Shown piece by piece: positions 1-64,000 of a stretch of 64,000 nt of DNA. The stretch comes from a virus. The position numbers and the translations under genes are program-made. The stretch covers positions 12,326 through 76,325 of IMG/VR virus record IMGVR_UViG_3300045988_106833, one strand, 5' to 3'. The notes under the pieces are model-generated. The model did no database searches, was not told the DNA's origin, and worked only from the letters and a program-made list of their open reading frames with translations. How positions within the stretch are numbered: the stretch's first letter is position 1; each line of letters begins with the position of its first letter.

Positions 1-1
1 C

Positions 2-247
2 CCGGAAGCCCCGTCCCAGGAGGGACAGTCCGAGGAAGAGAGATTCCGTACATGGACTGAAACGTATGGTAAGGACATCGTAAATCATTTACTGACGTTA
101 GACGGGAAAAAGGATGGTGATGACAGTGATTACAGCATGATGTATAAACAGCATGAAAAAGAAAGCGAAGAGGATAAGAAAATGGCTTTGATTAATGCCG
201 TGCTTCCCAATATACAACTTCGCATTAAAGGCGTCACTGATAATTAG
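2..247 (+). CDS. 3' end of a gene that begins outside the window (81 codons, no in-window start)
   Basis: Uninterrupted frame from nt 2 to TAG at 245-247. GC-richer than the flanking non-coding DNA. Absent from the ORF track only because it has no start codon in the window. Confidence 0.35.
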   Translation, partial: PEAPSQEGQSEEERFRTWTETYGKDIVNHLLTLDGKKDGDDSDYSMMYKQHEKESEEDKKMALINAVLPNIQLRIKGVTDN

Positions 248-282
248 AACAATATTATTTTATTTCTCATATTAATAAAGCG

Positions 283-352
283 AAGCCGGATTTGAGACTC
301 GTTATGCGGATACCGAAGGTTGAAGAACGATATCAAGATAATCCGGCTTTTT
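283..352 (+). promoter_or_regulatory. long-loop inverted repeat (10-bp stem aagccggatt / aatccggctt) followed by T5; terminator-like or structured RNA element
   Basis: Perfect 10-bp inverted repeat at 283-292 and 340-349, with a T-run at 348-352 immediately 3' of it. Confidence 0.35.
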
Positions 353-519
353 GTGCGATTTCGTGAAGGATGGAACTATCATCGCCTTGGTTTAACAGAA
401 CAGACCTACGTACCTCCACTGTCCTGACGGGCATGGGAGCCCGTCTCGCCTACCAGCCTGCCTAATTCTCCACTGGCTACCTAATATAACTATTAACGTC
501 ACTCCATCACCTATCTCCT

Positions 520-546
520 TTCAGTCGATAGGTTCAGTCGTTTTTT
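520..546. repeat. two direct copies of TTCAGTCG (520-527, 533-540) followed by T6
   Basis: Read directly from the sequence. Related copies (TCAGTCG, TTCAGAGTCG) recur at 846-868. Confidence 0.4.
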
Positions 547-567
547 AAATGTTATATGTTCTTTCGC

Positions 568-588
568 ATCGTTCCCTTCGGTCACGAT
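568..588 (+). promoter_or_regulatory. hairpin A: stem atcgt/acgat around the 11-nt loop TCCCTTCGGTC
   Basis: 5-bp stem read directly. The loop is identical to that of hairpin B at 660-684 although the stems differ. Confidence 0.45.
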
Positions 589-659
589 ACTCAATCCTTT
601 AACACAATTAGGCAAACAATACAATAGACGGAAAAAGTAATTTGTTAATCTGTTCACTC

Positions 660-684
660 ACTTAACTCCCTTCGGTCGTTAAGT
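660..684 (+). promoter_or_regulatory. hairpin B: stem acttaac/gttaagt around the same 11-nt loop TCCCTTCGGTC
   Basis: 7-bp stem read directly. The loop matches hairpin A exactly, 92 nt upstream. Confidence 0.45.
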
Positions 685-838
685 TCATTCACTGTAAACA
701 ATTATATGAATAAATGGTAAAGTATATAAAATAATATAAATAATATAATGAGTAAGATCATTGAAAATGGTCTTAATATTAAGGAAAACGGAGACTATTC
801 ATAGGCGTAGTTTTAATTCAAGATTTGTTGTCCCACCA

Positions 839-868
839 CTGACGGTCAGTCGGTTACGTTCAGAGTCG
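839..868. repeat. palindrome ctgacGgtcag (839-849) overlapping further TCAGTCG-type repeats, followed by a T-run
   Basis: Read directly from the sequence. Confidence 0.35.
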
Positions 869-907
869 TTTTCCTGTCTCTTATCCAAACCGTCATAAAA
901 TAAAAAA

Positions 908-960
908 CCTTGTATCCTATTTCTCTCAAACCGGATACAAGGCAGTGCATTTTCTTCTTT
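908..960 (+). terminator. 10-bp stem hairpin (ccttgtatcc / ggatacaagg, 15-nt loop) followed by a T-rich tract
   Basis: Perfect inverted repeat at 908-917 and 933-942, followed by cagtgcattttcttcttttt. Confidence 0.4.
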
Positions 961-973
961 TTATATAAAATCA

Positions 974-981
974 TATATTTG
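974..981 (+). promoter_or_regulatory. Bacteroidota-type -7 promoter motif TAtaTTTG, 20 nt upstream of the ATG at 1002
   Basis: Matches the TAnnTTTG consensus of Bacteroides primary-sigma promoters (established). The position relative to the start codon is consistent. Confidence 0.4.
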
Positions 982-1001
982 CACTAAAAAACAAAAACAA
1001 T

Positions 1002-2021
1002 ATGGAGACAAAAATAATTGAAATAATGAATCCTCACAAGTTACACGACAAGCTCTTCAAGAAAGAGCAGGTCTCTCCGATAGAAGTTATATACAATAGC
1101 TTCAGCAACTTAGGGTACAATGTAGTACGCCGTCCAGCCGGTCAGTGTTTAGGCAATTTGAAATATTTTAATCTATTTTATGACAAACATACTCATCATT
1201 TCTATCAGAAAAACAGGAAGTTGAGATATTGTAGTAATTTTCTCATATCTGATTACTGGAAAGATAGAGTGCGATGTTTCATAGTTTGGAACTTTGGATT
1301 TGGAAGATTCTTTCCGTACAATGACTTTATTGAGGCTATGGTTTATGATTATCTTCGATATGGGAGAAAGTCAGTTCCTTATCTTAAAAGCGTGCAAGAG
1401 GCTGAAGAAAAGTGTGTAAGGTTCTATATCCGGTCTCAGATAGATATGCTTCGTAAGGAAGGATATGCCGCTTATCGGGCTAAGTTCAAGGAAGAACGTC
1501 CTCAGTATTTCATCGGAGACGATAGGACGGTGTTTAGATGCCTTGACAGCTCTTTAAAAAGAGAAGAGAAGATTGCTGCATGCGTAGCCCACAAAAGGGC
1601 CTTAAAAGAAGGGATAATGACTTCCTTCATTAATCACCTTAAGAAACATCCTACCACTTTATATTCGTGGTTTTCATCAGAGGTAGATAGCGAAGGAAAG
1701 AATAGGCTCTGTCTATCTGAAAAGGCTGTTTCGTATTTGAATAAGAGACTGGTTCGCAATGGGTTAAAGTCTCTTTCTGCATCATATCTTTTTAGAACGT
1801 TTAGAAAAATGGTGAAGATCTTGTTCGGTTCCAATGTCAGGTCGTTTTTGAATAGCTGTCTGATGTCTGTTTCAACAGAAGAGGTTTTAACCAAATCTAT
1901 GAAGAAAATAGTTTCCAAGACAGTGCTGTTTTTGTACAAGAGAGCGCTTAAGAACTATCGCCGGGCATGCGGTCTTAAGTACGACCCTGATTCGGGCGGT
2001 TTGTCTGCCGTACATGATTGA
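1002..2021 (+). CDS. hypothetical protein, 339 aa, with its own promoter
   Basis: Long ORF with a promoter motif upstream and a terminator-like hairpin before that. No confident domain identified. Confidence 0.6.
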   Translation: METKIIEIMNPHKLHDKLFKKEQVSPIEVIYNSFSNLGYNVVRRPAGQCLGNLKYFNLFYDKHTHHFYQKNRKLRYCSNFLISDYWKDRVRCFIVWNFGFGRFFPYNDFIEAMVYDYLRYGRKSVPYLKSVQEAEEKCVRFYIRSQIDMLRKEGYAAYRAKFKEERPQYFIGDDRTVFRCLDSSLKREEKIAACVAHKRALKEGIMTSFINHLKKHPTTLYSWFSSEVDSEGKNRLCLSEKAVSYLNKRLVRNGLKSLSASYLFRTFRKMVKILFGSNVRSFLNSCLMSVSTEEVLTKSMKKIVSKTVLFLYKRALKNYRRACGLKYDPDSGGLSAVHD

Positions 2022-2067
2022 TTTTTAAACGTATCCCATAACGTTGGATTTTCTCGTTCGTTTCTCT

Positions 2068-2075
2068 TATCTTTG
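2068..2075 (+). promoter_or_regulatory. -7 promoter motif TAtcTTTG
   Basis: TAnnTTTG match. It overlaps the GTG start used by the ORF track at 2075, which makes that start implausible. Confidence 0.4.
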
Positions 2076-2089
2076 TGAAAAAAGATAGT

Positions 2090-4933
2090 ATGAGATTACG
2101 AATCATAAAAAATCGTCCGATATTCGCTCCTGGCGGTAGTGTTCAGGATAAGAGACAGGATATTAATGTATCCTCTACTCAGCCTATTCTTGATTATGGA
2201 ACGCCTGTTAATAAATGGGGTGAATCTGATATTCAGAATATATATATGCCTTCTGATGTGACTTTAGAAACAGAGGAGGGGGAGATAAATCCATTTAGTA
2301 GTATGCCTACATCCGATCCGTTTTTTGAGAATCATGATGCAGGATATGCAGGATATCTCGCTGATAATAGGGGCATGGTTAAAAACGTAGAGAAATCAGT
2401 CGTTAATAATGCAATGAATGTAGGTAGTGTTGATGCTGATTCCTATAAAGAAAAACGTTCCCAAGATGGTAATCCTCTTGATCCTATGACTATGCCATAT
2501 TATTCGCCTGATCTAACCGGCAGAGCTCAAATGTTCGGTACAAGTCTTGGTCGGATAAGAGCCGGTAATAAGGTCGGTGCTAATGTGGCTCAAGCTGCCT
2601 TGTCCGGTGTTAGTTTAGGATTAGGTCTTACTCGTAATATCATGGGAGCTTCATCTGCTGCGTATGCAGCCAGCAGAGACGAGCAGGCTGCAAGGGAAAA
2701 ACTTGCCAAGGAGCGTCGTCAGCAATTCATCAAGTGGGAACGTGAAGGTGGTGGCGTGAATTTAGGTAACGGTCAGAAGATGGATACGTCCGATATGACT
2801 GGAGAATACATTTATCCTCTTCCTAAATCTATGGAGGATAATGCTAACGTAGAGATAGAGAAAGGCGAGTATGTGCTGACTCCTGACTCCGTAGGACCTA
2901 TGGAAGCCAAAGGGAACAGACATGAAGATGGTGGCACTCCCGTTGATTTGCCTGAAGCTCATATTATTTCAGATTACCGTACTATCGATGATGATTTTGC
3001 TTCTTATATTAGAGAAAATTATGGTATTAAGGCAACGTCTAAAGACACATATGCTACACTCCTTGATCGATATAAGAAGAAGATCGGTTTGGCTGACAAG
3101 TACGAAGATCAGGAGCGTGTATATAAGAGATTAGAGAAAAATGAAGATGTAAAAGATAAAAACACATCCAATCTCAATGCATCTATTCTTTCTAAGTACG
3201 TTAATGAAAATCAGAAGGAGATAGACGATCTCGAAACACAATTCCGTTCTTTTGCCGAAATCGTTTATGGCAAACAGGAAGAATCTAAGCGTAACGAGAA
3301 GATGGATGCTTTCTTCAGGGATGGCGGGGTTGTTGATCTGAATCAGGTAAAGAAACAAGCCAAGGCTTTTAATATTGCAGAATCAGATGCCAAGAACTGG
3401 ATATATGACGAGTATGTTAAGCAAACCAGAAAAATGGCTGAAGGTGGACCTACTCAGAAGGAGCTGGAGGAACTTAGAAAGAATGCTATCGGCTACAGTA
3501 ATCTTATCAATCAGTTATTTGGACGAACTCTTAATATGACTGTATCTGATGTTAGCGGTCGTGAGCAGATTCTTAATCCTGATTCCAGTGTAAATGCCAA
3601 TCAGAATCTACAACATAGAAGTAATTTAGGATACGGCAGGGTAAATAATAAGGCGGTATCTAATTTGCTCGACGTAAACCGATGGGCTAACAAGTACAAT
3701 ACGGATGGTGATTTTGATACAGAAGGTTTCCAGAAAGGATACAACAGGCAATTAAATGCATTGTGGGCGTTAGCTGATGTAGGTGCTATCACGAATGCTG
3801 ATGCAGCCAAGAAATTCAGAGATGAGTACGGATTCTGGGGCCAGGATGCCGGAAGCTACGGAGGTAATCAGGCTTATAATTCATTTGCCGTAGATGATAA
3901 GTTTGGTCAGACAACAGCCACCCGTTCTTATTATGGATTGGACGTTGTTTCGGCAGAGCAAAAAAGATTGTTAAACGAAAAAGGAATTAAGAATTATGTT
4001 GACTTATTTGGTGATAAATCTGATGCCGCTAAGAAGATTCTGGGCTCCGATTATAATAAGTTTGTTGCTTTAAAAGATAGCGGGTTAATGCCGGAAATGG
4101 ACTTCGTTCTTGAGTCTGTTAAACCAGAAATGAAGCCTATTGAGGCCGGTCCCATAGCACCAGACCTTACACCGCCTAAGATTGGATCTCCTGGAAGGAT
4201 AGAGGTAAAACCGAAAGCAAGTACGCCTGCGACTGCAACCGACACCGATACAGAGGAGGTGGTTGAAGACAACGGACCTAAAGGACAGGGCAGACCGGCG
4301 GCGTTCGGTCCTATCTTCCCGGAAATGCTGAGAACCCTTGACACTGGCTTGGAAATAGAAGGTCTAGAGAGGCATCAAGCACCACGTATAGACCCGGTTC
4401 TCCAATCTGCTGATCAGTATATCAACGAGCTCAACCGCGCGACATCGGCTCAGTTAGACGCAGTAGGTGACGTGCCCGACTCCCAGCGAGCTGCTATTCT
4501 GGCTAATATGAACGCCATAGCTGGAAGCAATATAGCTAAGTACGTTAATGAAGTAAATTTCAGTAACGCAAGGCAAATAAACGAAGCTGACAGGTTCAAT
4601 GAAATGGCTTATGTTCAGACAGATGATAAGAACATAGCAGAAAGGCAACGTTATGAATCTGGGTTGTTGAAAGCTATGGCTATAAGGGATGAAAATCTTG
4701 CTCGTTATTATGACAGCATAAACAGCGAGATACAGAATAAGTTCAATGTTCGTACATCGTTGAATACCATAGCCTCTATAGCTCCAAATATGAGAATGCT
4801 TCCAAGTGGTCAAATTATTTACGTTCAAGGTAATCAGGATGTGATGAATATGGGTGATTATTCTACACCTTATTTGAAGAGCTTGGAGGATGATGAAGAA
4901 GATAAATATAAAAAGAGAAGGAGAAATAGCTGA
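2090..4933 (+). CDS. giant protein 1 (947 aa from the ATG at 2090), unknown function, possibly virion-associated
   Basis: ORF-track frame. The start was moved to the first ATG downstream of the promoter motif. Central coiled-coil-like segment. Its stop overlaps the next start (ATGA at 4931-4935). Confidence 0.65.
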   Translation: MRLRIIKNRPIFAPGGSVQDKRQDINVSSTQPILDYGTPVNKWGESDIQNIYMPSDVTLETEEGEINPFSSMPTSDPFFENHDAGYAGYLADNRGMVKNVEKSVVNNAMNVGSVDADSYKEKRSQDGNPLDPMTMPYYSPDLTGRAQMFGTSLGRIRAGNKVGANVAQAALSGVSLGLGLTRNIMGASSAAYAASRDEQAAREKLAKERRQQFIKWEREGGGVNLGNGQKMDTSDMTGEYIYPLPKSMEDNANVEIEKGEYVLTPDSVGPMEAKGNRHEDGGTPVDLPEAHIISDYRTIDDDFASYIRENYGIKATSKDTYATLLDRYKKKIGLADKYEDQERVYKRLEKNEDVKDKNTSNLNASILSKYVNENQKEIDDLETQFRSFAEIVYGKQEESKRNEKMDAFFRDGGVVDLNQVKKQAKAFNIAESDAKNWIYDEYVKQTRKMAEGGPTQKELEELRKNAIGYSNLINQLFGRTLNMTVSDVSGREQILNPDSSVNANQNLQHRSNLGYGRVNNKAVSNLLDVNRWANKYNTDGDFDTEGFQKGYNRQLNALWALADVGAITNADAAKKFRDEYGFWGQDAGSYGGNQAYNSFAVDDKFGQTTATRSYYGLDVVSAEQKRLLNEKGIKNYVDLFGDKSDAAKKILGSDYNKFVALKDSGLMPEMDFVLESVKPEMKPIEAGPIAPDLTPPKIGSPGRIEVKPKASTPATATDTDTEEVVEDNGPKGQGRPAAFGPIFPEMLRTLDTGLEIEGLERHQAPRIDPVLQSADQYINELNRATSAQLDAVGDVPDSQRAAILANMNAIAGSNIAKYVNEVNFSNARQINEADRFNEMAYVQTDDKNIAERQRYESGLLKAMAIRDENLARYYDSINSEIQNKFNVRTSLNTIASIAPNMRMLPSGQIIYVQGNQDVMNMGDYSTPYLKSLEDDEEDKYKKRRRNS

Positions 4934-7900
4934 TGGCTTCACAATATAGTATTTTAAGGCAATATGCCCCGTATGTTAGTCCTTACAACATAGATCTTGT
5001 TAAGGATGTCATGATGTACAAACAGCAGAAGGTTGATGCTGCTCGTGAAAAGATCTATACCCAGGTAGATTATCTTATGGGTCAAGAGATAGATAAGCCT
5101 GAAGCCCGTGCTTATATGGAAGATAAGATGTCAGGTGTGATTGCTAACATCAATCAAAAATTTAAAGGCGTGGATCTTTCTTCTGATGGTGTTACGAGAG
5201 CCATACAAGGAGAGATTAGTTCGGTGTTGGATGATACGGTCATTAACGCGATTGCCGGCACAAAAGAAGGCAAGAGGGTCATGAAGGAAATAGAATCTAT
5301 AAAACAGAATCATCCTGAACTTTATTCTCCTATTAATGAATGGCATGCTTTGGATCCTTATTACAAATGGAGGTCAGATGGTAAAGCAGGATCAAGGTTA
5401 GGGGGTCTTCATTATTCTCCTTATGTAGATTACACTAAGGAGATAAATAAGCTGGTTAGTGACTTTAGGAAAAATAACGAAGGCAAGAAGATTCAGACAA
5501 CAGAATATGATGTTAAAGGTAATCCTACTGGTGGTATTATAGAAGTTAATGTAGATGAACTTACAGATTCCCAGATAAGGAATTTTGTGTCTGCTAACTT
5601 ATCTGAAAACATGAGGAATCAGATGAGAATAGAAGCATCGTACATGGCAGCCACCAATCCGGTGTTCAGTAATCCGGATTTGGTTAGTCAATACATTGGG
5701 TCTTATGTCGAAAGATACGATAGACACATAGGAGCATTGGAAGCGAAAAAGAAATCAGTAGGTGATAATAAGAGTATTATTGATCGTATTGACAGTCAGA
5801 TACAGGAAGCTAAAAATCAGAAAGCAGAAGCCAAGAGGGAGGCAGATATGATAATAGCTTCGTCTGATCCGGTAGCGGCTGCTAATTTTGTTGTTACCAA
5901 TAATCTTTTCGATAAGATGACTGATGCATGGAGATACGACAATACAAGTTTTGAAAGGAAGAAAGATGATCTTTATTTTGCGAGGTTAGAAGAGGATAGG
6001 GCTCAGCAAAAGTTTTTGACTGACAATGCTAAGTCTATGGTTGAAATATCATTGGCAAAAGAGAAACTTGCTCAGGCTAAGATTGAAACCGAGTACATGC
6101 GCACTTACGGCTCCAAGATGGGAACTGAAAGCTCATCCGCAGGCGGCATGAGAGTGCCGATGGCTCCTATGGACGGGCCTACGGCCATTAACTCTGGCAC
6201 AGGTAAGACAGGATCTGTTAATTTGGCCAATATTCCTTACGAGTTACTTAAATCTCATTCTATAGATCGTAAAGCCAATTTATTGAAATTATATAACTCG
6301 TTATCTCCTACAGATAGAAGCAATATCGTTGCAGCATCATACGAAGAAGAAAAAACTGATCCAGGATTGTATGCTAATATGACTCCTGAAGAGCGGATAT
6401 ATTCTTATTTGAAAAACAATGGAGGTCAGAAAAACGGATATTTCGGACAAGGAAATAACAGATTGTCTGAAGCTTATGATGCTTTACTTCTTTCTGATTC
6501 TAAGGCAAATGGAGCCACAAAGGCTATAAATAACATAACTAATTATCAAATCGATAATATAGTTACTGAAAAAAATAAGGATATTATCAGGAAGGTTCGT
6601 AATGCTAAGTTTATGAAAGGAAATTCTTTTATAAATCTTACCGATACAGATGATAAGGCTGGAGCTTTCCTACTCGCCACGGCCATAACAACTGGCGTAT
6701 CTGATGCCGTAGGGTTTAGAGAGTACATGATGGATCCTTCAAGAGGAATAGATATTCTTAGTGCTATATCTCCGTCATTAGGAGCTAAGGCGAGTGCCGG
6801 TAAGTTGGGGAAAAACATATCTGATGCTATTACAGGCGAGGATAATGGTTCTTCTACTGGCACGTTGGCTCTTATTAATGGAATGAAGAAACTCAATGGT
6901 GATCCCGATTTTAATATATCCGATTATATGACTATAGATAAGGATGGTGATATAGATCTAAAAGATTATCAGGAAGGGGAGCCTTTGACTATTACTCAGT
7001 TAAGATATGCTGAGAAAAACAGTAGGGTGTCTGATATGATAGCAGGTCAGATGCAGGATGAGATAAAAATGTCTGTATCTCCCGATCAGATTTCTGATAA
7101 GTTATCTCAGTATCATTACCTTGATTCTTACAAAAGATACAATTGGAATGCCGATTCACCGGAAAAGTCTTTGCAGAAGGCTCAGTTTAGAAGATTGTCT
7201 GGTTACATGGCAGGAAAGGTAAATAATCTGGATCCTACTGCTATTAATGCCATTAATATGGATGCCGAGATAGATAATGGCACTGTTAGAAGATTCTTGA
7301 CTGCTCAAGTAGGTTCCGGTAAAAATTCTTATGTTACAGAAAGGGTAGAGATCACAAATGATGAGCTTCTTAAGGCAGGTATAGATCCTTCGGTTGAGGA
7401 GCGCAATTATCCGGTGGATGGTTACAAATCAAGTTTTGGAACCTGTGATTTTGTAGATACCGGAAAGAAGGAAGGCTATTCTTATGATAAGTATCTCATA
7501 CGTAATGGTCTTCCCCGTTTGGCTTCTAAGGCTGATGTTAAGAATGATCTTTATGATATAGTAAAGGTGCATGGTTCTTATCTTAAGCCTGAGGAAATGA
7601 ATGTTGTTAAAACCCTTGTTGATAATTTCATTGATATGTCTGACAACATATCAGTTCAGTTGGAAGGAATGGATGACAGGGGTTCGAGAGAGGTAGCGGT
7701 CAATTTCTATGATAAAAGGACTAAAAATTCTAAAAATCCTGCATTGTTGTTCTCGGATTTTGTTCCTTTGGATCCGGGTAATGATGAGTATGCGGATTAC
7801 TGGAATAACATTCACCAGAAGTGTCCTCAGTACTTCTTTGTAAAATACGTGAAGGAGGCTGTTCAAGAGCGTCTTGATCAGATGAGAGATCCGTATATGA

Positions 7901-7977
7901 GAGGAATAAATATCATGCCTAACATGAATGACAAGTTTAGTAAGTTGAACGATTTTTTGCAAAAAATTTATGGCTGA
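4933..7977 (+). CDS. giant protein 2 (1014 aa), unknown function
   Basis: Long ORF, translationally coupled to both neighbours. Confidence 0.7.
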   Translation: MASQYSILRQYAPYVSPYNIDLVKDVMMYKQQKVDAAREKIYTQVDYLMGQEIDKPEARAYMEDKMSGVIANINQKFKGVDLSSDGVTRAIQGEISSVLDDTVINAIAGTKEGKRVMKEIESIKQNHPELYSPINEWHALDPYYKWRSDGKAGSRLGGLHYSPYVDYTKEINKLVSDFRKNNEGKKIQTTEYDVKGNPTGGIIEVNVDELTDSQIRNFVSANLSENMRNQMRIEASYMAATNPVFSNPDLVSQYIGSYVERYDRHIGALEAKKKSVGDNKSIIDRIDSQIQEAKNQKAEAKREADMIIASSDPVAAANFVVTNNLFDKMTDAWRYDNTSFERKKDDLYFARLEEDRAQQKFLTDNAKSMVEISLAKEKLAQAKIETEYMRTYGSKMGTESSSAGGMRVPMAPMDGPTAINSGTGKTGSVNLANIPYELLKSHSIDRKANLLKLYNSLSPTDRSNIVAASYEEEKTDPGLYANMTPEERIYSYLKNNGGQKNGYFGQGNNRLSEAYDALLLSDSKANGATKAINNITNYQIDNIVTEKNKDIIRKVRNAKFMKGNSFINLTDTDDKAGAFLLATAITTGVSDAVGFREYMMDPSRGIDILSAISPSLGAKASAGKLGKNISDAITGEDNGSSTGTLALINGMKKLNGDPDFNISDYMTIDKDGDIDLKDYQEGEPLTITQLRYAEKNSRVSDMIAGQMQDEIKMSVSPDQISDKLSQYHYLDSYKRYNWNADSPEKSLQKAQFRRLSGYMAGKVNNLDPTAINAINMDAEIDNGTVRRFLTAQVGSGKNSYVTERVEITNDELLKAGIDPSVEERNYPVDGYKSSFGTCDFVDTGKKEGYSYDKYLIRNGLPRLASKADVKNDLYDIVKVHGSYLKPEEMNVVKTLVDNFIDMSDNISVQLEGMDDRGSREVAVNFYDKRTKNSKNPALLFSDFVPLDPGNDEYADYWNNIHQKCPQYFFVKYVKEAVQERLDQMRDPYMRGINIMPNMNDKFSKLNDFLQKIYG

Positions 7978-10900
7978 TAATAACATAGATAGATATAATC
8001 CTGCTGCTAAAACCACTTACGAAGATGTGGCAAGGCAAAGGAAATTAGCTGAAGAAGAAAATTACACTCCGGCTACATTACCAGAGACGACAACGCCTCT
8101 GGTTCCTAATTATATGCCTGGTGAAGGTGTGTATGCCCAACCTAAATTTCCAGATTATGCATCAAGGATAGCTGCTGCCGAATACGAAGAGCCGTATATA
8201 GCCAAGGAGATAAGCAACAGTTACTCGGAGGCACTGGCCCGTAACAGCTACAGGGGGGCTACACCTGCCCCGCCGCCTCTTAATCCCTATGGACCGAAGG
8301 TAAGTATCCGTGAAAGTCATCAGATGGGTAATGATGGGGTATGGCGTACAAAATATCCCAACTATATTCCGGGTATAAATAATGAGGATTATTATGCCAG
8401 GAGACAGAGCGGGTGGAGTAAGTTTTGGAATGGTGTAGGTAAATTCGCTTTAAAGTCTGCATTGTACGGTGCGCAAGGAGTTGTGTCATTGCCTGACAAA
8501 CTTATCAATATGGCATCGGAGGGAAGTTACAAAGCTGCGTTAAACACTAACATGGATAAGTTTGTAGGTGATCTTGACCAGCAAATAGACATGCTTCTTC
8601 CCCATTATTACAAGAAAGAGGTAGAAGATTATAATTTCGGTCAGAAGCTTTTTAAGGATACCGGTAATTTCTTATGGAATGATGTCCTTGGTAACGGTAT
8701 GTCTTTTACCGTAGGAGCCATGATATCAGCGTACATGACCGGAGGACTTGGAGTTGGATCATTGGGCAATATAGGTGCTAAATTAGGTGGAAGAATCGGA
8801 GCTAAGTTGGCAGCAAGGCAAGCTGCCAATAGGGGCATAGGAAGCCTTAAAAGCGTGTTTAACGACTATGTAAGAAAAGGAGTTGCCACCGGAAGAAATG
8901 TAGGGGAGGCGGCTAAGACCATGACGTTGTTGGCTACCAGTGCCGGATTCGAGTCATCGGTTGAAGCAAATTCTTTTATGAAGCAATCCGAGTCTGATTT
9001 CAAGGATTATTATCGTAAGATTTATGGTCGTGATCCCAATGCAGAGGAAATGGCTGTTTTTCGTAATTCTAATGCTGATGTAGGTAGTGCTATATTTGCC
9101 GCCAATATGGGTATAGTAGGATTATCCAACTGGCTTCTTTTTGGTAAGTATATAGGGTTAGGAGGCAAGGCTATACCTGGGTTGGAAAAGAAGCTCAACA
9201 AGCATTTATTTGGATTAGGGACGGAGGTTGCGAAGCCGGGAGAGATGGCTATTAAAATAACTAATCCCAATATAGGGCAGAAGATAGCTGGTAATGTTTT
9301 CAATATCATGAAAAGACCGGTATCTGAAGGTCTGTGGGAAGAAGGGTCTCAAGGTGCTGTACAGAATACGGCTGAAGAATATGTTAAGTCAAGATATGAC
9401 AATGTGGCTATGAACGGAGCCGTCGATGTTCTTGATGCTATTTCTGAAGGATTTAAAAAGCAATATACGTCTAAAGAAGGATGGACTGAAATAGGAATCG
9501 GTGCTATTATCGGTTCTTTGTTCGGTATGAGGGAAGGCTTCTTTGGGGTTAAAGAGTATAGTAATAGTCAGATCTTGCTGGAAAGGCAAGTAAATGAATA
9601 TAACAAAGCATCTTCTAATCTTAATACGGCGGCTTTGAATACGTTGAAAAAGTCAATGAGTTTAGGGCCTCAAGTTCGTTCCGATGCTCAGTCTATGACC
9701 GGTAAGGAGCTTGATGATGCTATGTTTGAAAAGATGTCGATTGACAACCAAATGGGAACCTTAGAGGATTCGGCTGAAAATTTCAGGCAGATGGTTGATA
9801 TGATGCCTATTTCGGAAATAGCCGAAGCCAACGGAATGTCTTTGGAAGAGGCAAAGAAATACAAGGATTCTATTATTGATAATTATAATAATCGTCTTTC
9901 TGATTTCAGATCTGCTCAGGGTTTTGCCGAAGATCTTATAGGTGATGACTCTAAGATCGAATTTAGAAAATACGTGGCTCGTAATGCTTTTCTTGGTCTT
10001 CAATCGGAATCAAGAATGAAAGACATAGCTTCTGTCATAGAAACGCTTTCGGGTCAGCCTCGCGTGGCGGATGCACTAAGTACGTTCTCCCGGCTGTCGG
10101 ACAGGGCAAGGGAGCGGGCGATGGCTATCCGTGGCATACGGTCAAGGATAGAAGAGCTTGAATCCGAAATAGAAGATCTTGCTACTCGTCCTCGTAACGT
10201 AGATGGAAAAGACCCACAAGCTGAATCCATACAACGAAAAACCAAAGAATTGGAAGATCTTAGAACCAATTATAACAATTCGTTGTCTGAGTTATCAACG
10301 TTAATAGGAAAAGAGTTTTCGATAGAAGAGTTGGTAAGTAAAACCGAATCTGTTTTATCATCGCCTCTTTCTCCCATAAGTTCACAAGATGTGATAGAAG
10401 CCTATGATACGCTTGTGGCTTTTGATGATTATTTTAATGTAAAATCAAGACAGGAGAAGAAGTTTACAGCCAAAGACAAAGCCATGAGATCCTTGGTAAA
10501 TGAATACCGAAGGAGTTTGATGGACTATAGAAATATGAATAACTTCTTGTCTAAGATGCTTGATAAAAGATTCTTAGCTGAAGAAAACAGGGGATTTTCA
10601 AAAGCGCTGTCTTCTCTATGGTCTACTCCTTATAAGGGGGATGACAAGGTTCCTGATTTTGCAGAGCCTAATAAAGTTGGTGAATATGATACTGATGAGG
10701 TAGTAGATCAAGCTGTGTCAGAAGGTAAGATTTCGGAAGACGAAGCTTGGACTATCAAGGCTTTTATGCATGCTCTTGATAAAGTAAGGGAAGATAGGAT
10801 GAAGGAAGCAGAAGATGATATAAAAGAGTCACCGCTTACGGAGTCTGTATCGGATGAAGATTATGAGGCTGCTATGGATAATCCTATTATGGTTCCGGCC

Positions 10901-13900
10901 GTAAGGCAGTCTATAATTGATAAACTATATACAGGTAATGCCGATCTTCTTACTGCGAGAGAAAAAGATGTGTATGATAAATACAAACAAGATTTTGATG
11001 ATTATGTATCGTCTTTGGGTGACAGTCCCGTTAATCTCATAAAATCATTATCTGAAAAGGCTGATAGGCTTACAAGTCCGAGATCTGTGTATGAGGATAA
11101 TAAAGCTATTATTGATATGGCTAAATCCAATTTAGAACCAGATCAAAGGAAGGAACTTGATGATGCTATTTCTTCGTATGTTGATATAATGAACAGACGG
11201 GATAAAGGGGAGAAGGTTGACGAAGATAAGCTTGCTGATTCGGTATTTACCATAGAAGATCTTGGTCAGGTTGGAAACATCACAGATCTCCTTCCTTATA
11301 TTGAACAAAACAGGATTATTGACAAAGGTCGTATTTCCGAATCTACGTTAAGTAATTTTGGAGAGGATGATGCTAATATAGATTCTCTTGTAAATGAATT
11401 AGACGAATCTGACAATACACCGGGAGCTAACATAGATAGCGTCCAGAATCCAGAGACGTTGATGGTAAGAAGAATCTCCAACGACGGCAATGAAAGGTAT
11501 GAAATTGCCGGTCTTAGAGCCGATAAATTTATATCTTCTATAAAATCATTGGTTCCTATTCAAATAAGCTCTGAAACGAACGCTAATGGAACTAAAAGGT
11601 ATTTCCTTAACATAGGTGGAGAAACGGCTACCGTGATAGAACTGCCTTATCATGCAAGATGGTCTATAGACAAAGAATCGGCTCGTGTTCTTAACCGTTA
11701 CACAGATGTGTCTATTCAGGACGTGGGTAATTCCTATTCTTTGGTTTATAAGCGTCTTGATTCAGATGAGTTGGTTCCGTACAGAACGGGTGTCGGATTC
11801 GGAGAGAATGAAGTAGATAAAATAGATCAGGAAGCATTATCTTCTTTGAAAAAAGGAGATAAGGTTAATCTCGAAATAGATGTAAATGATACCTATAATC
11901 AGTCTCTTTTTGCCGAATACAATGATGCTGTTCAGTCCGGCGATAAAAAAAGAATAGAATCTGCTGAGAATAAACTGGTGTCCAATATGGTTATCAAGGT
12001 CATGAGTGGGAACAGATTCGTTTCTGTTGTAAAAGCTGACACAGGGGGCATAGATGGTATAAGTAAAATAAGAAGAACGGCTTTTAACAAGTGGAAGAAA
12101 GATGCTGGTCGGTCGGCTACCATCAGCGTCGGCACGCATGTTGTTGCCCAGACTCTTCCCGGAAGACCGGTGTTTAACATGAAGGTAAACGGTCAAGGAT
12201 ATGGCCAGGTAGAAAATCTCCCTATTACCGAAAAAGGTGCTGAAAAAGTATCTGATGTAGGATATGTATTAAATGGCAAAGTCGTGCTTAAGAACGGATC
12301 TAAATACACAGGCTTCCCATTTGCTTATTCTATATTAAATGACAAGGGGAATAATTACAAAAATATAAGAGTTCCGGTAGTTGTTATCAAGGGTAAAAAC
12401 GGTCTTAATTATCTTTTCCCGGTTAGTCTACGTTCTGTAGAATCAGAGGAAGGAAAGAAATGGATTTCTTTTATAGATATGCTGCTTGAATCCAGTGGCT
12501 CTGAATTGTTACAGATGGGTCAAGATGATATACAAGATCTTAATGCGTATCTAACCAAGTTAGGTCTTGATCCGGCTTCGTATCAAGTATCGTACTTGAA
12601 TCCTATTTCAGGGCTTAGAAAAGCTCGTGAGGCTATAGAAAAATTATCTACGGTTCCTGATGTTGTTAAGTGGGTAGAAGATGGAAGTAGGAGCGTGAAA
12701 GACATTGTGACGTCTGAAGTAGAATCTGGAATAGATTTTGAAGGTGAGATGTTTGTTGCTCCTAAGATCAGGATCCAGTTTGGTAAATCATCTTCCAGAC
12801 CTAAATCACTTATAGAGGACGATCTTCCTTTCTCTGATGAGGGTAAAACCGTTACTTCTAAGGAAGACGTGGAAGTTTACGAAGAGGAAATGCCAGAGGA
12901 AGGGGTTGTCCGGGAGACTCAGCCGGCGCCACCGGCTCAACCGGCTCCTGCGGCACAAGCTACGCAGTCTTTACCTGGCAAGAAGCGTACCTCCAGGAAA
13001 AACTTCTCTCTTATGTTAAACGAAATAGAATCTCATATAGAAAAAGAAGGATTGCCGCCTTATGCTAATATTTTTGATTTTATAGCAAGGAAGATTGTAG
13101 GAGGTGACTTGAGGTTTCTTCGTGAGAGAGGTAATCCTAAAAGTCTTAAGGAGGAAATGGGATTAGAACCTAAAGGAACAGTAGGTGATAAGATATCCAC
13201 TCCTTCCAAGAAAGGTGGTAAGACTTTAGAAGAATACGTTTCTTGGCTTCGTTCTCAAACAGATCAGGTGGTGGTGGATTATGTTGGGCCAAGATCTGAT
13301 GAACAAATTATATCAGAGTTGAAAAACTTTTTGAAATATATTAATTTTGTTCCGAGTAAGGCTTTGAATTATTCTCTTAGAGTCAATGGCATGGACACCC
13401 TAAAGGAATATGGCACAAAAGAGGAAGTAGAAAAAATGGAATCTGATATCAATAGTTTGGTTTCTAAAGTTTTGCCTACGGTGGATAACCAAACTATAGA
13501 AGATGTTTCTACTGCAATAAAATCAAACAACTTGCCTGCTATATGGGAGCCCGTGGAAAGCCTTAATATGACAAATGAGGAAAAAATAGAGTTTTTGAAT
13601 AACATAGCGGATTTCCTTAGCGGCATACCAAGGTATGATGCTATTGTGGGGTCTATAGAGTCGGAATCAGATAATATTTTAAATGATGGAAAAGAAGGAA
13701 GTGCAGAAGGCGGTGCAGTACGCACTGAGGAGGATGGCGATAAAAAGGGAGATGGAGAAGGCAAAGGACAATCCAGAACAAATGTCGAAGTTAAAGGAAA
13801 TGTCGAATTACCTGGATCTGAAGAAGGAAGAGTAGATAACTATAGGAAGAACGGAGATAAGTTCTCTGACATTGCTGAAGTTACTTTATGGCTACTTAGA

Positions 13901-14611
13901 AGGGTTGCCGGCATAACCTCTATCCCGGAAGGAGAAGAGGTTTATGTAGAGGGAGATGAGGTTAATAGTATTATGACCGATATGGAATCAAGGTATGGTA
14001 TAGACACCATCAATCACTCGCATACGACTAAGGCTATAAGGGATCTTAACGGCGTATCAGGTTATAAAGTAGAATACGGCTTAACCTTTTTGACATACGA
14101 TCCTTTTATTAGAATATTCAATCCAAGGAAAGGATCTAAGGCTGCGAAAGACGAACCTCGTATATCCGAAGAGTCGCTTACTCACATATCAAGGGTGACA
14201 ACCCCTTATTTCTTGTACGGCGGCGATGAAGCATATACGTCTGTTCTGGCTAAGGTAGAACCTATATCAGAGAAGATAATGGCTCGTAATGGCATTAAAT
14301 TTGGTATGAGTGTAACTGAGCTAACCAAATTAGGGTACAAAAAAGCTGGTGGAAACTGGATATACAAATTCTACATGAACTCAGGCGTGTATGATTTATA
14401 TAATATCAGTACCGGAGAAGCGTTTAGGGCAAAACCGGATCTTGGAGTTAAGATAAGTTCCAGAGCATTCATCCGTTCTTTATCTCAATCTGGTAGGAAA
14501 ATACAAAATATGATGAGTAACATGAGCCAGGAAGAGATAGATAGGAATAAGAATCTTGTAGAAGGTTCTGATAATTCGGATTCGATAAATGAGTTAAATA
14601 AGGAGTGTTGA
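7970..14611 (+). CDS. giant protein 3 (2213 aa), unknown function; candidate virion or ejected protein
   Basis: 6.6-kb uninterrupted ORF. The start overlaps the upstream stop. Confidence 0.75.
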   Translation: MADNNIDRYNPAAKTTYEDVARQRKLAEEENYTPATLPETTTPLVPNYMPGEGVYAQPKFPDYASRIAAAEYEEPYIAKEISNSYSEALARNSYRGATPAPPPLNPYGPKVSIRESHQMGNDGVWRTKYPNYIPGINNEDYYARRQSGWSKFWNGVGKFALKSALYGAQGVVSLPDKLINMASEGSYKAALNTNMDKFVGDLDQQIDMLLPHYYKKEVEDYNFGQKLFKDTGNFLWNDVLGNGMSFTVGAMISAYMTGGLGVGSLGNIGAKLGGRIGAKLAARQAANRGIGSLKSVFNDYVRKGVATGRNVGEAAKTMTLLATSAGFESSVEANSFMKQSESDFKDYYRKIYGRDPNAEEMAVFRNSNADVGSAIFAANMGIVGLSNWLLFGKYIGLGGKAIPGLEKKLNKHLFGLGTEVAKPGEMAIKITNPNIGQKIAGNVFNIMKRPVSEGLWEEGSQGAVQNTAEEYVKSRYDNVAMNGAVDVLDAISEGFKKQYTSKEGWTEIGIGAIIGSLFGMREGFFGVKEYSNSQILLERQVNEYNKASSNLNTAALNTLKKSMSLGPQVRSDAQSMTGKELDDAMFEKMSIDNQMGTLEDSAENFRQMVDMMPISEIAEANGMSLEEAKKYKDSIIDNYNNRLSDFRSAQGFAEDLIGDDSKIEFRKYVARNAFLGLQSESRMKDIASVIETLSGQPRVADALSTFSRLSDRARERAMAIRGIRSRIEELESEIEDLATRPRNVDGKDPQAESIQRKTKELEDLRTNYNNSLSELSTLIGKEFSIEELVSKTESVLSSPLSPISSQDVIEAYDTLVAFDDYFNVKSRQEKKFTAKDKAMRSLVNEYRRSLMDYRNMNNFLSKMLDKRFLAEENRGFSKALSSLWSTPYKGDDKVPDFAEPNKVGEYDTDEVVDQAVSEGKISEDEAWTIKAFMHALDKVREDRMKEAEDDIKESPLTESVSDEDYEAAMDNPIMVPAVRQSIIDKLYTGNADLLTAREKDVYDKYKQDFDDYVSSLGDSPVNLIKSLSEKADRLTSPRSVYEDNKAIIDMAKSNLEPDQRKELDDAISSYVDIMNRRDKGEKVDEDKLADSVFTIEDLGQVGNITDLLPYIEQNRIIDKGRISESTLSNFGEDDANIDSLVNELDESDNTPGANIDSVQNPETLMVRRISNDGNERYEIAGLRADKFISSIKSLVPIQISSETNANGTKRYFLNIGGETATVIELPYHARWSIDKESARVLNRYTDVSIQDVGNSYSLVYKRLDSDELVPYRTGVGFGENEVDKIDQEALSSLKKGDKVNLEIDVNDTYNQSLFAEYNDAVQSGDKKRIESAENKLVSNMVIKVMSGNRFVSVVKADTGGIDGISKIRRTAFNKWKKDAGRSATISVGTHVVAQTLPGRPVFNMKVNGQGYGQVENLPITEKGAEKVSDVGYVLNGKVVLKNGSKYTGFPFAYSILNDKGNNYKNIRVPVVVIKGKNGLNYLFPVSLRSVESEEGKKWISFIDMLLESSGSELLQMGQDDIQDLNAYLTKLGLDPASYQVSYLNPISGLRKAREAIEKLSTVPDVVKWVEDGSRSVKDIVTSEVESGIDFEGEMFVAPKIRIQFGKSSSRPKSLIEDDLPFSDEGKTVTSKEDVEVYEEEMPEEGVVRETQPAPPAQPAPAAQATQSLPGKKRTSRKNFSLMLNEIESHIEKEGLPPYANIFDFIARKIVGGDLRFLRERGNPKSLKEEMGLEPKGTVGDKISTPSKKGGKTLEEYVSWLRSQTDQVVVDYVGPRSDEQIISELKNFLKYINFVPSKALNYSLRVNGMDTLKEYGTKEEVEKMESDINSLVSKVLPTVDNQTIEDVSTAIKSNNLPAIWEPVESLNMTNEEKIEFLNNIADFLSGIPRYDAIVGSIESESDNILNDGKEGSAEGGAVRTEEDGDKKGDGEGKGQSRTNVEVKGNVELPGSEEGRVDNYRKNGDKFSDIAEVTLWLLRRVAGITSIPEGEEVYVEGDEVNSIMTDMESRYGIDTINHSHTTKAIRDLNGVSGYKVEYGLTFLTYDPFIRIFNPRKGSKAAKDEPRISEESLTHISRVTTPYFLYGGDEAYTSVLAKVEPISEKIMARNGIKFGMSVTELTKLGYKKAGGNWIYKFYMNSGVYDLYNISTGEAFRAKPDLGVKISSRAFIRSLSQSGRKIQNMMSNMSQEEIDRNKNLVEGSDNSDSINELNKEC

Positions 14612-14613
14612 GT

Positions 14614-15144
14614 ATGAGAAGAAGATTTTTTAATGCTGCGGATAATTTTATGGGAGGATGTTATAATAAGTTATCTAATGAAGATATAAAAAGGCTTGGA
14701 GGAAAAAGACCTTATGTATGTTGGTTTAATAAAATTCATATACATATAGGGCCTGTATTAAAAGATCATGATTCCGATTATAGTTACATAATGTTTAATA
14801 GTGATTGGAATTATGGTGGTTATGACTCTGTGGTTTATCATCATAGCGATAATGGTATTTTTATATTAGGTGGAAACAAAATTGGTAATATAGAAGACCA
14901 TATACAAGATCTAACATATTGGTACGAATATGATCCAAGCATTAATAAAAATTATTGTTATTTTTATTATGAGGCTAATAACAGCGGAAATGCTATCAAG
15001 TTGAATGGTGAGTTTGCTAGTACCTGTACTGTTTTCAACATTCCCAGCTTGGAAGTCTCCACTCTTCGTGATGGCAGTTTGAGTTTTCCGGAGATTTATA
15101 TAGAAGGAGTTTGGGATCCGTCATTGTATAAATCAGTTTTATAA
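14614..15144 (+). CDS. hypothetical protein (176 aa) with an N-terminal MRRRF motif
   Basis: ATG at 14614 preceded by AAGGAG at 14598-14603. The ORF track extended it to a GTG at 14605. Confidence 0.55.
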   Translation: MRRRFFNAADNFMGGCYNKLSNEDIKRLGGKRPYVCWFNKIHIHIGPVLKDHDSDYSYIMFNSDWNYGGYDSVVYHHSDNGIFILGGNKIGNIEDHIQDLTYWYEYDPSINKNYCYFYYEANNSGNAIKLNGEFASTCTVFNIPSLEVSTLRDGSLSFPEIYIEGVWDPSLYKSVL

Positions 15145-15145
15145 T

Positions 15146-15153
15146 TAACTTTG
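15146..15153 (+). promoter_or_regulatory. -7 promoter motif TAacTTTG, 18 nt upstream of the ATG at 15171
   Basis: TAnnTTTG match. Confidence 0.4.
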
Positions 15154-15170
15154 CAAAAAAGTTAATTATT

Positions 15171-17426
15171 ATGGGTGTCAAATGTCAGATAGAAAAGAAG
15201 GAAAATAAAATAGAACGGGTTGAGGCTCCTAACGGTGAGCCTTCCGTTCTTTACGAAAGTGCCTTAAAATTATTAGGAAACAGCGAGCGAGCTCTTCAAG
15301 TATGGGCTAAGGCTTACACCTCTGATTTTTTGTCGTATTATGGTCATTGGAATAATCAGGCTCCAGGGGAGATGTTTAATACCGATCCCAATGGCGAACC
15401 TCTTTTAGAAGATGTGCTGTCGTATATGAAGCGTCAGGCTTATTTTTCCGATCCCTTAACGGCTCAGGATGTTAAGGATGTAAGAGATGTTATGATATCC
15501 AATTCCATATATAGCATACGATCTCTTATTAATAGAGTTAGAAGCTCTTTTTATGTGGATGGTAATCTTATCCTAAATGAAGAAAATCTAAGGAGATCCG
15601 GCTTGTACAATGAGACAGAGATAAGTAGGATATTAGATAATCCTTCTGTACTTAATGAGGTCAGCTCTTTTATGAGGTTATTATTAGACTATTCCAATAA
15701 CGAACACGATCTTGGGAAAGAGTTTTACTTCACAACCGTAGAAAAACCATACGGTCCTGTTGTGTATAAAAATGGCGTCTTCAATAAATTAGGAAAGAGA
15801 GCATCATATAATCCGGCTGAAGTTTACGAGGTTATAAAAAATACAGTAGGAGGTATTAGTGTTGCTTCAGAGTTTGATGCTGCTTTCGAATCTTTATCTG
15901 ATTCATATCCGGAGTTAGTTGAAAGATATCAGTCGGATAAGAGTTTTGCCTTGTCGCTGTTCAACGAATTTTCGAATATGAACATCGTTCCGGTTGTGGC
16001 TTTAGAAGATAATGATATCGCAGAAGGGAAGAGACGGTCATTATCAAAGTTGCAAGATTATGCTTATTACAGCCCTATTGGATCTGAGTCATTACGAGCT
16101 CGTATATCAGCCTTTCTAAACAGGGTTAATGCTGATACAGAAGAAGACCTTAGAAGTATGATATGGGACGTAGAAGAGGCTTGTGTAGGTCTTGGTATAG
16201 ATATCGTAGGCGTGTCTAAGGCATATGACGGAACAGAAGAATCGCTGAATAAAATTGATAGCTTGATGCTGGATCTTGATATTTATGTAGCAAGGCGCAA
16301 CGATGATACTTATGCTCCTACCTTAGCTTCTGCTATTGATGACGTTCTTGGAGATAGCAGGGATCGTCGTGTTATGTTTTTGCCAGAGTATATGGATAAT
16401 ATGAATATAGTTTATATGGAATCTGACATAGATCCGGTATCGGCATTTGAAAATCATTCTCTGCTTTATCTTGGTGGAAACCTATATCATAAGGTAGAAA
16501 GAGATAATTTAAGTGATTTGTACGATATGGCTGCTGAGCTTGCCAAGCAGAGTCTAACTTATTTTCCACCTGGCATCTATCCAGAATATTGTTTTAAAGA
16601 TGGTGTTTTAGATAAGCTCCGCGTGAAAAACGTAGATAGTAAGGCCCTTGCTGATTCTATTAAAAAATACGTCCTGTCTTATACCGATTCTCAGAATACG
16701 GAAGAGATGAATGCTACTAGATTGGCGTTCGGTCATCTTGTTATTCCTGGAAGCCCGTATGTTAATGAAGAACGGGAGTTTAGCCGATACATAAACAGAA
16801 AGCAGGACAAAGAGAATCCTTTACTCTTATTCGATTTATACCAATCTTATCTTGAAAATAAGCTTCATAATACGGAAGTGTACGAAGGAGCATACAAGTA
16901 TCTTGATTTCAAACCAGATCATTTGCTGGGTCTTACCGTTTCGGATCCGGATACGTTAAAACAAATTGAACTATCTTTGGCAGGTAATGATCGTGAGCAG
17001 TTATTTGAGTATAGCATGAGCAGTACCGATCCTTCTTTTACAGATCTGTTCTATTTGGATTATTATGATATGTTATATGCCGGTTCTGATTTCTATCACG
17101 ATCTTTTTACGAAACATCCGTATCTGTTAAATGAGGTTCGTAATCATAACATAACCGAACAGGATGGCAATGTTGTTGTTGAAGGTATGTATGATGGCTT
17201 TATCAGAATAAGAAATACGGTCTTCACTAAAATTGGCGAAAGTAGTTCCGGCTCTATCTACCAAAATCTGACAGGAACCGAATCGGAGGTGAAATACGAT
17301 TCTACTCAGAAGGCTAAGACGGTAGAAACCGATTACGCTCCATACCAAAACAGATCTGGCCTGACGCAAGATATGATCGTAAGCAAGTCTGAATTGGATG
17401 ATCTTAACAAATTAGAATGCAGGTAA
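15171..17426 (+). CDS. large protein (751 aa), unknown function
   Basis: Long ORF with its own promoter motif. Confidence 0.7.
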   Translation: MGVKCQIEKKENKIERVEAPNGEPSVLYESALKLLGNSERALQVWAKAYTSDFLSYYGHWNNQAPGEMFNTDPNGEPLLEDVLSYMKRQAYFSDPLTAQDVKDVRDVMISNSIYSIRSLINRVRSSFYVDGNLILNEENLRRSGLYNETEISRILDNPSVLNEVSSFMRLLLDYSNNEHDLGKEFYFTTVEKPYGPVVYKNGVFNKLGKRASYNPAEVYEVIKNTVGGISVASEFDAAFESLSDSYPELVERYQSDKSFALSLFNEFSNMNIVPVVALEDNDIAEGKRRSLSKLQDYAYYSPIGSESLRARISAFLNRVNADTEEDLRSMIWDVEEACVGLGIDIVGVSKAYDGTEESLNKIDSLMLDLDIYVARRNDDTYAPTLASAIDDVLGDSRDRRVMFLPEYMDNMNIVYMESDIDPVSAFENHSLLYLGGNLYHKVERDNLSDLYDMAAELAKQSLTYFPPGIYPEYCFKDGVLDKLRVKNVDSKALADSIKKYVLSYTDSQNTEEMNATRLAFGHLVIPGSPYVNEEREFSRYINRKQDKENPLLLFDLYQSYLENKLHNTEVYEGAYKYLDFKPDHLLGLTVSDPDTLKQIELSLAGNDREQLFEYSMSSTDPSFTDLFYLDYYDMLYAGSDFYHDLFTKHPYLLNEVRNHNITEQDGNVVVEGMYDGFIRIRNTVFTKIGESSSGSIYQNLTGTESEVKYDSTQKAKTVETDYAPYQNRSGLTQDMIVSKSELDDLNKLECR

Positions 17427-17468
17427 TTTTTGTACATATATATAGTTTTTTCATAGTTATAATTTGGG

Positions 17469-17498
17469 AAGTGAGGCTTGTGAAAGTCTCACTTTTCT
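17469..17498 (+). terminator. 7-bp stem hairpin (aagtgag/ctcactt) followed by ttctc...
   Basis: Inverted repeat 43 nt after the stop of the 751-aa gene. Confidence 0.3.
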
Positions 17499-17566
17499 CA
17501 TATATGTACGTATATCAATAACATACAAGAAAAGTTAGATTTTCATTGTTTATGAATTATTTTTAT

Positions 17567-17574
17567 TAAGTTTG
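17567..17574 (+). promoter_or_regulatory. -7 promoter motif TAagTTTG inside a 680-nt non-coding island
   Basis: TAnnTTTG match, upstream of the small ORF at 17649. Confidence 0.35.
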
Positions 17575-17648
17575 CAATATTAGTTTCAGGAAGGGATTAT
17601 GGAAATAAGGAAAAAGTAAGAACCGAACGTAACTAATAACAGTAGGAA

Positions 17649-17846
17649 ATGAGAATCAGTACCATCAAACGTAACAACAGCATTCATCTTATGTATAAAA
17701 ACATTATGAATGATTTAGGTCAATTAAGAACTGTAGTTTCAAAATCCTATATTTATAATCTGATACAAAATCAAACCGGATTAAGTATCAGAACTATATC
17801 CCATGTCTTGAATCACACAAAAGAACAGGATACAGATTCTTTGTGA
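17649..17846 (+). CDS. small putative helix-turn-helix DNA-binding protein (65 aa, or 51 aa from M15)
   Basis: The segment NLIQNQTGLSIRTISHVLNH resembles a classic HTH (compare the TISRVLN-type recognition helix). Sits between a promoter motif and a GC-rich hairpin. Confidence 0.4.
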   Translation: MRISTIKRNNSIHLMYKNIMNDLGQLRTVVSKSYIYNLIQNQTGLSIRTISHVLNHTKEQDTDSL

Positions 17847-17920
17847 AAAGCATACATTTTCATACATTTGTGTGTTCTTTAGTTTTTAGATTTAAGTTTT
17901 TCATGGTATTAGTTTAGAGA

Positions 17921-17956
17921 TCAGGGCTCGCAGTGATGCGGGCCCTGGTTTGATTT
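17921..17956 (+). terminator. GC-rich hairpin (cagggc...gccctg) followed by gtttgattt
   Basis: Read directly from the sequence. Confidence 0.35.
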
Positions 17957-18126
17957 AAAAAGTATTAAAATATTTGCTATTTAAAATCCTGTTCCTATCT
18001 TTGCTCCAGAAACAATGAACAACGAGATCCCACCTCTGGTTGTTTGATGTTGAAAGATATTTTTGGCTCATTAGGGTTTGTCATAGTGGGATCTGACATT
18101 CTCTTTTGGGCCTATTTTTTTTTATC

Positions 18127-19011
18127 ATGGATAAAGTTTCTGTTTTTGAAAGTTCGGATTTTGGAGAGCTTAGAATTATTGTAGATCCAAAAGGAGATGT
18201 TTGGTTTGTGGCGTCAGATGTGGCTAAATCTCTTGGATATATAAATGCTAAAGATGCGGTAAAAAGACATGTAGATGATGATGATTCTATGCTTTTGCAA
18301 GTATCTGATAATCAATGGGGCGTAAAACGATCTATATTGAAAACCAGATATATAGATAGTATAAGAATAATTAATGAATCTGGTTTATATTCTCTTATAT
18401 TATCTTCAAAATTAGAGTCTGCTAAGAGATTTAAGAAATGGGTAACATCTGAGGTTCTTCCTTCTATTCGTAAAACAGGAGAATATAAAACAAGTTCCGG
18501 TGGAAAGGGAATTTTGGTCCCTGACTTTTCTAATCCGGCAGATGCAGCAAGAGCCTGGGCTGATCAATATGAAGCTGCTCAAAAAGCTATAGCCGAAAAG
18601 TCGCAGGCAGAGGCAGAGAAGCAACAAGCTTTGAAAACAATAGAAGAACACAAGCCCGATGTAGAATTTGCCGAGTCTTTTAGGAAAGTAGACCATAACA
18701 ATATGTGGCTGATTCGTGATATTGCAAAGAAGTTAGAGCAAAATGGTGTTATTATTGCTGAAAAGAATCTTCGCTCATTCCTTGAAGAAGCTAAATTCAT
18801 GTTTAGGAACGGTCTTGGCAAATGGGAGCTATATAGCAATGTTGTAGTTAAAGGGTATGGAGTGTATAGGTCTTATTTCATAGATAAGTATTCTGGTGAT
18901 AGAATCAATCAACAAACCATATACATGACAGGCTCCGGATATGAAGTGACCTTAAATGGTATAAAAGGAAAACTCAAAAATGTGTTTCTAAAATATGGCA
19001 AGTTTGCTTAA
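18127..19011 (+). CDS. Bro-N domain protein (phage antirepressor-like), 295 aa from the ATG at 18127
   Basis: The N-terminal VFESSDFGELRIIVDPKGDVWFVASDVAKSLGY matches the Bro-N consensus. The ORF track started it at a TTG at 18106. Confidence 0.75.
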   Translation: MDKVSVFESSDFGELRIIVDPKGDVWFVASDVAKSLGYINAKDAVKRHVDDDDSMLLQVSDNQWGVKRSILKTRYIDSIRIINESGLYSLILSSKLESAKRFKKWVTSEVLPSIRKTGEYKTSSGGKGILVPDFSNPADAARAWADQYEAAQKAIAEKSQAEAEKQQALKTIEEHKPDVEFAESFRKVDHNNMWLIRDIAKKLEQNGVIIAEKNLRSFLEEAKFMFRNGLGKWELYSNVVVKGYGVYRSYFIDKYSGDRINQQTIYMTGSGYEVTLNGIKGKLKNVFLKYGKFA

Positions 19012-19186
19012 GTTTATTTACAGGTGGTGTTTTGAAAGAATAAAAAACACTACCTTTTTTGTTTCTGTTTTTGCTGAAAATATTTCTCTTCTATAAGAAA
19101 TAAACACACCTATATTCCACCTTACAATCATGAACTTTGTTACGTGCTTCATGCACGTATGTTTAACAATTAAATACTATAAAATT

Positions 19187-20194
19187 ATGGGTGGTGATAA
19201 AATCGTCCTTTTAGATGGAGCCGGGGCTAACGGTGGTGGTGCAGCCACTAACGGTCTTCTTTCAATGATTCCCGGCATGTTTGCTAATTTGATAGGTGGT
19301 AATAAAATGGATCCGAATCTGGTGGCGGCTTTGATGAACGGTCGTAACAACCAGGACGGTTTCGGTGGGGCTAACGGTTGGTGGCTCTGGATAATTGTTT
19401 TGTTCTGGCTGTGGGGTGGACGCGGCTTCGGTAACGGTTTTGGAAATGGCGGTGATTGTTGTGCCAATGGTTTGCCGGCTCAGTTGAATAACGATTACGG
19501 TCGTGAACTTTTGATGCAGGCAATTCAAGGTAATCGTAGCGCCATAGATCAGATTGCTTCTGCTTTGAACTGTTCTACTACTCAACTTCAAAACGCTATC
19601 TGCAACGTACAGGGTGCTATTGATAAAGTAGCTGGTCAGGTAGGTATGACTTCTCAGGCTGTTATCAACGCAGTTCAACAACAAGGTTGTGAAATAGGAA
19701 ATCAAATCAGCTCTTGCTGCTGCAATTTGAGTTCGTTGATCAATCAAAGCACTTGCCAGACTCAGGGAATGATTACTCAGCAAGGTTTTGATAACCAGCT
19801 TCGCACGTTGGAACAAACCAATATCTTGCAGAACGGTCTCAACCAAGGTCTGGCTAACAATCGTGAGCAAGCTACAAGCCAATTCAATATCTTGTCTGCG
19901 AAACTTGACGCCCAAACCGTTATGATCAACGACAAATTCTGTCAGTTGGAAATGAGGGAGATGCAGAACACTATTGCTCAACTTCGTGAAGAAAAAGCGG
20001 CTTTGACAGCTTCGGCATTATCTCAGCAACAAACCCAGAATATCGTTGGTCAATTACGCCCGACGGCCGTCCCGGCCTACCCCTCTTGTTCTCCTTACCA
20101 GGCTTATACTTGGGGACAGGTATTCGGAGGAGGTTGCTGTAATAACGGATGCGGATGTAACAACGGATGTTGCAATAACAACGCTGCTGTCTGA
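19187..20194 (+). CDS. Gly-rich / Trp-rich single-TM / Gln-rich coiled-coil / C-terminal Cys-cluster protein (335 aa from M20), unknown family
   Basis: N-terminal GAGANGGGAATNG and GFGNGFGNGG repeats. One hydrophobic helix GWWLWIIVLFWLWGG. C-terminus GGGCCNNGCGCNNGCCNNN. GC is about 48% against a window average of about 35%. Confidence 0.6.
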   Translation: MGGDKIVLLDGAGANGGGAATNGLLSMIPGMFANLIGGNKMDPNLVAALMNGRNNQDGFGGANGWWLWIIVLFWLWGGRGFGNGFGNGGDCCANGLPAQLNNDYGRELLMQAIQGNRSAIDQIASALNCSTTQLQNAICNVQGAIDKVAGQVGMTSQAVINAVQQQGCEIGNQISSCCCNLSSLINQSTCQTQGMITQQGFDNQLRTLEQTNILQNGLNQGLANNREQATSQFNILSAKLDAQTVMINDKFCQLEMREMQNTIAQLREEKAALTASALSQQQTQNIVGQLRPTAVPAYPSCSPYQAYTWGQVFGGGCCNNGCGCNNGCCNNNAAV

Positions 20195-20217
20195 TTTTAT
20201 TAAGAAAGGAGGCTAAT

Positions 20218-20631
20218 ATGGCTTGTGTTTCTAAAATAGGATCGTTGTATGAGATGGTTACGAAGAATGTTATTGTCAGTACGACAAATACAGTCTTCGG
20301 TATTAACCCACGGGCCTGGATCGCCCTTCCGTGTGAGGGTCTTATCCTTCTTAAGATAAGGCAAGTAGTCCCCACAGCCGGAAGTGCTCTACCGGTACAG
20401 ATTGCGGTCCCGGCAAACAGCACAGTTTCAACAGTAGGAGCCGACACCTGTTGCCCTGTTACGGGAGTGAATGTCGTGAACCCTATTAACGTAGCTGTCA
20501 CGGGTGCTGCTATGGTAAATGGCACAGAACGCCTTCTGTACTTCAATAAAGTTCGTGGCGTGTTAAGATTAATGGATTGTTGTGTTCCGACAACAACAGC
20601 CCAGGCGTCTGAAGTTAAAGCAGGTAAATGA
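20218..20631 (+). CDS. hypothetical protein (137 aa) with paired Cys (TCCPV, DCCVP), second gene of the GC-elevated cassette
   Basis: Strong SD AAGGAGG 8 nt upstream. Followed by a perfect intrinsic terminator. Confidence 0.6.
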   Translation: MACVSKIGSLYEMVTKNVIVSTTNTVFGINPRAWIALPCEGLILLKIRQVVPTAGSALPVQIAVPANSTVSTVGADTCCPVTGVNVVNPINVAVTGAAMVNGTERLLYFNKVRGVLRLMDCCVPTTTAQASEVKAGK

Positions 20632-20638
20632 TTTCAGT

Positions 20639-20666
20639 AGGGTGATGAAGATCATCACCCTATTTT
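20639..20666 (+). terminator. rho-independent terminator: 10-bp perfect stem (agggtgatga/tcatcaccct), 3-nt loop, then ATTTT
   Basis: Read directly. It lies 8 nt after the stop at 20631. Confidence 0.7.
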
Positions 20667-20681
20667 CACCTAACTAATATT

Positions 20682-20957
20682 TTGATCATGTTTTCAGATT
20701 TGAAGAAAGGGTTTCAGGTACATACCCTTGATACTAATACAGTACCTAAATACGAATTGGGAAAGGTAGTAGCCGTATCCGAACCCAGGTATCTTCCTCC
20801 TCAGCCAGGTCAGTATCAGGCGATGCAGACCCGCGTGGTGGATCTGACGGTAGAGCTCACTATCTATTTTTTTCAATACCAGGCCCGATGCGATTTTAAC
20901 GTATCGGGTTTTTATTTTAATTCATATTGTTTTATTTTAAATCTAATTAATTTATGA
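20682..20957 (+). CDS. hypothetical protein (91 aa)
   Basis: ORF track only. Confidence 0.3.
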   Translation: MIMFSDLKKGFQVHTLDTNTVPKYELGKVVAVSEPRYLPPQPGQYQAMQTRVVDLTVELTIYFFQYQARCDFNVSGFYFNSYCFILNLINL

Positions 20958-20963
20958 ATGTCG

Positions 20964-20971
20964 TACATTTG
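20964..20971 (+). promoter_or_regulatory. -7 promoter motif TAcaTTTG, 18 nt upstream of the ATG at 20989
   Basis: TAnnTTTG match. Confidence 0.4.
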
Positions 20972-20988
20972 TTGAAAAACTATTCTAT

Positions 20989-21216
20989 ATGGAAAATAAG
21001 GAAGATTACATTGGTTACGAAGATCAAGAACTGTGTAACCGGTATTACAAAGAGGCTGAAGCCATGAGGCAAAAGCAGGACTGGTCTCGGCTTAGGGCTG
21101 TCCCTGCTCCGGCCAAGGGAACGCCATCGCCCGGCTGGGGTCAGCTTGGACGTGGAAATGGTGTCCGTGTTAAGTATGTGAGTATCAATTCAGGATTGGG
21201 AGGAGATAGATTATGA
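20989..21216 (+). CDS. hypothetical protein (75 aa)
   Basis: ORF with a promoter motif. Its stop overlaps the next start. Confidence 0.5.
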   Translation: MENKEDYIGYEDQELCNRYYKEAEAMRQKQDWSRLRAVPAPAKGTPSPGWGQLGRGNGVRVKYVSINSGLGGDRL

Positions 21217-21431
21217 CCGTAGAAGAGTTAGTTAGTAAAAGATACGGTGGTGAATTTGTTTTCATGTTTGGTCATCTTGAAGGTAGAACAAGATTCGTTT
21301 TTGAATGCTTTGATCCCAGACCTGATCACGAAGGTAAAAACACTTATATGGTTTCCTATTTTGATAAGGGACTTCGTAGAAGAGATGTGGTAGAGGTACC
21401 GTGTTATATAAATATTTTGCCAAAATCATGA
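21213..21431 (+). CDS. hypothetical protein (72 aa)
   Basis: ATGA-coupled to the upstream ORF. Confidence 0.5.
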   Translation: MTVEELVSKRYGGEFVFMFGHLEGRTRFVFECFDPRPDHEGKNTYMVSYFDKGLRRRDVVEVPCYINILPKS

Positions 21432-21631
21432 AAATATTAATCTTAAATGTACCTGTATTTTCCGGTAAGATTGTTTCTCCTACATGGATTAAGGCCGTAA
21501 GAGATTTTCAATCCAGATCGAAGGCAGAAAGAGACTCGTATTGTTCGGTTTGTGGATGTACAGGAGGGTGTAACCTGTGCGATGATATAAGTAAGTATAG
21601 GATTTCAGAACAACTAAAATATTATATATAA
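21401..21631 (+). CDS. hypothetical Cys-containing protein (76 aa)
   Basis: ORF track. Contains CSVCGCTGGCNLC. Confidence 0.4.
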   Translation: MLYKYFAKIMKILILNVPVFSGKIVSPTWIKAVRDFQSRSKAERDSYCSVCGCTGGCNLCDDISKYRISEQLKYYI

Positions 21632-21632
21632 T

Positions 21633-22268
21633 ATGGTTAGAATCGCATATTTCGGAACCGATGGCTGCCCTGGTCATCACGTTATTCCAATACGAGGTAA
21701 ATTCACAGAAGAGGATATTAAGGTAATAGAATCTGTAGATTGTGATGATTTCTATAAGGTGTTTGATGTCATGCGTTTTAAGATAGCTGAGTTTAAAGGA
21801 TGGACGATATTAGGAATCCCGGCAAGCTTAGACGATCATAGACCTGGAAGCAAAACCGTTATCTTCATAGAGGGTAAAGCTAACGAAACTGACTTTATGG
21901 AAGTTATACAAGAGTATTCTTTTCTTAAAAATAAGGTAAAGAAACTTGCCGAATTGTATCATGATGGAGAATGGCTTGCGACTGGTAAATTGAATCAAGA
22001 TCCGCCTACTAACAAGGAGCGGTTTCAATTTACGTTAGACAAGGATGATATTATTAACATGATTAGGGGAGTCGATTTAGATCCTTATTCTGATGTGGCG
22101 AATGAAATGGAGAAAATCGGATTGGGATCATCATCTGATTCTTCATATGAGGGTCCCATATGGTCTTGGTTTGTTAACAAAGTAGAACTTTGGCAGAAGA
22201 ATAATGTATGGGATAGTTTCTCCGCTGAGTTTTTGTGGGGTTTGTATTGTAGGATAAAGAAAGTATAG
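21633..22268 (+). CDS. hypothetical protein (211 aa)
   Basis: ORF directly abutting the upstream stop. Confidence 0.55.
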   Translation: MVRIAYFGTDGCPGHHVIPIRGKFTEEDIKVIESVDCDDFYKVFDVMRFKIAEFKGWTILGIPASLDDHRPGSKTVIFIEGKANETDFMEVIQEYSFLKNKVKKLAELYHDGEWLATGKLNQDPPTNKERFQFTLDKDDIINMIRGVDLDPYSDVANEMEKIGLGSSSDSSYEGPIWSWFVNKVELWQKNNVWDSFSAEFLWGLYCRIKKV

Positions 22269-22291
22269 TAACAATTAATTTAAAACAAATC

Positions 22292-22423
22292 ATGGAATTA
22301 AAAGATTTTAAAGATGTGGTTAGAGTAATGACAAAAGAAGAGTTCGAATCAGCAATCAACGAAGATATTAAATTCGTTGAAAGATTTAAGCATTTTTTAA
22401 ACATGATGATGTTGCGAGGATAA
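22292..22423 (+). CDS. possible small protein (43 aa), not in the ORF track
   Basis: ATG-initiated frame MELKDFKDVVRVMTKEEFESAINEDIKFVERFKHFLNMMMLRG ending in TAA at 22421-22423. It fills an otherwise empty 170-nt gap. Confidence 0.25.
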   Translation: MELKDFKDVVRVMTKEEFESAINEDIKFVERFKHFLNMMMLRG

Positions 22424-22440
22424 TAGAACACGTAAAGTCA

Positions 22441-23166
22441 GTGTTAGAAGCATCAGTGGACTACTTCTATCCTAATCATCCTGAAGTAGAATTTGAAAAA
22501 GATTTTAATATACAATACGATGTCAATAATATCTTGAACAAATACGGCCACACCGAAATGGGTATGTATAAAATACAGCTCTATATAGAGAATATTTTGG
22601 GTAGTATTCAAAACAAGAAGCCTGTAGACGTGGGAGAAGTCTCTGACGGATACCACACTTTCAATGAATTGTATAGGTATCGCATGTTGTATAACGCTGC
22701 CTTCTTTAATCTATTAGCCAGAAGCGGACAGGTTGAAGTTTGCAAATCAAGGAGACACAGCGACGGAGAAAAATGCTTCGGTTCTGATGATTGGTTTATT
22801 GTGATGGCGATCCTACCTACCGGTCAGGTATCTAATCACTATGAAAGCAAATACTGGGATTTGTTTGATGTTCCTGAAAGAGAAACCGCTTTCGAATACG
22901 ATGGCCATACACCAAATGAAGCTGCCGACAGACTTGAAAAGTATCTCAAACTGCCTCGTCGTGGCATGACATTCGAACAGGCTTTAGAACAGCTTAAATT
23001 AGGTCGTAAGATAAAAAGAATCGATTGGGGTAAAAAGTATATCTGTATGTTTATTGTAGAATCTGACGTAAATATATTGATGGTAGATACAGGTCAAAAA
23101 GTAGCATCAAATTGGAATCCAACCGAACATGATATTATGTCGAATGATTGGGAGATTGCGGGATGA
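22441..23166 (+). CDS. hypothetical protein (241 aa); C-terminal segment resembles DUF2829-type phage proteins
   Basis: C-terminal MTFEQALEQLKLGRKIKRIDWGKKYI matches the F..A...LK.GKK..R..W pattern, recalled from memory. The track start is a GTG. Confidence 0.5.
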   Translation: MLEASVDYFYPNHPEVEFEKDFNIQYDVNNILNKYGHTEMGMYKIQLYIENILGSIQNKKPVDVGEVSDGYHTFNELYRYRMLYNAAFFNLLARSGQVEVCKSRRHSDGEKCFGSDDWFIVMAILPTGQVSNHYESKYWDLFDVPERETAFEYDGHTPNEAADRLEKYLKLPRRGMTFEQALEQLKLGRKIKRIDWGKKYICMFIVESDVNILMVDTGQKVASNWNPTEHDIMSNDWEIAG

Positions 23167-23345
23167 GTTTGTTTGTTTGTTCAAAATGTGGCTGTATAGA
23201 TAATACAGCCACATCATATTACTGGGCTCTTATAAGACCTTGTAAGAATCGTATTTACGATAAGTCGCTAAAGGGATATGAAGGCAAGCCTCTTTGTTCT
23301 GAATGTGCCGCTATTGAATATAGTAAGGGGGCCAAGTGGTGGTAG
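23148..23345 (+). CDS. small zinc-ribbon protein (65 aa; CSKCGC...CSEC)
   Basis: Two CxxC pairs. Confidence 0.45.
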   Translation: MGDCGMSLFVCSKCGCIDNTATSYYWALIRPCKNRIYDKSLKGYEGKPLCSECAAIEYSKGAKWW

Positions 23346-23440
23346 TTCCTGGAACGTGGCATGGTAAGTTCAAGAAAGAATGGCCTACTGAAGAAGAAAA
23401 GAAGCATATTGGTAAAAACGGTATTTTAAATATGTAAATT

Positions 23441-23746
23441 ATGTGTGATAAGGAAATTGTTGTATGTGCAGCTATATGGGTTCAAGATCACAAGAACAAG
23501 CCTCACGGTCCAGTAAATATACCATCTGGAACCGTATTTTGTGGATTGAGACACTGTTCCATAATATCGCAACTTGCGGCATACGGAATAGCCCATAAAA
23601 ACCGCAGTGTTCAAGGATTTTTGACAAGCAAGAATCGGTTTCTAACAAGAGAGGAGGCATCTGCTCTTGTTAAGAGCAATAATCAGGAAATGGTAGTAGA
23701 TAGGAGTGCCATTAGAGAACAATTGTATTCAGAAGATCTATATTAA
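23441..23746 (+). CDS. hypothetical protein (101 aa)
   Basis: ORF track. Confidence 0.45.
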   Translation: MCDKEIVVCAAIWVQDHKNKPHGPVNIPSGTVFCGLRHCSIISQLAAYGIAHKNRSVQGFLTSKNRFLTREEASALVKSNNQEMVVDRSAIREQLYSEDLY

Positions 23747-23763
23747 CTAAAAAACAAAACAAC

Positions 23764-24117
23764 ATGGGGTTTAAAATCAAAAAGTCAATCACTTATGATA
23801 TGATGGACGACAGTCGGGTAGAGTACGAATTTGATAATACCAATGATTTAAATCATATCATATTTAAAGGTAATTGTAGAGAACCTTTTTCATTCAGCAG
23901 AGTACTTGTTGAAGAATTAATTAAGACATTTGAAACCATACGGGATAGATACTCTGATAATTATGAACTTAAGGTCTATCTTTACAATTGTATAATTCAA
24001 CTGAGCGTAAATCCAAAGGATCCCAGTGAATCCTTTTTTGGCGTATATGATAGAGATGAGATGAAATTGATATACGGAATAAAGATCAGTATTCTGAAAG
24101 GAATGTTTGGCATATGA
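23764..24117 (+). CDS. hypothetical protein (117 aa)
   Basis: ORF, ATGA-coupled to the next gene. Confidence 0.5.
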   Translation: MGFKIKKSITYDMMDDSRVEYEFDNTNDLNHIIFKGNCREPFSFSRVLVEELIKTFETIRDRYSDNYELKVYLYNCIIQLSVNPKDPSESFFGVYDRDEMKLIYGIKISILKGMFGI

Positions 24118-24434
24118 TGACTAAACAAGATATACAAGCAGCAGCATCGTATGTTTTCCGAAGCAGTTTTGTCTCGGAGGACCAGACAAGGAAAACAATG
24201 GTAAAAGCCGGCAATAACGCTACCAAGATCCTCGTCAAGACCTTTAGAGGCAAGTTGTTCAAGAAAGCTTTTGGAAGAGCTCGTAGAGGAAAGGATATTA
24301 GTTCTTTTGAAAGACAGGAAAAAGAAAGTGGTTTCAATTTTCTACACAATCATAATAATGGTCGTATGCGAAGCGGTCATATTGTAATAAACGGAATTGG
24401 TATGTTTAAACAAATAATGAAGTCGGGTACGTGA
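24114..24434 (+). CDS. hypothetical basic protein (106 aa)
   Basis: ATGA-coupled on both sides. Confidence 0.5.
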   Translation: MMTKQDIQAAASYVFRSSFVSEDQTRKTMVKAGNNATKILVKTFRGKLFKKAFGRARRGKDISSFERQEKESGFNFLHNHNNGRMRSGHIVINGIGMFKQIMKSGT

Positions 24435-24787
24435 GTTATCCGACTTTTTCGTATATTTGTGGCATGGCAAAAGGTTATTATTGGATACCACAAACAGATG
24501 AAACGTTAAATGGCATAAGCTATTACGTGACTAAGGTAGTAGGAGATATAGTGTTTGATACTAAACGAAAAAGAATAGTGTTTCAAACTACCAGGTATTT
24601 CCCAGTAGGCTCCGTATTCCATTTTACTCACAACTGCTTTAAATACGTCATAACCTGCCGGCTCCGTAAGCCGGGGCTGTGGTATGAGGCAAGGAGGGAA
24701 GACTGCGGACCTATTGGACCGGATGATGTGGAAAGGTTCGAATCAGGAAGGTTTATTCATAGAAATGGGTACAAATATAATGCGTAA
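24431..24787 (+). CDS. hypothetical protein (118 aa)
   Basis: ATGA-coupled. Followed by a terminator. Confidence 0.5.
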   Translation: MSYPTFSYICGMAKGYYWIPQTDETLNGISYYVTKVVGDIVFDTKRKRIVFQTTRYFPVGSVFHFTHNCFKYVITCRLRKPGLWYEARREDCGPIGPDDVERFESGRFIHRNGYKYNA

Positions 24788-24839
24788 GCGTAACTTGACG
24801 ATTTACGTCAGATTATAATTATTTTTTCATATGTATATT

Positions 24840-24877
24840 AAGCCGTCAGACTGGGAAGTTAGACGGCTTTGTTTTTA
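24840..24877 (+). terminator. 8-bp stem hairpin (aagccgtc/gacggctt) followed by TGTTTTT
   Basis: Read directly. It closes the small-gene operon. Confidence 0.5.
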
Positions 24878-24897
24878 TCATGTGCCTGATTTTTAAT

Positions 24898-24905
24898 TAC
24901 CTTTG
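24898..24905 (+). promoter_or_regulatory. -7 promoter motif TAccTTTG, 22 nt upstream of the ATG at 24928
   Basis: TAnnTTTG match. Confidence 0.4.
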
Positions 24906-24927
24906 TGTCAAAACAAAATAAATTCTT

Positions 24928-27900
24928 ATGGCGTCAACGTGTATTATTAAAAGAGATAATAAAAAGAAAGTTGTTTCTGTCTCTACCAGATCAGGGGACA
25001 GGTCTATGTTGTTTGATAAAATAGCATCTATTCCTCTTATGGAAAATAGGGAGCGGGCTACTACTGTTTTTAAAACCGTATTTTCTAATAAGTTCTTAAA
25101 GGCTTTTGGCGACTGGAGAAAGAGAGTGCCTATCAACAAACCGGCTTATAATAAGGTAAAATCCAACATCGATCTTATTCCGGAAGCCTATAGAGAAAGG
25201 GTGCTGGATAAGGCTTCTAAGATGAGTAATCCTGTTCTTGTGTCAAAATCAGATGCACCTTATGAAATCCGAGAATCGGGCTTTGGATTCTACAGCCAAG
25301 ATCTGGGTGATAATATTATGTTGGTGGATGCTATGGTTCCGTCAAGTATTTCCGTACCGGAAGGACCTGGAATAGACGCCGGTCAGTATCTACAAGATAC
25401 TATATCTTCGGACTTCACCCCCGTATCTATGGTACAGGATAAGGGTGTTAATTATATGGTTATAAAAGACGGTCTTAAGATATTTAGCCCAGAAGAGTTA
25501 CCACAGACAGATTCTAATCCTGTGGGTGTAACGTATCAGACCGGAGAGCCTCGTTTGTTTTTCATGAACGATCGTAGTCAATTATTTGAAGATTACGGAG
25601 AAGCTCTTCGCTCTGGCGGGAATGATATTAGAATAGGATTCTTATCCGGCACCGTTCAAGAATCTACCGTGGATGGCGTGGCAGACATTACTTACAAGGC
25701 TGGAAAGTATGTTCTTAATAATCCCAAGTCTTTTATACCGGTCATGACCGCTTCTGCTTCTACTTCTTTATCAACGAAAGGCGGGATAATTAACTACCTT
25801 ATAAAGAAAGGTCTTTTGTCCGGATCCAAGATATTCGATCCTGAAACAAGGAGCTATTATCTTACAGGAGAAGGACATACAGGACAAATTAGACTTTTCA
25901 ATTCAGCATTATCCTACACCGAGCTCCGTAATCATTTTGGTTCCGATGTTTCCATGAACGACCAAGGTATGATAACCATAAGCTCGTTGGATAATAGTAA
26001 GGTAACTATGAGGCTCGCTACCGGAGGAACGGAGAGGGTTAGCAAGGAGCAGATAAAGAACGATCTCAAGTCAGGAAGATACAATGAATTGGATGCTAAG
26101 TACGATCATTTTGATGCGCTTGTAGTTTCATTCATATTAGAAGACAACGATCTTTATGCTGATGCTAAAGCTAAGATCGTATCGGATTATAGCAGGCAGG
26201 AACGTGACCAACGAAATTCTATTGTAGAGATATTAAAAACGCTGGGCGTTAGTGTCATAGGTATGACCGACTATATAGAGAAGTACCAAACCAAATACGG
26301 GCACGAACCTTCTGCTAAGGCATTGGCGGATATTGCCAATAACGTAATAGCAGTTGGTGAAGATGCTACTTTATCTGATTTAGTAGAAGAAACATCCCAC
26401 TTCCTTGTAGAGGCATACAGAGATCAGAATGCTGTTGAGGATGTTTTGCAAGACGTAGAAGGCACAGAGGAGTGGAACCAGTATGCAGGTCAGTATTATA
26501 ATACATACGGTAAGGTATATGAGGGAGCTGAGCTTGATAATGCGGTTAGGAGAGAAATTCTTGGAAAGATCCTCGCCAGGGAGATGCAGACCGGAACAGC
26601 ACAGGCGCCGGTAGAGCCCACCTCCTTCCTGGGGCGCGTCCGGCAGCTTCTCTCTGGAATAGTAAGTTGGCTTAAATCAGCTTTATCTACTCAAAGACAA
26701 GATTTGAATAACGTTATTAAAAACATTCGTGATCTTGCCATTACTGACATAGATAAAGGATTTGATACCTCTCTGTTAAAGGATAATGACTTTACATTAT
26801 ATTCCCTTTCTTCTATGAACAAGAACAAGTTTCTTGAGTCTAAAATCCGGGCATTAAGGAAAACATTAAGAGACTTACGTCAGATAAGCTCTGATAGGGC
26901 TGTAACTACGTCTATGACCCTTGCGCAGCTTAAGACCATAGAAGATAAGATAAATAAAGTAGAGACCGAAATAGACAAGAATGAGATGGCGGCTGCCATG
27001 AACAGCATGATCTCCACAGCCGAAGCTCAGGTCAGATACTTAAGTAATGTGGTGAACACCATCCTTCATGGTGATACCAAAGACGGTAAGCTTCACTTCA
27101 ATACCAATGATCGAAAGAACGTAGATATTATCAACAATCAGGTTCTTCCGATCATGAACGATCTTCGAGGATATATCCGTAACAGAAGTACCGAATTTGA
27201 TGAACGTGAAAAGCAGGATTATACAAATAGGATCAATACCGTCATTGCCGACATCAATGGTATTCAGTCTGATATTAAATCAGTACAAGACCTTGATGAA
27301 AGTACGTTGCTTGATAAGTTAATGAACGAACTTCATGTGCCGGCAGATAAGGTAAAGAGAGTAAAAGAATTTTTTGACAAGGTTCAACACGATGTTTCTT
27401 GGATAAGTAGGTGGTTCGGTATATTAGAGCATTCTTCCAGTCCGTTCAATAACGCTCTTGGAGCTATGATTGCCAAAGACAATTACAATGCGATGGTGAA
27501 TGCCCAGCCCGCCATATCCGACTTCCTGGCATATGCTAAAAAGCATGGTTTTAACAAATCTGAATTTGAAAAACTGCTTCAGAAAGTAGACGGCAAAACT
27601 TCTAATTACCTTCGTAGTGCTCTTGATATGGCTAAATATGATCGTAATAAGAAGTTGGCACAGATGCGTGCGTTTGCTACTGCTATGAACATAGAAATAT
27701 CAGAAGAAGAAATCAATGATGTGGTTGACAATAATCGTAATTACGTATTTAAAAGAGAAGTAGTTGACAAGGACGGAAATACGGTTACTGAAAACGCTAA
27801 ATTTAAACCATCGTCTGACAGGGTTAATACCGATATTTTTACCATCGAGCAGGAAAAGATCTATACGGAGCAGATGGAAAAGTGGGATGCTGAAAATTCG

Positions 27901-30900
27901 GAACTGGAATTTAGTGAAAGTTATGCCACAAGAATGGAATCCATATACAAAAAGGCCGAAGAAGAATTAGGGCATCCGGTTTCTCAAACAACTAAAGAGT
28001 ATCTTAATGCTCTTTCCCGGCAAAAACGGATATTGAGGCAGCCTTTTATTGATAGCGGTGGTAATTTTGATGAGGTTGCTTACTATAAGAGTAGTAACTA
28101 CGAAGAAGAAGGACTGCTTCGTAAACAACGTAAGGAAGCAGCTTCGGAATACATATATGTTGGTACCAGACGTGTTGAAAAAACCGGAGACCAGCTTAAG
28201 ATGGCTAAAGAAATACAAGCCATAAATGAAGTTTGGAGAAAAGAATCAAATAATGTCACTAATGCCGTATCAGAATCGTTTTTACAAAAATTGAGAACGA
28301 TTCAAATCGAGTCAGGAGGAGAAGCTGCGCTGAAGACACTTATGTTGGGAGGGCACCTGTCATTTAACGATCGGTTTTGGAATGACATAGAATCGGAACA
28401 GTCGGCACGTACCGAATCAAATAACAAGGCTTCGTATCTCAAAATGGCACAAGACATCATTAGTTCTACGACAAGTGATAGAGATGCGACTGACGTGGAT
28501 TCCATTGTAAAAGATATAGAAAAAAATAAGGCCATTATCAAGGAAATAATCGGCAACAACCGTGACGTGGCTGACATCGGAGAAATCAATGAAGCGACAT
28601 TTACCTCATCTGAAAGAGATGCTTTTAGGGCTGCATCCGAAGCTATTGAAGCCGATTACGCTATTTTGATAGATTATGCTAAGATGGTGGGTCTTGAAGA
28701 TATTGATAAATACCTTACTAAAAGCAGTAAGGCTGAAAACGAAGTCAATCAGTCTTATTTAAATGCTCTTGCTGACTCTAAGGAAGTGGAATGGAAGTTC
28801 GTACAACGTCATACTACGGCGAAGAAAGCAAAAAGGATTCAGGCTTTAAGGGATAAGCTGTTTAAGGCTGCTGATAACCGATATCTGTTTACCGTATCTG
28901 AAACCAACTACCTGTCAGAAAAGCTCGGTATAAGCAAAGAATTAGACGGTAGAGATTTTAGGAATGCTGTTAATGCTAAGATGGCCAGCTTATTTTTAAA
29001 TAATACAAGGGAAGAGGGTATAGAAGAAGCCAATGCTATTGTTAATGAATTTGCCAGGAGCCAGGTCTTTTCGTACTATAAACGCATGGCGCCTACCGGA
29101 TATGCGGCTATGATCGACAAAATAGGTCGAGGTGAGATAGATGTGGCGCAGATGGTTAAGGACGTACAGAATGGGACTTCCACACAAGATTATGGTATGG
29201 ACATATCATACCTGTCTTTCGACCCTGCAAGAGCGTGGGTGGCTGAATCTGAGGCCGAAAATAGCGATCGTAACCCTGATTATGTAAAAGATCATGGGTA
29301 TGGTCATCGTATGCCCAAGAAGAGCCTGTATCGTGATGAATCGTATTTCAACGACTTCGGCATTAAGTATGATGCTGATGGTAATGAGGTCGCTACTAAA
29401 AACGTAGAGCAATGGAATATGATTCAAAAACTCAAGGAAATAAAAAGACAATCCCTTGATCTATATAAAGAGCAGAGCCCTAATCTGTATGCTATTCCAC
29501 AGATATCCAAACAAGATATAGAACGTATAGAAGGGTTAGGTATCAGCCTTAAAAGTACGGTCAGGAACTTCGTATCCGACTTATGTCTTGACCGCGTAGA
29601 TGACTCCCTGTATGGTAAAACACGCCAGGGTGAGGTATATGATCCGGAAGATAGGGTTCGGTCCATACCTAAATACTACATATATGAATTAGAGAACCAA
29701 GATGACGTATCTCACGATTTTGGCTACTCTTATTCGATGCTTATGATGCAGTCATCGTTATACAACGAAAAGCAGAAGTCTATAGAGCTTGCCCAAGGAC
29801 TGGAGCAGATGTTACTGAATAAACAATTTGAAGGCGGTAAGAAGGCTGAAGCAACCCAAGCATATCAGATGTTCAGGGACTTCTTCAACGATCATTATTA
29901 TGGCATTAGGATGAACACCAAAAAACTTACGGTGAACATCGGAGGATATACGGTAGACCTTACAAGAATTATGATGGCCGTTGAAAGATTTATGTCGGTC
30001 ATGAACCTGGCGCTGTCCCCGTTTGTGGCAGCTACCGGCGCCCTTACCGGCCATATCAACCTCATCATGGAATCAGCTGTAGGACAGTATATAAGCAAAG
30101 ACTCCCTTAAATACGCATCGGCTGAGTTTTCACGCCTTGCGCCATCTTGTATAGCAGAAACCGGAGACATAGATAGGAAAAGCAAATTATATGTCATAGG
30201 TGAGAGAATGGGGATATTCAATATCCGAAATCGTATGTATGGTGCCGGATACAATAGAGTGGCCAGGACCTTAATGCGTTCACCGATGTATGCTTTTATG
30301 GAAATCCTGAACTACCCTCTTGACCCGCAGGTTATGATTGCCACTATGGATAACGTGCGATACTATAAAGGCCGGTTCTACACGTTCCAAGATTTCAAGA
30401 TGGAAAAAGAACGAAATAAAGAACAGAGTACCATAAAAAGAGAATGGAATGCATTAAAAGATCGTACTTTATGGAGTATGGTAGATGTTGTGGATGGGAA
30501 GGTGGTCGTAAAACCTGGATCGGGTGTTACTGCCGAGGAAGTCGAAACCCAGATGGCTATAACTCGAAATCAAGTTCGCAGCTTGTCGCAGATATGTAAC
30601 GGATCTTTGAATGAAGAAAATCGGACTGCCGCATCACGCAACTGGATAGCCAGGTTCATGACCGCCCACCGAGGATGGTTGGTGCTGGCGGCTCAACGTC
30701 TGTGGAAAAGACGTGGCTTCAATTTCCAGACAATGCAAGAAGAGGAAGGACTGTCAATTACGTTAAAGAATATGATAGCCAAAACATTTAGCTTAGCTTC
30801 CGAGTCTGGTATGAAAAACATCATAGATGCTTGGAACGAAAATAAAGACAATATGAATGAGGTAGAGAAAACCAATCTAAAACGTCTCAGTGTCTATGCC

Positions 30901-31350
30901 GGCACGTTCCTTATCATGCAAGCCGTATCTATGCTTCTTGCCGGGTGGCGTGATGATGATGAAAACGAGGAAAGTTGGCTTACTCAATTCGGATCCTACG
31001 TCGGATTCAGAACCATAAACGAAATAGCTTCACAGATGCCATTTATTATGGAGCTTAACGTGGTTGATATCATTAACGACCCATTTGTTATGGGACGGAA
31101 ACTTAAGGATCTTACCGATCTTAGGAACTACTCACTTGATAAGGTGACGTCAGGTACATACAAAGGAGAGTCTAAGTTATTTAGGCAACTCGCCAAACAG
31201 ACGTTTATCAAACAATGGTATAATATCAAGACGCCGGAAGACGTAGCGCGCGCCTATAATTGGTGGCAGCAGACGAACAATAAGTCAATGATGTTCTTCA
31301 TCGGCGCCACCCCTGATTCGGAAGGGGATGATGATGTAAGTTATAAATAG
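24928..31350 (+). CDS. giant protein 4 (2140 aa), unknown function; candidate virion or ejected protein
   Basis: 6.4-kb ORF with its own promoter motif. It contains two similar internal segments, VDKDGNTVTENAKF and YDADGNEVATKNVEQW. Confidence 0.75.
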   Translation: MASTCIIKRDNKKKVVSVSTRSGDRSMLFDKIASIPLMENRERATTVFKTVFSNKFLKAFGDWRKRVPINKPAYNKVKSNIDLIPEAYRERVLDKASKMSNPVLVSKSDAPYEIRESGFGFYSQDLGDNIMLVDAMVPSSISVPEGPGIDAGQYLQDTISSDFTPVSMVQDKGVNYMVIKDGLKIFSPEELPQTDSNPVGVTYQTGEPRLFFMNDRSQLFEDYGEALRSGGNDIRIGFLSGTVQESTVDGVADITYKAGKYVLNNPKSFIPVMTASASTSLSTKGGIINYLIKKGLLSGSKIFDPETRSYYLTGEGHTGQIRLFNSALSYTELRNHFGSDVSMNDQGMITISSLDNSKVTMRLATGGTERVSKEQIKNDLKSGRYNELDAKYDHFDALVVSFILEDNDLYADAKAKIVSDYSRQERDQRNSIVEILKTLGVSVIGMTDYIEKYQTKYGHEPSAKALADIANNVIAVGEDATLSDLVEETSHFLVEAYRDQNAVEDVLQDVEGTEEWNQYAGQYYNTYGKVYEGAELDNAVRREILGKILAREMQTGTAQAPVEPTSFLGRVRQLLSGIVSWLKSALSTQRQDLNNVIKNIRDLAITDIDKGFDTSLLKDNDFTLYSLSSMNKNKFLESKIRALRKTLRDLRQISSDRAVTTSMTLAQLKTIEDKINKVETEIDKNEMAAAMNSMISTAEAQVRYLSNVVNTILHGDTKDGKLHFNTNDRKNVDIINNQVLPIMNDLRGYIRNRSTEFDEREKQDYTNRINTVIADINGIQSDIKSVQDLDESTLLDKLMNELHVPADKVKRVKEFFDKVQHDVSWISRWFGILEHSSSPFNNALGAMIAKDNYNAMVNAQPAISDFLAYAKKHGFNKSEFEKLLQKVDGKTSNYLRSALDMAKYDRNKKLAQMRAFATAMNIEISEEEINDVVDNNRNYVFKREVVDKDGNTVTENAKFKPSSDRVNTDIFTIEQEKIYTEQMEKWDAENSELEFSESYATRMESIYKKAEEELGHPVSQTTKEYLNALSRQKRILRQPFIDSGGNFDEVAYYKSSNYEEEGLLRKQRKEAASEYIYVGTRRVEKTGDQLKMAKEIQAINEVWRKESNNVTNAVSESFLQKLRTIQIESGGEAALKTLMLGGHLSFNDRFWNDIESEQSARTESNNKASYLKMAQDIISSTTSDRDATDVDSIVKDIEKNKAIIKEIIGNNRDVADIGEINEATFTSSERDAFRAASEAIEADYAILIDYAKMVGLEDIDKYLTKSSKAENEVNQSYLNALADSKEVEWKFVQRHTTAKKAKRIQALRDKLFKAADNRYLFTVSETNYLSEKLGISKELDGRDFRNAVNAKMASLFLNNTREEGIEEANAIVNEFARSQVFSYYKRMAPTGYAAMIDKIGRGEIDVAQMVKDVQNGTSTQDYGMDISYLSFDPARAWVAESEAENSDRNPDYVKDHGYGHRMPKKSLYRDESYFNDFGIKYDADGNEVATKNVEQWNMIQKLKEIKRQSLDLYKEQSPNLYAIPQISKQDIERIEGLGISLKSTVRNFVSDLCLDRVDDSLYGKTRQGEVYDPEDRVRSIPKYYIYELENQDDVSHDFGYSYSMLMMQSSLYNEKQKSIELAQGLEQMLLNKQFEGGKKAEATQAYQMFRDFFNDHYYGIRMNTKKLTVNIGGYTVDLTRIMMAVERFMSVMNLALSPFVAATGALTGHINLIMESAVGQYISKDSLKYASAEFSRLAPSCIAETGDIDRKSKLYVIGERMGIFNIRNRMYGAGYNRVARTLMRSPMYAFMEILNYPLDPQVMIATMDNVRYYKGRFYTFQDFKMEKERNKEQSTIKREWNALKDRTLWSMVDVVDGKVVVKPGSGVTAEEVETQMAITRNQVRSLSQICNGSLNEENRTAASRNWIARFMTAHRGWLVLAAQRLWKRRGFNFQTMQEEEGLSITLKNMIAKTFSLASESGMKNIIDAWNENKDNMNEVEKTNLKRLSVYAGTFLIMQAVSMLLAGWRDDDENEESWLTQFGSYVGFRTINEIASQMPFIMELNVVDIINDPFVMGRKLKDLTDLRNYSLDKVTSGTYKGESKLFRQLAKQTFIKQWYNIKTPEDVARAYNWWQQTNNKSMMFFIGATPDSEGDDDVSYK

Positions 31351-31538
31351 ACGAAGAATATTGGGCTTGCATTGTTTTGATATGACCCCAATATACTATC
31401 TTAGCATTGTCAAAGAGTAGATTGTACGTTTTTTGTTCTTACTTGAAAGATTATGTGGGTTAAATTTTTTCTGAAAGAGATGATAGGGAACCGGTTTCTT
31501 TTATGTTGTCAATTATTGCTATCTTGCAAACAAAAATC

Positions 31539-31952
31539 ATGAAACGAAGATTTCAAATAGGGATGGGGGTAAATCCCTCGCTTATAATCAATAAAGGCAT
31601 ATACATCCAACATGTAGATGGAGGATTATATACAAAAGAAAATTGGTCTAATAAAGGATATTCCAATGATCTATGCAATGGAATAGCTCTTGTAGATAAA
31701 GTGTGTTTTGTTATAGCCACCGAATATATTGGCACATCTCGTTGGGGTAAGGATGGAGAAATAGACAATATATTTGCACAAGATAGTTCTCATATTGGAA
31801 CTATTAAAAAGGATTATTGGGGGCGTGAAAATCAGAATGCGTATCTTGAATATGATACCAGTAATACAGATTACGCTTTTAATAAAGCTAATAGCTATTT
31901 ATTTAAAAATGGTCAAAATGGATATGTAGGTGGCGCCGGAGAGTTTTTTTGA
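31539..31952 (+). CDS. hypothetical protein (137 aa) starting MKRRF
   Basis: ORF-track frame trimmed to an internal ATG. Shares the N-terminal M(K/R)RRF motif with the genes at 14614 and 32160. Confidence 0.45.
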   Translation: MKRRFQIGMGVNPSLIINKGIYIQHVDGGLYTKENWSNKGYSNDLCNGIALVDKVCFVIATEYIGTSRWGKDGEIDNIFAQDSSHIGTIKKDYWGRENQNAYLEYDTSNTDYAFNKANSYLFKNGQNGYVGGAGEFF

Positions 31953-32155
31953 TATCATTGTATGCTAATGAAATAAATGAATGCTTTTTAATGGTAGGAG
32001 GTACGATAATGAGTAATAGAATGTGGACATCCACTCGAAATACAAAATTTACCTATTCGTGGTATTATGATATAAACATCCAAGGAGATCATTTGGATAC
32101 AGGTTCAAGGGGTAGTTCACATTATGTCCGCCCTTTTACTGAATTAATTTTATGA
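31949..32155 (+). CDS. hypothetical protein (68 aa)
   Basis: ATGA-coupled ORF. Confidence 0.35.
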   Translation: MISLYANEINECFLMVGGTIMSNRMWTSTRNTKFTYSWYYDINIQGDHLDTGSRGSSHYVRPFTELIL

Positions 32156-32159
32156 AATT

Positions 32160-32609
32160 ATGAGAAGAAGATTTGAAAATATTAAGACAGTTGCCGGCGT
32201 CAAGATCCCTGTTTTTGCTTGTTCGATTTCGGCCCCTACAACCACATGGCGAAAGCCTGCACCTATTCTTGGTTGTAGATACCGATTTAATGGAGTAACT
32301 ATGGCGGCTTCCTATGTTTTAGATGAAATTAATAATAGCAAGGTATGTACGATGGGCGGTAATCCTATAAATTGTACGATATCAAATTCTGGACAATATA
32401 TCCAGGCTTACTTTAATGAAGGACAGGTAACAGGTGATATTATATTACAGTTTACGATTGGAGACGTTTTTTATTATTTCTTTATTACAGAAGGGGCCAA
32501 TCAAGTACCTCAACTGAAATTAAGTCCAAGTACTTACCTTATTCATTCAATATATAAGATAAGTACAGTTGGCAGCTTTGTTCCTATTGACACCTATGTA
32601 GAATTATAA
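32160..32609 (+). CDS. hypothetical protein (149 aa) starting MRRRFE
   Basis: ORF track. Last plus-strand gene before the convergence point. Confidence 0.5.
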   Translation: MRRRFENIKTVAGVKIPVFACSISAPTTTWRKPAPILGCRYRFNGVTMAASYVLDEINNSKVCTMGGNPINCTISNSGQYIQAYFNEGQVTGDIILQFTIGDVFYYFFITEGANQVPQLKLSPSTYLIHSIYKISTVGSFVPIDTYVEL

Positions 32610-32675
32610 TAAAAGATATAAAAATAGTACTAAAATGTATTAGTATAAGATAAGACGGTTATTAATCATATATTA

Positions 32676-32720
32676 CAATAATCCCCAACCGTACACCTAT
32701 TGTATGGCCGGGGATTATTG
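32676..32720. terminator. 11-bp perfect inverted repeat (caataatcccc / ggggattattg) with a 23-nt structured loop, at the point where the plus and minus gene blocks converge
   Basis: Read directly. Its position between convergent operons suggests a bidirectional terminator. There is no clean U-tract. Confidence 0.4.
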
Positions 32721-32964
32721 TAGTTACCATCTTTTCTTGTAACAAGAATCCACTACCTTTACCTTTTCTTCTTTGTTCTTACCATAATTAAATTCATACG
32801 CATCTTCGAATGAATAAAAAACAGCATAACACGACATGCCAAACATATCGTATTTTATCCTGTTTTTCCATTTCCCAAAAATGTTTTGATATTGGCATCA
32901 ATATTCTACTTCCCCATTAGTTAATTTCCTTTCAACTATTCTAAGAGGAATATGAAACAAGTTT

Positions 32965-33453
32965 CTAAGCATTAACTTCATGACCTTCCCTATCTGTGAA
33001 AACTAAACCAATACCTTCTACAATATATCCTACTACAGGAGCTTTGTCAAATTCCTCCTTCGTAGCCCAAGTAGCATTATCAGGCATAAGATCCTTGAAT
33101 GCGTCCGAAACATCACCTTGGCACCAGCAGTTATTTGATACAACAATGCCTTTCCCTTCGATATTGATATACATCTTTCTTCCACCACATCCAAGGCTGT
33201 TCCATCCGCTCGGTACGTTTTCCACCATAGGCTTAAGCACCCAGCTTTCACCGTCTATCCTAACCCATCCCGGATCGTCTTTGTGTTTGTCGTACATATT
33301 TTGCCAAAAAGAGCATTCGTAGCACCACCCCCTGTCTTCCATAACAGTTCTTATCTCACACCTTTCAAATCCATCTGCATCCATCGTGTGCGGAGAATGA
33401 GGCTGGTGAGGGGTGCCACATTTTGGACATACGAGTTTTAAATTCTTTTCCAT
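32965..33453 (-). CDS. Cys/His-rich hypothetical protein (162 aa)
   Basis: ORF track. Contains CPKCGTPHQPHSPH...CYEC. Confidence 0.55.
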   Translation of the reverse strand: MEKNLKLVCPKCGTPHQPHSPHTMDADGFERCEIRTVMEDRGWCYECSFWQNMYDKHKDDPGWVRIDGESWVLKPMVENVPSGWNSLGCGGRKMYINIEGKGIVVSNNCWCQGDVSDAFKDLMPDNATWATKEEFDKAPVVGYIVEGIGLVFTDREGHEVNA

Positions 33454-33454
33454 A

Positions 33455-33688
33455 TTATTTCACTTTTACGATCTTAATAGAATCTCCGATATTGTATTCC
33501 CCTTGGTATCCAACGAATTTTATAAGCCTATTATTATAAAATATTGAAATTCTTTCGTCTTTACCATAATACATTATACATCCATCTTCTAAAGGACATA
33601 GATCATATATAACCCATCCGTTATTAACCTGATCATCATGCGAACATGATGATAACACAAGTGCCATCAATAAAATAAAATACCTCAT
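33455..33688 (-). CDS. small lipoprotein (77 aa)
   Basis: N-terminal MRYFILLMALVLSSCSHDD is a signal peptide with a lipobox-like LSSC. Confidence 0.55.
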   Translation of the reverse strand: MRYFILLMALVLSSCSHDDQVNNGWVIYDLCPLEDGCIMYYGKDERISIFYNNRLIKFVGYQGEYNIGDSIKIVKVK

Positions 33689-33695
33689 ATTATTT

Positions 33696-33887
33696 TCAAC
33701 ATAAAAATTTATAACCTGTTTTTACAGCTTCCGCTTCTTCTCTCGTATCAAACATTAAGGTAGTGACAGCTCCTATTCCTTCACAAACGTAAGACACTTT
33801 CACCCACCACCTAAAAACCCCAGAGCCATAATCGTCATAGTACGGCTCAGAAAGAACTTCTTCTACATACCCATCCAAATAATTCAC
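33696..33887 (-). CDS. hypothetical protein (63 aa)
   Basis: ATGA-coupled. Confidence 0.4.
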   Translation of the reverse strand: MNYLDGYVEEVLSEPYYDDYGSGVFRWWVKVSYVCEGIGAVTTLMFDTREEAEAVKTGYKFLC

Positions 33888-34606
33888 GATCGCTCCTCTT
33901 TATTTTTAGATTCTGCCTCTTCGAGTATGCTGATCACCTTATCAACAATATCCGAATCAGACATTTTCTCAATAAAAACATCCATTGCCTTAGTTATGTC
34001 ATTGGCTTCTTTTTCTTCAAGAGCAATCTCTCCACCGGTAATAGCATCAGATAATGATGTAGATAAGTGTCTTATCTTATCAATGCTCATAAACGTAAAT
34101 GGATTACCACCCCAGCCTCCACCCATTTCTTTCATAATCTGATATCCACCTGAAATAAGTCTGCCTGATGTCGTGGCCAAGGAGGATACGATTAGGGACA
34201 GTACCGCCACCTCCGTCCGCTCCTCGGACACGCCCTTCGACCACACGGCTGCCCTTATAGCGCCGGCCAGGTCGTCTATGTATGGCATGAGGCAATCTTC
34301 CATCGCTTGTGTTATATCAGCTATAACCTCACTACGTTCTTTATTTATGTAGTAGATAGAAGCATTGTACCTCTTTATCTCTTTGTCCATGTCATTTAAA
34401 AGACGCTTGATATTGTGCTTATACATAGGACTGGTTTTAATTACCTCCTTTAGCTTAAGAATGTAATTATAAGCCTGGTCGTTTACGAACAATGTCATGG
34501 TCTCAACCGTTGAATGAAGCGTGTTAAGACTGTTAAGAATCTTATCGAAATTATTTATCAAATAAGCTTTTCTGGCTTTTGCTGCGTAATTAATCATCGC
34601 ATTCAA
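33884..34606 (-). CDS. hypothetical protein (240 aa)
   Basis: ORF track, operon context. Confidence 0.55.
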   Translation of the reverse strand: MNAMINYAAKARKAYLINNFDKILNSLNTLHSTVETMTLFVNDQAYNYILKLKEVIKTSPMYKHNIKRLLNDMDKEIKRYNASIYYINKERSEVIADITQAMEDCLMPYIDDLAGAIRAAVWSKGVSEERTEVAVLSLIVSSLATTSGRLISGGYQIMKEMGGGWGGNPFTFMSIDKIRHLSTSLSDAITGGEIALEEKEANDITKAMDVFIEKMSDSDIVDKVISILEEAESKNKEERS

Positions 34607-35120
34607 ATTTTAGATTTTCAAGTTTATTCAATTGTTTCTTAATAGATTCGATCAGGTGCGCTCTCCGTTCCTCTGCATGTTTTAAAGCTTCTTCTTTGCT
34701 CTCAAAAGCATCCATTCCTATTTCATAAGGAGTGAACCTATCAGGGATGTCGGCTAACAAAAGACCACCATACTCTTCTATTTTAGCTTTTACTTTTCTT
34801 ATTATACCGTCTCTCAGGCACGCATCCGTAACCCATATAAATCTATCACATTCTTCTAATTCCCTTTCGTACAATTCATACCATTCCGGCTTAGGGAATC
34901 TTAATGTGAATCTAATTTCGGTATCTTTCTCTAAGACATTAATATCATACGCCTCCGGCCACAGTTCTTTTATGCTGTCTTCATCTTCAGCATACGCCAC
35001 CAATACAAATGAATTACTGGATTCTGCACTACACCAATACGGATATTTTATGGGCCATTTGACTGGACGGTAATCATTGTCACAGTCATCCTTTCTAATG
35101 TAAAATCTTGCTCTAATCAT
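34590..35120 (-). CDS. hypothetical protein (176 aa)
   Basis: ORF track, operon context. Confidence 0.55.
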   Translation of the reverse strand: MIRARFYIRKDDCDNDYRPVKWPIKYPYWCSAESSNSFVLVAYAEDEDSIKELWPEAYDINVLEKDTEIRFTLRFPKPEWYELYERELEECDRFIWVTDACLRDGIIRKVKAKIEEYGGLLLADIPDRFTPYEIGMDAFESKEEALKHAEERRAHLIESIKKQLNKLENLKFECDD

Positions 35121-35121
35121 G

Positions 35122-35430
35122 TTATTCTACTTTTTTGATTTCGCTTAAATCGCCTTCATACACCAAATAAGATCCTCTTCCAGGTCTTCCTTCTTTATTA
35201 ACTTCCTGGATTGTAAATATAACTGTTCTAGTACTCATGATTTGAATGCTCTTGAAGAAACCAACAAGAGGTTCTTTCGAACGTTTGTAAAGAACGCTTA
35301 CCTTATCTCCCTTCTTGAATCCATAAACAGAATCGAAATATTCCTTTTTAATTCTTTCAATATTACTTCTATGTTTGTTCATTGCATCAAGCTCTGTGTC
35401 TAACAGTTGAATCATTTGTTCTTTTGTCAT
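35122..35430 (-). CDS. hypothetical protein (102 aa)
   Basis: ORF track, coupled. Confidence 0.5.
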   Translation of the reverse strand: MTKEQMIQLLDTELDAMNKHRSNIERIKKEYFDSVYGFKKGDKVSVLYKRSKEPLVGFFKSIQIMSTRTVIFTIQEVNKEGRPGRGSYLVYEGDLSEIKKVE

Positions 35431-35984
35431 TTCTTTTCCTCCTTATTTAATGGTATTAATCCTTTCCCGTGCTTATCATACCACAGCATAGCTATACAAT
35501 TCCATGCACATTGTGCAAGATGAAAACATCCTGTATCGGAATCCACTCTTTCCCCTTTCATGTATTCCATTAGGTGTCTGGCAGCCGCAGCACGATACCG
35601 TTCAAACCCGTTGTCAAGGTTCTGCCATTTATTGGGTCCGTACTTCTTTGCACCAGCATGATAGACTCTTACAATGTCCTCAATCTCTTCCATTGGAAGC
35701 AAATCCCATCGTAGTTTGTCGTCAATGATGTCATTTTTCACCGATTTGTTTTCTATGGGGTCTTTGGTAAGAATAATATCCATAATATCCGTTTCTATGA
35801 CGAACGTCTCCCCATTGCAACAAACCTCAGCATATTTATCATTTACTTCTATGTCTGATACTGCCTCCGCTATAGCTCCTTTGACGATTTTAAATTCGGC
35901 ACTGATTATATCATCTTTTAATATGCGAAAAATAGATCCTTTTGGATAAAGGATATTTTTAGTATTATCATCCATCTTTTCCAT
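35427..35984 (-). CDS. protein with a dATP/dGTP diphosphohydrolase N-terminal-like (DUF5664-type) domain (185 aa)
   Basis: The C-terminal half (LRWDLLPMEEIEDIVRVYHAGAKKYGPNKWQNL...RHLMEYMKGERVDSDTGCFHLAQCAWNCIAMLWY) follows the RWDLLP...GA.KYG.N.W...RHL...GE..D..SG..HLA..A.N pattern of that family, recalled from memory. Confidence 0.6.
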   Translation of the reverse strand: MEKMDDNTKNILYPKGSIFRILKDDIISAEFKIVKGAIAEAVSDIEVNDKYAEVCCNGETFVIETDIMDIILTKDPIENKSVKNDIIDDKLRWDLLPMEEIEDIVRVYHAGAKKYGPNKWQNLDNGFERYRAAAARHLMEYMKGERVDSDTGCFHLAQCAWNCIAMLWYDKHGKGLIPLNKEEKK

Positions 35985-36036
35985 TGCTTTATCGTTGTTT
36001 TACCTCATTTCGATAGTAATATAATCCATCTTCGTC

Positions 36037-36324
36037 TTATACCCTATCATTTCTGTTTTTCTCAAAATACTGTCTTACGGCTTCAATCGCCTTATCGTCA
36101 TCAAAAGCCTCTACAAACCCCTCATAGAATCTATTTCGCTCCATAGAGAACGTATTGCTTCCATCCGGAATGGTTCTGAACACAACTACCTTCTCTCCAT
36201 CTACGTTCGTTCCTATGATGTTGTTATGGAGAATAATAGAATACCGCCCAGAGTTTTTGTTCTGGACGACACTATGTTCGAGATTGTAGAGTCTAAGTAG
36301 TTCTCTTATTTCTTTTACTCCCAT
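36037..36324 (-). CDS. hypothetical protein (95 aa)
   Basis: ORF track. Confidence 0.45.
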   Translation of the reverse strand: MGVKEIRELLRLYNLEHSVVQNKNSGRYSIILHNNIIGTNVDGEKVVVFRTIPDGSNTFSMERNRFYEGFVEAFDDDKAIEAVRQYFEKNRNDRV

Positions 36325-36325
36325 A

Positions 36326-37093
36326 TTATTTTACGTTTTTAGAAGTTACAGCCTCTTCTCCCCATTTCTTTACATATATAGATCTCATCATGTTCATTAA
36401 ATTAGAGAAAGAAGAGATGGTTCCCATCTCTATGCAGAATGCAAGATTAGACTGTAGGGTTTCAAGTTCTTTCAACTGCTCCTGTGTAGCCCTATTTCTT
36501 ATCATGCTTTCATGCTCATTAAATACAATCCAATTTAAGCCTTTAGCCATCTTGGAGTAATCGGCATCCGGAAATCTTGATATAGCTCTTGACAAGACAT
36601 TGTATTTATCACCTGCCTCTATTCGGTTTAAGATAAGCTTATCTGTTAACCACGTAACAACCTCAGCATACAACATAGGGTTTAGTTCCATAGCTACAAG
36701 CACCCATATATATGGATTACACATAGTTCTCCTATTCTCTCCTCTACCCATTGTCTTATAAGCTCCCATTTTTTTCATCACTTTTATAAGTGACTCTTTT
36801 TCAACAGATTGTATAAAACCAGGAAATCCTGATTCTATCCTATATCCTTGTTTTTCAAGGATATAGTAAACACGTTCCGCACTCTCCTTATTAGATAGGA
36901 TATTCTCTATTCTCTTTTCATTCCACCCCATCTCAACCCTCTTCTTCGTATAGGCTTCCTGAAGGTCTGTTAAGGACATAAACGAAGTTTTAGTGTCCTG
37001 CTTAATTATTACGCCAAATAATTCTCGGTCTTTTGATACCATTGTAACATTTGTTTTCATAAAATATAACACATAAAAAATAATACGATACAA
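36326..37093 (-). CDS. hypothetical protein (255 aa), possibly a KilA-N/antirepressor-like DNA-binding protein
   Basis: ORF with a promoter motif upstream. The N-terminal region is only loosely KilA-N-like. Confidence 0.5.
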   Translation of the reverse strand: MYRIIFYVLYFMKTNVTMVSKDRELFGVIIKQDTKTSFMSLTDLQEAYTKKRVEMGWNEKRIENILSNKESAERVYYILEKQGYRIESGFPGFIQSVEKESLIKVMKKMGAYKTMGRGENRRTMCNPYIWVLVAMELNPMLYAEVVTWLTDKLILNRIEAGDKYNVLSRAISRFPDADYSKMAKGLNWIVFNEHESMIRNRATQEQLKELETLQSNLAFCIEMGTISSFSNLMNMMRSIYVKKWGEEAVTSKNVK

Positions 37094-37118
37094 AAATATG
37101 TATCGTATTATATCTATA

Positions 37119-37126
37119 CAAATATA
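37119..37126 (-). promoter_or_regulatory. -7 promoter motif (minus strand TAtaTTTG), 26 nt upstream of the ATG at 37093
   Basis: The reverse complement of caaatata matches TAnnTTTG. Confidence 0.35.
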
Positions 37127-37157
37127 TTGTGTTAAATTTTATGATTATATTTTTACG

Positions 37158-37520
37158 TTATGCGCCTATGGCTGCCTCTAAATTCCCTATAATACCAGTT
37201 TCTATGTCATTGATTTTATCATCAATGGTTGAAACCGCATTCTCTAAATCCCCTACAATACTTTCTATATCATCAACAACCGCCTCCATATTAGCTACAG
37301 CCTCATCTGATTGATAATATCTTTCTGTATCTTGTAACGGCTCCGGCGTATTATCTCTTGCTTCCGTCTCTTCGTCTAAAATCATATCAACATCATCCTT
37401 GGCTGAATCCAGATTATGCCTAACCTCTGACAGCTTTGATTTGATAAACTCAAGATCTGTTTTATGCTTTTCCAAATTGGAAATAATATCCTCTATTTTC
37501 TTACGTCTTTTGCTGTTCAT
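37158..37520 (-). CDS. acidic coiled-coil protein (120 aa)
   Basis: ATGA-coupled to the helicase stop. Confidence 0.5.
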   Translation of the reverse strand: MNSKRRKKIEDIISNLEKHKTDLEFIKSKLSEVRHNLDSAKDDVDMILDEETEARDNTPEPLQDTERYYQSDEAVANMEAVVDDIESIVGDLENAVSTIDDKINDIETGIIGNLEAAIGA

Positions 37521-39973
37521 GCTTTTATTCTATTATAATATTCGATAATCTTTTCTTTCCTGTCTCCTGGTTTTACTGCCATATTCTCAGCCAAGAACCT
37601 AAAATACGACACTGGTATGTCCTTGAATCTAATTCCTTCATATTTTCCAAACCACATTATTATGCTGTCAAGATCGTCTTCTCTCCTACCATCTCTATTC
37701 ACAGATTTAAGCGAGGCTGCCCGACGAAGGATCTCGTCTTTGGTAATAATATCACCCATCCTTATATTAGACAAAAGTTGATCGCCGGCAAACATACACC
37801 AGCCCTTAGAAGGGAATTGCTCGATTGTCAGGTCTTCTATCCGACCAAAGCGTCTCATGTTGTCGCAGCAATCAACTATCAGCGCCTCTTTCTTGTCAGG
37901 ATGGATGCGGACGGCGCGGCCTAATATTTGGTAATAAGTTGAATATGAGAAAGTTGGTCGACCAAACATCACACAATCAAGTTCAGGAAAATCAAATCCG
38001 GTAGCAAGCGTTGAATAATTAAAAACCACCTTCAACTTACCTTCTTTGAAATCGGATATGATTTGCTCTCTTTTCTTTTTGGTTGTTAGCGATGTTACGA
38101 CACCGGTTATGGCTCCCATCCTGGCATTCATGAACTCTGATATTCTATTACATGATTCGATAGAATCCATGCAAACCAAAATGGCTTTACGCTCGTTCAT
38201 AAGTTGAAGAAGGCGCTTGTAGATAGAGTTGTTTAAGCCGTTTCGTACAATACTTTCTTTAATAGATTCGTTGGTGTATTCGGCTCCGGTACTGTTTAAC
38301 ATCAGAGCCGATTCATCAAACGACCATCGTTCGTACTTAAGTGGACACCAAAACCCTTGAGAGGTTAGTTCTTGTATTTGAGTCACATGAACTATTTTCT
38401 TGAAGAAGTTATGCTCGTCTTTCGTCAGCATATTGAGCTTGCTATAATTTCCTTCCAGCATGGAACTGTAGGTTCGGAGGCGGCAGGGAGTGGCGGTGAA
38501 GCCCAGTACCTTCGCCTCGGGAAACTCGCTCATAAACTCCATAAATTCAGAACCTTCCTCCGGGGAATACCCCGAGTGGCATTCGTCCACCAATAAGGTG
38601 TCTATCCCTATATCTTTCAACCTTGCTACGTCTTTCTTTATGCTTTTAAGTGTAGCATAAGTCATAGCCGATAGTTCCTTTATACCACATGAAGCAGAAT
38701 ATATAGTAGGTTTAGAACCGAATGATACGGCCTTTGCATAATTCTGCTCCAGAATCTCTTTTGAGGGCTGTAATACTAATGTCGGTCTATTTATTTCATG
38801 TGCTATCTTGGATATTATTAAAGATTTTCCCGAATTATGATGAATAAAGCATTGCTCATCCAAATATAAATGATTCCCATCTGTTGTAAAACCATAATAT
38901 TCTCCTTTTCCTACATATTCTACCTTGAAGCCAACAACATATGGATTTTTATTTATTATCCTATTGGCTCCTTTTCTTATACCAACCCTTACGGGTATAT
39001 TCTCTAAATTTCCATATATTCCAGTTCTATAATATTTTACACCATCAACAAGTTTACATGAGTATCCTGAACATAACAATCCTAAACTTCTACACAATAA
39101 AACAAATTGTTTCATCATTGTTTCAGATTTACTGCAATACTCATACCCTTTTCCTGATTTATTATAATAAGCATCTGTGTCAAGAAATCCAGCTAATAGT
39201 TTATATCTGTTTTCTTTATTTGATGTAAGATATTGTATTGGTATAAATTTATCACCAGATTTTCTATTGTATAATCCTATATCTTTAATAGCATTTATTA
39301 TAGGGTTCCCACCTCTTCCACATCCTTTTGATAAAAAATAAGATTTTGACTTATTGTTAGTTCCTTTCTTCTCTGCTACTCTTATATACATATTGTACTG
39401 CTTAACAAACGAATATAAATATTCTACTATTTCTTGTCGTTGAGTAGTTATGCTAAGACTGGAGGTGATACTGCCATCTCCAAGGCACAATCCCAAAAAA
39501 TAAGGATCTAACGGCATATTCTTTTTAGATTCCTCAAAATCGAAACCGTTTGGTCTTCTAAGCTTAAGAATCGTCTTATGATAAGGAGCAAATTTTATAT
39601 ACTCCCCGATGCTTACTTCTTCTATAGATGGACCATCTTTTCGTTTATCTTTTAATCTATACATTGACATTATATGGCCTTTATTCACGATAAAAGGCTT
39701 CCCTTTTAAAGGTCTTATTTCATACATGTCATCTATTCCATTATGCAATTCCAGGACAGTTCTTGGGGTTCCATCATCACCCATTACCCTATCTCCAACT
39801 ACAATATCCTCCACTTTCTTTATTGTCCCGTCATACATGAGTATTCCGTATCCTTTTGCATGACATCCGCATGGAGCTACGATTATGCCAGGCTTCTTAG
39901 ATCTTCCTGTAAGAAACTTAAGCCCGGCATCTACTGCCTCTTTCTGGTAAGGTCTAAGTTCAAAGCCCATCAC
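37517..39973 (-). CDS. SF2 DEAH-box-type DNA helicase precursor containing an intein (818 aa; extein 474 aa)
   Basis: Extein motifs: split Walker A APCG|SGKS, motif II LLVDECH, motif III TATP, and a C-terminal helicase domain. See the intein feature. Confidence 0.8.
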   Translation of the reverse strand: MMGFELRPYQKEAVDAGLKFLTGRSKKPGIIVAPCGCHAKGYGILMYDGTIKKVEDIVVGDRVMGDDGTPRTVLELHNGIDDMYEIRPLKGKPFIVNKGHIMSMYRLKDKRKDGPSIEEVSIGEYIKFAPYHKTILKLRRPNGFDFEESKKNMPLDPYFLGLCLGDGSITSSLSITTQRQEIVEYLYSFVKQYNMYIRVAEKKGTNNKSKSYFLSKGCGRGGNPIINAIKDIGLYNRKSGDKFIPIQYLTSNKENRYKLLAGFLDTDAYYNKSGKGYEYCSKSETMMKQFVLLCRSLGLLCSGYSCKLVDGVKYYRTGIYGNLENIPVRVGIRKGANRIINKNPYVVGFKVEYVGKGEYYGFTTDGNHLYLDEQCFIHHNSGKSLIISKIAHEINRPTLVLQPSKEILEQNYAKAVSFGSKPTIYSASCGIKELSAMTYATLKSIKKDVARLKDIGIDTLLVDECHSGYSPEEGSEFMEFMSEFPEAKVLGFTATPCRLRTYSSMLEGNYSKLNMLTKDEHNFFKKIVHVTQIQELTSQGFWCPLKYERWSFDESALMLNSTGAEYTNESIKESIVRNGLNNSIYKRLLQLMNERKAILVCMDSIESCNRISEFMNARMGAITGVVTSLTTKKKREQIISDFKEGKLKVVFNYSTLATGFDFPELDCVMFGRPTFSYSTYYQILGRAVRIHPDKKEALIVDCCDNMRRFGRIEDLTIEQFPSKGWCMFAGDQLLSNIRMGDIITKDEILRRAASLKSVNRDGRREDDLDSIIMWFGKYEGIRFKDIPVSYFRFLAENMAVKPGDRKEKIIEYYNRIKA
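38834..39865 (-). mobile_element. intein (344 aa) with a LAGLIDADG homing endonuclease domain, inserted in the helicase P-loop
   Basis: Starts with Cys right after APCG. Ends FIHHN, followed by Ser (SGKS). Removing it restores APCGSGKS. Two LAGLIDADG-type motifs, LGLCLGDGSI and LLAGFLDTDA. Boundaries verified codon by codon. Confidence 0.75.
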
Positions 39974-40346
39974 AATCTATTATATTATTTTTTGAAAGTT
40001 CTATTATCGCCTCTTTCAACATCTCCCTTGCTTTATTCTCATTATCTTCAAACAGGCATACACTGCACGTAGCACCTTTGGAGGGGTAGTCTCTGTAGGC
40101 TTCTGCTCTTTCTACAACGTACTCACAACAATAGTCGTGACTCATGTCTTTTGCTATACTTATAAAATGATCTTCTCCATCCATCAACACGCAATATTCA
40201 GCATCGTTTTCGCATGCAATAACACCTTTGTTTTTTAAAATGGATAGTACTTTATTTCCAAAAAGTCCAATATAGACCCATATACCTTTCCCTGCATTTT
40301 TGTAAAAAATATCCATTCCTTCTTTGATTGTAACTTTCTTTTCCAT
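39960..40346 (-). CDS. hypothetical Cys-containing protein (128 aa)
   Basis: ORF track. Confidence 0.5.
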   Translation of the reverse strand: MEKKVTIKEGMDIFYKNAGKGIWVYIGLFGNKVLSILKNKGVIACENDAEYCVLMDGEDHFISIAKDMSHDYCCEYVVERAEAYRDYPSKGATCSVCLFEDNENKAREMLKEAIIELSKNNIIDCDGL

Positions 40347-40352
40347 AATCCC

Positions 40353-40676
40353 TTATTTTATATCAGTAATTAAAACATATATTTTAGCAATATCTTCAAG
40401 ACTCACAGAAGAACGTATATATAGTTTTTCTTCGTACTCATATAGAGCGTACCCTTCTTTTATGTCTAATATCTTAATCACATGCTTGCCTCTTTCAAAT
40501 GGATCATCAAAGTAGCTCTTATGTTCGTATCTTTGACCTACTTTGATTTTGTCAGTTTTCTTCTTCATCTTATAACGATCTACTGCTCTACCTGTTTTTA
40601 TGAAAGCTGTCGTGAGTAAGTATAATAAAACTAAATACAAAAGGATCGCTACTCCACATGTTAGATCTTCTTTCAT
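40353..40676 (-). CDS. small membrane protein (107 aa, one N-terminal TM helix)
   Basis: Hydrophobic VAILLYLVLLYLLTTAF. Confidence 0.5.
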   Translation of the reverse strand: MKEDLTCGVAILLYLVLLYLLTTAFIKTGRAVDRYKMKKKTDKIKVGQRYEHKSYFDDPFERGKHVIKILDIKEGYALYEYEEKLYIRSSVSLEDIAKIYVLITDIK

Positions 40677-40846
40677 TGGACTCCCTTTAAGTAGTTAAAC
40701 CATATATCCTCCAGTCTTTCCTGAAGCTCAAACGCTTTCTTGAAATTCCCGCATCTTACAGCAACATCTCTCATGTATTCTACGTTTATAACTTCCGGAT
40801 CTTGCCGGTATTTTGTTCTTAACTTTTGAACATCCTCGTATTTCAT
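40673..40846 (-). CDS. small protein (57 aa), missing from the ORF track (below its 60-aa cut-off)
   Basis: Its ATG overlaps the TGA of the upstream nuclease gene (ATGA). Its TGA overlaps the ATG of the downstream gene (ATGA). Translation MKYEDVQKLRTKYRQDPEVINVEYMRDVAVRCGNFKKAFELQERLEDIWFNYLKGVQ, verified by hand. Confidence 0.5.
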   Translation of the reverse strand: MKYEDVQKLRTKYRQDPEVINVEYMRDVAVRCGNFKKAFELQERLEDIWFNYLKGVQ

Positions 40847-41862
40847 CGCTTTATCTTTTTAGACGGATCCCAATCCGAAGAGAAAGGGCATTCGTTTTTG
40901 TTATGTAATCCAAAGTCACAATAATAACACAGTGCCGACGGGCAGGGTAGCTTGTTTTGCGAAACAGGTTGGCTTAGGGTGGCACGCCGCTTGCTATATC
41001 TGGCTCCTTCTGCTCCCTGGATGTATGCCTGAAATGTTTTTACACTATTATCTTCAAAATCATACATTTTAGATAAAGTGTCATTTAGCATTTCTATAGA
41101 TTTTGTTTTACGCTCTTCATTTACCTTAACCTTTTGGTACTGCCTGGTTCTGGTAAAGAAATAGATGTTCATATCTGGCAGAACTCCACCATATTTTCTA
41201 TAGATGTAAAATGAATATATAGGATGCTGTAAATTCGTTTCCAGCTTCTTAGAGTCAAAAACCTTATTCCCTGATTTCCAATCTATGACATAATGGTGAA
41301 CTACGTTCTTGCTTTTTATAGCCAGATGAAGATCCACTGATCCTACTATGTACACATGGGTATGAATTACCCCATTTATATCAACAGGCTTAGGAAGACG
41401 GTACGGCAGCACAAAATCTTCTTCGACTCCAACTATGGCGCCGTGCCTGATAAGTTTCTCGCAGGGATTAAGATCACTATCAGCTATCATAAACCTATTG
41501 CCGTCTTTTTTAAATAGATCCACAATCCAAGCAAGAAGCTCCCCGGATTGCTTCATGGCTATCATCATATTTTCCGGTGATTGCCAAGGTATGTCTTCTT
41601 GGTAAGCATAGTAACTTATCGCTTCTCCAAGGTCTTTACCAGAAGGCTGTCTTCCGTTCTTGAAGAAGTATTCCAGTGTCTTATGAATAACCGTACCATA
41701 AGACGTAGCTTCTTGTTTTTCCGTAGATCTTTTACCTTCCACATAAGTCTTATACCATTTCATTGGACAAGTAAGAAACGTATCTATCTGGGAATAGGAA
41801 ATGGCAAGACGTTTCACGCCATTAAACTCCTTATATAGCAAATGCGTTTCCGGGACCATCAT
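40843..41862 (-). CDS. PD-(D/E)XK exonuclease of the Cas4 / RecB-like family with a C-terminal Cys cluster (339 aa)
   Basis: N-terminal SQIDTFLTCPMKWY, then IVGSVDLHL and VIDWKSG (D...D/ExK-like), and C-terminal CPSALCYYCDF...ECP. This is typical of Cas4-like Fe-S nucleases (established pattern). Confidence 0.6.
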   Translation of the reverse strand: MMVPETHLLYKEFNGVKRLAISYSQIDTFLTCPMKWYKTYVEGKRSTEKQEATSYGTVIHKTLEYFFKNGRQPSGKDLGEAISYYAYQEDIPWQSPENMMIAMKQSGELLAWIVDLFKKDGNRFMIADSDLNPCEKLIRHGAIVGVEEDFVLPYRLPKPVDINGVIHTHVYIVGSVDLHLAIKSKNVVHHYVIDWKSGNKVFDSKKLETNLQHPIYSFYIYRKYGGVLPDMNIYFFTRTRQYQKVKVNEERKTKSIEMLNDTLSKMYDFEDNSVKTFQAYIQGAEGARYSKRRATLSQPVSQNKLPCPSALCYYCDFGLHNKNECPFSSDWDPSKKIKR

Positions 41863-42218
41863 AAGTCATTGTCTTTAAATCCTTCCGGGTAATATACGAC
41901 ATACTTCTTACCGTCTTCTGGTGTCATGGCAAACTGCATGTAGTTATTACGATTACGATGCTTGCCATCTAATCCTCGCTTCCAATACAGGATGCCGTCT
42001 ATATCCACATAAGACCGTCCGCGTTCGGCTCTAACTACGTCCGTGTGTAGCAGATACCCGTCGGAAGACACGATCCATACTTTATCCCCTTTGTTTAAAT
42101 AAGATATTCTTTTTCTTACAACAACCTTTTTCTTATTATCCAATGCAAATTCTTCGTCAGTCATATTCTTCATCCTCCTCTTCTTCTGTTTCAAAATCAA
42201 TTCCATAACACTGATCAT
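41859..42218 (-). CDS. hypothetical protein (119 aa; may start at M19 after GAGGAGG)
   Basis: ORF track. There is an internal ATG with an SD at 9-nt spacing. Confidence 0.5.
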   Translation of the reverse strand: MISVMELILKQKKRRMKNMTDEEFALDNKKKVVVRKRISYLNKGDKVWIVSSDGYLLHTDVVRAERGRSYVDIDGILYWKRGLDGKHRNRNNYMQFAMTPEDGKKYVVYYPEGFKDNDL

Positions 42219-42352
42219 AATGTCCTGTCAGTTCTTCTGGTTCTAAATCTTGCCCAAAATCCATATTAAAAACATATTAATCAATAAAGCACTAAAAATC
42301 ACTATTTCTGCTGGAATAAAATCTATAAATGCTGCTTTTATTTCTTCAATTA

Positions 42353-42390
42353 GGCCCAAGTGTAACCTTGGGCCATTGTATTTATTTTTT
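42353..42390. terminator. perfect 8-bp GC-rich hairpin (ggcccaag/cttgggcc) followed on the plus strand by ATTGTATTTATTTTTT
   Basis: Read directly. It lies between two minus-strand genes, but its U-tract is on the plus strand. Confidence 0.4.
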
Positions 42391-44082
42391 GTCATCTCCT
42401 TTTAACTTCTTTAAAGTATCTGCAATCGGAAGCTGATCAATGACTCCCAGCGCTGGAGCAACGGCCTTAACAACATTGTTAAGGAAATTACCGGTGCTGT
42501 TTTGACCACCGTCAAATACCGTGATATTTCCGAGATTGATGTGCTCGAACGCCTTAACCTGTTCTCCAGCAATTTCTTTCCACTGATTAACCATCTTGTA
42601 CTGGATGGCGATCTGGGGATTGGATTCTGCTGCTTCCACCATAGCCTTAAATCCGTCGGCTTCTGCCATTAACGACTTTTTCTTACCTTCGGCTTCTGCC
42701 TCCAGCTTCATCTGAATAGCTTTTGCCTCTGCCTCAGCTTTTGCCAAATGTGCTGCTGCCTCAGCCTCAGCCCGGCGTTTGATCTTCTCGGCCTCGGCAT
42801 CAGCTTGTAAGATAGCCTCTTCCTTCTGGGTTTCAGCCGGCACAATCTTTTCAGCCTTAAGCGCAGCCTGAACTTTCTTAGCCTTAGCTTCTTCCACTTC
42901 TTTATCAGCAAGCTCTTTTGCCGTTTTTACAGCCGCTTCCGATTTAACTTTTTCTTCTCCGGCCTTCTTTTCTGATTGAGCTTTGATAATCTGTAGTTCT
43001 GATACTGACACAGCAACCTCCTTCTGGGCATTGTTGTATCCTATAGACGCATTTTTCTCAGCCTCAGCCTTCTTAATCTGAGCTTCAGAGTCTTGTATTG
43101 CTATAGCTGCTTCCTTGTCAGCTTCAGCCTTATTCTTTCCGACTTCTTCCATCCTTTCAGCCTCGGCTTTATTTACTTCAAGTTCTGCCTTAGATCTTAC
43201 AATCGCCGATTCCTTGTCGGTTAAAGTTTTTGCGATAACCGCAGCCCTGTCTCTATCTGCTTGAGCTACGCCGATCTGTTTCTCTTTATCGGTTAAAGCC
43301 AAGGCTATTTCTTTTTCTTTCTTCGTTTCAGCTACTATCGTTTCCTTTTCTTTTTCAGTACAAGCAATTTGAATCTCTTGTTCTTTTTTGGTATTAGCCA
43401 CAGCCGTTTCTTTCTCCTTCTGCTGTACAGCAATCTTAATAGCACCCAGCTTCTCCTGCTCTTCGATATTAGCTTGTGCTTCGTTCAGAGCCCTACTTTC
43501 AGCCTCCTTACCAAGGTTCATAATATAACCTGCTTCGTCTCTGATGTCACTGATGTTGATGTTCAGGAGGTAAAGACCTAACTTGTTAAGCTCGTTATCA
43601 ATGTTCTTTCTTGCCTTATCCAAAAACTCATCCCTGTCAGAATTAAGTTTTTCGATTGTCATTTCAGCAATAATCAAACGCATCTGACCGTAAACGATGT
43701 CCGTAATAAGATTTTCAGTAGATTCGGTATCCATCCCCAAAAGTCTTTCTGCCGCATTTTGCATGATTTCGGGATTTGTACTGATAGCTACTGTAATGGT
43801 CGTAGGTACATCTACTCTAATATTCTGAGATGACAAAGCACCGGTAAGCTTGCAATCTATTTGCATAGGCTCCATTGACAAAACATCATAGCTTTGAATA
43901 ATAGGCAAGACGAATGCCGCTCCACCATGATATAATTTCGCCGACTTCTTTTCCCCACCTGTCTTACCGTAAACGACCAAGACCTGATTAGGCTTACATC
44001 TACGATACCTTGATAAGACTCCGATGATTGTCAAAATAATCACTACAGCTAAGATAGCTGACACGTACATGATTGTTGTCAT
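42382..44082 (-). CDS. SPFH-domain flotillin-like membrane protein (YqiK-like), 566 aa with a long Ala/Glu/Lys coiled-coil repeat region
   Basis: N-terminal TM, then RYRRCKPNQVLVVYGKTGG...LYHGGAAFVLPIIQ...QNIRVDVP...PEIMQNAAERLLG follows the E. coli YqiK/flotillin pattern. Repetitive coiled coil at the nucleotide level. Confidence 0.8.
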   Translation of the reverse strand: MTTIMYVSAILAVVIILTIIGVLSRYRRCKPNQVLVVYGKTGGEKKSAKLYHGGAAFVLPIIQSYDVLSMEPMQIDCKLTGALSSQNIRVDVPTTITVAISTNPEIMQNAAERLLGMDTESTENLITDIVYGQMRLIIAEMTIEKLNSDRDEFLDKARKNIDNELNKLGLYLLNINISDIRDEAGYIMNLGKEAESRALNEAQANIEEQEKLGAIKIAVQQKEKETAVANTKKEQEIQIACTEKEKETIVAETKKEKEIALALTDKEKQIGVAQADRDRAAVIAKTLTDKESAIVRSKAELEVNKAEAERMEEVGKNKAEADKEAAIAIQDSEAQIKKAEAEKNASIGYNNAQKEVAVSVSELQIIKAQSEKKAGEEKVKSEAAVKTAKELADKEVEEAKAKKVQAALKAEKIVPAETQKEEAILQADAEAEKIKRRAEAEAAAHLAKAEAEAKAIQMKLEAEAEGKKKSLMAEADGFKAMVEAAESNPQIAIQYKMVNQWKEIAGEQVKAFEHINLGNITVFDGGQNSTGNFLNNVVKAVAPALGVIDQLPIADTLKKLKGDDKK

Positions 44083-44113
44083 AACTTTTAAAATTTAATT
44101 GTTGATAAAAAAA

Positions 44114-44608
44114 TTAGATACTTAATTCTCCTTCTTCATATTTTATATTCGCCTTGTCGCCGTTTTTGTAGGTTTTTCCAGACAAGCATCTTACTCTCAT
44201 TTGCTCTTGTCTTCCATTTTTCGAAATATTTACCATATAATGATTCTTCCCTGATCTAAATACTATCTCCACTTCTTTTCCGTTTAAATCTTCCGGACAT
44301 TCGTACACCATTTCTTGTTTTAACTTAAGAAGTAACTTATATACGTAAAACAAAACGATAAAGAAAAACGACCCTATCACAACCCCTACTAAATGGGAAC
44401 CCGAAAAGTAGGTAGTCCAGCTATATCCAAGAATAAAATGTGTTATGCCCTTGAATGATATGATGTCCGACAAAGACATGCTTAAATCAGAAGCACTGTC
44501 AATGTCAATATCCGTATCCAGATCAGATCCTAATATCGACAACAAAAACTGTATAACAAAAGCAAATGATGCTATTAAAGCCATGCATAAAATTATGTCA
44601 CTTCCCAT
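44114..44608 (-). CDS. NfeD-like membrane protein (YqiJ-like), 164 aa
   Basis: N-terminal hydrophobic helices plus a C-terminal short beta-rich domain (GKEVEIVF...VRCLSGKTYKNGDKANI). Its position immediately upstream of the SPFH gene is the canonical NfeD-SPFH arrangement. Confidence 0.5.
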   Translation of the reverse strand: MGSDIILCMALIASFAFVIQFLLSILGSDLDTDIDIDSASDLSMSLSDIISFKGITHFILGYSWTTYFSGSHLVGVVIGSFFFIVLFYVYKLLLKLKQEMVYECPEDLNGKEVEIVFRSGKNHYMVNISKNGRQEQMRVRCLSGKTYKNGDKANIKYEEGELSI

Positions 44609-44849
44609 ATCCTTCTGTTATTATTTTGTAAACAAGATCAGTCATATCTTTGATGGTCTCCATATCATAATCAATAATAACAATATTGAATTTTTGTTCC
44701 ACCATCACTTCCAGTTCAATTTGATCAACAGAATCTAATCCAAGTTCTTTAAACGACACATCTTCTTCATGAACTATATCTATTTCTGAATTAAGAAACT
44801 GAGTAATAATTATATCCTCTATTATCTTTCTGATTCTTACTTTTTCCAT
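44598..44849 (-). CDS. acyl-carrier-protein-like small protein (83 aa)
   Basis: FKELGLDSVDQIELEVMVEQKF matches the ACP phosphopantetheine-site consensus (DLGxDSLD..EL). Confidence 0.5.
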   Translation of the reverse strand: MEKVRIRKIIEDIIITQFLNSEIDIVHEEDVSFKELGLDSVDQIELEVMVEQKFNIVIIDYDMETIKDMTDLVYKIITEGYGK

Positions 44850-45550
44850 TGCTTTCTAATTTTGTTAAACAAATACGTTTTTATGTTTTTCAATCGCTCT
44901 TTGTCTGTTTCAGAACTTCCGGTAAACAAATAATCCGGATTGCCTTTAGCCGGCGGCGTAGGCAATTTAGATACGGCAAACAACCAATCCATTTCCTTAT
45001 TCTTCTTAGACTCCAAATAAGGCTCGGTAGCGATCTTAAATTTTTCAGCTATTAAGTCAAAGAGCTTTGAATTTTTAAGGTTCATATGAACTGAAAAAGC
45101 CTGAGAAGGCGGTTTCCATATGAAGTTACATAAGCTCATTGTATAATCTCCTGACTCTGCTATATAAGATTCCGTTACCTGAAGTATGACCTCTTTCTTG
45201 AATGAGGTGTTACCCATAAACCAACACAATCTGGATTCCGCTTCTTTTCTACTGACACCTATGTCTTTTGAATATGATTCGTACATTCCTATCATAATCT
45301 TCAACGTTTCCAGGACCTCGTCCGTCATTTCCGGTGTCTCTATATAATTCACAAAAGACGTTCCTTTGTTGGTCAATCTCATCACGCCTGATTTTAATTT
45401 CTCAACCAGGCCAAGCTCTATATACCTCCCAGCATCTTCCTCCGGCATGGCTTCGATCATAACCGAATCCTTCTGTCTTATGGCAAGAAGATTAGCCAGA
45501 TCATTAGGAGTCATGTCTGATGCTGCAAGTTGTCTGAAATTGATGTACAT
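44837..45550 (-). CDS. hypothetical protein (237 aa)
   Basis: ORF track. Overlaps the ACP-like start. Confidence 0.55.
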   Translation of the reverse strand: MYINFRQLAASDMTPNDLANLLAIRQKDSVMIEAMPEEDAGRYIELGLVEKLKSGVMRLTNKGTSFVNYIETPEMTDEVLETLKIMIGMYESYSKDIGVSRKEAESRLCWFMGNTSFKKEVILQVTESYIAESGDYTMSLCNFIWKPPSQAFSVHMNLKNSKLFDLIAEKFKIATEPYLESKKNKEMDWLFAVSKLPTPPAKGNPDYLFTGSSETDKERLKNIKTYLFNKIRKQWKK

Positions 45551-45552
45551 AC

Positions 45553-45750
45553 CTAATCAGCTTTAATGAAAATAACATTCTTGTTATCTTGTCTATCAAT
45601 ATGTTTACATGGACCAATAATCATGTCTGTACATGAACAATAATAGTATTTTTCAAATATACACCTATCGCATGTATCACCTTCCACACATTTTAATCTT
45701 ACAAGTCCGGCAGCAAATACTTCTCCTACTTTAAATTCCTTCTTTTCCAT
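45553..45750 (-). CDS. small Cys-rich protein (65 aa), paralog of 63538..63798
   Basis: Shares the CVE...CDRCIF...Y.C...C pattern with the 86-aa protein at 63538..63798. Confidence 0.5.
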   Translation of the reverse strand: MEKKEFKVGEVFAAGLVRLKCVEGDTCDRCIFEKYYYCSCTDMIIGPCKHIDRQDNKNVIFIKAD

Positions 45751-45765
45751 ATTCCCTCCTTGTTT

Positions 45766-46368
45766 TTAACTGTTGTACCCTTCTTTAATAATCGAATTTC
45801 TACCGGTAGATACCGACTGTCGAAGATCGTCATGTACAGAATCTACCGTAGAATACTTGTTTCTGGTTGTAAAAATCACTTCCAGCATCTCCTTGTAATC
45901 ACCTAAAGCTACTTCGTATCTCGGATCTACTTTGGCTTTTCTTTCAGCCTCGGCATTACTTTTAGCCAGTTCTCGATCAAGAAGATCTTCTTTGATTCGG
46001 TCAGCAATCATATCAAGTTCTTTTTTAATAACTTCTCCTGCTGCCCGAAGTTGACCTTCTACGTCACCAAGCTGGTCTTGGACGGTTCCTATTTCTTTCT
46101 TTAGGCGATCGTATTCGTTAATCATACCCATATCACCTGCATAGCCGGAAAAGTCCTTGATTATTCTGGTTCCTTCTTTAAGGAGCTCAATAACTCGTCT
46201 TTTACGTTCTCTGCTTATTAAAGACGGAAGACGATAATTCATATCCGCCACCGCCTTATCATGTATGGAGTTGATTAAAAACATCTCTCTTTCATCTCCT
46301 GCAAACTCAGTAAGAACCAAAAGGAACTTACTTATCAGGTATTCGTTTTCTTCTACTGTTAGTCTCAT
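45766..46368 (-). CDS. hypothetical protein (201 aa; start moved to M52 of the track ORF)
   Basis: The first 51 codons of the track ORF overlap the DnaB-like gene in another frame. The ATG at 46368 lies just downstream of the DnaB stop. Confidence 0.5.
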   Translation of the reverse strand: MRLTVEENEYLISKFLLVLTEFAGDEREMFLINSIHDKAVADMNYRLPSLISRERKRRVIELLKEGTRIIKDFSGYAGDMGMINEYDRLKKEIGTVQDQLGDVEGQLRAAGEVIKKELDMIADRIKEDLLDRELAKSNAEAERKAKVDPRYEVALGDYKEMLEVIFTTRNKYSTVDSVHDDLRQSVSTGRNSIIKEGYNS

Positions 46369-46382
46369 GGTTCTTATTTTTT

Positions 46383-47516
46383 TTAATACAATGACTGTTC
46401 TTCTTTTGTCTCTTGTTCTTGTTCCTGATTGTCCGTAACGTCTTCCACAGTATAGAGCTTGGGAGGCGTCGGCGGCTGGTTGGGGTTCACGAACTTCGTC
46501 CCGCCCTCCCCGTACATCCATCCATGTCCCGGCAGGATCTCTGGGTGGATTGTATTAGTAAGCTCTTCCATACTAACTTGCCTTACCTTCAGTATATGAT
46601 GAAACACAAGTCCGGCTGTCCTGAATGATGTTTTGTTTTCAGTTTTAAACCTATCAAGAGTCTGATACCAATCTTTCCCAAATATCATATACTTATCCAG
46701 CCCGTACCTACGAGGATTGTGCAAACCTATCATTAACGTACATAACTGACCCAGCGTATCAGATTGGTAAAAATCAGAAAGACGCGGAGGCTGCTCTTGT
46801 GGGCTTTTTATCCTTCCTTCTATCTCTCTGTTGAATTGGGATATGATGAGGAAAAATATGTTTTTATATACTAATTTAGCTTCGTTCATAACCGCCACCA
46901 AATCATCTATAGCCGACTTAGGATCTAACCCCATTCTTTTTATCAAAGCAATATGATCGACTTTAAATATTATAAGACGTTTGTCTTTGTGTTTGGTAGC
47001 TATATGATACACAGCCGCCTCAAACTCTTTTACCGTACACGGAGCATCGATGTATATTATATTATTCCTGATTTCACCTTGAAGGATTTCAAACATCCTC
47101 ATCTCTTCTACTGTATTAGAATCTTGCCTTCTTAATATTTCAGGAGCTCGCTTTTTCATATCTTGGCTCATTCTACGAAGAAGAAGATCTTGAGGATTCA
47201 TTTCGAACTCGCAATTAACAAGAAAATAATCTTCTGCTTGCGGGTTGATCATCGGATTCATCACATTTTCCAATATCTTTTGGGCCACATACGATTTACC
47301 TACAGATGGCCGGGCTCCTATGGCAATAGCGTGCTGAGGAAAAATACCTCCAAGTAAAGCTTCGTCAATATAATCGTATCCGGTTTTAGCGGGGATAAGC
47401 TCTCCCCGCCTGTATTTCAATATATTCTCATACGCCTCTTCCATAACCTGTTTAGAGGTCTTGAATATCCTTCTTATATCTATCCTATTTGCTATCTCCT
47501 CTTGCATTTTTGTCAC
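46383..47516 (-). CDS. DnaB-like replicative helicase (RecA-fold C-terminal domain only, 377 aa)
   Basis: TGYDYIDEAL.GGI.PQHAIAIGARPSVGKS (Walker A), IIFKVDHIALIKR, and LIISQFNREIEGR correspond to the DnaB H1, H2 and SQLNR motifs. Confidence 0.75.
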   Translation of the reverse strand: MTKMQEEIANRIDIRRIFKTSKQVMEEAYENILKYRRGELIPAKTGYDYIDEALLGGIFPQHAIAIGARPSVGKSYVAQKILENVMNPMINPQAEDYFLVNCEFEMNPQDLLLRRMSQDMKKRAPEILRRQDSNTVEEMRMFEILQGEIRNNIIYIDAPCTVKEFEAAVYHIATKHKDKRLIIFKVDHIALIKRMGLDPKSAIDDLVAVMNEAKLVYKNIFFLIISQFNREIEGRIKSPQEQPPRLSDFYQSDTLGQLCTLMIGLHNPRRYGLDKYMIFGKDWYQTLDRFKTENKTSFRTAGLVFHHILKVRQVSMEELTNTIHPEILPGHGWMYGEGGTKFVNPNQPPTPPKLYTVEDVTDNQEQEQETKEEQSLY

Positions 47517-47763
47517 CTTTCGTATCCGATTTGGATCCCCTATTAGCTTTTACTGATTTATACCTAAGACCGTTCTTGGTATGAGAACAATCCTTGCCTT
47601 TCCTCCAGCCCTTTCCCTTCTTCTTGTCCGTTTCGTAGTTTTTACGACCAAGCTCTCGGCGTTTGGCTTTCTGTTCCGGTCTGGCATTTATCTCCTTGTC
47701 TTTTTTAGCCTTTTTCTTCCTGGCTTCGGGATGAGTCCTGTAGTACTCTGTCGATCTACCCAT
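47485..47763 (-). CDS. highly basic Lys/Arg-rich small protein (92 aa)
   Basis: ORF track. The composition suggests nucleic-acid binding. Confidence 0.4.
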   Translation of the reverse strand: MGRSTEYYRTHPEARKKKAKKDKEINARPEQKAKRRELGRKNYETDKKKGKGWRKGKDCSHTKNGLRYKSVKANRGSKSDTKGDKNARGDSK

Positions 47764-47815
47764 GTGCTTATATTTTTTTTGATTAATAATAGCACAAAGA
47801 TAGGCAATTCGCGCC

Positions 47816-48382
47816 CTATTTCAACCTGCCGTAGCTCATATCAGGATCACACCAGACATACCCGTCTTTCTCATCATGAAGATACTCAGGACATCCTCTA
47901 CATGCACTACTTCCTGACACTATTTGATTGTTCTTATTAGGGCACTTATCTCCAGGCTTATGCCATTCTATTCTCGAACCTGATCGTTCTTTGTTTGCAT
48001 GACAGAACTGAAAGACTTTTCCCATCGTCTTCTCGCCAAACATACCTATATGTGTGTACTCTTCCGGTATAGATAGAAATTCAGATAAATCTTTATACAT
48101 CCTTTTCCGTTCCTCCGGCGTAGACCATAGTCTATCAAGTTCGGCATGGACTCTTATCTTAAGAGACCTCAGTGATGGCCCCGCAAGCCGGCCTTTAGCT
48201 TTTCCCTTATTCGGCCCTGATTCATGAACACCGACATAAGCATTGCATGGTTTGCACATCATAACCATCCCTAAGTCTTTTCTGCTATATATTTTATCGG
48301 CATTGACCAACTCGGTTTCTCTTCCACAATAAGGACAAATTTCGCCTCTTAAAACCCGTTGTTGGCGCTCATTAAGTTCCAT
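47816..48382 (-). CDS. zinc-finger protein (188 aa; CPYCG...CKPCN and CRGCP clusters)
   Basis: ORF track. Confidence 0.5.
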   Translation of the reverse strand: MELNERQQRVLRGEICPYCGRETELVNADKIYSRKDLGMVMMCKPCNAYVGVHESGPNKGKAKGRLAGPSLRSLKIRVHAELDRLWSTPEERKRMYKDLSEFLSIPEEYTHIGMFGEKTMGKVFQFCHANKERSGSRIEWHKPGDKCPNKNNQIVSGSSACRGCPEYLHDEKDGYVWCDPDMSYGRLK

Positions 48383-48624
48383 ACCCTATTCTTTTGTTTT
48401 TCTTTAAACTTTTCATACAAACTGCTCTCAGTTTCCATTTCCGAAATCTCTACCTCTACGTCCTCTCTTTTGAAAATTACTTTCTTGGCTGTCGGATACG
48501 CACATTTAGAGATACGAATAGCATTACGAATAGCGTAAACAAAATACGTTTCTGGTGATGATTCGATCACCACTACCTCATTTAAAGTGTTTTTGTAATT
48601 TTTCATATTATCTACTTGCTTCAA
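48349..48624 (-). CDS. hypothetical protein (91 aa)
   Basis: ORF track. Confidence 0.4.
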   Translation of the reverse strand: MKQVDNMKNYKNTLNEVVVIESSPETYFVYAIRNAIRISKCAYPTAKKVIFKREDVEVEISEMETESSLYEKFKEKQKNRVWNLMSANNGF

Positions 48625-48958
48625 TTATATAACCCGGATGATCTTCACACGCCTCTTTATATTCGATAAGAAACTTAAGAAATGAATCATAAGACCCCCA
48701 TCCATTTTCTGGCTCGTATTTCAAAAGACTTTTTCTCTTGGAGATCATAATACATATACCTTTTGTAAGTACATTCTTCATCTCATTGGTATATATTTCT
48801 CTATACAATTCTTCTGGTCTCCAAACATAATCGTACAGCGTTTCTTTATTTTCTGATACGAATATCCTTTGTGCCATCTTGTTCATGTTGTGGGTAATGT
48901 TTGCAACCCATTCACGATCTTCTTTCTTCTTGTTCTTAATATAAACATCCAGGCTCAT
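48608..48958 (-). CDS. hypothetical protein (116 aa)
   Basis: ORF track. Confidence 0.45.
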   Translation of the reverse strand: MSLDVYIKNKKKEDREWVANITHNMNKMAQRIFVSENKETLYDYVWRPEELYREIYTNEMKNVLTKGICIMISKRKSLLKYEPENGWGSYDSFLKFLIEYKEACEDHPGYIIEASR

Positions 48959-49949
48959 GATATTTTTCTTTTATCTTGTTACTAATTATCAAATCTGCCA
49001 CATCATCTCCGTCTCCTACATTTTCAACATTTTGAAGATAGTCCGATACTTTTATCCTTGACTTCATCATCATCCCATCTATCTTTTTACTCCATGTCTC
49101 AAATGCTTGTCCTTTGTCCGGAAAAGCTACAGTCTTTCTATCTTTTAAAACATCTATCACTTCCGGCCTTAGATTCTGCAACCCACCGGTAGCTACAAAT
49201 AACTCATCTGGTTTATTCACAGCGCATATAATAGCCGTCTTTTCTGATTCCACCAGATTAACCACCTTATCCGGATACTGGCTTAGAAGATGCTCTCCGA
49301 ACAGGCATTGCCTAAACAAGAAGTCTCTTGCATGCAACGAGTGATAAAACATAACATGAGGCCGCTCATTGTCACCGTCTTTTTCCTTCACTCTTTTTAC
49401 ATCAATCTCATTCCCCTGGCTGTCGGTCTTTATATAAAAGTCCATGATCTTGCCGGTTCTACATACAAAATCTTTGTCTATCTGCCAGAATATACAACAC
49501 CCTTTCCATCCCCATAAATCCATTGTTCCGACATGATACCTTCTGAACGCATCAGATACCCTTTCTTTTCCCCATAGAGACGATAAAAATCTAAATACGG
49601 TGTTTCTGTCGTCTGGAACCACAGTCCTCTCAAACTCGCTAAAAGGTATGTAATTTACAACGTCAGGATTTACAGGAGGGCGATAAGCTCTTATACACTT
49701 GTTTCCTGAAATCCAAAGATCTTTGTCACCTACATCCTTACCAGTGGGTCGTTTATCGTAACCGCAAGTCCGTTCATGATCGCATCTTCCGAACTCGTTA
49801 CCAACAACCTGACCTGTTGCCACATCAATATAAGGAGTGAGGCACCGGCTTTTTCCGCAAGCCGGGCAGGTCAGCTTTAGTCGGCTCCTGCCAGGCCTGC
49901 GGTCAAGTTGAAACCGGGGTACGTTTTCGTATCTTCTAAAATCAAGCAT
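48936..49949 (-). CDS. putative DNA primase: N-terminal zinc ribbon plus TOPRIM-like domain (337 aa)
   Basis: CPACGKSRC...CDHERTC zinc-binding motif. VESEKTAIICA and VAFPDKGQ resemble the TOPRIM Glu and DxD motifs. Confidence 0.5.
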   Translation of the reverse strand: MLDFRRYENVPRFQLDRRPGRSRLKLTCPACGKSRCLTPYIDVATGQVVGNEFGRCDHERTCGYDKRPTGKDVGDKDLWISGNKCIRAYRPPVNPDVVNYIPFSEFERTVVPDDRNTVFRFLSSLWGKERVSDAFRRYHVGTMDLWGWKGCCIFWQIDKDFVCRTGKIMDFYIKTDSQGNEIDVKRVKEKDGDNERPHVMFYHSLHARDFLFRQCLFGEHLLSQYPDKVVNLVESEKTAIICAVNKPDELFVATGGLQNLRPEVIDVLKDRKTVAFPDKGQAFETWSKKIDGMMMKSRIKVSDYLQNVENVGDGDDVADLIISNKIKEKYHEPGCLY

Positions 49950-50292
49950 TTTTGACTCCTCTCATTGCTTCTATGATTCTATCTGCTATAGTTATAGACC
50001 ATGACACCACATCTGGTACATATACTCCGCAATCTATTTCACCTTTTCTATTTTGTGCTTTAACAAACTCAATAGAATAAGCCTTAATAAGATCGAATCT
50101 ACGTTGCTCCCAGTCTACATCTTTGTTTTCGTCATTTACAGGAAGGGTATCGAGATAAAAATTTAAACTCTCACTTATCACATTCCCATTATCACCATAG
50201 AACTGTATTCTGTCATGGTCGCTTCTTGTAGTTGAGCTACTGAAAGTGATTACGTCTATTATCTCTCCTGTTCTTCTAATTTTTCTTTTCAT
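49942..50292 (-). CDS. hypothetical protein (116 aa)
   Basis: ORF track, coupled. Confidence 0.45.
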   Translation of the reverse strand: MKRKIRRTGEIIDVITFSSSTTRSDHDRIQFYGDNGNVISESLNFYLDTLPVNDENKDVDWEQRRFDLIKAYSIEFVKAQNRKGEIDCGVYVPDVVSWSITIADRIIEAMRGVKNA

Positions 50293-50522
50293 ACTCTTCT
50301 TGTATTTCTGACCAATATAGGCATTATTGTTTCGATGGTCTTGCCATATTTCTTATGAGATGCAAGTACACATATTGCATATTTATCTCCTATTTTCAAA
50401 TCTTTCGATAATCTTAATCTTGAACCCCTTTTGATGTTAATAAAATAATCACCAAAAGGATTGATACATATCGGTTTTACGATTTCTATATAATCTCCTT
50501 CAGGAATAACAATATCGTTCAT
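50289..50522 (-). CDS. hypothetical protein (77 aa)
   Basis: ATGA-coupled on both sides. Confidence 0.45.
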   Translation of the reverse strand: MNDIVIPEGDYIEIVKPICINPFGDYFINIKRGSRLRLSKDLKIGDKYAICVLASHKKYGKTIETIMPILVRNTRRV

Positions 50523-51835
50523 ATTATGAATCTTTTAGACATTTCCTCTGCAATATCATACACGACCGTATGATCCTCTTCATTGTACGGCTTATTGATA
50601 TTCAGCACTCCTTTTCTCACTTTGAACTTCTTATCTTTTCTAAGGTGATTCAACATACCTTGTTGGAACACGCAGTCCGCCTTTTCAAGTGCTATACTGT
50701 CTTCTGTCCATTCTTTCAGCGTATATCCTTTGCTGCTCGTGCTTTTTGGAGAAAAGTTCATAATACGTGCATCAATCCCATACCATGCTTTAACCATTCT
50801 TCTTTCAGCTTCTAATTGAAATGCGTATGATTCCCATATTCCCCCTGATTTAAAGTCGAGAATAACCACTTCTTCCTTCTCCACTTCTCTTACCTCCTTC
50901 TTCGGATCACCTTTTTTAAACTGCCCTGTAGCCCTTTGATACACGGCTCCAAAATAACCTTCTTCTTTGTACTTGAATGTCATTTTAACCATCGCATCTA
51001 TCGGCGTAGCTACCAAATAGTCTTCTAATGACAATATTCTTTCAATCATCATCGGCTTAACCTTATACTCCGAACAAAACTTAGCAAACTTCATAACTCT
51101 GACAATCATATCGTCAAGATCATCTATGCTACCAAAGAATTTGTCAAGATTCTTTTTCGATATCTTCAGCTTGCCTTCTTGCACTGTCTTAACTATAAAA
51201 CTTCGATTTAAGACCATATCTCTACCTGTTAGGTACAATCCGTATAAGTAGTGCATGATCGTTCCCTTATCAGCTTCATACTGCGCCACCTCTTCCGGAT
51301 TGCGACCAAGCATCTTTATCTCTTGCTTCCATTCCTGAAGTGCGGTCTTATCATCTACATACCCATCTTTGATTAAGGTTGTTACTGAAGCATATATCTT
51401 GGCCGTTCCATCATCCATCTTCCTTACATAAAAACGATTATCGTCTAATGTCAATCTTACGAATTTGGGAGTCTCAATCTTCTTCAACTCATCGCAGATA
51501 TAAAACGGCTCTAACGTTTCTTGATTTTCTGTAAACGGATTCGAATCTTCCTCTCCAGGGTTAGGATCTGCTTCCTCTACCGGAGCTTCCGGTTCTTCTC
51601 CCTGGGCCTGCTCTGGCTCAGGCGCCGGCTCTTCAACTACTGGAACCTGTCCGCCTCTTTCTGCTATGTCTCTGTTCTTTATTAAAGACATAACCTCCTT
51701 CTTCAACTGCTCTGGTGTTTGATTAGGATTTGACACCGACATCACAACATCGTTCATTCTAAACAACGTATTTCCTTCTCCTTCCACCATAGGCGCAAAC
51801 CCTAAATCTGTCAATATTTTTATTTTCTCTTTCAT
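50519..51835 (-). CDS. hypothetical protein (438 aa): N-terminal domain, acidic Pro/Glu linker, C-terminal domain with possible PD-(D/E)XK-like motifs
   Basis: ORF track. ILDFKSGG and QLEAE are only weakly suggestive of a nuclease fold. Confidence 0.55.
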   Translation of the reverse strand: MKEKIKILTDLGFAPMVEGEGNTLFRMNDVVMSVSNPNQTPEQLKKEVMSLIKNRDIAERGGQVPVVEEPAPEPEQAQGEEPEAPVEEADPNPGEEDSNPFTENQETLEPFYICDELKKIETPKFVRLTLDDNRFYVRKMDDGTAKIYASVTTLIKDGYVDDKTALQEWKQEIKMLGRNPEEVAQYEADKGTIMHYLYGLYLTGRDMVLNRSFIVKTVQEGKLKISKKNLDKFFGSIDDLDDMIVRVMKFAKFCSEYKVKPMMIERILSLEDYLVATPIDAMVKMTFKYKEEGYFGAVYQRATGQFKKGDPKKEVREVEKEEVVILDFKSGGIWESYAFQLEAERRMVKAWYGIDARIMNFSPKSTSSKGYTLKEWTEDSIALEKADCVFQQGMLNHLRKDKKFKVRKGVLNINKPYNEEDHTVVYDIAEEMSKRFII

Positions 51836-52017
51836 GATCTTCCTCTAATCAATTCTTCTTTAATACAATGTAACACTGTTTCCACTTCATCTTTATCTCT
51901 ATCTTTCACTGCGATAGCTATATCCTTACCATAACTCTCTCTCTGTATGTGAGCATAAAAGATAGTTTCATTGTCAGCTTCTATTCTTATTTTATAAAGT
52001 TTTCTCATATCTGTCAA
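51832..52017 (-). CDS. hypothetical protein (61 aa)
   Basis: ATGA-coupled. Confidence 0.35.
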   Translation of the reverse strand: MTDMRKLYKIRIEADNETIFYAHIQRESYGKDIAIAVKDRDKDEVETVLHCIKEELIRGRS

Positions 52018-52516
52018 TTATTTCAATAATTAATCTACCTCTTTCTTTAATCATTCCCCTGCTTTCCATATCCAGTACCTTCTTTACCGCATACTTCCAC
52101 ACAAAAGGAAATTCTGTTTCAAGTTTATCAAATTCCATCCGGTCAAGATACATGTCGAATACCGTATGCTCCGATTCATGTAGGAAAACTATATTATCTC
52201 TGCAAGTAGCAACCGACTTATATATCCTTTTCGGAAGTATGTGACAGATGTTACATACTGTAGGAAAATGAATAGCCTTACCGGTCATAGACATTCGAAT
52301 AGTACTCAACTCCTCCAACATAAGACGAAAAAACCCGGATAAATCCGGGTTCTCTAACTTTTTCTTCTTGCTGCTGTTTTTAATGGATGTAATTCTGTTT
52401 TTTTTCTTCGGAGTCAACTCTTTGCTCCTGCAAGCCTGGCATAAGCCATGACTTCTTATCATCACTTTTCGTCCACATCGTTCGCAGACGTATAGCTTCT
52501 TTTCCTTGCTTTCCAT
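51992..52516 (-). CDS. zinc-ribbon protein (174 aa; CERCG...CQAC)
   Basis: ORF track. Confidence 0.5.
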   Translation of the reverse strand: MESKEKKLYVCERCGRKVMIRSHGLCQACRSKELTPKKKNRITSIKNSSKKKKLENPDLSGFFRLMLEELSTIRMSMTGKAIHFPTVCNICHILPKRIYKSVATCRDNIVFLHESEHTVFDMYLDRMEFDKLETEFPFVWKYAVKKVLDMESRGMIKERGRLIIEIIDRYEKTL

Positions 52517-52701
52517 TCGAATAATAATGATATTATTGAAAAGAACAATCCCGCTGAAGCCAGTAGATAAGGTACGTTCATTAATAATTTAGATACCTCG
52601 TCTGTCTTAATCACTATCAGAAGGAAAGCGCCTGCTGAAAGCAATGATATTATCGCCACAACAAGCGCTATGTTGGAAACTACATCAGCCTTACTCTTCA
52701 C
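52462..52701 (-). CDS. small membrane protein with two TM helices (79 aa; holin-like topology)
   Basis: Two hydrophobic segments and a charged C-terminus. Confidence 0.4.
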   Translation of the reverse strand: MKSKADVVSNIALVVAIISLLSAGAFLLIVIKTDEVSKLLMNVPYLLASAGLFFSIISLLFEWKARKRSYTSANDVDEK

Positions 52702-53161
52702 TCTTCTTCTCGCCTAATTTTTCAGCTCCCTTCTGAAGATCGTATTTGAATACGTCAATGATCTTCGTTTCAGCAATAGCTTCGCAATTCCAGTCTCCTA
52801 ACGTGCCCTGCATACCTTTAGTTAACACAGCCTCAGCGTCTTTCGGATTGCCGGCCTGGACATACATATAGCATGGCGTTTTCTTTTCTTTACCTTTCTT
52901 TTCATCCAGTGTAATGTAATTTACCTTACACTTATACCAGTACTCAGCTTCTCCGTTGAAGAAGATTTCCGACACTTTAATAGGATTTATTTTAACAATG
53001 TCGAACACTTGAAATAAATCCTTGAAAATCTCTAAAGATCTTGATTCTGCCTCTGTATAAGATAAGGCATCTACCAAATACTTTTCAGTTACTTTCTTTT
53101 TTTTGCCGTTCTCGATATTATCAATCTCGGCTTTTACCGTAATTTCAAACCAGCGATTCAT
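52691..53161 (-). CDS. hypothetical protein (156 aa)
   Basis: ORF track. Confidence 0.5.
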   Translation of the reverse strand: MNRWFEITVKAEIDNIENGKKKKVTEKYLVDALSYTEAESRSLEIFKDLFQVFDIVKINPIKVSEIFFNGEAEYWYKCKVNYITLDEKKGKEKKTPCYMYVQAGNPKDAEAVLTKGMQGTLGDWNCEAIAETKIIDVFKYDLQKGAEKLGEKKSEE

Positions 53162-53260
53162 TGTATTAATATTTAATTAGTTGATTTCTTTCCTTTCTCT
53201 ATACTATTTTTAAATCTTTCAGAACACCACTGCAAAACGTCCATCATCATCATTTCATTA

Positions 53261-54139
53261 TTAGATAAGATGCCTTTTATAACTAACGCCAGAAGAGTGA
53301 CTAAGATCGGAAACTTTCTTTCCCCACAAACGTTTCATCCCTTCAATGTTTAGATCTTCAATAAAAATATAATCATATTGTTTACACAAATCATGAGCTA
53401 ATTTCCATTGAAAGTCTGATCGAAGATCGTTTATTTTACGATACTTTTGTTGGAGTTCAAACAGTCTCCTTCTTCTATTGTTAGATCCTTTCTTTGCATT
53501 AGAAAGCCGTTTGTTTAGTTTTCTAATCTTGTTTTGATATTGTTTGAAGAATAGAGGAGATCCAATTTTGCTACCATCGCTTTTAGTTAGATAAGTTTTC
53601 AGACCAAAATCCAATCCTATAGATGCACCATCATGTGTCTTTCTATAAGAGTTTGAATGATTATGATCTGTAATTATAATCAAACTAAAACGTGAACAGG
53701 TTTCTCTAACTATTCTTATTTGCTTAACATTACCTTCATAAGGTCTACTGTATGAGAATCTAAATCGTTTGTTTCCTTTGTTAATTGTTAAACAATTACC
53801 ATTCAGGGTAAAACCACCTTGTTTGAATACAAAAGAATTGAATTTCTCCGGTGATTTAAACTTAGGAGGTCGTTTAGCCAACTTCTTAAAGAAACGATTA
53901 TAAGATTCATCAAGACGCTCAAGTATTTCTTGTGTTGTTTGAGAATGAAGAAGATTTCTTTTAATTCTTTTGGTAAAATGTTTCTTCATCTTACCAATTG
54001 ATATATATTTCCCAAACAGTTTGTAATACCTACGTTGTAGAGCTAAAGCATGATTCCATACAAAACAACATTCACGAAGCATCTTGTCTAGATACTTCGT
54101 TTTCTTTGAATGATAGATGTTGTATTTGTATGAAATCAT
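53261..54139 (-). pseudogene. tnpB: C-terminally truncated IS200/IS605-family TnpB (OrfB) homolog (292 aa)
   Basis: RuvC-I (IGLDFGLKTY) and RuvC-II (IFIEDLNIEGM) are present, plus the Arg-rich linker. The ORF stops after WGKKVSDLSHS. The 100 nt before the next gene contain no RuvC-III or zinc-finger segment in any frame (checked by hand). No TnpA is adjacent. Confidence 0.7.
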
Positions 54140-54234
54140 TTTTTTATCTGTAATTTTGATTCAAAATTAATCAACCCAATTCATCCACCTTCTAAAGTAT
54201 GGTGATTTTGTTGGTTAAATAATCATAAAATAGC

Positions 54235-54549
54235 TCATTGTGATAAGTGATTTTGTTTTATGTTAGGTAAGTAATTTGTAATAACATCAAGTGATATCCA
54301 TAACTCTGGCTCTATGCTGTTTTTTATTCTATCACTGAAAAGAGAATTATCATCACAATCACAATGAGAGATTGTGATATAACAATCTTGATAATCCCAC
54401 CAATGGGCTGATTTAAAATCGTCCCCTCCATTCCAAAACCCTATTCTTATACCTCTTGGGTTGAAATCTTCATCTATCCAACTTGGATGGTAAGCCAACA
54501 CTTCTTCTCCCTCTGGAGGTTTTTCCTCTTTAAATTTCTTCCAGTTCAT
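54235..54549 (-). CDS. hypothetical protein (104 aa), possibly DUF551-like
   Basis: The N-terminal W..F..E.PPEGEEVL pattern is seen in phage DUF551 proteins. Recalled only weakly. Confidence 0.4.
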   Translation of the reverse strand: MNWKKFKEEKPPEGEEVLAYHPSWIDEDFNPRGIRIGFWNGGDDFKSAHWWDYQDCYITISHCDCDDNSLFSDRIKNSIEPELWISLDVITNYLPNIKQNHLSQ

Positions 54550-54622
54550 TTTTTCTTTAATTAATTAAGTACAAATATAAAAGTTTAACATGCTACCACG
54601 CCTAAATTTTGTTAAATTATAT

Positions 54623-54967
54623 TTATTTATCCCCAATCTTTTTAATCTTTGTTGGTCTTGACAATCGATAATCCTTTTCTATCGGTCTACCGAATACGTT
54701 ATTCCTATATCCTTTATATCCTTTCTCGTAAACGCTAACCCTTGCGCAGAACTCAACCACATCTCCCGGTAATAAATCAGCGTTTTTGAATCCTTTTGTC
54801 AAATCAAACCACAAATGGTCTGTTACTACTTTACCATCGAGTAACACGTCTTGTAAAAGTATTGTCTTTACAGGCCCTTTATACCCATCCCTGAATCCAA
54901 AACGAATGAATGTCGCTGTAAATACGTGCCGATCTCTTGATCCTATTATTTTCAGTTCTTTTCTCAT
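54623..54967 (-). CDS. hypothetical protein (114 aa)
   Basis: ORF track. Confidence 0.45.
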   Translation of the reverse strand: MRKELKIIGSRDRHVFTATFIRFGFRDGYKGPVKTILLQDVLLDGKVVTDHLWFDLTKGFKNADLLPGDVVEFCARVSVYEKGYKGYRNNVFGRPIEKDYRLSRPTKIKKIGDK

Positions 54968-54973
54968 TCTCTT

Positions 54974-55780
54974 TCATTTATTTGTTTCACTTATGAAATT
55001 GACAACATCCTTTAGATATCCTTCTGTCATCTCTATGAAATTCACACAATCCAATTTGCTTAATTTGTAAATCAATGCCGGATTGTGTACTATGGCTATA
55101 ATTTGTGTTTGTGGTTTATGGAATGATAATACATTATAAATTTGCATTATGTTGTCAATGTCAAGATTCCTGTCCGGCTCATCCATGAGAACCGTGTATT
55201 CAAAACTGCTTTTTGTTAATGTTATACGGTTTCTTTTGTAATACTTCAACAGATTATCAATTCTTTTAATCCAAAACGTATTTGTTTTTTTCTTGTATTC
55301 TACAAGATCTTGTATTGGAAATGTATAATCCTTTTGGCCGAACATTAAATTAAAAAGTGATTCCAATGATAACACCACTTTCTCTCCATAAGATCTTCGA
55401 ATATTATTCACATACAAATCGAAATTGCTGATGTTTTTCAATACGTCATTTCGATTCGTTTCCGTTGATGGCAATAAACGGAATACTTTCCCTTCATAAT
55501 CAGATGATATGTCAATCCCATCAAGAACCTTGTCATTATCATCAAATATGGGTGGAAAGTCCAGCGCTTCGATCGGCATTTCAGAGCACATGGATTTCTC
55601 GCATAACGCATACATTGATATGATGTTAAGCAAGGTTGATTTTCCACTACCGTTTTTACCTATAATTACATTCACTCCTGGCTTGAAAATAAATTCTCTG
55701 CCATTTTCAAATGCTTCTATATTAGAAACGTATTCAAATGGAGTTTTTGTATTGTCTTTTATTTTTACCGATGTTATCAT
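54974..55780 (-). CDS. minimal ABC-type ATPase of the SMC/RecF/Rad50-like kind (268 aa)
   Basis: Walker A NVIIGKNGSGKSTLL, signature-like RSYGEKVVLSL, Walker B TVLMDEPDRNLD, and H-loop AIVHNP. No coiled-coil insertion. Confidence 0.7.
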   Translation of the reverse strand: MITSVKIKDNTKTPFEYVSNIEAFENGREFIFKPGVNVIIGKNGSGKSTLLNIISMYALCEKSMCSEMPIEALDFPPIFDDNDKVLDGIDISSDYEGKVFRLLPSTETNRNDVLKNISNFDLYVNNIRRSYGEKVVLSLESLFNLMFGQKDYTFPIQDLVEYKKKTNTFWIKRIDNLLKYYKRNRITLTKSSFEYTVLMDEPDRNLDIDNIMQIYNVLSFHKPQTQIIAIVHNPALIYKLSKLDCVNFIEMTEGYLKDVVNFISETNK

Positions 55781-55792
55781 ATGTAATCCTTT

Positions 55793-56629
55793 TTAAAAAT
55801 CAATTACCGCCCGAACCCTGTAACTATTGTACTCGATGTTGCTGTGCGTGCCGCCAATGGAGAAGCTCACGAACCATGCGCTGACCTTGCTGTACTCGGT
55901 ACTGGACCAATACCGCGCCGAGGAGAGGGGAGATGCCGAAACATAAGCGAATGCTTTGTTTAGTTCGTCCATATAATGGTTCATTAAATTTAATTGACCA
56001 AGAGATGGTATATACTCGTCATCTTCCAGCAGATTTCTCAATTTTGGATTTCTGGCTACAAGTCGTTCCGTGTTGCCGCGTCCATCAATATCAAACAGCG
56101 CATCACATTCACGTTCGTAATATGTCTCACTTCCGGATTCTTTACGGCTATCATTGTCAAGCAACCGTACACTATCATGCTCCGTCAGCGAGATAGCAAA
56201 CGATACGTCTTTGTGTTTTAATCCGATATAACGCACATTCTTTTTGAAATTCTCTCCAGTAAACGGCTCAGCGTGTCCGTTTCCGTAGATTAGATACAAA
56301 CCATCTTTTCTTGATGGTACTCTATTTTCACATACGCATCTTTCATTTTTTGGTCTTACAATTATGTTCAACTCATTCAACACATGATCTTTTATGACTT
56401 CCTTGCTTATTCTTTCTACAAAACCATAATTCCTTTGTTTAAGCTCATCATTTACCATACATCTGATCCAATTTTCTATCTGATTGTTTCCTCCGTATGT
56501 ATTATGCATGCACCTTTTTACAAGCTTTTCCAATAATGATTCTATGTTTTTGATTATATCTTCTTTGGTAAGGTGAAGTTCATTTAGTATGCAGTTTCTT
56601 ACCGCCTTGTATTCTTTACTTGTGCTCAT
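55793..56629 (-). CDS. hypothetical protein (278 aa), partner of the ABC ATPase
   Basis: 12-nt gap to the ATPase gene. No recognisable domain by eye. Confidence 0.55.
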   Translation of the reverse strand: MSTSKEYKAVRNCILNELHLTKEDIIKNIESLLEKLVKRCMHNTYGGNNQIENWIRCMVNDELKQRNYGFVERISKEVIKDHVLNELNIIVRPKNERCVCENRVPSRKDGLYLIYGNGHAEPFTGENFKKNVRYIGLKHKDVSFAISLTEHDSVRLLDNDSRKESGSETYYERECDALFDIDGRGNTERLVARNPKLRNLLEDDEYIPSLGQLNLMNHYMDELNKAFAYVSASPLSSARYWSSTEYSKVSAWFVSFSIGGTHSNIEYNSYRVRAVIDF

Positions 56630-56783
56630 AATATATCCACTTAATACTGTAAATTATATTTTTTCTCTCTCCCACTGTCTTCCCCTATAGGATTATTCCA
56701 TCCATATTTTACAGCCGTAGCTTTAAATAGAGGAAGTCCATAAAATCTATAATCATTCTCAAGATGATCATATACTGTTGATT

Positions 56784-57446
56784 TCATTTCAGCTCTTTAA
56801 TTAAAGCATCCGCATATATTACAGCTAATTCAGCCGCCTTATCACACGTCTCCAATATTAATTCACCGTGAGGTCCACGCCCTGATACGGATGTGATCGG
56901 AAGCATGGTTTTTGCCATCTCGTATCTACGTTGTTCCCAATCTACATGGGTGTTACACGGTTCTTGATTGACCTGTATATATCTTCCTTCAATATTAGAA
57001 GATCTTAATGTTTCCGCATTCTCTTCGCCGAATGCAACCAGAATAGACCCACATCCTGGACTTTCACCTATTGTTCCATCTTCTCTGTGGAATTTTATCC
57101 TTCCTTTCATGAACAATATACCTTTTGCTTTCGGGAATACAACATCCTGAAACATCTTATTGTCAAGACGATTAAAAAGAAGAGCTATTCCATTATTGTG
57201 CTCTACCATACGAGTAATAAAATGCTCTATAGTCGGTCTTGAATAAGGTGGGTTTAACCATACCCTTCCTTCCCATTTTTGTTTTAATCCATCTTGCTCT
57301 TTGTTATACATAACCCTGGCTGTCCTCCATAACGGACGCATAGGCGCACATGGATCTAAATCAAATTTCCCTAAAGCGTCTATAATTTCTTTAGGTGTGT
57401 ACCATTCATCTGTACTGTTTTTAGATTTCTCAAATGATGTATTCAT
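56784..57446 (-). CDS. phage-type DNA N6-adenine methyltransferase (220 aa)
   Basis: WYTPKEIIDALGKFDLDPCA and WLNPPYS (NPPY catalytic motif) follow the phage 'Dam' (T1/P1-like) family pattern. Confidence 0.75.
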   Translation of the reverse strand: MNTSFEKSKNSTDEWYTPKEIIDALGKFDLDPCAPMRPLWRTARVMYNKEQDGLKQKWEGRVWLNPPYSRPTIEHFITRMVEHNNGIALLFNRLDNKMFQDVVFPKAKGILFMKGRIKFHREDGTIGESPGCGSILVAFGEENAETLRSSNIEGRYIQVNQEPCNTHVDWEQRRYEMAKTMLPITSVSGRGPHGELILETCDKAAELAVIYADALIKELK

Positions 57447-57464
57447 ATATCTATGTTTTATAAG

Positions 57465-57992
57465 TTAATCCCATCCTCCAGTAGTGTACAAAGATACATC
57501 TTCCTCCTCTACGTTTACACCTTTAATAGCCTGTAGAAGTTTTTTCTTTGTCTCCCGGCACATATTGTAACCATATCCTTTATACCGATATGAGCGCTCC
57601 CATGTGCTTACTGGAAAAGGAATATTTTCGTCAATGACCAGCCTCTTCATATGAAGATGTTCGAAGAATTTCTCATGGTAGAGAAGTTTATACTCGTATC
57701 CTACTACATCAGTAGATGAGAATGGAAAATAATCATCTTCCTTTACACTGAAAACCATTGCCCAAGTTGGTATCGCATTACGAACATAGCATTGATGTTT
57801 GCTCGTGGTAGCAGAATAATAATCTTCATTTATCAGGTATGCTTTCTTCCCTTGTTTGTTTTTTACTATTCTTCCGACTTCAAAGTGATGCCCATAAGAA
57901 TAAATACTTGTACCTTCAAAGAAGAAATTGCTCCCTGATGCTGATTCTTCTTGTTCATGAGCCCACAAGTGAGCGACTATTGAATTGTTCAT
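57465..57992 (-). CDS. hypothetical protein (175 aa)
   Basis: ORF track. Confidence 0.5.
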   Translation of the reverse strand: MNNSIVAHLWAHEQEESASGSNFFFEGTSIYSYGHHFEVGRIVKNKQGKKAYLINEDYYSATTSKHQCYVRNAIPTWAMVFSVKEDDYFPFSSTDVVGYEYKLLYHEKFFEHLHMKRLVIDENIPFPVSTWERSYRYKGYGYNMCRETKKKLLQAIKGVNVEEEDVSLYTTGGWD

Positions 57993-58004
57993 ATAAATAT
58001 CTTT

Positions 58005-58319
58005 TTAATTGTTTAACTTACCTTTATCATATGACATTCTCTTTTCGCATTTTTCAATACGTTCGGTTATCATATCGCAGAAGACTTGCCCCTCTTTTTC
58101 GGAACCTCTGAAGTAACCAATCATCTTCAGGATGTTCCCGTCAAACTCATGAACGAACTTGTTATAATAATGTTCACCCGTAACTTTCCCATATTTTTCC
58201 ACGAACAAATCCTTATCTAACGACTCATCCTTAAAACAACGGTTGTAATCCCATCTTACGATACGAAACAATGTTTCAAAATTCAATCTTTCCATATCCT
58301 GTATTTTATTTAAGCTCAA
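58005..58319 (-). CDS. hypothetical protein (104 aa)
   Basis: ORF track. Confidence 0.45.
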   Translation of the reverse strand: MSLNKIQDMERLNFETLFRIVRWDYNRCFKDESLDKDLFVEKYGKVTGEHYYNKFVHEFDGNILKMIGYFRGSEKEGQVFCDMITERIEKCEKRMSYDKGKLNN

Positions 58320-59202
58320 ACCTAATATCTTCTGGCAATTGAGAGCGGTCTACCTTATTCACAAAATCATCAAACTCTTCTTGTGTGATTTTTTCTTCAT
58401 AGCTGTCCCAGTTGAAAGACAAAGTGTTCGTGTGAGGATAATATATAACATTATCGGTAGACAACCCATAATCAAACACACAAAGCATTATCTTCTTTTC
58501 TGCTTCTGCTTGTCTGATTTTCTTATCATATTGCTCACAAATTTCAGCACGCTTTTTCAACATCTCTGCCTTATGAGTCTCTTCCCTACGTTTTTCGATA
58601 CTTTCTGCGGAATAATACCCAGCTTTAATGCGCTCTTCAATAAGCAAACGTTCCTCGTCCGTTAGTGTTAAAACAAATCTTTCTTCTTCCGGCTTATATG
58701 GATTAACCCACTTCTTACCACACAATTTTTCAAGTTCCGCAATAAGTTCTTCTGATTCTCTTTTCTGTCTATCCACAATCCCCAGATTGAAAAGCAGATA
58801 CTTGAAATACAACTTATCCTCAGAGGCTTTATATAATTCTACGCATTCTTGTTTTGATATACGCAAATACTCCATTGCCACAGACATACCACTATTTTTT
58901 ATGTGATACATACCATTATCTACCGGATACATAGGAGCACCATAATGGTTACAAAGATGCAACGATATGAATTTCGCCAATTCCGGAAAATGTTTTACGA
59001 CTTCATCGTGGCAGCAGCCTCCTAAGTAATCCTCATATTTTCCATGCTTGTTTTTCCAGTCAACGTCGGCTGTTATGCTCCAGTCGCATATGTTATTTTT
59101 GCAGTCATCATCCAAAGAGATTCTAACTGTTATTCTATAATCTTCTTCATTTTCTGTAAAGAATTTTGTACCTGAATAAAACAGTTTGTTTGTAGTTTCC
59201 AT
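58306..59202 (-). CDS. hypothetical protein (298 aa)
   Basis: ORF track. Confidence 0.55.
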   Translation of the reverse strand: METTNKLFYSGTKFFTENEEDYRITVRISLDDDCKNNICDWSITADVDWKNKHGKYEDYLGGCCHDEVVKHFPELAKFISLHLCNHYGAPMYPVDNGMYHIKNSGMSVAMEYLRISKQECVELYKASEDKLYFKYLLFNLGIVDRQKRESEELIAELEKLCGKKWVNPYKPEEERFVLTLTDEERLLIEERIKAGYYSAESIEKRREETHKAEMLKKRAEICEQYDKKIRQAEAEKKIMLCVFDYGLSTDNVIYYPHTNTLSFNWDSYEEKITQEEFDDFVNKVDRSQLPEDIRFELK

Positions 59203-59213
59203 ATTATTTTAGT

Positions 59214-59450
59214 TTAATCATTACACTTATGAAAAATAAAATCTGCACACTCTCCGGGAAGTGTTCCTGCGTCATTACAACGGTAAAACCCTTGTGTTTC
59301 CAAATCTACATCTACCGGATAACCTTCTGCTGCTTCCAAGAAGCGTTGGATTTCCTCACATTCTTCATCCGTTAATCCAGTGTAATCATCATTGATTAAC
59401 GGGCAAGCCCAATAAGAGGGCAACCTGTATCTTATTACTTTTATGCTCAT
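59214..59450 (-). CDS. hypothetical Cys-containing protein (78 aa)
   Basis: ORF track. Confidence 0.4.
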   Translation of the reverse strand: MSIKVIRYRLPSYWACPLINDDYTGLTDEECEEIQRFLEAAEGYPVDVDLETQGFYRCNDAGTLPGECADFIFHKCND

Positions 59451-59605
59451 AGTTTTATTAATCTACAGTTACTATCTTCAAATACCGGAACCTTCCCTTG
59501 TTCTCTAAAATAAGCAGTGGCCACCTTGAAAGCATAAAGCGGATTTACTTTCTGGATTTCTTGTTGTGATTTATAGAAAGATAGCGGCTTACATACATAG
59601 AAACG

Positions 59606-59881
59606 TCAATCTTGCCTTCCCTTCCCGTTACATGTTTCACGATTCCATATTCCAGCAAGCCTCCTGTATCCCCTTACTGGTATTTTCTCTATTTCTTTTG
59701 GCATGATTTCAATATACTTTCCTTCTCCGATTGGTATAGTCATATTACCTGCCTCTTCCGTGCAAAAGTATTCTATTTCAGATGCCATTCCTTTATACAC
59801 ATAGAACCGGTATAAGTTCCCGTCAGGGTCTACCCGATCCATGTAATATAATATCACTTTGTCTACTTTTATCGTTTTCAT
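59606..59881 (-). CDS. hypothetical protein (91 aa)
   Basis: ATGA-coupled. Confidence 0.4.
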   Translation of the reverse strand: MKTIKVDKVILYYMDRVDPDGNLYRFYVYKGMASEIEYFCTEEAGNMTIPIGEGKYIEIMPKEIEKIPVRGYRRLAGIWNRETCNGKGRQD

Positions 59882-60129
59882 TCCTTAATTCTACTTATCT
59901 TTAAATTGTTATTCCCACAGTATTCCTTCAGCCAACTATCCGTTAGATAACGATTAACTCTATCATATTTCTTTTTCGGGCCCTTGCTCCAGAATTTCCA
60001 TTCTTTTGTGATATTGTACCCATATTTATCAAACCAATGGATATAATACACTACGTTACCGTACAAATCCACTCTTTTTCTTTCCTGTATGACTACCTCG
60101 TAAGGCATCTTCTTGTCTCTTTTCTCCAT
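59878..60129 (-). CDS. hypothetical protein (83 aa)
   Basis: ATGA-coupled. Confidence 0.4.
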   Translation of the reverse strand: MEKRDKKMPYEVVIQERKRVDLYGNVVYYIHWFDKYGYNITKEWKFWSKGPKKKYDRVNRYLTDSWLKEYCGNNNLKISRIKE

Positions 60130-60206
60130 CTTTGTCCTCCTTTCTTGAATAAAAAAACGGCACCTATCTTCGCAGACCAGTGCCGGTAACTAACTTACAT
60201 GGAAAA

Positions 60207-60611
60207 CTACTTAACCTCAACTAATTCTACAGAGTTGTAGAATTTAGTGAAGCTACCAACAAATTCTCTTATATTTTTATATTCTTCTGGTCGTTTTCTG
60301 TTACCGTCTTTTATGTAATTTACCCACAATCTATCCTCTATGCTCTTAATCGCATTCTCTATAGTAAATTCGTCGCTGACACACATTAAGCACGAAGACC
60401 CGGTTTTCTTATGTGGTTTATATACCCTTGAAAAAGACCACATTTTTATCCTGTCGTATATATATCCGTTGTTGGGATAAACGAATCCTATCCGGCTGTC
60501 ACCTTCTTTGGCGTAAAACACACCTGGTTCCTTTCCGCCTTTCTTATACACAATAAATCCTTTTTCTTTTAAGATCTTAGCTATCTTATTTATCTTGTTC
60601 TCTACGTTCAT
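60207..60611 (-). CDS. hypothetical protein (134 aa)
   Basis: ORF track. Confidence 0.5.
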   Translation of the reverse strand: MNVENKINKIAKILKEKGFIVYKKGGKEPGVFYAKEGDSRIGFVYPNNGYIYDRIKMWSFSRVYKPHKKTGSSCLMCVSDEFTIENAIKSIEDRLWVNYIKDGNRKRPEEYKNIREFVGSFTKFYNSVELVEVK

Positions 60612-61068
60612 TGTAATGCAAGTATTTAAAAACGACCCTCATTATAGTTGCGAAGTTCTCTACCTTAACCCACTCGTGGGCTACCGCTCTAAGTACGGAT
60701 GTCTCGTATGTTGGAATATCGTCTTCTTCAACCACCTTGCAAGAAGCCAGAACTCCTTCAGTCGGCTTTAGTCCGCGGTCATGCAGCTCGCAGAGACCGT
60801 CCGGCTGGCGGAATGCGCACCACCCGTCTTTCTCTGTTGGCTGGATCATCGCTATTGGTTTTTCTTTCACTGCAAGATACCCTACCATCCACATTGTTTC
60901 TTTTAACCTGTCAGCGTATCCGGCATCTATAATAGCCTCTATGTCTTTTGGCGTACCAATACAAGGGACCTTACACATGTTCTTGCATTTATCACATGTA
61001 CAAGGTTGCTCCCATCTGTTATGATCTATGCCTACCAACTTCTTTATCCGTTCTACTTCCTCTTTCAT
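60586..61068 (-). CDS. Cys-rich hypothetical protein (160 aa; CTCDKCKNMCKVPC)
   Basis: ORF track. Confidence 0.5.
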   Translation of the reverse strand: MKEEVERIKKLVGIDHNRWEQPCTCDKCKNMCKVPCIGTPKDIEAIIDAGYADRLKETMWMVGYLAVKEKPIAMIQPTEKDGWCAFRQPDGLCELHDRGLKPTEGVLASCKVVEEDDIPTYETSVLRAVAHEWVKVENFATIMRVVFKYLHYNERREQDK

Positions 61069-61349
61069 ACTTCTTTTGTTAGTTCATCATAATAAGCTTT
61101 CAGTTCCGGTGAAGCGTATTCCATAAATGCTTCAAACAAGTAGGGTACCTCTATTATCATATTCACATTACAACCTTCTGCCTGTGAAAGCAATTCAGGA
61201 TCATTACTGTACAGACACGCAACATGAGCACCTATATTAAATACATGCAAATCTATCCTTACGTATTCTATACATGAAGACAATGCATTAAACAAATTCT
61301 TTACTTCATTCTTGTCAAAAAGTTCTACAAATTCTCTCAACCCCATCAT
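61065..61349 (-). CDS. hypothetical protein (94 aa)
   Basis: ATGA-coupled. Confidence 0.45.
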   Translation of the reverse strand: MMGLREFVELFDKNEVKNLFNALSSCIEYVRIDLHVFNIGAHVACLYSNDPELLSQAEGCNVNMIIEVPYLFEAFMEYASPELKAYYDELTKEV

Positions 61350-61729
61350 TTTACTACCCTTTCTATGTGTTTAATTAATACTACCGCCATTCCATTGCCG
61401 GTTTTTATCGCACATTCCGATCCTTTTATCCATTCTACACACCCTACATACTTTTCTGTAGAATGAAATCCGGGATTGTATTTTCCAGATGTACTGAACT
61501 CTACCGTATCCCCTACCTTCAGATCATCAAAAGCAATAGACCATGTGGTCCAAATTCTATCATGTCTCCCAGGCTGAATGGCTCCGATTACGCCTTTTTT
61601 ACGACCGTTTTTTATCGCTCTTAGTATTATCTTTCTATCACCTTCGATAAGGCTGCAAAAGTGCCCGTAAAAGGTTAAATCAACCTGTTTTTCTCCTATT
61701 TCTTCTCTTATTTTTGTTATTCTGTTCAT
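61346..61729 (-). CDS. hypothetical protein (127 aa)
   Basis: ATGA-coupled. Confidence 0.5.
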   Translation of the reverse strand: MNRITKIREEIGEKQVDLTFYGHFCSLIEGDRKIILRAIKNGRKKGVIGAIQPGRHDRIWTTWSIAFDDLKVGDTVEFSTSGKYNPGFHSTEKYVGCVEWIKGSECAIKTGNGMAVVLIKHIERVVK

Positions 61730-61973
61730 TTTCTGATTTTGCTTTATTTTTTTCTTTGTTTTTTCTATCTTCTATAGAAGATGATAATAACATTATCTTT
61801 TCTATGTTACTTTTTGACTGTAAAAAAGAATCGCATTTCATTACTACTACCACCTTCTTAAGTTCCCCATTATCGTATAGCGATACACGCATCATGTTTT
61901 GCGCCTCGTCCACTATCAGACCTGGAGTAGTCTTAGCCATTTTGCGTAGCTTATTATACTCCGGTCTTTCCAT
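61680..61973 (-). CDS. hypothetical protein with a basic C-terminus (97 aa)
   Basis: ORF track. Overlaps the next gene by 50 nt. Confidence 0.35.
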   Translation of the reverse strand: MERPEYNKLRKMAKTTPGLIVDEAQNMMRVSLYDNGELKKVVVVMKCDSFLQSKSNIEKIMLLSSSIEDRKNKEKNKAKSENEQNNKNKRRNRRKTG

Positions 61974-62238
61974 TTCCTCTGTTTATTACTCTATAGTATT
62001 TATCCTTATCCCCTTCTTCCAACTTCTCCAGATAGAAAATTCCATCATGCAAATGAGACAAACAAAACCTGTATCCGTATTTCTGCGTTCTTCTTACATG
62101 ATCCCGCAGTCTTATCTCTTCACTTTTGTCTTGTACTTTGATCTTAATACTGTCTCCTTCTTTGATTGTGTATAAAATAGTTTGAATCTCTTCTTTTTTC
62201 ATCTTATAAAATATTTTAACGGCAGCACCTATACTCAC
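61954..62238 (-). CDS. hypothetical protein (94 aa)
   Basis: ORF track. Confidence 0.4.
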   Translation of the reverse strand: MSIGAAVKIFYKMKKEEIQTILYTIKEGDSIKIKVQDKSEEIRLRDHVRRTQKYGYRFCLSHLHDGIFYLEKLEEGDKDKYYRVINRGNGKTGV

Positions 62239-62265
62239 GCACCACTACTGCCTTATGTTTAACAA

Positions 62266-63048
62266 TTAAATACTTAACTCTTCAATGGTCAAGCCTTTTT
62301 CTTTTGCCCACTTTAGCATCGCGCATAATTCTGTTTCTGACTTATATTTCGGATCACGCCACGCCCATCCGAATTTATCCAGGACATGATGATATAATTC
62401 GTCGGCCTTTGCCGTGTAAATGTCTTTGAATAAATGCTCCGAACCTTCTGGTATAAGCATCTCTGTTGTTGCAAAATCGGAATACGACAAACATCCGTAA
62501 GCATATTCTGTTATTTCACTCCACGCTTCTCCGGCTTTAAATCCAAATTCTTTTACAAAAGCCAAAGTTAGATACATATTTAATAATATTGTTACATCAT
62601 ATCCAGAATCCGACTTTCTTTCTATTATTTTCTTTTCAAATTCCTTTAAATCTTCAGGCCCTAAAAAGATGTATCCTGATACCGACCGATAATTAGCCTC
62701 CGCATACTTCTTGCATTTATCATCATTAATAATCTTACCAATGTTAGATAACATCTTTTGCCTCCATTCATCACAAAACTCTATCCTTACATCCATCCAA
62801 TCAGTACCATAATTGCGATCTTTTGGATGTCCGACCGATATTACCTTTATGTTATTCACACCATATTCATAAAGGCGTTCGCCCACCTTATCCGCCCATT
62901 CCTGTACAAAAGGAATAAACTTATTGCAATAAGAATCAAAATCAAAATCTAATTCCTCCTCATATTCCGGCATCTCTTCATAATCTTGTTCAAAGAAATA
63001 TCGAGGATCTGCTATTGTTTCATAGAAACTTACGTTAATAATTGTCAC
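62266..63048 (-). CDS. hypothetical acidic protein (260 aa; GTG start in the ORF track)
   Basis: Long ORF. Its start overlaps the end of the upstream micro-ORF. Confidence 0.55.
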   Translation of the reverse strand: MTIINVSFYETIADPRYFFEQDYEEMPEYEEELDFDFDSYCNKFIPFVQEWADKVGERLYEYGVNNIKVISVGHPKDRNYGTDWMDVRIEFCDEWRQKMLSNIGKIINDDKCKKYAEANYRSVSGYIFLGPEDLKEFEKKIIERKSDSGYDVTILLNMYLTLAFVKEFGFKAGEAWSEITEYAYGCLSYSDFATTEMLIPEGSEHLFKDIYTAKADELYHHVLDKFGWAWRDPKYKSETELCAMLKWAKEKGLTIEELSI

Positions 63049-63196
63049 ATATTTCTCCCGTGCATATATGATGCGGCGCCTGCCCCTTGATGTTATTCCC
63101 TAATAAAGCAATCCCCATCTCTTCGCCACATATCATGCAAACTTCTATAGACGGATTCAATCCGTGTTCTGGATGTAATGTAATACCATCTTTCAT
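63035..63196 (-). CDS. small zinc-ribbon-like protein (53 aa), not in the ORF track
   Basis: ATG preceded by AAGGAGG at 7-nt spacing. Translation MKDGITLHPEHGLNPSIEVCMICGEEMGIALLGNNIKGQAPHHICTGEICDNY (CxxC ... CxxxxC), verified by hand. Confidence 0.45.
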   Translation of the reverse strand: MKDGITLHPEHGLNPSIEVCMICGEEMGIALLGNNIKGQAPHHICTGEICDNY

Positions 63197-63349
63197 TTTC
63201 TTTCCTCCTTTGTTTTTAATGTTGTGTGAGATCGCCGGAATCGAACCGACCTACCGCACCATGAATCCCATAAAGCAAGTGCTCCGATCTTCGCAGACGG
63301 GAGCACTCTGTCTAAAGCATAAGAAAATTAATGAAGAAATTTTTCTCAC

Positions 63350-63430
63350 TTACGCCATAGCATCTAAAATAGCTATCAACACTATTTCTATGACAAACAT
63401 AATAGAAAATATCTTAAATGCCTTTTTCAT
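63350..63430 (-). CDS. 26-aa hydrophobic micro-protein (MKKAFKIFSIMFVIEIVLIAILDAMA), not in the ORF track
   Basis: ATG preceded by AAGGAGG (10-nt spacer). Single predicted TM segment. Verified by hand. Confidence 0.3.
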   Translation of the reverse strand: MKKAFKIFSIMFVIEIVLIAILDAMA

Positions 63431-63537
63431 ATCGCTATCTCCTCCTTTTTATTTTTTTTAGTTCCACAACAAACTGTTCCGGCTCTGCTCCGACCTACGT
63501 TCCACCTACAACCGCAGGCCTTAGCCCAAGGCGCCGC

Positions 63538-63798
63538 CTACTCCCCCTCTATGGCAGCCTGTTCGTACCTACAACACCAGTCTCTATCTATACAACTATC
63601 ACTACGCGATAACAAACATTTATCCTTATAACAATCATAAAAAATACACCTATCACAACTGTAATCCTTAACTTCTACACAGCTAACTACCTTAGCATAT
63701 ACTATACCATCACCGTCTTCTATTCCTTTCACCCCAAAAATAGAACCTTCTTCCTCCTTACTCAAATCTAAGTCAGGCGCAAAGTCATATACGTTCAT
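63538..63798 (-). CDS. small Cys-rich protein (86 aa), paralog of 45553..45750
   Basis: Shares SCVEV..CDRCIFYDCYKDKC with the 65-aa protein at 45553..45750. Confidence 0.5.
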   Translation of the reverse strand: MNVYDFAPDLDLSKEEEGSIFGVKGIEDGDGIVYAKVVSCVEVKDYSCDRCIFYDCYKDKCLLSRSDSCIDRDWCCRYEQAAIEGE

Positions 63799-63872
63799 GT
63801 TGTTTATGTTTTAATTGTTATACATTCCGATTACTACTAATCTATAGAATATAGTTTTCAACTCTCAACCTA

Positions 63873-64000
63873 TTGAATTTTGTAGAATAAACTCACATTA
63901 TGCCGTTTTAAAGCACTGATCTGTTGAATTTAAAGCACTGATCTGTTGAATTTTGTTGGAAGGAAGTTGAATTTTGTTGGAAGGAAGTTGAATTTTGTTG
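63873..64000. repeat. iteron-like array: TTGAATTT(T) at 63873, 63924, 63946, 63967 and 63988, embedded in two 22-nt tandem units (aaagcactgatctgttgaattt x2; tgttggaaggaagttgaatttt x2 and more); the array runs off the window end
   Basis: Direct repeats read from the sequence. Spacing is 21-22 bp, about two helical turns. No unique spacers. Confidence 0.6.

Follow-up and report, generated by a model that had tools for sequence, protein, structure and literature searches.

A flotillin and its NfeD-like operon partner of the Bacteroidales type in a prevalent human-gut phage

A complete flotillin, together with the small membrane protein that is its operon partner, is carried by a prevalent csAssE-Sib-like phage of the human gut, which infects Bacteroidales, has a genome of about 150 kb and is among the commonest large ones. 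This phage keeps the pair under selection as strong as that acting on its replicative helicase, and the sequences point to capture of both genes as one unit from a cellular operon of the host group. We lean, with modest confidence, to the view that the two proteins are a host-derived auxiliary SPFH scaffold for host maintenance, the adjacent genes for an acyl-carrier-protein (ACP)-like protein and a 50-aa protein being mere neighbours. The DNA analyzed is a stretch of 64,000 nucleotides (positions 12,326 to 76,325 of IMG/VR record IMGVR_UViG_3300045988_106833), called here the window, and all coordinates refer to it.

The phage origin of the region is clear. It is 96.9% identical to, and co-linear with, the complete 151-kb phage genome csAssE-Sib, in which the flotillin and the ACP are already annotated, and 164 IMG/VR contigs carry it. 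Because of this co-linearity with a complete phage genome we rejected the possibility of host-derived flanking DNA. The cassette was found in nearly all of about 160 IMG/VR contigs, and the same phage species dominated our scans of viral contigs. A sister phage lineage has the same gene order (237-aa gene, ACP, partner, flotillin) and has even kept the 11-nt overlap of the ACP and partner genes. Among cultured phages, those closest to the csAssE-Sib-like phage by capsid protein are phi17:2 and phi4:1 of Cellulophaga. As the first-pass annotation had proposed, the cassette belongs to the replication block: it lies in the early/replication transcription unit, between genes for a DnaB-like helicase and a PD-(D/E)XK exonuclease.

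All three genes of the block are real open reading frames on the minus strand. The ACP-like gene (44598..44849, 83 aa) overlaps the 237-aa gene upstream by 13 nt and the partner gene (44114..44608, 164 aa) by 11 nt; the partner gene is separated from the flotillin gene (42382..44082, 566 aa) by a gap of 31 nt; the stop of the flotillin gene is overlapped by 14 nt by the 50-aa ORF (42243..42395, minus strand), whose product has a C-terminal transmembrane (TM) helix. Thus the genes and coordinates given earlier for three consecutive overlapping genes were right, and so was the first overlap, but the second does not exist. Gene overlaps are in any case the rule throughout this tightly packed block and are therefore uninformative. 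No minus-strand terminator was detected within the 5.8 kb scanned (41800-47600). The scan for sigma-70 promoters and terminators, which does not cover Bacteroidales or phage promoters, gave results at chance level, and scans of the window and the region for tRNA genes, Rfam families and tandem repeats gave none.

Judged on its sequence, the largest of the three products is a bona fide flotillin. It begins with a hydrophobic membrane anchor (aa 1-28, 43999..44082, minus strand as for all its parts; hydropathy window 2.83), followed by RYRRCK, an SPFH/Band_7 domain (aa 30-211, 43450..43995), a long Ala/Glu-rich coiled coil (aa 212-449, 42736..43449) and a C-terminal Flot domain (aa 450-559, 42406..42735). 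The Pfam matches exceed their cutoffs for both Band_7 (PF01145; 91.7 against 23.6 bits, E = 7.6e-26) and Flot (PF15975; 39 against 27 bits, E = 9.8e-10). Matches in the PDB include human flotillin-1 and -2, with which the phage protein is co-linear, and E. coli YqiK is 24% identical and co-linear across nearly its full length. These results bear out the earlier designation as a YqiK-type flotillin, and the extended Ala/Glu/Lys coiled coil reported with it is equally evident, 55% of that region being Ala, Glu or Lys. The score against the NCBIfam FloT equivalog NF058507 is 143.8 bits, with a cutoff of 700, so the protein is a flotillin but no equivalog of B. subtilis FloT. The anchor and RYRRCK predict, by the positive-inside rule, a cytoplasmic SPFH domain. 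Cys29 and the basic residues flanking it are invariant across phage and bacterial copies.

The second protein was called NfeD-like by the first-pass annotation, and this name holds in part. The AlphaFold model (pLDDT 75-81) has membrane helices at aa 2-26, 46-69 and 72-101, with hydropathy peaks at aa 1-30 and 67-96, and a C-terminal beta domain (aa ~105-164, 44117..44296, minus strand). The polytopic N-terminal membrane anchor, the five- or six-stranded OB-type beta barrel like those of YuaF, PH0471 and PH1510-C, and the co-oriented position directly upstream of an SPFH gene are all features of the short form of NfeD. Profile searches, by which the name was to stand or fall, do not place it there: Pfam (including NfeD, PF01957), PHROG and NCBIfam give no match to the 164-aa protein even at E <= 5. 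Among the 64 members of the partner family only one matches PF01957 (6e-5). Four distant members of the family (P0181, P0170, P0113 and P0184) have sub-threshold NfeD matches at the right position, the best of them, P0181, with 25.1 bits against a cutoff of 29.1. A viral homologue with 34% identity bears the BFVD/UniProt name "NfeD-like C-terminal domain-containing protein". Similarity to known partners is marginal (E = 0.36 for YuaF, by hmmsearch with the family profile; E = 0.029 and a probability of 1.7% for YqiJ, by hhalign). Since membership in the NfeD profile was not found, we use the label "NfeD-like by fold and context". What marks the family is an acidic DxDxDxD loop between the membrane helices, followed by SFKGxxHF (44465..44527, minus strand); D31, D33/35, S51, K53, G54, H57 and F58 are invariant or nearly so in the 64 members. 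The only PDB match by phmmer was to SpoIIAA (E = 0.1), and we discarded it as spurious.

If the pair came from bacteria, then we can ask: From which bacteria, and in what form? The closest relatives found for both proteins are encoded by Bacteroidales chromosomes. The partner gene lies directly upstream of the flotillin gene, on the same strand, at 79 of 80 Bacteroidales loci, and the 80th has no upstream DNA; thus the pairing is a bacterial operon, as had been assumed, at every locus where it could be tested. In two metagenomic bacterial contigs (L082 and L162) the pair stands amid housekeeping genes. The operon of, for example, Bacteroides thetaiotaomicron, Parabacteroides and Prevotella matches the phage pair in gene content, order and strand, with a partner of about 165 aa and a flotillin of about 545 aa. 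Its partner protein is 32-42% identical to that of the phage and has the same DxDxDxD/SFKGxxHF signature. Its flotillin is 62-70% identical to the phage protein overall and 80-86% in the SPFH and C-terminal domains (SPFH domain, 80% against Bacteroides and Prevotella copies; Flot domain, 79-86% against bacterial copies). The coiled coil is the most diverged part, at 45-64% identity, and carries an insertion of 22 aa that is absent from the bacterial proteins. The phage flotillin lacks the K/E-rich tail at the C-terminus of the Bacteroidales ones. Only in the phage is there an ACP upstream and a 50-aa TM ORF downstream. The partner and flotillin trees place the two phage lineages together, apart from most of the bacterial genera sampled. 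These comparisons show that the two genes were captured as a unit from a cellular operon of the host group. The universal partner of about 165 aa in the Bacteroidales flotillin operon, missed by Pfam, can now be annotated as NfeD-like.

How much constraint acts on the captured pair? Within the species, the flotillin has a dN/dS of 0.037 and the partner one of 0.059, with 0.052 for DnaB and 0.049 for the exonuclease, and the pair is thus as constrained as the replication genes, under strong purifying selection. Between the two phage lineages dS is saturated, and the flotillin dN of 0.12 is the lowest among the genes compared. Wild variants segregate nevertheless. One genome (L251) has a deletion of the flotillin that joins the partner to the flotillin C-terminus; fusions occur with several distinct junctions; 4 of 79 flotillin alleles have late stop codons; the coiled coil varies in length, with in-frame deletions of 85 and 99 aa in P0288 and P0293, respectively. 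The pair therefore seems conditionally dispensable. These deletion and stop-codon variants are what could be expected of a recently acquired passenger cassette with no role in infection, but such a cassette would hardly be kept in two lineages whose synonymous sites are saturated, be carried by nearly all contigs of the species, or show dN/dS as low as that of DnaB. Purifying selection argues strongly against this reading, and we give it almost no credence. Bacterial flotillins are widespread, their physiological role is debated, and knock-outs often have little phenotype. The segregating deletions, truncations and coiled-coil length variants are a natural experiment and supply ready-made alleles for testing, and this experiment says that the pair matters in the infected Bacteroidales cell.

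The ACP-like gene has a different history. Its product was recognized in the first-pass annotation as ACP-like with a DS phosphopantetheinylation motif, and this was correct. It exceeds the gathering threshold of Pfam PP-binding (PF00550; 26.8 against 20.8 bits), matches PHROG 5934 "acyl carrier protein" (2.2e-8), and has a pI of 4.28; of its 65 PDB matches, all those listed are acyl carrier proteins. The Asp-Ser motif opens helix II, and in the alignment LGLDSVDQIEL falls on LGADSLDLVEL of the solved ACPs 3gzl and 2fq0, which makes Ser40 (TCT, 44730..44732, minus strand) the predicted site of 4'-phosphopantetheine attachment. The NCBIfam ACP cutoffs (such as TIGR00517 and NF002148) are not reached, the best score being 29.9 against 71 bits, so the protein is not an AcpP orthologue. 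Its homologues, among the matches listed, are only variants from the same phage. Like the phage ACPs of PHROG 5934, which are annotated as auxiliary metabolic genes, it is small and acidic with a PP-binding domain and a DS motif; unlike them, it has no cognate enzymes nearby and has lost the attachment serine in a minority of alleles. In agreement with the first annotation, no phosphopantetheinyl transferase or acyl-ACP synthetase is annotated in the parts read of the closely related complete genome (all but about 7.8 kb), nor is an acyltransferase. If the protein is a carrier, then it must use the phosphopantetheinyl transferase of the host.

The central proposal of that annotation, that the ACP, the NfeD-like protein and the flotillin are one functional unit, is not supported by the comparison across genomes. 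Worked out as a mechanism, it would have a holo-ACP supply acyl groups for modifying lipids or the scaffold, at Cys29 for instance, and so produce a phage-specific microdomain. The gene order and the 11-nt overlap conserved in two phage lineages, the absence of a minus-strand terminator within the block, the invariant cysteine beside the TM helix, and the acidic pI and helix-II motif retained by the ACP can all be read in its favor. However, no ACP was found within 4 kb of any of the 80 bacterial partner-flotillin loci, and the other phage SPFH loci examined have none. The dN/dS of the ACP-like gene is 0.41, about ten times less constrained than the pair, and the two phage lineages share 38% identity in its product but 82% in the flotillin. 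Stop codons occur in 5 of 54 alleles. Of 121 database cluster representatives, 18 have Pro, Phe or Tyr in place of Ser40, as does 1 of 103 IMG/VR haplotypes. The knock-outs of ACP and flotillin are independent and never coincide in wild genomes; the flotillin-deleted L251 has an intact ACP. Together with the general occurrence of overlaps in the block and the lack of annotated acyl-transfer enzymes, this makes the triad very improbable to us, and the ACP-like gene is probably a loosely constrained, phage-specific neighbour rather than a third part of the system. The exotic-looking ACP link is thus unsupported, and no new kind of system is revealed.

What could the pair itself do? Its architecture is that of E. 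coli YqiJ-YqiK and B. subtilis YuaF-FloT (YuaG), in which the gene directly upstream of that for a flotillin of about 550 aa encodes a small, polytopic membrane protein ending in an OB domain, as in the phage; these are cellular proteins, and the sequence similarity of YqiJ and YuaF to the phage partner is marginal. Mechanistic models for the phage pair, as a cage or clamp or as an ATP-independent holdase, are provided by two other operon-encoded combinations of an SPFH scaffold and an NfeD partner. Under stress, FloA-NfeD of S. aureus serves unfolded proteins as a holdase that needs no ATP (PMC11222466), and 26 heterodimers of E. coli QmcA-YbbJ make up a cage (Tan 2024, cited in PMC13086221). 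The latter source states that NfeD partners are thought to aid SPFH oligomerisation and treats YbbJ as a long NfeD, whereas the phage partner is of the short form. Both FloA and QmcA belong to the short, stomatin-like SPFH proteins and lack the long coiled coil that the phage flotillin has.

By analogy with these systems, the partner and the flotillin would insert into the inner membrane during infection with their soluble domains in the cytoplasm. The OB domain of the partner would bind the flotillin and aid its oligomerisation, and the flotillin would form an SPFH cage or microdomain, as in cellular SPFH-NfeD pairs. This complex may supplement or replace that of the host, so that in a stressed cell under shut-off the membrane keeps its fluidity and energisation and its proteins still fold; the two genes would then be auxiliary, conditionally dispensable "host-maintenance" genes. 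This physiological role is pure inference, as is the earlier suggestion, plausible in itself, of a membrane scaffold built or remodelled by the phage.

Some observations sit less easily with host maintenance. The host already owns such a pair, and a dominant-negative or re-targeting role fits equally well. The place of the cassette amid replication genes could point to a link with replication instead. The rare deletions indicate that the pair is not essential.

Bacterial flotillins concentrate multiprotein complexes, and a phage microdomain could anchor the replisome or factors of assembly and lysis. The pair lies amid genes for the DnaB-like helicase, a primase and the exonuclease, without a minus-strand terminator between 41800 and 47600, and the remodelled coiled coil could alter the size or the clients of the cage; an SPFH gene is also present in the early region of the distantly related Cellulophaga phage phi17:2. 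However, little can be concluded from where a gene lies in a long early block of mixed content, the 50-aa TM neighbour is weakly constrained, and no phage membrane client was identified. Deletion variants survive in the wild, so the pair cannot be required for replication. We regard such a platform for phage machinery as unlikely.

Does the pair take part in a conflict with the host or with other phages? PADLOC gave no match for the ACP, the partner, the flotillin, or the 237-aa and 50-aa proteins; because of this, and because dN/dS is low, we rejected a component of a defence system. The pair could still protect the membrane against depolarising or perforating abortive-infection effectors, or exclude superinfecting phages. 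Its accessory behaviour, in that intact copies show strong conservation and the population also contains deletions, truncations and length variants, agrees with that role, as do its location in the early region among many small genes without assigned role and the recurrence of SPFH genes in unrelated phages (PMC1524935; PMC13239085). But a dN/dS of 0.04, without diversifying selection in either the SPFH or the C-terminal domain, describes a conservative copy of a host housekeeping protein, not a fast-evolving inhibitor, and PADLOC is silent; we think a conflict gene quite unlikely. There is also a reading as counter-defence or takeover, in which the flotillin would co-assemble with the host cage or displace it and shield the membrane or the replication site from abortive-infection effectors. 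It draws on the remodelled, length-variable coiled coil between host-like SPFH and C-terminal assembly domains. In it the ACP-like protein would act as an apo adaptor or decoy, since it has repeatedly lost the attachment serine and varies in its recognition helix. To this reading, too, we assign a low probability. Host maintenance remains our preferred explanation.

SPFH genes in phages have been on record since 2006. SPFH/Band 7 ORFs without an assigned role recur in T4-like phages 44RR, Aeh1 and RB43, Vibrio phage KIT04, Cellulophaga phage phi17:2 and GIB1 (PMC1524935; PMC13239085). They are solitary and usually lie in early or accessory regions, whereas the csAssE-Sib-like phage has a pair. 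The SPFH protein of KIT04 is 29% identical to the flotillin and has no recognisable partner; gp169 of phi17:2 is a 259-aa non-flotillin SPFH protein whose gene adjoins one of the OmpA family. It is the complete pair of flotillin and partner that is new in a phage, not phage SPFH genes as such. Tblastn searches of GenBank phages with the ACP, the partner, the 237-aa protein and the exonuclease returned essentially csAssE-Sib alone, and among 50,697 GenBank phage records it is the sole carrier of this partner and this ACP. Our literature searches returned no link between crAss-like phages and flotillin and nothing useful on the function of flotillin in Bacteroides.

The remaining neighbours are less informative. 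Pfam, PHROG, NCBIfam and PADLOC gave nothing usable for the 164-aa, 237-aa, 50-aa and 119-aa proteins, and the 237-aa protein upstream has no PDB match and a single-sequence AlphaFold model whose pLDDT of 35 is too low for use. The 50-aa TM ORF has a counterpart of 52 aa in the sister lineage, 38% identical and in the conserved position. Its dN/dS is 0.34 and many of its copies are gapped, as would suit a phage-specific neighbour under weak constraint. In two variants (P0232 and P0247) this ORF is fused in frame to the flotillin.

The phage carries a host-derived gene pair, a 164-aa membrane protein (here the partner) and a flotillin, which is strongly conserved when intact and is occasionally lost. 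The pair belongs to a series of closely packed genes on the minus strand. According to the ORF listing, this series consists of a 237-aa ORF (44837-45550), an acyl-carrier-protein (ACP)-like ORF of 83 aa (44598-44849), the partner gene (44114-44608), the 566-aa flotillin gene (42382-44082) and a 50-aa ORF with a transmembrane (TM) segment (42243-42395). The first-pass annotation had described three overlapping genes, which is roughly correct. The ACP-like and partner genes do overlap, by 11 nt, but an A/T-rich spacer of 31 nt separates the partner gene from flotillin. The ACP-like gene also shares 13 nt with the upstream 237-aa gene, and flotillin shares 14 nt with the 50-aa ORF; overlap is a general rule across the whole block and not peculiar to these three genes. 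A scan of positions 41800-47600 found no intrinsic terminators on the minus strand. At about 32 kb of the window the GC skew turns from +0.15 to -0.21, where the plus-strand structural genes give way to the minus-strand early/replication block.

The block is phage DNA and not host flank. A 3.6-kb stretch matches the complete human gut phage csAssE-Sib (OR575929.1, 151 kb) at 96.9% identity, and the record of that phage already labels the genes 'acyl carrier protein', 'transmembrane protein' and 'flotillin family protein'. A flotillin at least 96% identical is present in 164 IMG/VR contigs, many of them 140-155 kb long. The flanking genes encode helicases, one of them DnaB-like, as well as a primase and a PD-(D/E)XK exonuclease. 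By capsid protein, the nearest cultured relatives are Cellulophaga phages phi17:2 and phi4:1 (34% identity, 145 kb), while the depositors of csAssE-Sib use crAss-style names (ring, muzzle) for its structural genes. The csAssE-Sib genome also encodes TnpB twice and has a diversity-generating retroelement. A sister lineage of about 150 kb (L163 and L164) carries a nicotinamide phosphoribosyltransferase gene, which in one of its genomes is directly preceded by an inserted IS605 OrfB/TnpB element (regions concerned: L163, 15180-16034 and 16233-17707; L164, 14880-17342).

The identification of the large gene as a flotillin of the SPFH group was borne out. The protein scores 91.7 bits against Pfam Band_7 and 39 bits against Flot, where the cutoffs are 23.6 and 27. 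It matches PDB chains of human flotillin-1/2 and is co-linear with E. coli YqiK (24% identity), N-terminal anchor and C-terminal domain included. Residues 1-28 are hydrophobic, and Ala, Glu and Lys make up 55% of the coil. It falls short of the NCBIfam FloT equivalog cutoff.

The partner is a less simple case. The 164-aa protein had no match in Pfam, PHROGs, NCBIfam or PADLOC. An exhaustive profile search gathered a family of 233 proteins, mostly of 155-185 aa, essentially none of which Pfam recognises; the Pfam NfeD profile is matched by only one of 64 aligned members, at 6e-5. In distant members the C-terminal domain gives sub-threshold NfeD matches (P0181 with 25.1 bits, where the cutoff is 29.1; also P0170, P0113 and P0184). 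The AlphaFold model of the 164-aa protein shows membrane helices together with a C-terminal domain of six strands at pLDDT 75-81. The family profile has the YuaF soluble domain as its sole non-TM match in the PDB, a weak one (E = 0.36), and an hhalign comparison with E. coli YqiJ is marginal (E = 0.029). A viral-labelled contig (virus sp. ctML55) encodes a full-length homologue of 175 aa and 34% identity, BFVD A0A8S5RJ68, which bears the name 'NfeD-like C-terminal domain-containing protein'. Hence the NfeD-like label proposed earlier holds for the predicted fold, the architecture and the gene context, but not at the level of the curated profile. Between the membrane helices lies an invariant or nearly invariant acidic DxDxDxD loop followed by SFKGxxHF (44465-44527; diverse family alignments A3 and A4), which resembles a cation-binding loop.

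Where does the pair come from? Among cellular flotillins, the closest (62-70% identity) are encoded on the chromosomes of Bacteroides, Parabacteroides, Phocaeicola and Prevotella. A partner family member stands directly upstream on the same strand in 79 of 80 Bacteroidales flotillin loci, and the 80th has no upstream DNA. Metagenomic bacterial contigs L082 and L162 have the same pair amid housekeeping genes. Bacterial flotillins show a median identity of 87% to each other, and the phage flotillin shares 66-70% with every one of them. Bacterial partners have a median identity of 60% to each other, and the phage partner is 32-42% identical to them. By domain, phage and bacterial flotillins agree at 80% in the SPFH domain, 79-86% in the C-terminal domain and 45-64% in the coiled coil, where the phage protein has a 22-aa insertion. 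In midpoint-rooted NJ trees of both genes the two phage lineages stand together, apart from most sampled bacterial genera; this placement is provisional, because Phocaeicola vulgatus also lies on a long branch near the root. The two genes were therefore acquired together from an operon of the Bacteroidales type, and the acquisition predates the divergence of the two phage lineages.

How strongly has the pair been maintained since then? The sister lineage retains the order 237-aa gene, ACP, partner, flotillin, TM ORF. Synonymous sites are saturated between the lineages, and among the genes compared flotillin has the lowest dN (0.12, 82% amino acid identity), followed by DnaB (0.15, 79%), exonuclease (0.17, 78%), the partner (0.26, 62%), ACP (0.58, 38%, with the LGLDS motif retained) and the TM ORF (0.65, 38%). 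Within the species, pairwise dN/dS of IMG/VR alleles is 0.037 for flotillin, 0.059 for the partner, 0.052 for DnaB, 0.049 for exonuclease, 0.051 for the 237-aa gene, 0.41 for ACP and 0.34 for the 50-aa ORF. Five further genes checked besides ACP and flotillin had no internal stop codons in IMG/VR alleles; flotillin had them in 4 of 79, all at codons 405-527.

Some wild genomes have also lost most of the flotillin gene, through several distinct deletions (within 42382-44608). Their junctions join the N-terminal part of the partner gene to the 3′ end of flotillin, in some cases in frame and in others not (deletion proteins P0020, P0027, P0028, P0031, P0035, P0045, P0046, P0009, P0013 and P0022). 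For example, in the 32-kb contig L251 the partner N-terminus is joined in frame to the flotillin C-terminus (5001-5591), so that flotillin is lost as a gene, while the locus is otherwise syntenic on both sides and includes an intact ACP. Smaller in-frame deletions affect the coiled coil (85 aa in P0288, 99 aa in P0293), and in P0232 and P0247 the flotillin C-terminus is fused in frame to the 50-aa TM ORF. As a separate ORF the latter is weakly constrained, with many gapped copies. The coiled coil (42736-43449) differs in length among wild genomes, with flotillins in a length series of 531-566 aa, and a tandem-repeat scan found no DNA tandem repeat as a source of this variation. The coil makes up the wall of SPFH cages, so the length variants might alter cage size.

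The ACP-like assignment and its DS motif were confirmed. The protein passes the Pfam PP-binding cutoff (26.8 bits, cutoff 20.8), matches PHROG 5934, has a pI of 4.28, and has only ACPs among the matches listed (of 65) in the PDB, with Asp39-Ser40 aligned to the modified Asp-Ser of solved ACPs. It remains below every NCBIfam ACP cutoff. However, its reading as a functional third member of the unit found no support in comparison. No homologues of ACP, the 237-aa gene or the 50-aa ORF occur within 4 kb of the 80 Bacteroidales partner-flotillin loci; its within-species dN/dS is high; and ACP and flotillin knock-outs never fall in the same locus. Premature stops interrupt 5 of 54 IMG/VR alleles. 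Of 121 ACP cluster representatives from a large protein database, 18 have Pro, Phe or Tyr in place of Ser40 (codon 44730-44732); these variants occur in several backgrounds and on up to 20 contigs each, always through a single-base change of TCT. Among IMG/VR haplotypes Ser40 is replaced in 1 of 103. Variability within the protein is highest at residues 41, 43 and 45, which belong to the recognition helix. The stops and the loss of Ser40 may reflect either decay or selection against the holo form. Among the annotations of OR575929.1 outside 100001-107763 (about 7.8 kb), many of them 'hypothetical', there is no phosphopantetheinyl transferase, acyl-ACP synthetase or lipid enzyme. The sole argument for a link with the pair is adjacency kept in two related phage lineages. 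Since all comparative tests able to connect them came out negative, we regard ACP as an accessory gene that is putatively independent of the pair and evolves under relaxed or diversifying selection.

In both partner and flotillin, basic residues come directly after the final TM segment, so the soluble domains of both would lie on the cytoplasmic side. There the OB domain of the partner may bind flotillin and promote its oligomerisation, as has been proposed for cellular NfeD partners (PMC13086221). The phage assembly might then behave as cellular flotillin complexes do; under stress, those of S. aureus keep hold of unfolded proteins and need no ATP to do so (PMC11222466). A phage-owned flotillin could in this way keep membrane function until the end of the cycle in a shut-down or exhausted host. 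Alternatively, the pair may be a platform for phage replication or assembly, or may serve in protection against membrane-targeting defence or in exclusion.

SPFH/Band 7 ORFs were listed by 2006 in the T4-like phages 44RR, Aeh1 and RB43 (PMC1524935), and their presence in phages was still termed unexplained in 2026 (PMC13239085). The flotillin of Vibrio phage KIT04, at 29% identity, stands alone. Cellulophaga phage phi17:2 encodes a different SPFH protein, gp169 (259 aa, Band_7 36 bits), and after it come a 38-aa ORF and a membrane protein of the OmpA family (gp169-gp171, L253 33187-35070); as the nearest cultured relative by capsid has its own SPFH gene, such genes recur in large Bacteroidota phages. 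This partner and this ACP were found only in csAssE-Sib among 50,697 GenBank phage records, and our literature search found no paper on flotillin in crAss-like phages. What is new here is a phage-borne SPFH gene as a complete cellular SPFH-partner operon; the genes themselves were already machine-annotated in GenBank. The case is attractive because the phage is prevalent, selection is strong and nature supplies an allelic series. Another flotillin match, in a GenBank 'Bacteriophage sp.' entry (MT835570.1, 9202-17783; L250), is high-GC and bacterial-looking, and should not count as a phage flotillin; its ORF translations, read by eye, include an apparent phosphofructokinase and an apparent MFS transporter.

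Two neighbouring ORFs deserve mention. The 65-aa ORF at 45553-45750 has a within-species dN/dS of about 1.05 and may be either not a constrained gene or one under diversifying selection. The 251-aa ORF at 45766-46521 overlaps the DnaB gene (46383-47516) by 139 nt, and its first 50 or so residues are non-protein-like in appearance. Its counterpart in the sister lineage and other contigs is a 200-aa product (L163 5878-6480, L251 3241-3843), and its true start is probably an internal ATG (MRLTVEENEY...).

Follow-up and report, generated by a model that had tools for sequence, protein, structure and literature searches.

The truncated tnpB gene of a gut Epsilon crAss-like phage is most probably the immobile stump of a decayed IS200/IS605-type element

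Overview of the locus

For the truncated tnpB gene at positions 53261-54139 of the window (the whole stretch of 64,000 nucleotides that was analysed), the best explanation, to which we assign a probability of about 0.9, is the left-hand stump, immobile and non-functional, of a tnpB-only IS200/IS605-type element, produced by one deletion. [quoted passage not shown] A single illegitimate event at 1 nt of microhomology, deleting about 1.83 kb, would have taken the 3' part of the element together with phage genes, after which the ORF would read nine codons into the remnant of an 84-aa gene and then stop. The stump cannot cut DNA since its catalytic triad is incomplete, cannot be guided since no omega-RNA is left, and cannot be mobilised since the right end is gone. 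The initial annotation, made from the letters of the window, had considered a decayed insertion sequence to be the simplest explanation; the comparison with sister phages that hold the intact element at the same site bears this out and assigns the decay to a single deletion of 1832 bp. The features of the locus are as follows, in the direction of transcription.

54235..54549, minus strand: upstream backbone gene of 104 aa, no family match, not part of the element
54140-54234: spacer of 95 nt between the ORF and the upstream 104-aa gene
54225..54229, minus strand: target/TAM pentanucleotide TTTAT, immediately 5' of the left end
54140..54224, minus strand: intact left end (LE) and 5' leader, 85 nt
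53261..54139, minus strand: truncated tnpB ORF of 292 aa, as called
53291..54139, minus strand: TnpB-derived codons 1-283 (N-terminal part through RuvC-I D177 and RuvC-II E261), delimited by profiles and relatives
53290..53291, no strand: deletion junction, element ...CACTCTTCT / GGCGTTAGTTAT... phage gene, with one shared T
53261..53290, minus strand: nine foreign codons (GVSYKRHLI) and stop, out of frame with the phage gene remnant
53173..53291, minus strand: 3' remnant of the 84-aa phage gene, 119 nt including the stop (2 nt of codon 46, codons 47-84)
53162-53260: spacer of 99 nt between the ORF and the DUF4494 gene
52691..53161, minus strand: downstream backbone gene (DUF4494), not part of the element

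The truncated ORF and its assignment to TnpB

The 292-aa protein was matched by NF040570 guided_TnpB of NCBIfam (E value 8.8e-43, 147 bits, cut-off 100), by Pfam OrfB_IS605 (PF01385; E value 8e-19, 68.4 bits, cut-off 30.5) and by PHROG 506 'transposase' (E value 6e-59), in agreement with its first reading as a truncated TnpB. The NF040570 match spans profile positions 1-318 of 389 only, and the zinc-ribbon/TNB domain PF07282 had no match in the protein in the Pfam profile search. The catalytic residues D177 (GLDFG) and E261 (IFIEDL) are retained, so the RuvC-I and RuvC-II motifs are indeed intact as first noted; aligned via the full-length relative P0001, they correspond to the first two catalytic acids of ISDra2 TnpB (PDB 8EXA/8BF8, E value 3e-28).

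The protein tracks its 379-aa relatives to residue 283 and then runs into nine unrelated residues (...SDLSHSS-GVSYKRHLI) followed by TAA TAA TGA, stopping 96 aa short of the relatives, close to the loss of about 100 aa estimated at first. With this part, the third catalytic Asp (NDRD, residues about 339-342 of the 379-aa relatives) was deleted, leaving the D-E-D triad incomplete, and the CxxC...CxxC zinc finger is absent from the window protein in the alignment to relatives. Within the 283 TnpB codons there is no internal stop or frameshift.

A frameshifted continuation, which had not been seen by eye either, was absent from the three-frame translation downstream of the ORF. When full-length relatives served as tblastn queries on the whole window, the matches covered only residues 1 to about 283-286, and the family HMM found nothing past the same residues in the six-frame translation of the whole window. 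The breakpoint can thus be placed after residue 283, at the junction 53290/53291. In addition, tblastn and the family HMM detected no second TnpB in the window, and no orphan omega-RNA was found there; the window covers 64 kb of a roughly 140-kb genome, and the rest of that genome may hold a second intact copy that could supply omega-RNA in trans.

Phage backbone and the empty site

The backbone of the window can be assigned by sequence similarity to a gut Epsilon crAss-like phage. Positions 50518-53292 are 90% identical to csAssE-Sib (OR575929.1), and positions 54220-54586 and 55011-55768 are 93-95% identical to it. TnpB-family 'transposases', two of them in some Epsilonunovirus genomes, have been reported with crAssE-Sib (Viruses 2024, PMC11054128). 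At the site of the window copy, csAssE-Sib carries no TnpB element, and the sequence of this empty site is GCTATTTTAT / ATTAATGG. The tnpB-specific DNA of the window (about 53291-54224) stands where csAssE-Sib has 3.7 kb of small genes.

Two further segments of the backbone vary between these phages. Positions 54587-55010 of the window form a 424-bp presence/absence segment with a single 114-aa ORF (54623..54967, minus strand; no Pfam or PHROG match), which is found in the window and in L069 and is precisely missing from csAssE-Sib (L001), L023 and L040. At positions 14627-15136, between a gene for a protein of roughly 2200 aa and a lysozyme-like gene, the window has a 510-bp segment with no TnpB, where L006 (5848-7376) and L002 (6001-8670) have a 379-aa TnpB element unrelated to that segment; in L002, a second, unrelated 449-aa TnpB directly follows the 379-aa TnpB element.

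The intact element in sister phages

A protein search returned more than 1800 relatives of the window TnpB. The closest ones are uniformly 379 aa long, up to 95% identical and mostly located on contigs of 140-160 kb, and they have both PF01385 and PF07282, a CECG...CPACG zinc finger and the RuvC-III motif NDRDVLAARNI. In IMG/VR, 324 encoded relatives were counted, abundant in Epsilon crAss-like phages of about 150 kb, and 80 of these loci were fetched for comparison. The initial annotation advised looking for full-length copies elsewhere in the phage or its host; in sister phages such copies exist in number, two of them (L023 and L069) at the very site of the window copy.

When copies at different sites were compared, the mobile unit was found to consist of an 85-nt left end/leader, a 1140-nt ORF and 17 nt past the stop codon, with the 3' terminus ...TCCCATTTGCTTTAGCGATGGGAGTATGTCAA. 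No tnpA was found inside about 80 full-length copies and no Y1_Tnp match in the ORFs neighbouring the window stump, so the initial statement that there is no TnpA stands for the locus and its neighbouring ORFs. In all canonical copies, NTTAT precedes GATTATTTAAC, the start of the left end. The guide was taken as the right-end flank of a copy and matched in genomes without that copy; TTAT or TTAC stands before 15 of 18 distinct guide-matching sites in element-free genomes, against a per-position background of 1.4%. The family is accordingly classified, on these features, as a canonical tnpB-only IS200/IS605-type element with a TTAY TAM.

Over its last 180 nt the element hardly varies, synonymous positions included, and the consensus fold of this stretch has 58 pairs, 9 of which show compensatory changes (for example CCCATTTGC...GCGATGGG versus CCCACCGCC...GGCGTGGG in the terminal hairpin), indicating that an omega-RNA scaffold is embedded in the 3' end of the ORF. 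In L023 (3978-4157) and at the corresponding positions of 23 further loci, the scaffold overlaps roughly the final 160 nt of the ORF. A long-range helix of this RNA pairs TGATGT, about 140 nt upstream, with the terminal ATGTCA.

Not all members of the family are alike at the 5' side. About 18 full-length copies and L087 (loci L015, L022, L024, L026, L028, L029, L034, L037, L046, L048, L065, L068, L079 and L082-L087) have an entirely different 5' leader and are homologous to the reference only from element positions 84-88 onwards, directly ahead of the ATG. A terminator-like hairpin, GCCCCTGCTTTTAAGCAGGGG, precedes this leader in many of these copies; their right-end flanks nevertheless vary. 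The different leader may represent a variant of the left end, or else a fixed form with a swapped promoter.

In addition, copies with a common left-end flank often differ in the right-end flank (L023 versus L001 7226-9346, L069 versus L001 9237-9346, L040/L042 versus window 54259-54450), and L053, L055 and L062 have the left flank of L002 with a different right flank. The DNA absent between the mismatched flanks is bounded by two TTAY sites. This pattern resembles the outcome of recombination between two copies in direct orientation, or of TAM-to-TAM events that occurred repeatedly, and such flank recombination would make the element a recurrent source of deletions in phage accessory regions.

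Left end and leader of the window copy

In the window copy, the left end and its TTTAT are kept and the right end is deleted. The TTTAT and the start of the element lie a few nt past the stop codon of the upstream 104-aa gene. Compared with L002, L006, L023 and L040, the left end and leader show 91-95% identity, and they fold into two small conserved hairpins, of the CACCA...TGGTG and TTGATT...AATCAA types; one left-end hairpin resembles the right-end hairpin, with a weak match of 54186-54204 to model positions 151-169. The earlier impression that there were no obvious terminal hairpins thus applies to the right end, which is missing, and fails for the left end (54140-54224), where conserved hairpins are present. 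The inverted-repeat scan of the locus returned only short, unremarkable pairs.

The -7 promoter consensus of Bacteroidota is TAnnTTTG, and the leader contains TAATTTTG, which we take to fit this consensus as a putative promoter element. A sigma-70 promoter and terminator scan, ill-suited to promoters of the Bacteroidota type, gave nothing above shuffled expectation at the locus. The genes around the stump are all co-oriented, and the truncated protein may still be made, either from the leader of the element or by read-through of the co-oriented operon.

A deletion of 1832 bp accounts for the truncation

In L023 (IMGVR_UViG_3300045988_113203) and L069, a full-length copy lies behind an identical 5' flank, ...CACTTATCACAATGAGCTATTTTAT / GATTATTTAAC. 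By BLAST, L023 2553-3849 corresponds to window 54586-53291 (94.9% identity) and L023 5682-6972 to window 53291-52001 (98.3%). Both blocks are collinear and meet at window position 53291, so that exactly 1832 bp (L023 3850-5681) are missing from the window. On the side of the element, the last 308 bp were lost, and with them codons 284-379, all of the omega-RNA, the right end and the guide. On the side of the phage, three genes (82, 67 and 221 aa) disappeared, along with codons 1-45 of the 84-aa gene; the deleted phage genes had no Pfam or PHROG match.

The single T shared at the junction points to illegitimate recombination. A TAM-to-TAM origin of the deletion was considered and rejected, as the left break falls within the ORF and the sequence preceding the right break is CAAT instead of TTAY. 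An internal TTTAT is located just 3' of the left break; since TTAT occurs at about 1% of positions, it was treated as a chance occurrence.

The 84-aa gene is the homologue of csAssE-Sib WOZ57362, and its remnant in the window reads, in its own frame, ...LVIKGILSNNEMMMMDVLQWCSERFKNSIEKGKKSTN*. The last nine codons of the ORF and the tail of 100 nt consist of this remnant, out of frame with the ORF, and then a short spacer before the DUF4494 gene, which begins after the 99-nt interval already described as about 100 nt. The tail DNA is 88-98% identical to csAssE-Sib and L023.

No guide RNA is left at the locus

The initial annotation had singled out the tail at 53161-53260 as worth checking for an omega-RNA-like structure. 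Rfam, searched over 52000-55500 at a permissive threshold, gave no match, and it gave none on the 3' end of an intact full-length copy either; since Rfam (Rfam 15) is blind even to the intact omega-RNA, its negative result at the locus is uninformative. A family covariance model, R1, was therefore built from 24 full-length copies. On four full-length copies that had not been used to build it (L002, L015, L040 and L069) the model scored 198-220 bits, and on the more diverged, frameshifted copy L087 it scored 160 bits. Against the whole 64-kb window its best score was 6.5 bits (E value 2.6), and at 52500-54800 with filters off the best score was 2.8 bits. The RNA of the tail (53150-53300, minus strand) has a folding energy of -17.3 kcal/mol, compared with a mean of -22.6 for shuffled sequences (z +1.61), and is less structured than chance. 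There is no omega-RNA left at the window locus, and the proposal of a guide RNA in the tail is not supported: the tail is phage gene remnant and spacer.

These results bear directly on the idea that the gene is a domesticated, nuclease-dead TnpB of the TldR kind, with a local guide RNA directing it to repress a promoter of the phage or host. In keeping with such a role, the zinc finger and RuvC-III are gone and the N-terminal two-thirds are intact, as in many TldRs (PMC10705468), and the ORF is open and phage-encoded. However, the omega-RNA lay wholly within the deleted 308 bp, none is detected in the window by R1 (Rfam being empty as well), and the tail is what remains of a phage gene, with no structure. 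The left end has been retained, which is not the case at TldR loci, no conserved new gene association is seen, sister phages have an intact nuclease at the same site, and the allele is limited to near-clonal contigs. A TldR-like regulator is therefore extremely improbable. Loss of the C-terminus by itself would nevertheless be no proof of full inactivity, by analogy with truncated TldRs, which keep RNA-guided DNA binding (PMC10705468).

Age and distribution of the truncated allele

The identical 292-aa protein was found on 10 Logan/ENA contigs and, under a different (shorter) start call, on 3 JGI contigs. The fetched contigs with the allele come from several samples and different assemblers and are 99.98-100% identical to the window over 2.7-6 kb. 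The exact deletion junction was not found in IMG/VR or JGI metagenome contigs. An assembly or sequencing artefact, in which an otherwise intact tnpB had been broken by a chimeric join or by a frameshift error, was also weighed, as metagenome-assembled phage genomes can misjoin at repeated elements and the relative L087 has only a frameshift in an A-run. The occurrence of the same protein and context, at this identity, in several samples and assemblers excludes an assembly artefact, and no C-terminal coding sequence or omega-RNA lies downstream in any frame, so that the probability left to an artefact of either sort is practically nil. The same distribution indicates a near-clonal lineage and not deep conservation.

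Over 846 nt (codons 1-282), the window copy has 2 private substitutions, 0 synonymous and 2 non-synonymous. So few substitutions indicate that the deletion is recent, and the open frame needs no selective explanation; they are too few to judge selection on the stump either way. The ORF is thus probably open only because the deletion is recent, and the truncated protein, if made, is probably without function.

Other members of the family have decayed in other ways. In L089 (P0133; L089 4001-4870), an independent 3' truncation at element position 961 left a copy without omega-RNA. In L087 (P0097; L087 4001-5158), a one-base frameshift lies in an A-run and the omega-RNA is intact. In P0117 (244 aa), an internal deletion joins residue 222 to the omega-RNA terminus, resulting in a miniature derivative of left end plus right end. 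This independent and varied decay fits the ordinary erosion of a selfish element.

Guide matches in the window

Guides of sister-phage copies have perfect (20/20) matches in the window at 17567-17586, 22089-22108, 33470-33489, 40464-40483, 54451-54470, 62557-62576 and 60211-60230 on the plus strand and at 62563-62582 on the minus strand. TTAT or TTAC directly precedes 7 of these 8 matches, against a background of 1.4% per position. Sibling TnpB-omega-RNA complexes should, judging from these matches, be able to cut the empty TAM-plus-target sites of the window, in keeping with homing between co-infecting phages.

The exposure of the window to cleavage by sister phages, through 7 perfect 20-nt guide matches after TTAY, is one argument for a dominant-negative decoy. 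Here the stump protein, kept at least transiently, would load the omega-RNAs of intact elements from co-infecting sister phages, or of a second intact element of its own phage, and would shield TAM-target sites without cutting them; if true, the homing element itself would have given rise to a defence against homing. Binding of guide RNA and DNA persists in truncated TldRs (PMC10705468), and in the window copy the leader and ORF are intact and the protein is up to 95% identical to active copies. Against this, there is no sign of selection (2 private substitutions, near-clonal distribution), the breakpoint is an arbitrary illegitimate junction that destroyed four phage genes as well, and the other decayed copies are heterogeneous (frameshift, internal deletion, a different 3' break) and not convergent. 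In addition, the decoy would require a protein cut inside the RuvC domain to fold and to bind RNA. We therefore regard the decoy as very unlikely and retain the decayed stump as the explanation of the locus.

Significance

The stump should be annotated as a tnpB fragment or pseudogene and not as a transposase or regulator. In itself it matters little, being a textbook decayed insertion sequence, and it provides a clean negative for screens of shortened TnpB proteins as RNA-guided regulators. Comparison with sister genomes, together with a test for the family's own omega-RNA, settles such cases quickly.

The surrounding family is moderately interesting, as a very active tnpB-only element with many insertion sites in gut Epsilon crAss-like phages. 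The TAM-adjacent guide matches in element-free sister genomes fit TnpB-driven homing or retention between co-infecting phages, and the family could serve as a natural system for studying these processes.

Comparison with known systems

At TldR loci a guide RNA is kept beside the gene and the transposon ends have disappeared, and TldRs show clade-wide conservation with a fixed gene partner, fliC or oppF (PMC10705468). The window copy resembles them in its truncated RuvC domain, its lost C-terminus and its location on a phage, and differs from them in having no guide RNA, a retained left end, and neither a conserved clade nor a fixed partner gene.

The TnpB genes of Epsilon crAss-like phages (PMC11054128) occur in the same phage group, with a backbone about 90% identical to OR575929.1. 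That paper gives no description of the ends, TAM, omega-RNA or decay products of these genes. Compared with csAssE-Sib, the site is empty there and holds a truncated copy in the window.

The full-length relatives align with ISDra2 TnpB (PDB 8EXA/8BF8/8H1J) over residues 11-352 with an E value of 3e-28. Like IS1341-type tnpB-only elements, they have the D-E-D triad, CxxC...CxxC, an omega-RNA that overlaps the ORF at its 3' end and a subterminal hairpin at either end of the element; they are inserted 3' of TTAY, which is the TAM. The window copy, unlike IS1341-type elements, is without the third Asp, zinc finger, omega-RNA and right end, as a pseudogene-like stump; what it shares with its full-length relatives is the left end and residues 1-283.

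Follow-up and report, generated by a model that had tools for sequence, protein, structure and literature searches.

The right-hand edge of the window, by which is meant the whole 64,000-nt stretch of viral DNA analysed here, carries an array of short direct repeats. A conserved cis-acting element lies in the main non-coding control region of the epsilon crAss-like (Epsilonunovirus) phages, and this array is its variable portion. The element is probably (we would put it at roughly 70%) a functional protein-binding repeat array of some kind, judging from the comparison of its sequence among related phages. The leading guess as to its role, a tentative one, is that of an origin of replication, and a role at the genome end or in packaging appears to be nearly as likely. 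The strongest argument for a functional element is the conservation of its position and architecture across lineages.

The repeat array in the window

The motif TTGAATTT is found on the + strand at positions 63873, 63924, 63946, 63967 and 63988, with spacings of 51, 22, 21 and 21 nt. The original prediction had described five copies, the last four at a spacing of 21–22 nt, and this was borne out (positions 63873–63988). Across the 64-kb window the motif occurs nine times, versus 8.65 times expected from shuffled sequences, and five of the nine occurrences are located in the last 128 nt. Two perfect arrays were identified at this site by Tandem Repeats Finder (TRF), one of a 22-nt unit (TTTAAAGCACTGATCTGTTGAA; 100% match, score 94) and one of a 21-nt unit (GTTGAATTTTGTTGGAAGGAA; 100% match, score 112), the latter clipped at the window end. 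These have the two top scores among the 35 tandem arrays in the window. The two units are in direct orientation, differ from each other and overlap, so that what had been described as a set of 22-nt tandem units does consist of perfect tandem repeats, but of two overlapping units (22 and 21 nt) and not one.

The first TTGAATTT copy, at 63873, is part of a degenerate copy of a larger parent unit of approximately 51 nt, and the 21-mer present in the window is a recent perfect expansion of the second box (box B) of that unit. A motif search detected no second locus for the unit motifs in the window or in the 151-kb genome of phage csAssE-Sib. None of the units contains a strong internal inverted repeat, except for a 10-bp sequence, GTTTTAAAAC, in box A. 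As predicted, the array follows the last minus-strand gene (ORF 63538–63798), beginning approximately 70 nt past its start codon, and is cut off by the end of the window. Most probably, the window has its edge here because the source contig stopped here. The coordinates of the features are listed in Table 1.

Table 1. Features at the right-hand edge of the window
Feature	Position	Strand	Basis and remarks
86-aa Cys-rich ORF	63538..63798	-	ORF list; first gene downstream of the array, transcribed leftward
AT-rich leader, ~70 nt	63799..63869		Sequence; separates the 86-aa gene start from the first repeat
Degenerate first copy of the parent-unit right half (box B), CTATTGAATTTTGTAGAATAAACT	63870..63893	+	Sequence, set against units from related phages
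One parent unit: box A (CACATTATGCCGTTTTAAAG), GATC-containing spacer, box B (TTGAATTT)	63894..63953	+	TRF; consensus aaccTACAnaATgCTGTTTTAAAaCgCTgatctntTgAATTTTGTtGGaA
Perfect 22-nt duplication of TTTAAAGCACTGATCTGTTGAA, 2.1 copies, within the parent unit	63907–63953	+	TRF
Perfect tandem repeat of the 21-nt sub-unit GTTGAATTTTGTTGGAAGGAA, 2.7 copies; an expansion of box B	63945..64000	+	TRF

The equivalent of the AT-rich leader in a related stretch, L005, has a G+C content of 26–29% over the 70–100 nt to the left of the array. The leader is kept in one sub-lineage, and a poly-A-containing leader is found instead in another. The most AT-rich stretch (19–23% G+C) is situated 2.3–2.7 kb from the array, where it adjoins a second array described below.

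The array in close relatives

The window shares 95–98% identity with phage csAssE-Sib (OR575929; 151,256 bp; human gut), an epsilon crAss-like phage for which the genus Epsilonunovirus has been proposed (PMC11054128). The name of the phage is spelled CrAssE-Sib in that paper. Seven IMG/VR stretches were retrieved with the 42-nt double unit as the query, and 180 related loci with the 86-aa protein; the best 80 of these 180 IMG/VR relatives of the protein share 87–97% identity.

Repeats were present in all of the relatives examined, the parent unit occurring in two to six copies in 62 of the 62 relatives with a complete region (48 distinct versions). Its consensus, derived from 104 distinct unit sequences, is aaccTACAnaATgCTGTTTTAAAaCgCTgatctntTgAATTTTGTtGGaA. 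Two boxes, CTACAnAATnCTGTTTTAAA and TKAATTTTGTKGG, are far better conserved among these 104 sequences than the spacer between them, of which there are at least three versions; box A served as the anchor for unit extraction, so only the conservation of box B counts as independent evidence. The T/A tracts of the two boxes are approximately 21 nt apart, and it is approximately 30 nt to the next unit. Phased A/T tracts cause intrinsic bending of DNA. Inspection of the sequence beyond the point at which the window ends, where a long, unphased satellite would have spoken against the original prediction, revealed a finite array spanning approximately 40–360 nt in the relatives and then unique conserved sequence. 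Its right end is marked in these relatives by an invariant GTGCCC and a polypyrimidine tract.

It is apparent that the number of copies differs considerably among these phages, from 2 to 17. L005 contains 3.3 copies of the 51-nt unit and 4.1 copies of the 21-mer, followed by GTGCCCTCCCTCCCCCCCTCTCC and then the unique conserved sequence. In L004 the 21-mer family, with its GGAAGGAA and GAAAGGAA variants, is represented by approximately 17 copies that form higher-order blocks. The genome of csAssE-Sib has three to four diverged parent units without a 21-mer expansion, which argues that the repeated structure is old and has been maintained. Copy number and register vary even between strains with identical flanking genes. 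Thus, a contig encoding an identical 86-aa protein (L180) has the 22-nt duplication of the window followed by at least 9.6 21-mers and close variants, and a strain-identical contig (L178) has three copies of the 22-mer versus two in the window.

A total of 83 perfect tandem blocks were identified in 73 distinct versions of the region, with periods of 21 nt in 41 cases, 22 nt in 8 and 50–51 nt in 14. The periods of the remaining 20 are 12, 17–20, 24–32 and 54 nt. The phasing at two helical turns that had been proposed is thus supported to the extent that periods of 21–22 nt dominate (49 of 83 blocks), followed by those near 51 nt, which correspond to some five turns, but other periods occur as well, and two turns or so is a favoured step rather than an invariant one. 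At least eight different registers are represented among the duplications of 21–22 nt, some of which are without the TTGTTGG core. The expansions nearly always include the core TGAATTTTGTTGG. Duplication boundaries are located in the T-runs of box A and box B, and slippage between these T-runs can in part explain the preference for 21–22 nt.

More distant lineages

The neighbouring 260-aa protein (62266–63048) was used as a query to reach relatives with identities down to approximately 25%. Four other lineages (L172, L174, L175 and L176) were obtained in this way from Logan contigs, at 36–58% identity. All four contain repeats at the equivalent position, and these differ in sequence from one lineage to another. 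Those of L172 have the form CTTAGAAA[AT]G(G)TTGTTAGG, approximately 19–20 nt, with two good copies and additional degenerate ones. L174 has 1.9 copies of the 22-nt unit TATTTTCTCGGTTCGGAGTGTC, a degenerate copy and shorter repeats of 8–9 nt, and the repeats of L176 are pyrimidine-rich, with lengths of 8–9 and 17 nt. GGATT-type repeats are observed in L175; their spacing is irregular and they were not called as tandem by TRF.

Alignment reveals that the repeats terminate at an invariant G.GTGYCC in the genus of the window and in all four of the other lineages. A pyrimidine-rich stretch follows GTGYCC in the genus of the window and in L172, L174 and L176, but not in L175, and a small gene encoding two predicted transmembrane (TM) helices is next in L172 and L174. 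A repeat sequence that is specific to each lineage, at a position that is conserved, is the pattern that would be expected of binding sites co-evolving with a protein.

Alignment of the 260-aa protein to IMG/VR retrieved only the genus of the window, and its distant relatives, used as queries in turn, detected no related loci in IMG/VR or in the JGI metagenomes. The homologues of a 179-aa neighbour are all at least 84% identical, with no distant ones among them, and a tblastn search of a phage collection with the NrnA-like gene returned only csAssE-Sib and unrelated jumbo phages.

Genomic setting

The array is situated between two small genes on the same strand and not at a strand switch. In csAssE-Sib the minus-strand block in which it lies is 57 kb long, running from 17.4 kb back through the start of the record to 110.9 kb. 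It contains genes for nucleotide metabolism, SSB, a clamp, helicases, a primase and a DnaB-like helicase, as well as many small ORFans. The plus-strand block, from 17.4 to 110.8 kb, contains the packaging and structural genes. Of the two junctions between these blocks, the divergent one is approximately 18 kb from the array and the convergent one 40 kb.

Rightward of the array, in order, come the polypyrimidine tract and approximately 180 nt of conserved non-coding DNA; a gene for a 55-aa protein with two TM helices, intact in 52 relatives; a non-coding stretch of approximately 385 nt in which GTTTCGTTTTAGACCAAT occurs twice (four times in L172); and the sequence GTTCACT|CTCAGAATAT. The variable columns of the 55-aa ORF in the 52 relatives are distributed as 14/6/28 over the three codon positions, and the ORF is a real gene. 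Conservation of the non-coding DNA on this side of the array is 93–97%, higher than the 84–91% of the nearby 179-aa gene. A second, unrelated hypervariable array, with units of 27–31 nt, lies approximately 2.8 kb to the right and adjoins a CCCCCTCTC tract. Several protein clusters encoded between the two arrays have 1,000–2,000 member sequences. For an inter-array gene, many of the listed Logan contigs are 2.7–2.8 kb long, which is approximately the distance between the arrays.

Searches of Pfam and the PHROGs produced no match for the neighbouring proteins of 86, 53, 260, 55, 68, 56 and 179 aa, of which the 53-aa one is zinc-ribbon-like. Among approximately 25 neighbour proteins, taken from either side of the array and scanned against these two collections, none matched Rep, DnaA-like, helicase-loader, ParA/ParB, TerS or helix–turn–helix families; the only matches were to an SMC-like ATPase, Dam, IS605 OrfB, DUF4494, DUF3268 and an exonuclease-like PHROG, the last of these being the match of the 438-aa ‘replication factor’. 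The sole ATPase among the scanned proteins is the SMC/RecF-like one (AAA_23), approximately 8 kb from the array. The 339-aa protein that had been put forward as a candidate initiator fared no better: it matches no family, and it is encoded in the plus-strand block, which is annotated as largely structural in csAssE-Sib. A confident structural model was obtained for the 260-aa protein (pLDDT 85.5), with no structural match, and the model of the 179-aa protein was unusable (pLDDT 53). A search of the locus for tRNA genes found none. Rfam gave no match at E≤1 in L005 and L008 (locus and flanks), and the conserved 190 nt on the right-hand side of the array, when folded as RNA, showed no sign of structure on either strand (z-scores of –0.2 and +0.8).

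GC skew tracks gene orientation, and its cumulative curve has no extremum at the array. In 1-kb windows the skew is –0.27 to the left of the locus versus –0.19 to the right (P=0.003), a difference in the direction that would be anticipated for an origin. Within the plus-strand block, one half has the same skew as the other (0.175 versus 0.167; P=0.73), so no replichore pattern is evident. The skew analysis suggested in the original prediction has therefore yielded a local step of origin-like sign, but neither an extremum nor a replichore pattern, and the step could mark the boundary of a transcription unit. In the same way, the proposal of replication-origin iterons stands in so far as the direct repeats are real, finite and confined to a single locus; the strand switch, the skew extremum and the recognizable initiator or partition gene that might accompany such an origin were not found there.

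The predicted genome start

Position 1 of OR575929 was set with PhageTerm (P=1.5e–22; PMC11054128). This start lies approximately 0.65 kb to the right of the array, between the two arrays. The junction reads GTTCACT|CTCAGAATAT (in short form GTTCACT|CTCAGAAT), with the bar denoting position 1 of the GenBank record. It is essentially invariant in 52 relatives, three of which lack one base downstream of the junction, and the junction 11-mer GTTCACTCTCA is present at the equivalent place in the distant L172 and L175. Two to four copies of a conserved 18-mer, GTTTCGWTTTARACCAAT, are located approximately 20–110 nt from the PhageTerm start. In csAssE-Sib, putative terS and terL genes occupy 20.1–23.2 kb, approximately 20 kb from the array. 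Linkage of the terminase site to the gene for the small subunit is common, although not universal. The record of crAss001 is circular with an arbitrary start, and is therefore unusable for a comparison of genome ends.

A putative origin of replication

The origin reading is suggested by the iteron-like geometry of the repeats, their conserved non-coding setting midway along the block of replication genes, the reported lack of a polymerase of the phage’s own and the sign of the skew step. The points against it are that no recognizable initiator is encoded nearby, that no replichore pattern is present and that the variability is unusual. Copy number, and even the period, are far more variable here than in classical origins.

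On the origin reading, several copies of a phage DNA-binding protein would bind the phased repeats cooperatively, in the manner of iterons, and the phased T/A tracts would bend the DNA and align the sites along the same helical face. This protein–DNA assembly would act on the invariant motif next to it and, as the best single guess, would start DNA replication. The epsilon crAss-like phages are reported to encode no DNA polymerase (PMC11054128). A group of phages without a polymerase would recruit the replisome of the host, which the origin reading would suit. The extra perfect copies were probably gained and lost through replication slippage, and would for the most part be tolerated rather than required. 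Because the second array also adjoins a CCCCCTCTC tract, polypyrimidine tracts may promote repeat instability whatever the function.

Two further proposals may be mentioned. It is conceivable, if decidedly speculative, that the repeats, GTGYCC and the polypurine–polypyrimidine tract jointly make up a start site of a new type, used by polymerase-less phages. Leftward transcripts would be G-rich over the tract (GGAGAGGGGGAGAGGGAGGG) and could form a stable R-loop from which DNA synthesis is primed; loading of the phage helicase would fall to the adjacent iteron array, and strain-level changes in the copy number of this array would adjust replication or gut persistence. In a related reading, the two arrays could be telomere-like processing elements that bracket the genome end.

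Alternative explanations

It is possible, rather than likely, that the arrays are accessory repeats of a genome end, which would flank a physical end or pac site and aid the terminase, or the processing of ends, on concatemers. The PhageTerm start, approximately 640 nt to the right of the array and between the two arrays, is consistent with this, as are the bracketing of a 2.8-kb segment by both arrays, the near-invariance of the junction in 52 relatives with its 11-mer recurring in L172 and L175 and the 18-mer beside it, and the uniqueness of the array motifs in the genome. These 640 nt are nevertheless a considerable distance, with a real 55-aa gene in between; the terminase genes are some 20 kb away; recognition by the terminase is more plausible for the 18-mer repeats located beside the end; and thousands of Logan contigs cross the predicted end. 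In addition, the type of packaging is not stated in PMC11054128 and the PhageTerm peak derives from a single sample. That the array is itself a true direct terminal repeat of the virion (the original prediction had allowed for its being part of one), or else purely an artefact of assembly, is very improbable. Contigs do end here: 25 of the 87 loci located through the gene stop within 365 nt of it, mostly in or adjoining perfect tandem copies, three of the three listed contigs with an identical 86-aa protein stop inside the array, and one IMG/VR contig has the array at both of its ends (L003 and L007). Short-read assemblers are, however, expected to stop within perfect repeats, and circular overlap usually shows itself as a tandem repeat at the two ends of a contig. 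The versions of the array are reproducible across studies, and 62 independent contigs cross it into the same unique conserved sequence, which argues against the array being a terminal repeat.

The variability of the array raises a different question, that of whether the perfect 21- and 22-nt copies are neutral products of slippage, a viral minisatellite in which at most the old, diverged units are functional. Such copies would originate from T-runs approximately 21 nt apart and from the stalling of forks at the adjacent polypurine–polypyrimidine tract. We consider this explanation rather unlikely, at least as a full account, and note that it is compatible with a function for the core units. 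The copies are 100% identical within a genome and differ between genomes in number, register and period; the arrays differ among contigs with an identical 86-aa protein; the 21-mer expansion is entirely lacking in csAssE-Sib; duplication edges fall within the T-runs of the two boxes; and the unrelated second array is also located against a CCCCCTCTC tract. All of this would be expected of slippage, which leaves unexplained both the two or more parent units with conserved boxes in every relative and the occurrence of unrelated repeats at the same spot in five lineages, as well as the near-constant inclusion of the TGAATTTTGTTGG core in the expansions. Control of transcription, whether by tandem promoters or operators for the leftward operon of small ORFans 70 nt away or for a rightward non-coding RNA, is less probable still. 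The sigma-A promoter consensus of Bacteroides consists of TAnnTTTG at –7 and TTTG at –33, approximately 19 nt upstream. One variant of the unit, TAATTTTG, fits the –7 element on the + strand; a long series of small minus-strand genes that lack annotation begins immediately downstream of the array; both GC skew and AT skew peak in strength beside the array and fall to the right; and very high early transcription of long intergenic regions is reported for the crAss-like phage phi14:2 (preprint 10.1101/2020.03.07.982082). Nevertheless, the 21-mer itself has GAATTTTG and not TAnnTTTG, with no TTTG at the right distance for –33; the units of L172 and L174 do not fit TAnnTTTG either; the whole window contains only four full promoter matches; and a motif confined to one locus is not a general promoter. 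No promoter-like motif was observed in the sense (minus) orientation, and the adjacent conserved stretch gave no Rfam match and no unusual folding. The Bacteroides TAnnTTTG promoter was rejected as the main explanation, its match being in one unit variant, on the + strand and antisense to the flanking genes.

Significance

The epsilon crAss-like phages are abundant in human gut metagenomes and uncultured, and single protein clusters from this locus have up to approximately 2,000 members. The locus is the clearest candidate for a cis-element in the genome, since it comprises the largest conserved non-coding region and three conserved kinds of repeat, and adjoins the only published estimate of the genome end. 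The paper on csAssE-Sib (PMC11054128) is silent on it, and a literature search found no other description. The array is a point at which short-read assemblies predictably break, so that calls of ‘complete’ or ‘DTR’ genomes can be repeat artefacts, and its copy number and register may be of use as a strain marker. Should binding and function be shown, the element would offer the first handle on replication or packaging in this family.

Comparison with known systems

The iterons of theta origins (lambda ori, P1 oriR, F oriS, R6K gamma and RK2 oriV) resemble the array in having direct repeats of approximately 20 nt, for the most part spaced by about two turns at a single locus, with a lineage-specific sequence at a conserved position; the AT-rich stretch on one side of the array may be a further point in common. 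At least three direct repeats of approximately 17–22 bp are present at one locus here. The array differs from those iterons in the lack of a recognizable initiator gene nearby and in its more variable copy number and period. It is, moreover, organized at two levels (a 51-nt parent and a 21-nt sub-unit), and it ends at GTGYCC, usually followed by pyrimidine-rich DNA. The origins of lactococcal and streptococcal phages (c2 ori, Sfi21 ori and the ‘per’ elements) are non-coding and repeat-rich, and were defined by plasmid replication or interference with phage. They share with the present candidate element a highly conserved non-coding stretch with direct repeats between gene blocks; there is no sequence similarity to them.

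Repeats near genome ends are found in the repeat arrays that flank the T7 terminal repeat, the R sites of lambda cosB, pacL and pacR of SPP1, the pac hexamers of P1 and the DR arrays of the herpesvirus a-sequence. A unique site, direct repeats, phased A/T tracts and proximity to a predicted physical end are features in common with the array; variable copy number is shared with the herpesvirus DR arrays, and the bracketing of the end region by two arrays with the surroundings of the T7 terminal repeat. In contrast to these systems, the array is separated from the predicted end by approximately 640 nt and one gene, and is far from the terminase genes. The centromeres of plasmids and phage-plasmids (F sopC, with 12 units of 43 bp, and P1 parS) likewise have tandem identical units and tolerate variation in copy number, but no ParA/ParB-type genes were present among the proteins scanned here. 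The minisatellites (VNTRs) of bacteria and viruses are similar in their perfect tandem copies, strain-level polymorphism in copy number and tendency to break short-read assemblies. Unlike them, the array is built on older, conserved and diverged units, and its position is kept across lineages that share no repeat sequence. Taken as a whole, these comparisons place the array as a viral iteron-like or minisatellite cis-element, with a geometry that appears iteron-like and a location that in part resembles that of terminase or genome-end repeats.

Second tandem array and intervening palindromes

Approximately 2.8 kb rightward of the first array, a second hypervariable tandem array was observed. 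Its units, of 27-31 nt (CATCACATAAACATCTTTCATATCCCT), are unrelated to those of the first. A CCCCCTCTC tract adjoins it, as is also the case for the first array, and a G-run-rich stretch, GGGGGTGTGGGGGAGAAAACGCGTTTCGGGGGCGGGAGG, precedes it. The second array is the end point of approximately 10 IMG/VR contigs. Many of the Logan contigs listed are 2.7-2.8 kb in length, approximately the distance between the arrays.

The palindrome TGATWATCA clusters between the arrays, where the two non-coding stretches rich in AT hold 4 of its 10 genomic copies (3.75 are expected genome-wide). It resembles an operator.

Both ends of the 141-kb IMG/VR contig 3300045988_113203 lie inside the 21-mer array (the related stretches L003 and L007 derive from this contig). 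Such overlapping ends, though nothing more than tandem repeat, could be taken for a 'direct terminal repeat' or for a complete circular genome.

Predicted genome start and neighbouring sequences

The genome start of csAssE-Sib, as defined with PhageTerm, falls within the motif GTTCACT|CTCAGAATAT (record junction 151250-151256/1-10), which is nearly unchanged across 52 relatives. Distant lineages retain the 11-mer GTTCACTCTCA, which occurs once more 2.6-2.9 kb off. It could be a site of nuclease or terminase cleavage or of nicking.

Immediately to the left of the predicted start are 2-4 copies of a conserved 18-mer, GTTTCGWTTTARACCAAT, which is almost unchanged between lineages whose neighbouring proteins are only ~50% identical. 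Recognition by a terminase or initiator is more plausible for this 18-mer than for the 21-mer of the first array.

A small gene encodes a 55-aa protein for which two membrane helices are predicted; it remains intact in 52 relatives, its variation being biased to third positions, and a 61-aa CDS is annotated at roughly its place in csAssE-Sib. In the more distant L172 and L174, equivalent small membrane-protein genes come after the repeats.

Coordinates of the features described, with strand where reported
Feature	Location	Strand	Remark
Second hypervariable tandem array	L005 (related stretch) 14341-14413; csAssE-Sib 2066-2176		beyond window
TGATWATCA copies	csAssE-Sib 151028, 1813, 1924, 1951		L005 about 12003 and 14080-14230
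18-mer	csAssE-Sib 151142-151159, 151216-151233		
18-mer	L172 7579-7893		4 copies
Start motif/11-mer, second copy	csAssE-Sib 148361-148377	-	
11-mer	L005 12241-12251, 9663-9673		
11-mer	L172 7089-7099, 8780-8790		
11-mer	L175 (distant lineage) 1166-1176		
55-aa protein gene	L005 11778-11945	-	beyond window
GC-rich non-coding pieces	window 63226-63320	-	
	window 63470-63570, 400-480; L005 12740-12800		
IS605 OrfB/TnpB-like gene (PF01385)	window 53261-54139	-	
Dam-type adenine methyltransferase gene (PF05869)	window 56784-57446	-	

Other features of the window

Several GC-rich non-coding pieces hold a tRNA T-arm-like sequence, GGTTCGATTCC, and acceptor-like ends. These pieces gave no tRNA call with ARAGORN and no Rfam match; they could derive from former tRNAs or be tRNA-like elements. 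The window encodes a Dam-type methyltransferase, and the GATCTG-type parent repeat unit of the first array has one GATC site.

At the point equivalent to window 63039/63040, the related loci compared contain 1.3-2.8 kb of additional DNA, so the window phage has either undergone a deletion or lacks an insertion there. The second copy of GTTCACTCTCAGAAT sits within this DNA, which in csAssE-Sib corresponds to six annotated small genes (record 147.5-149.2 kb).

The genes of the window lie on the plus strand at 1-31.4 kb and on the minus strand from 33 kb on, and GC skew and gene orientation both flip at about 32000. This position is a convergent junction, the counterpart of that at about 110.8 kb in csAssE-Sib.
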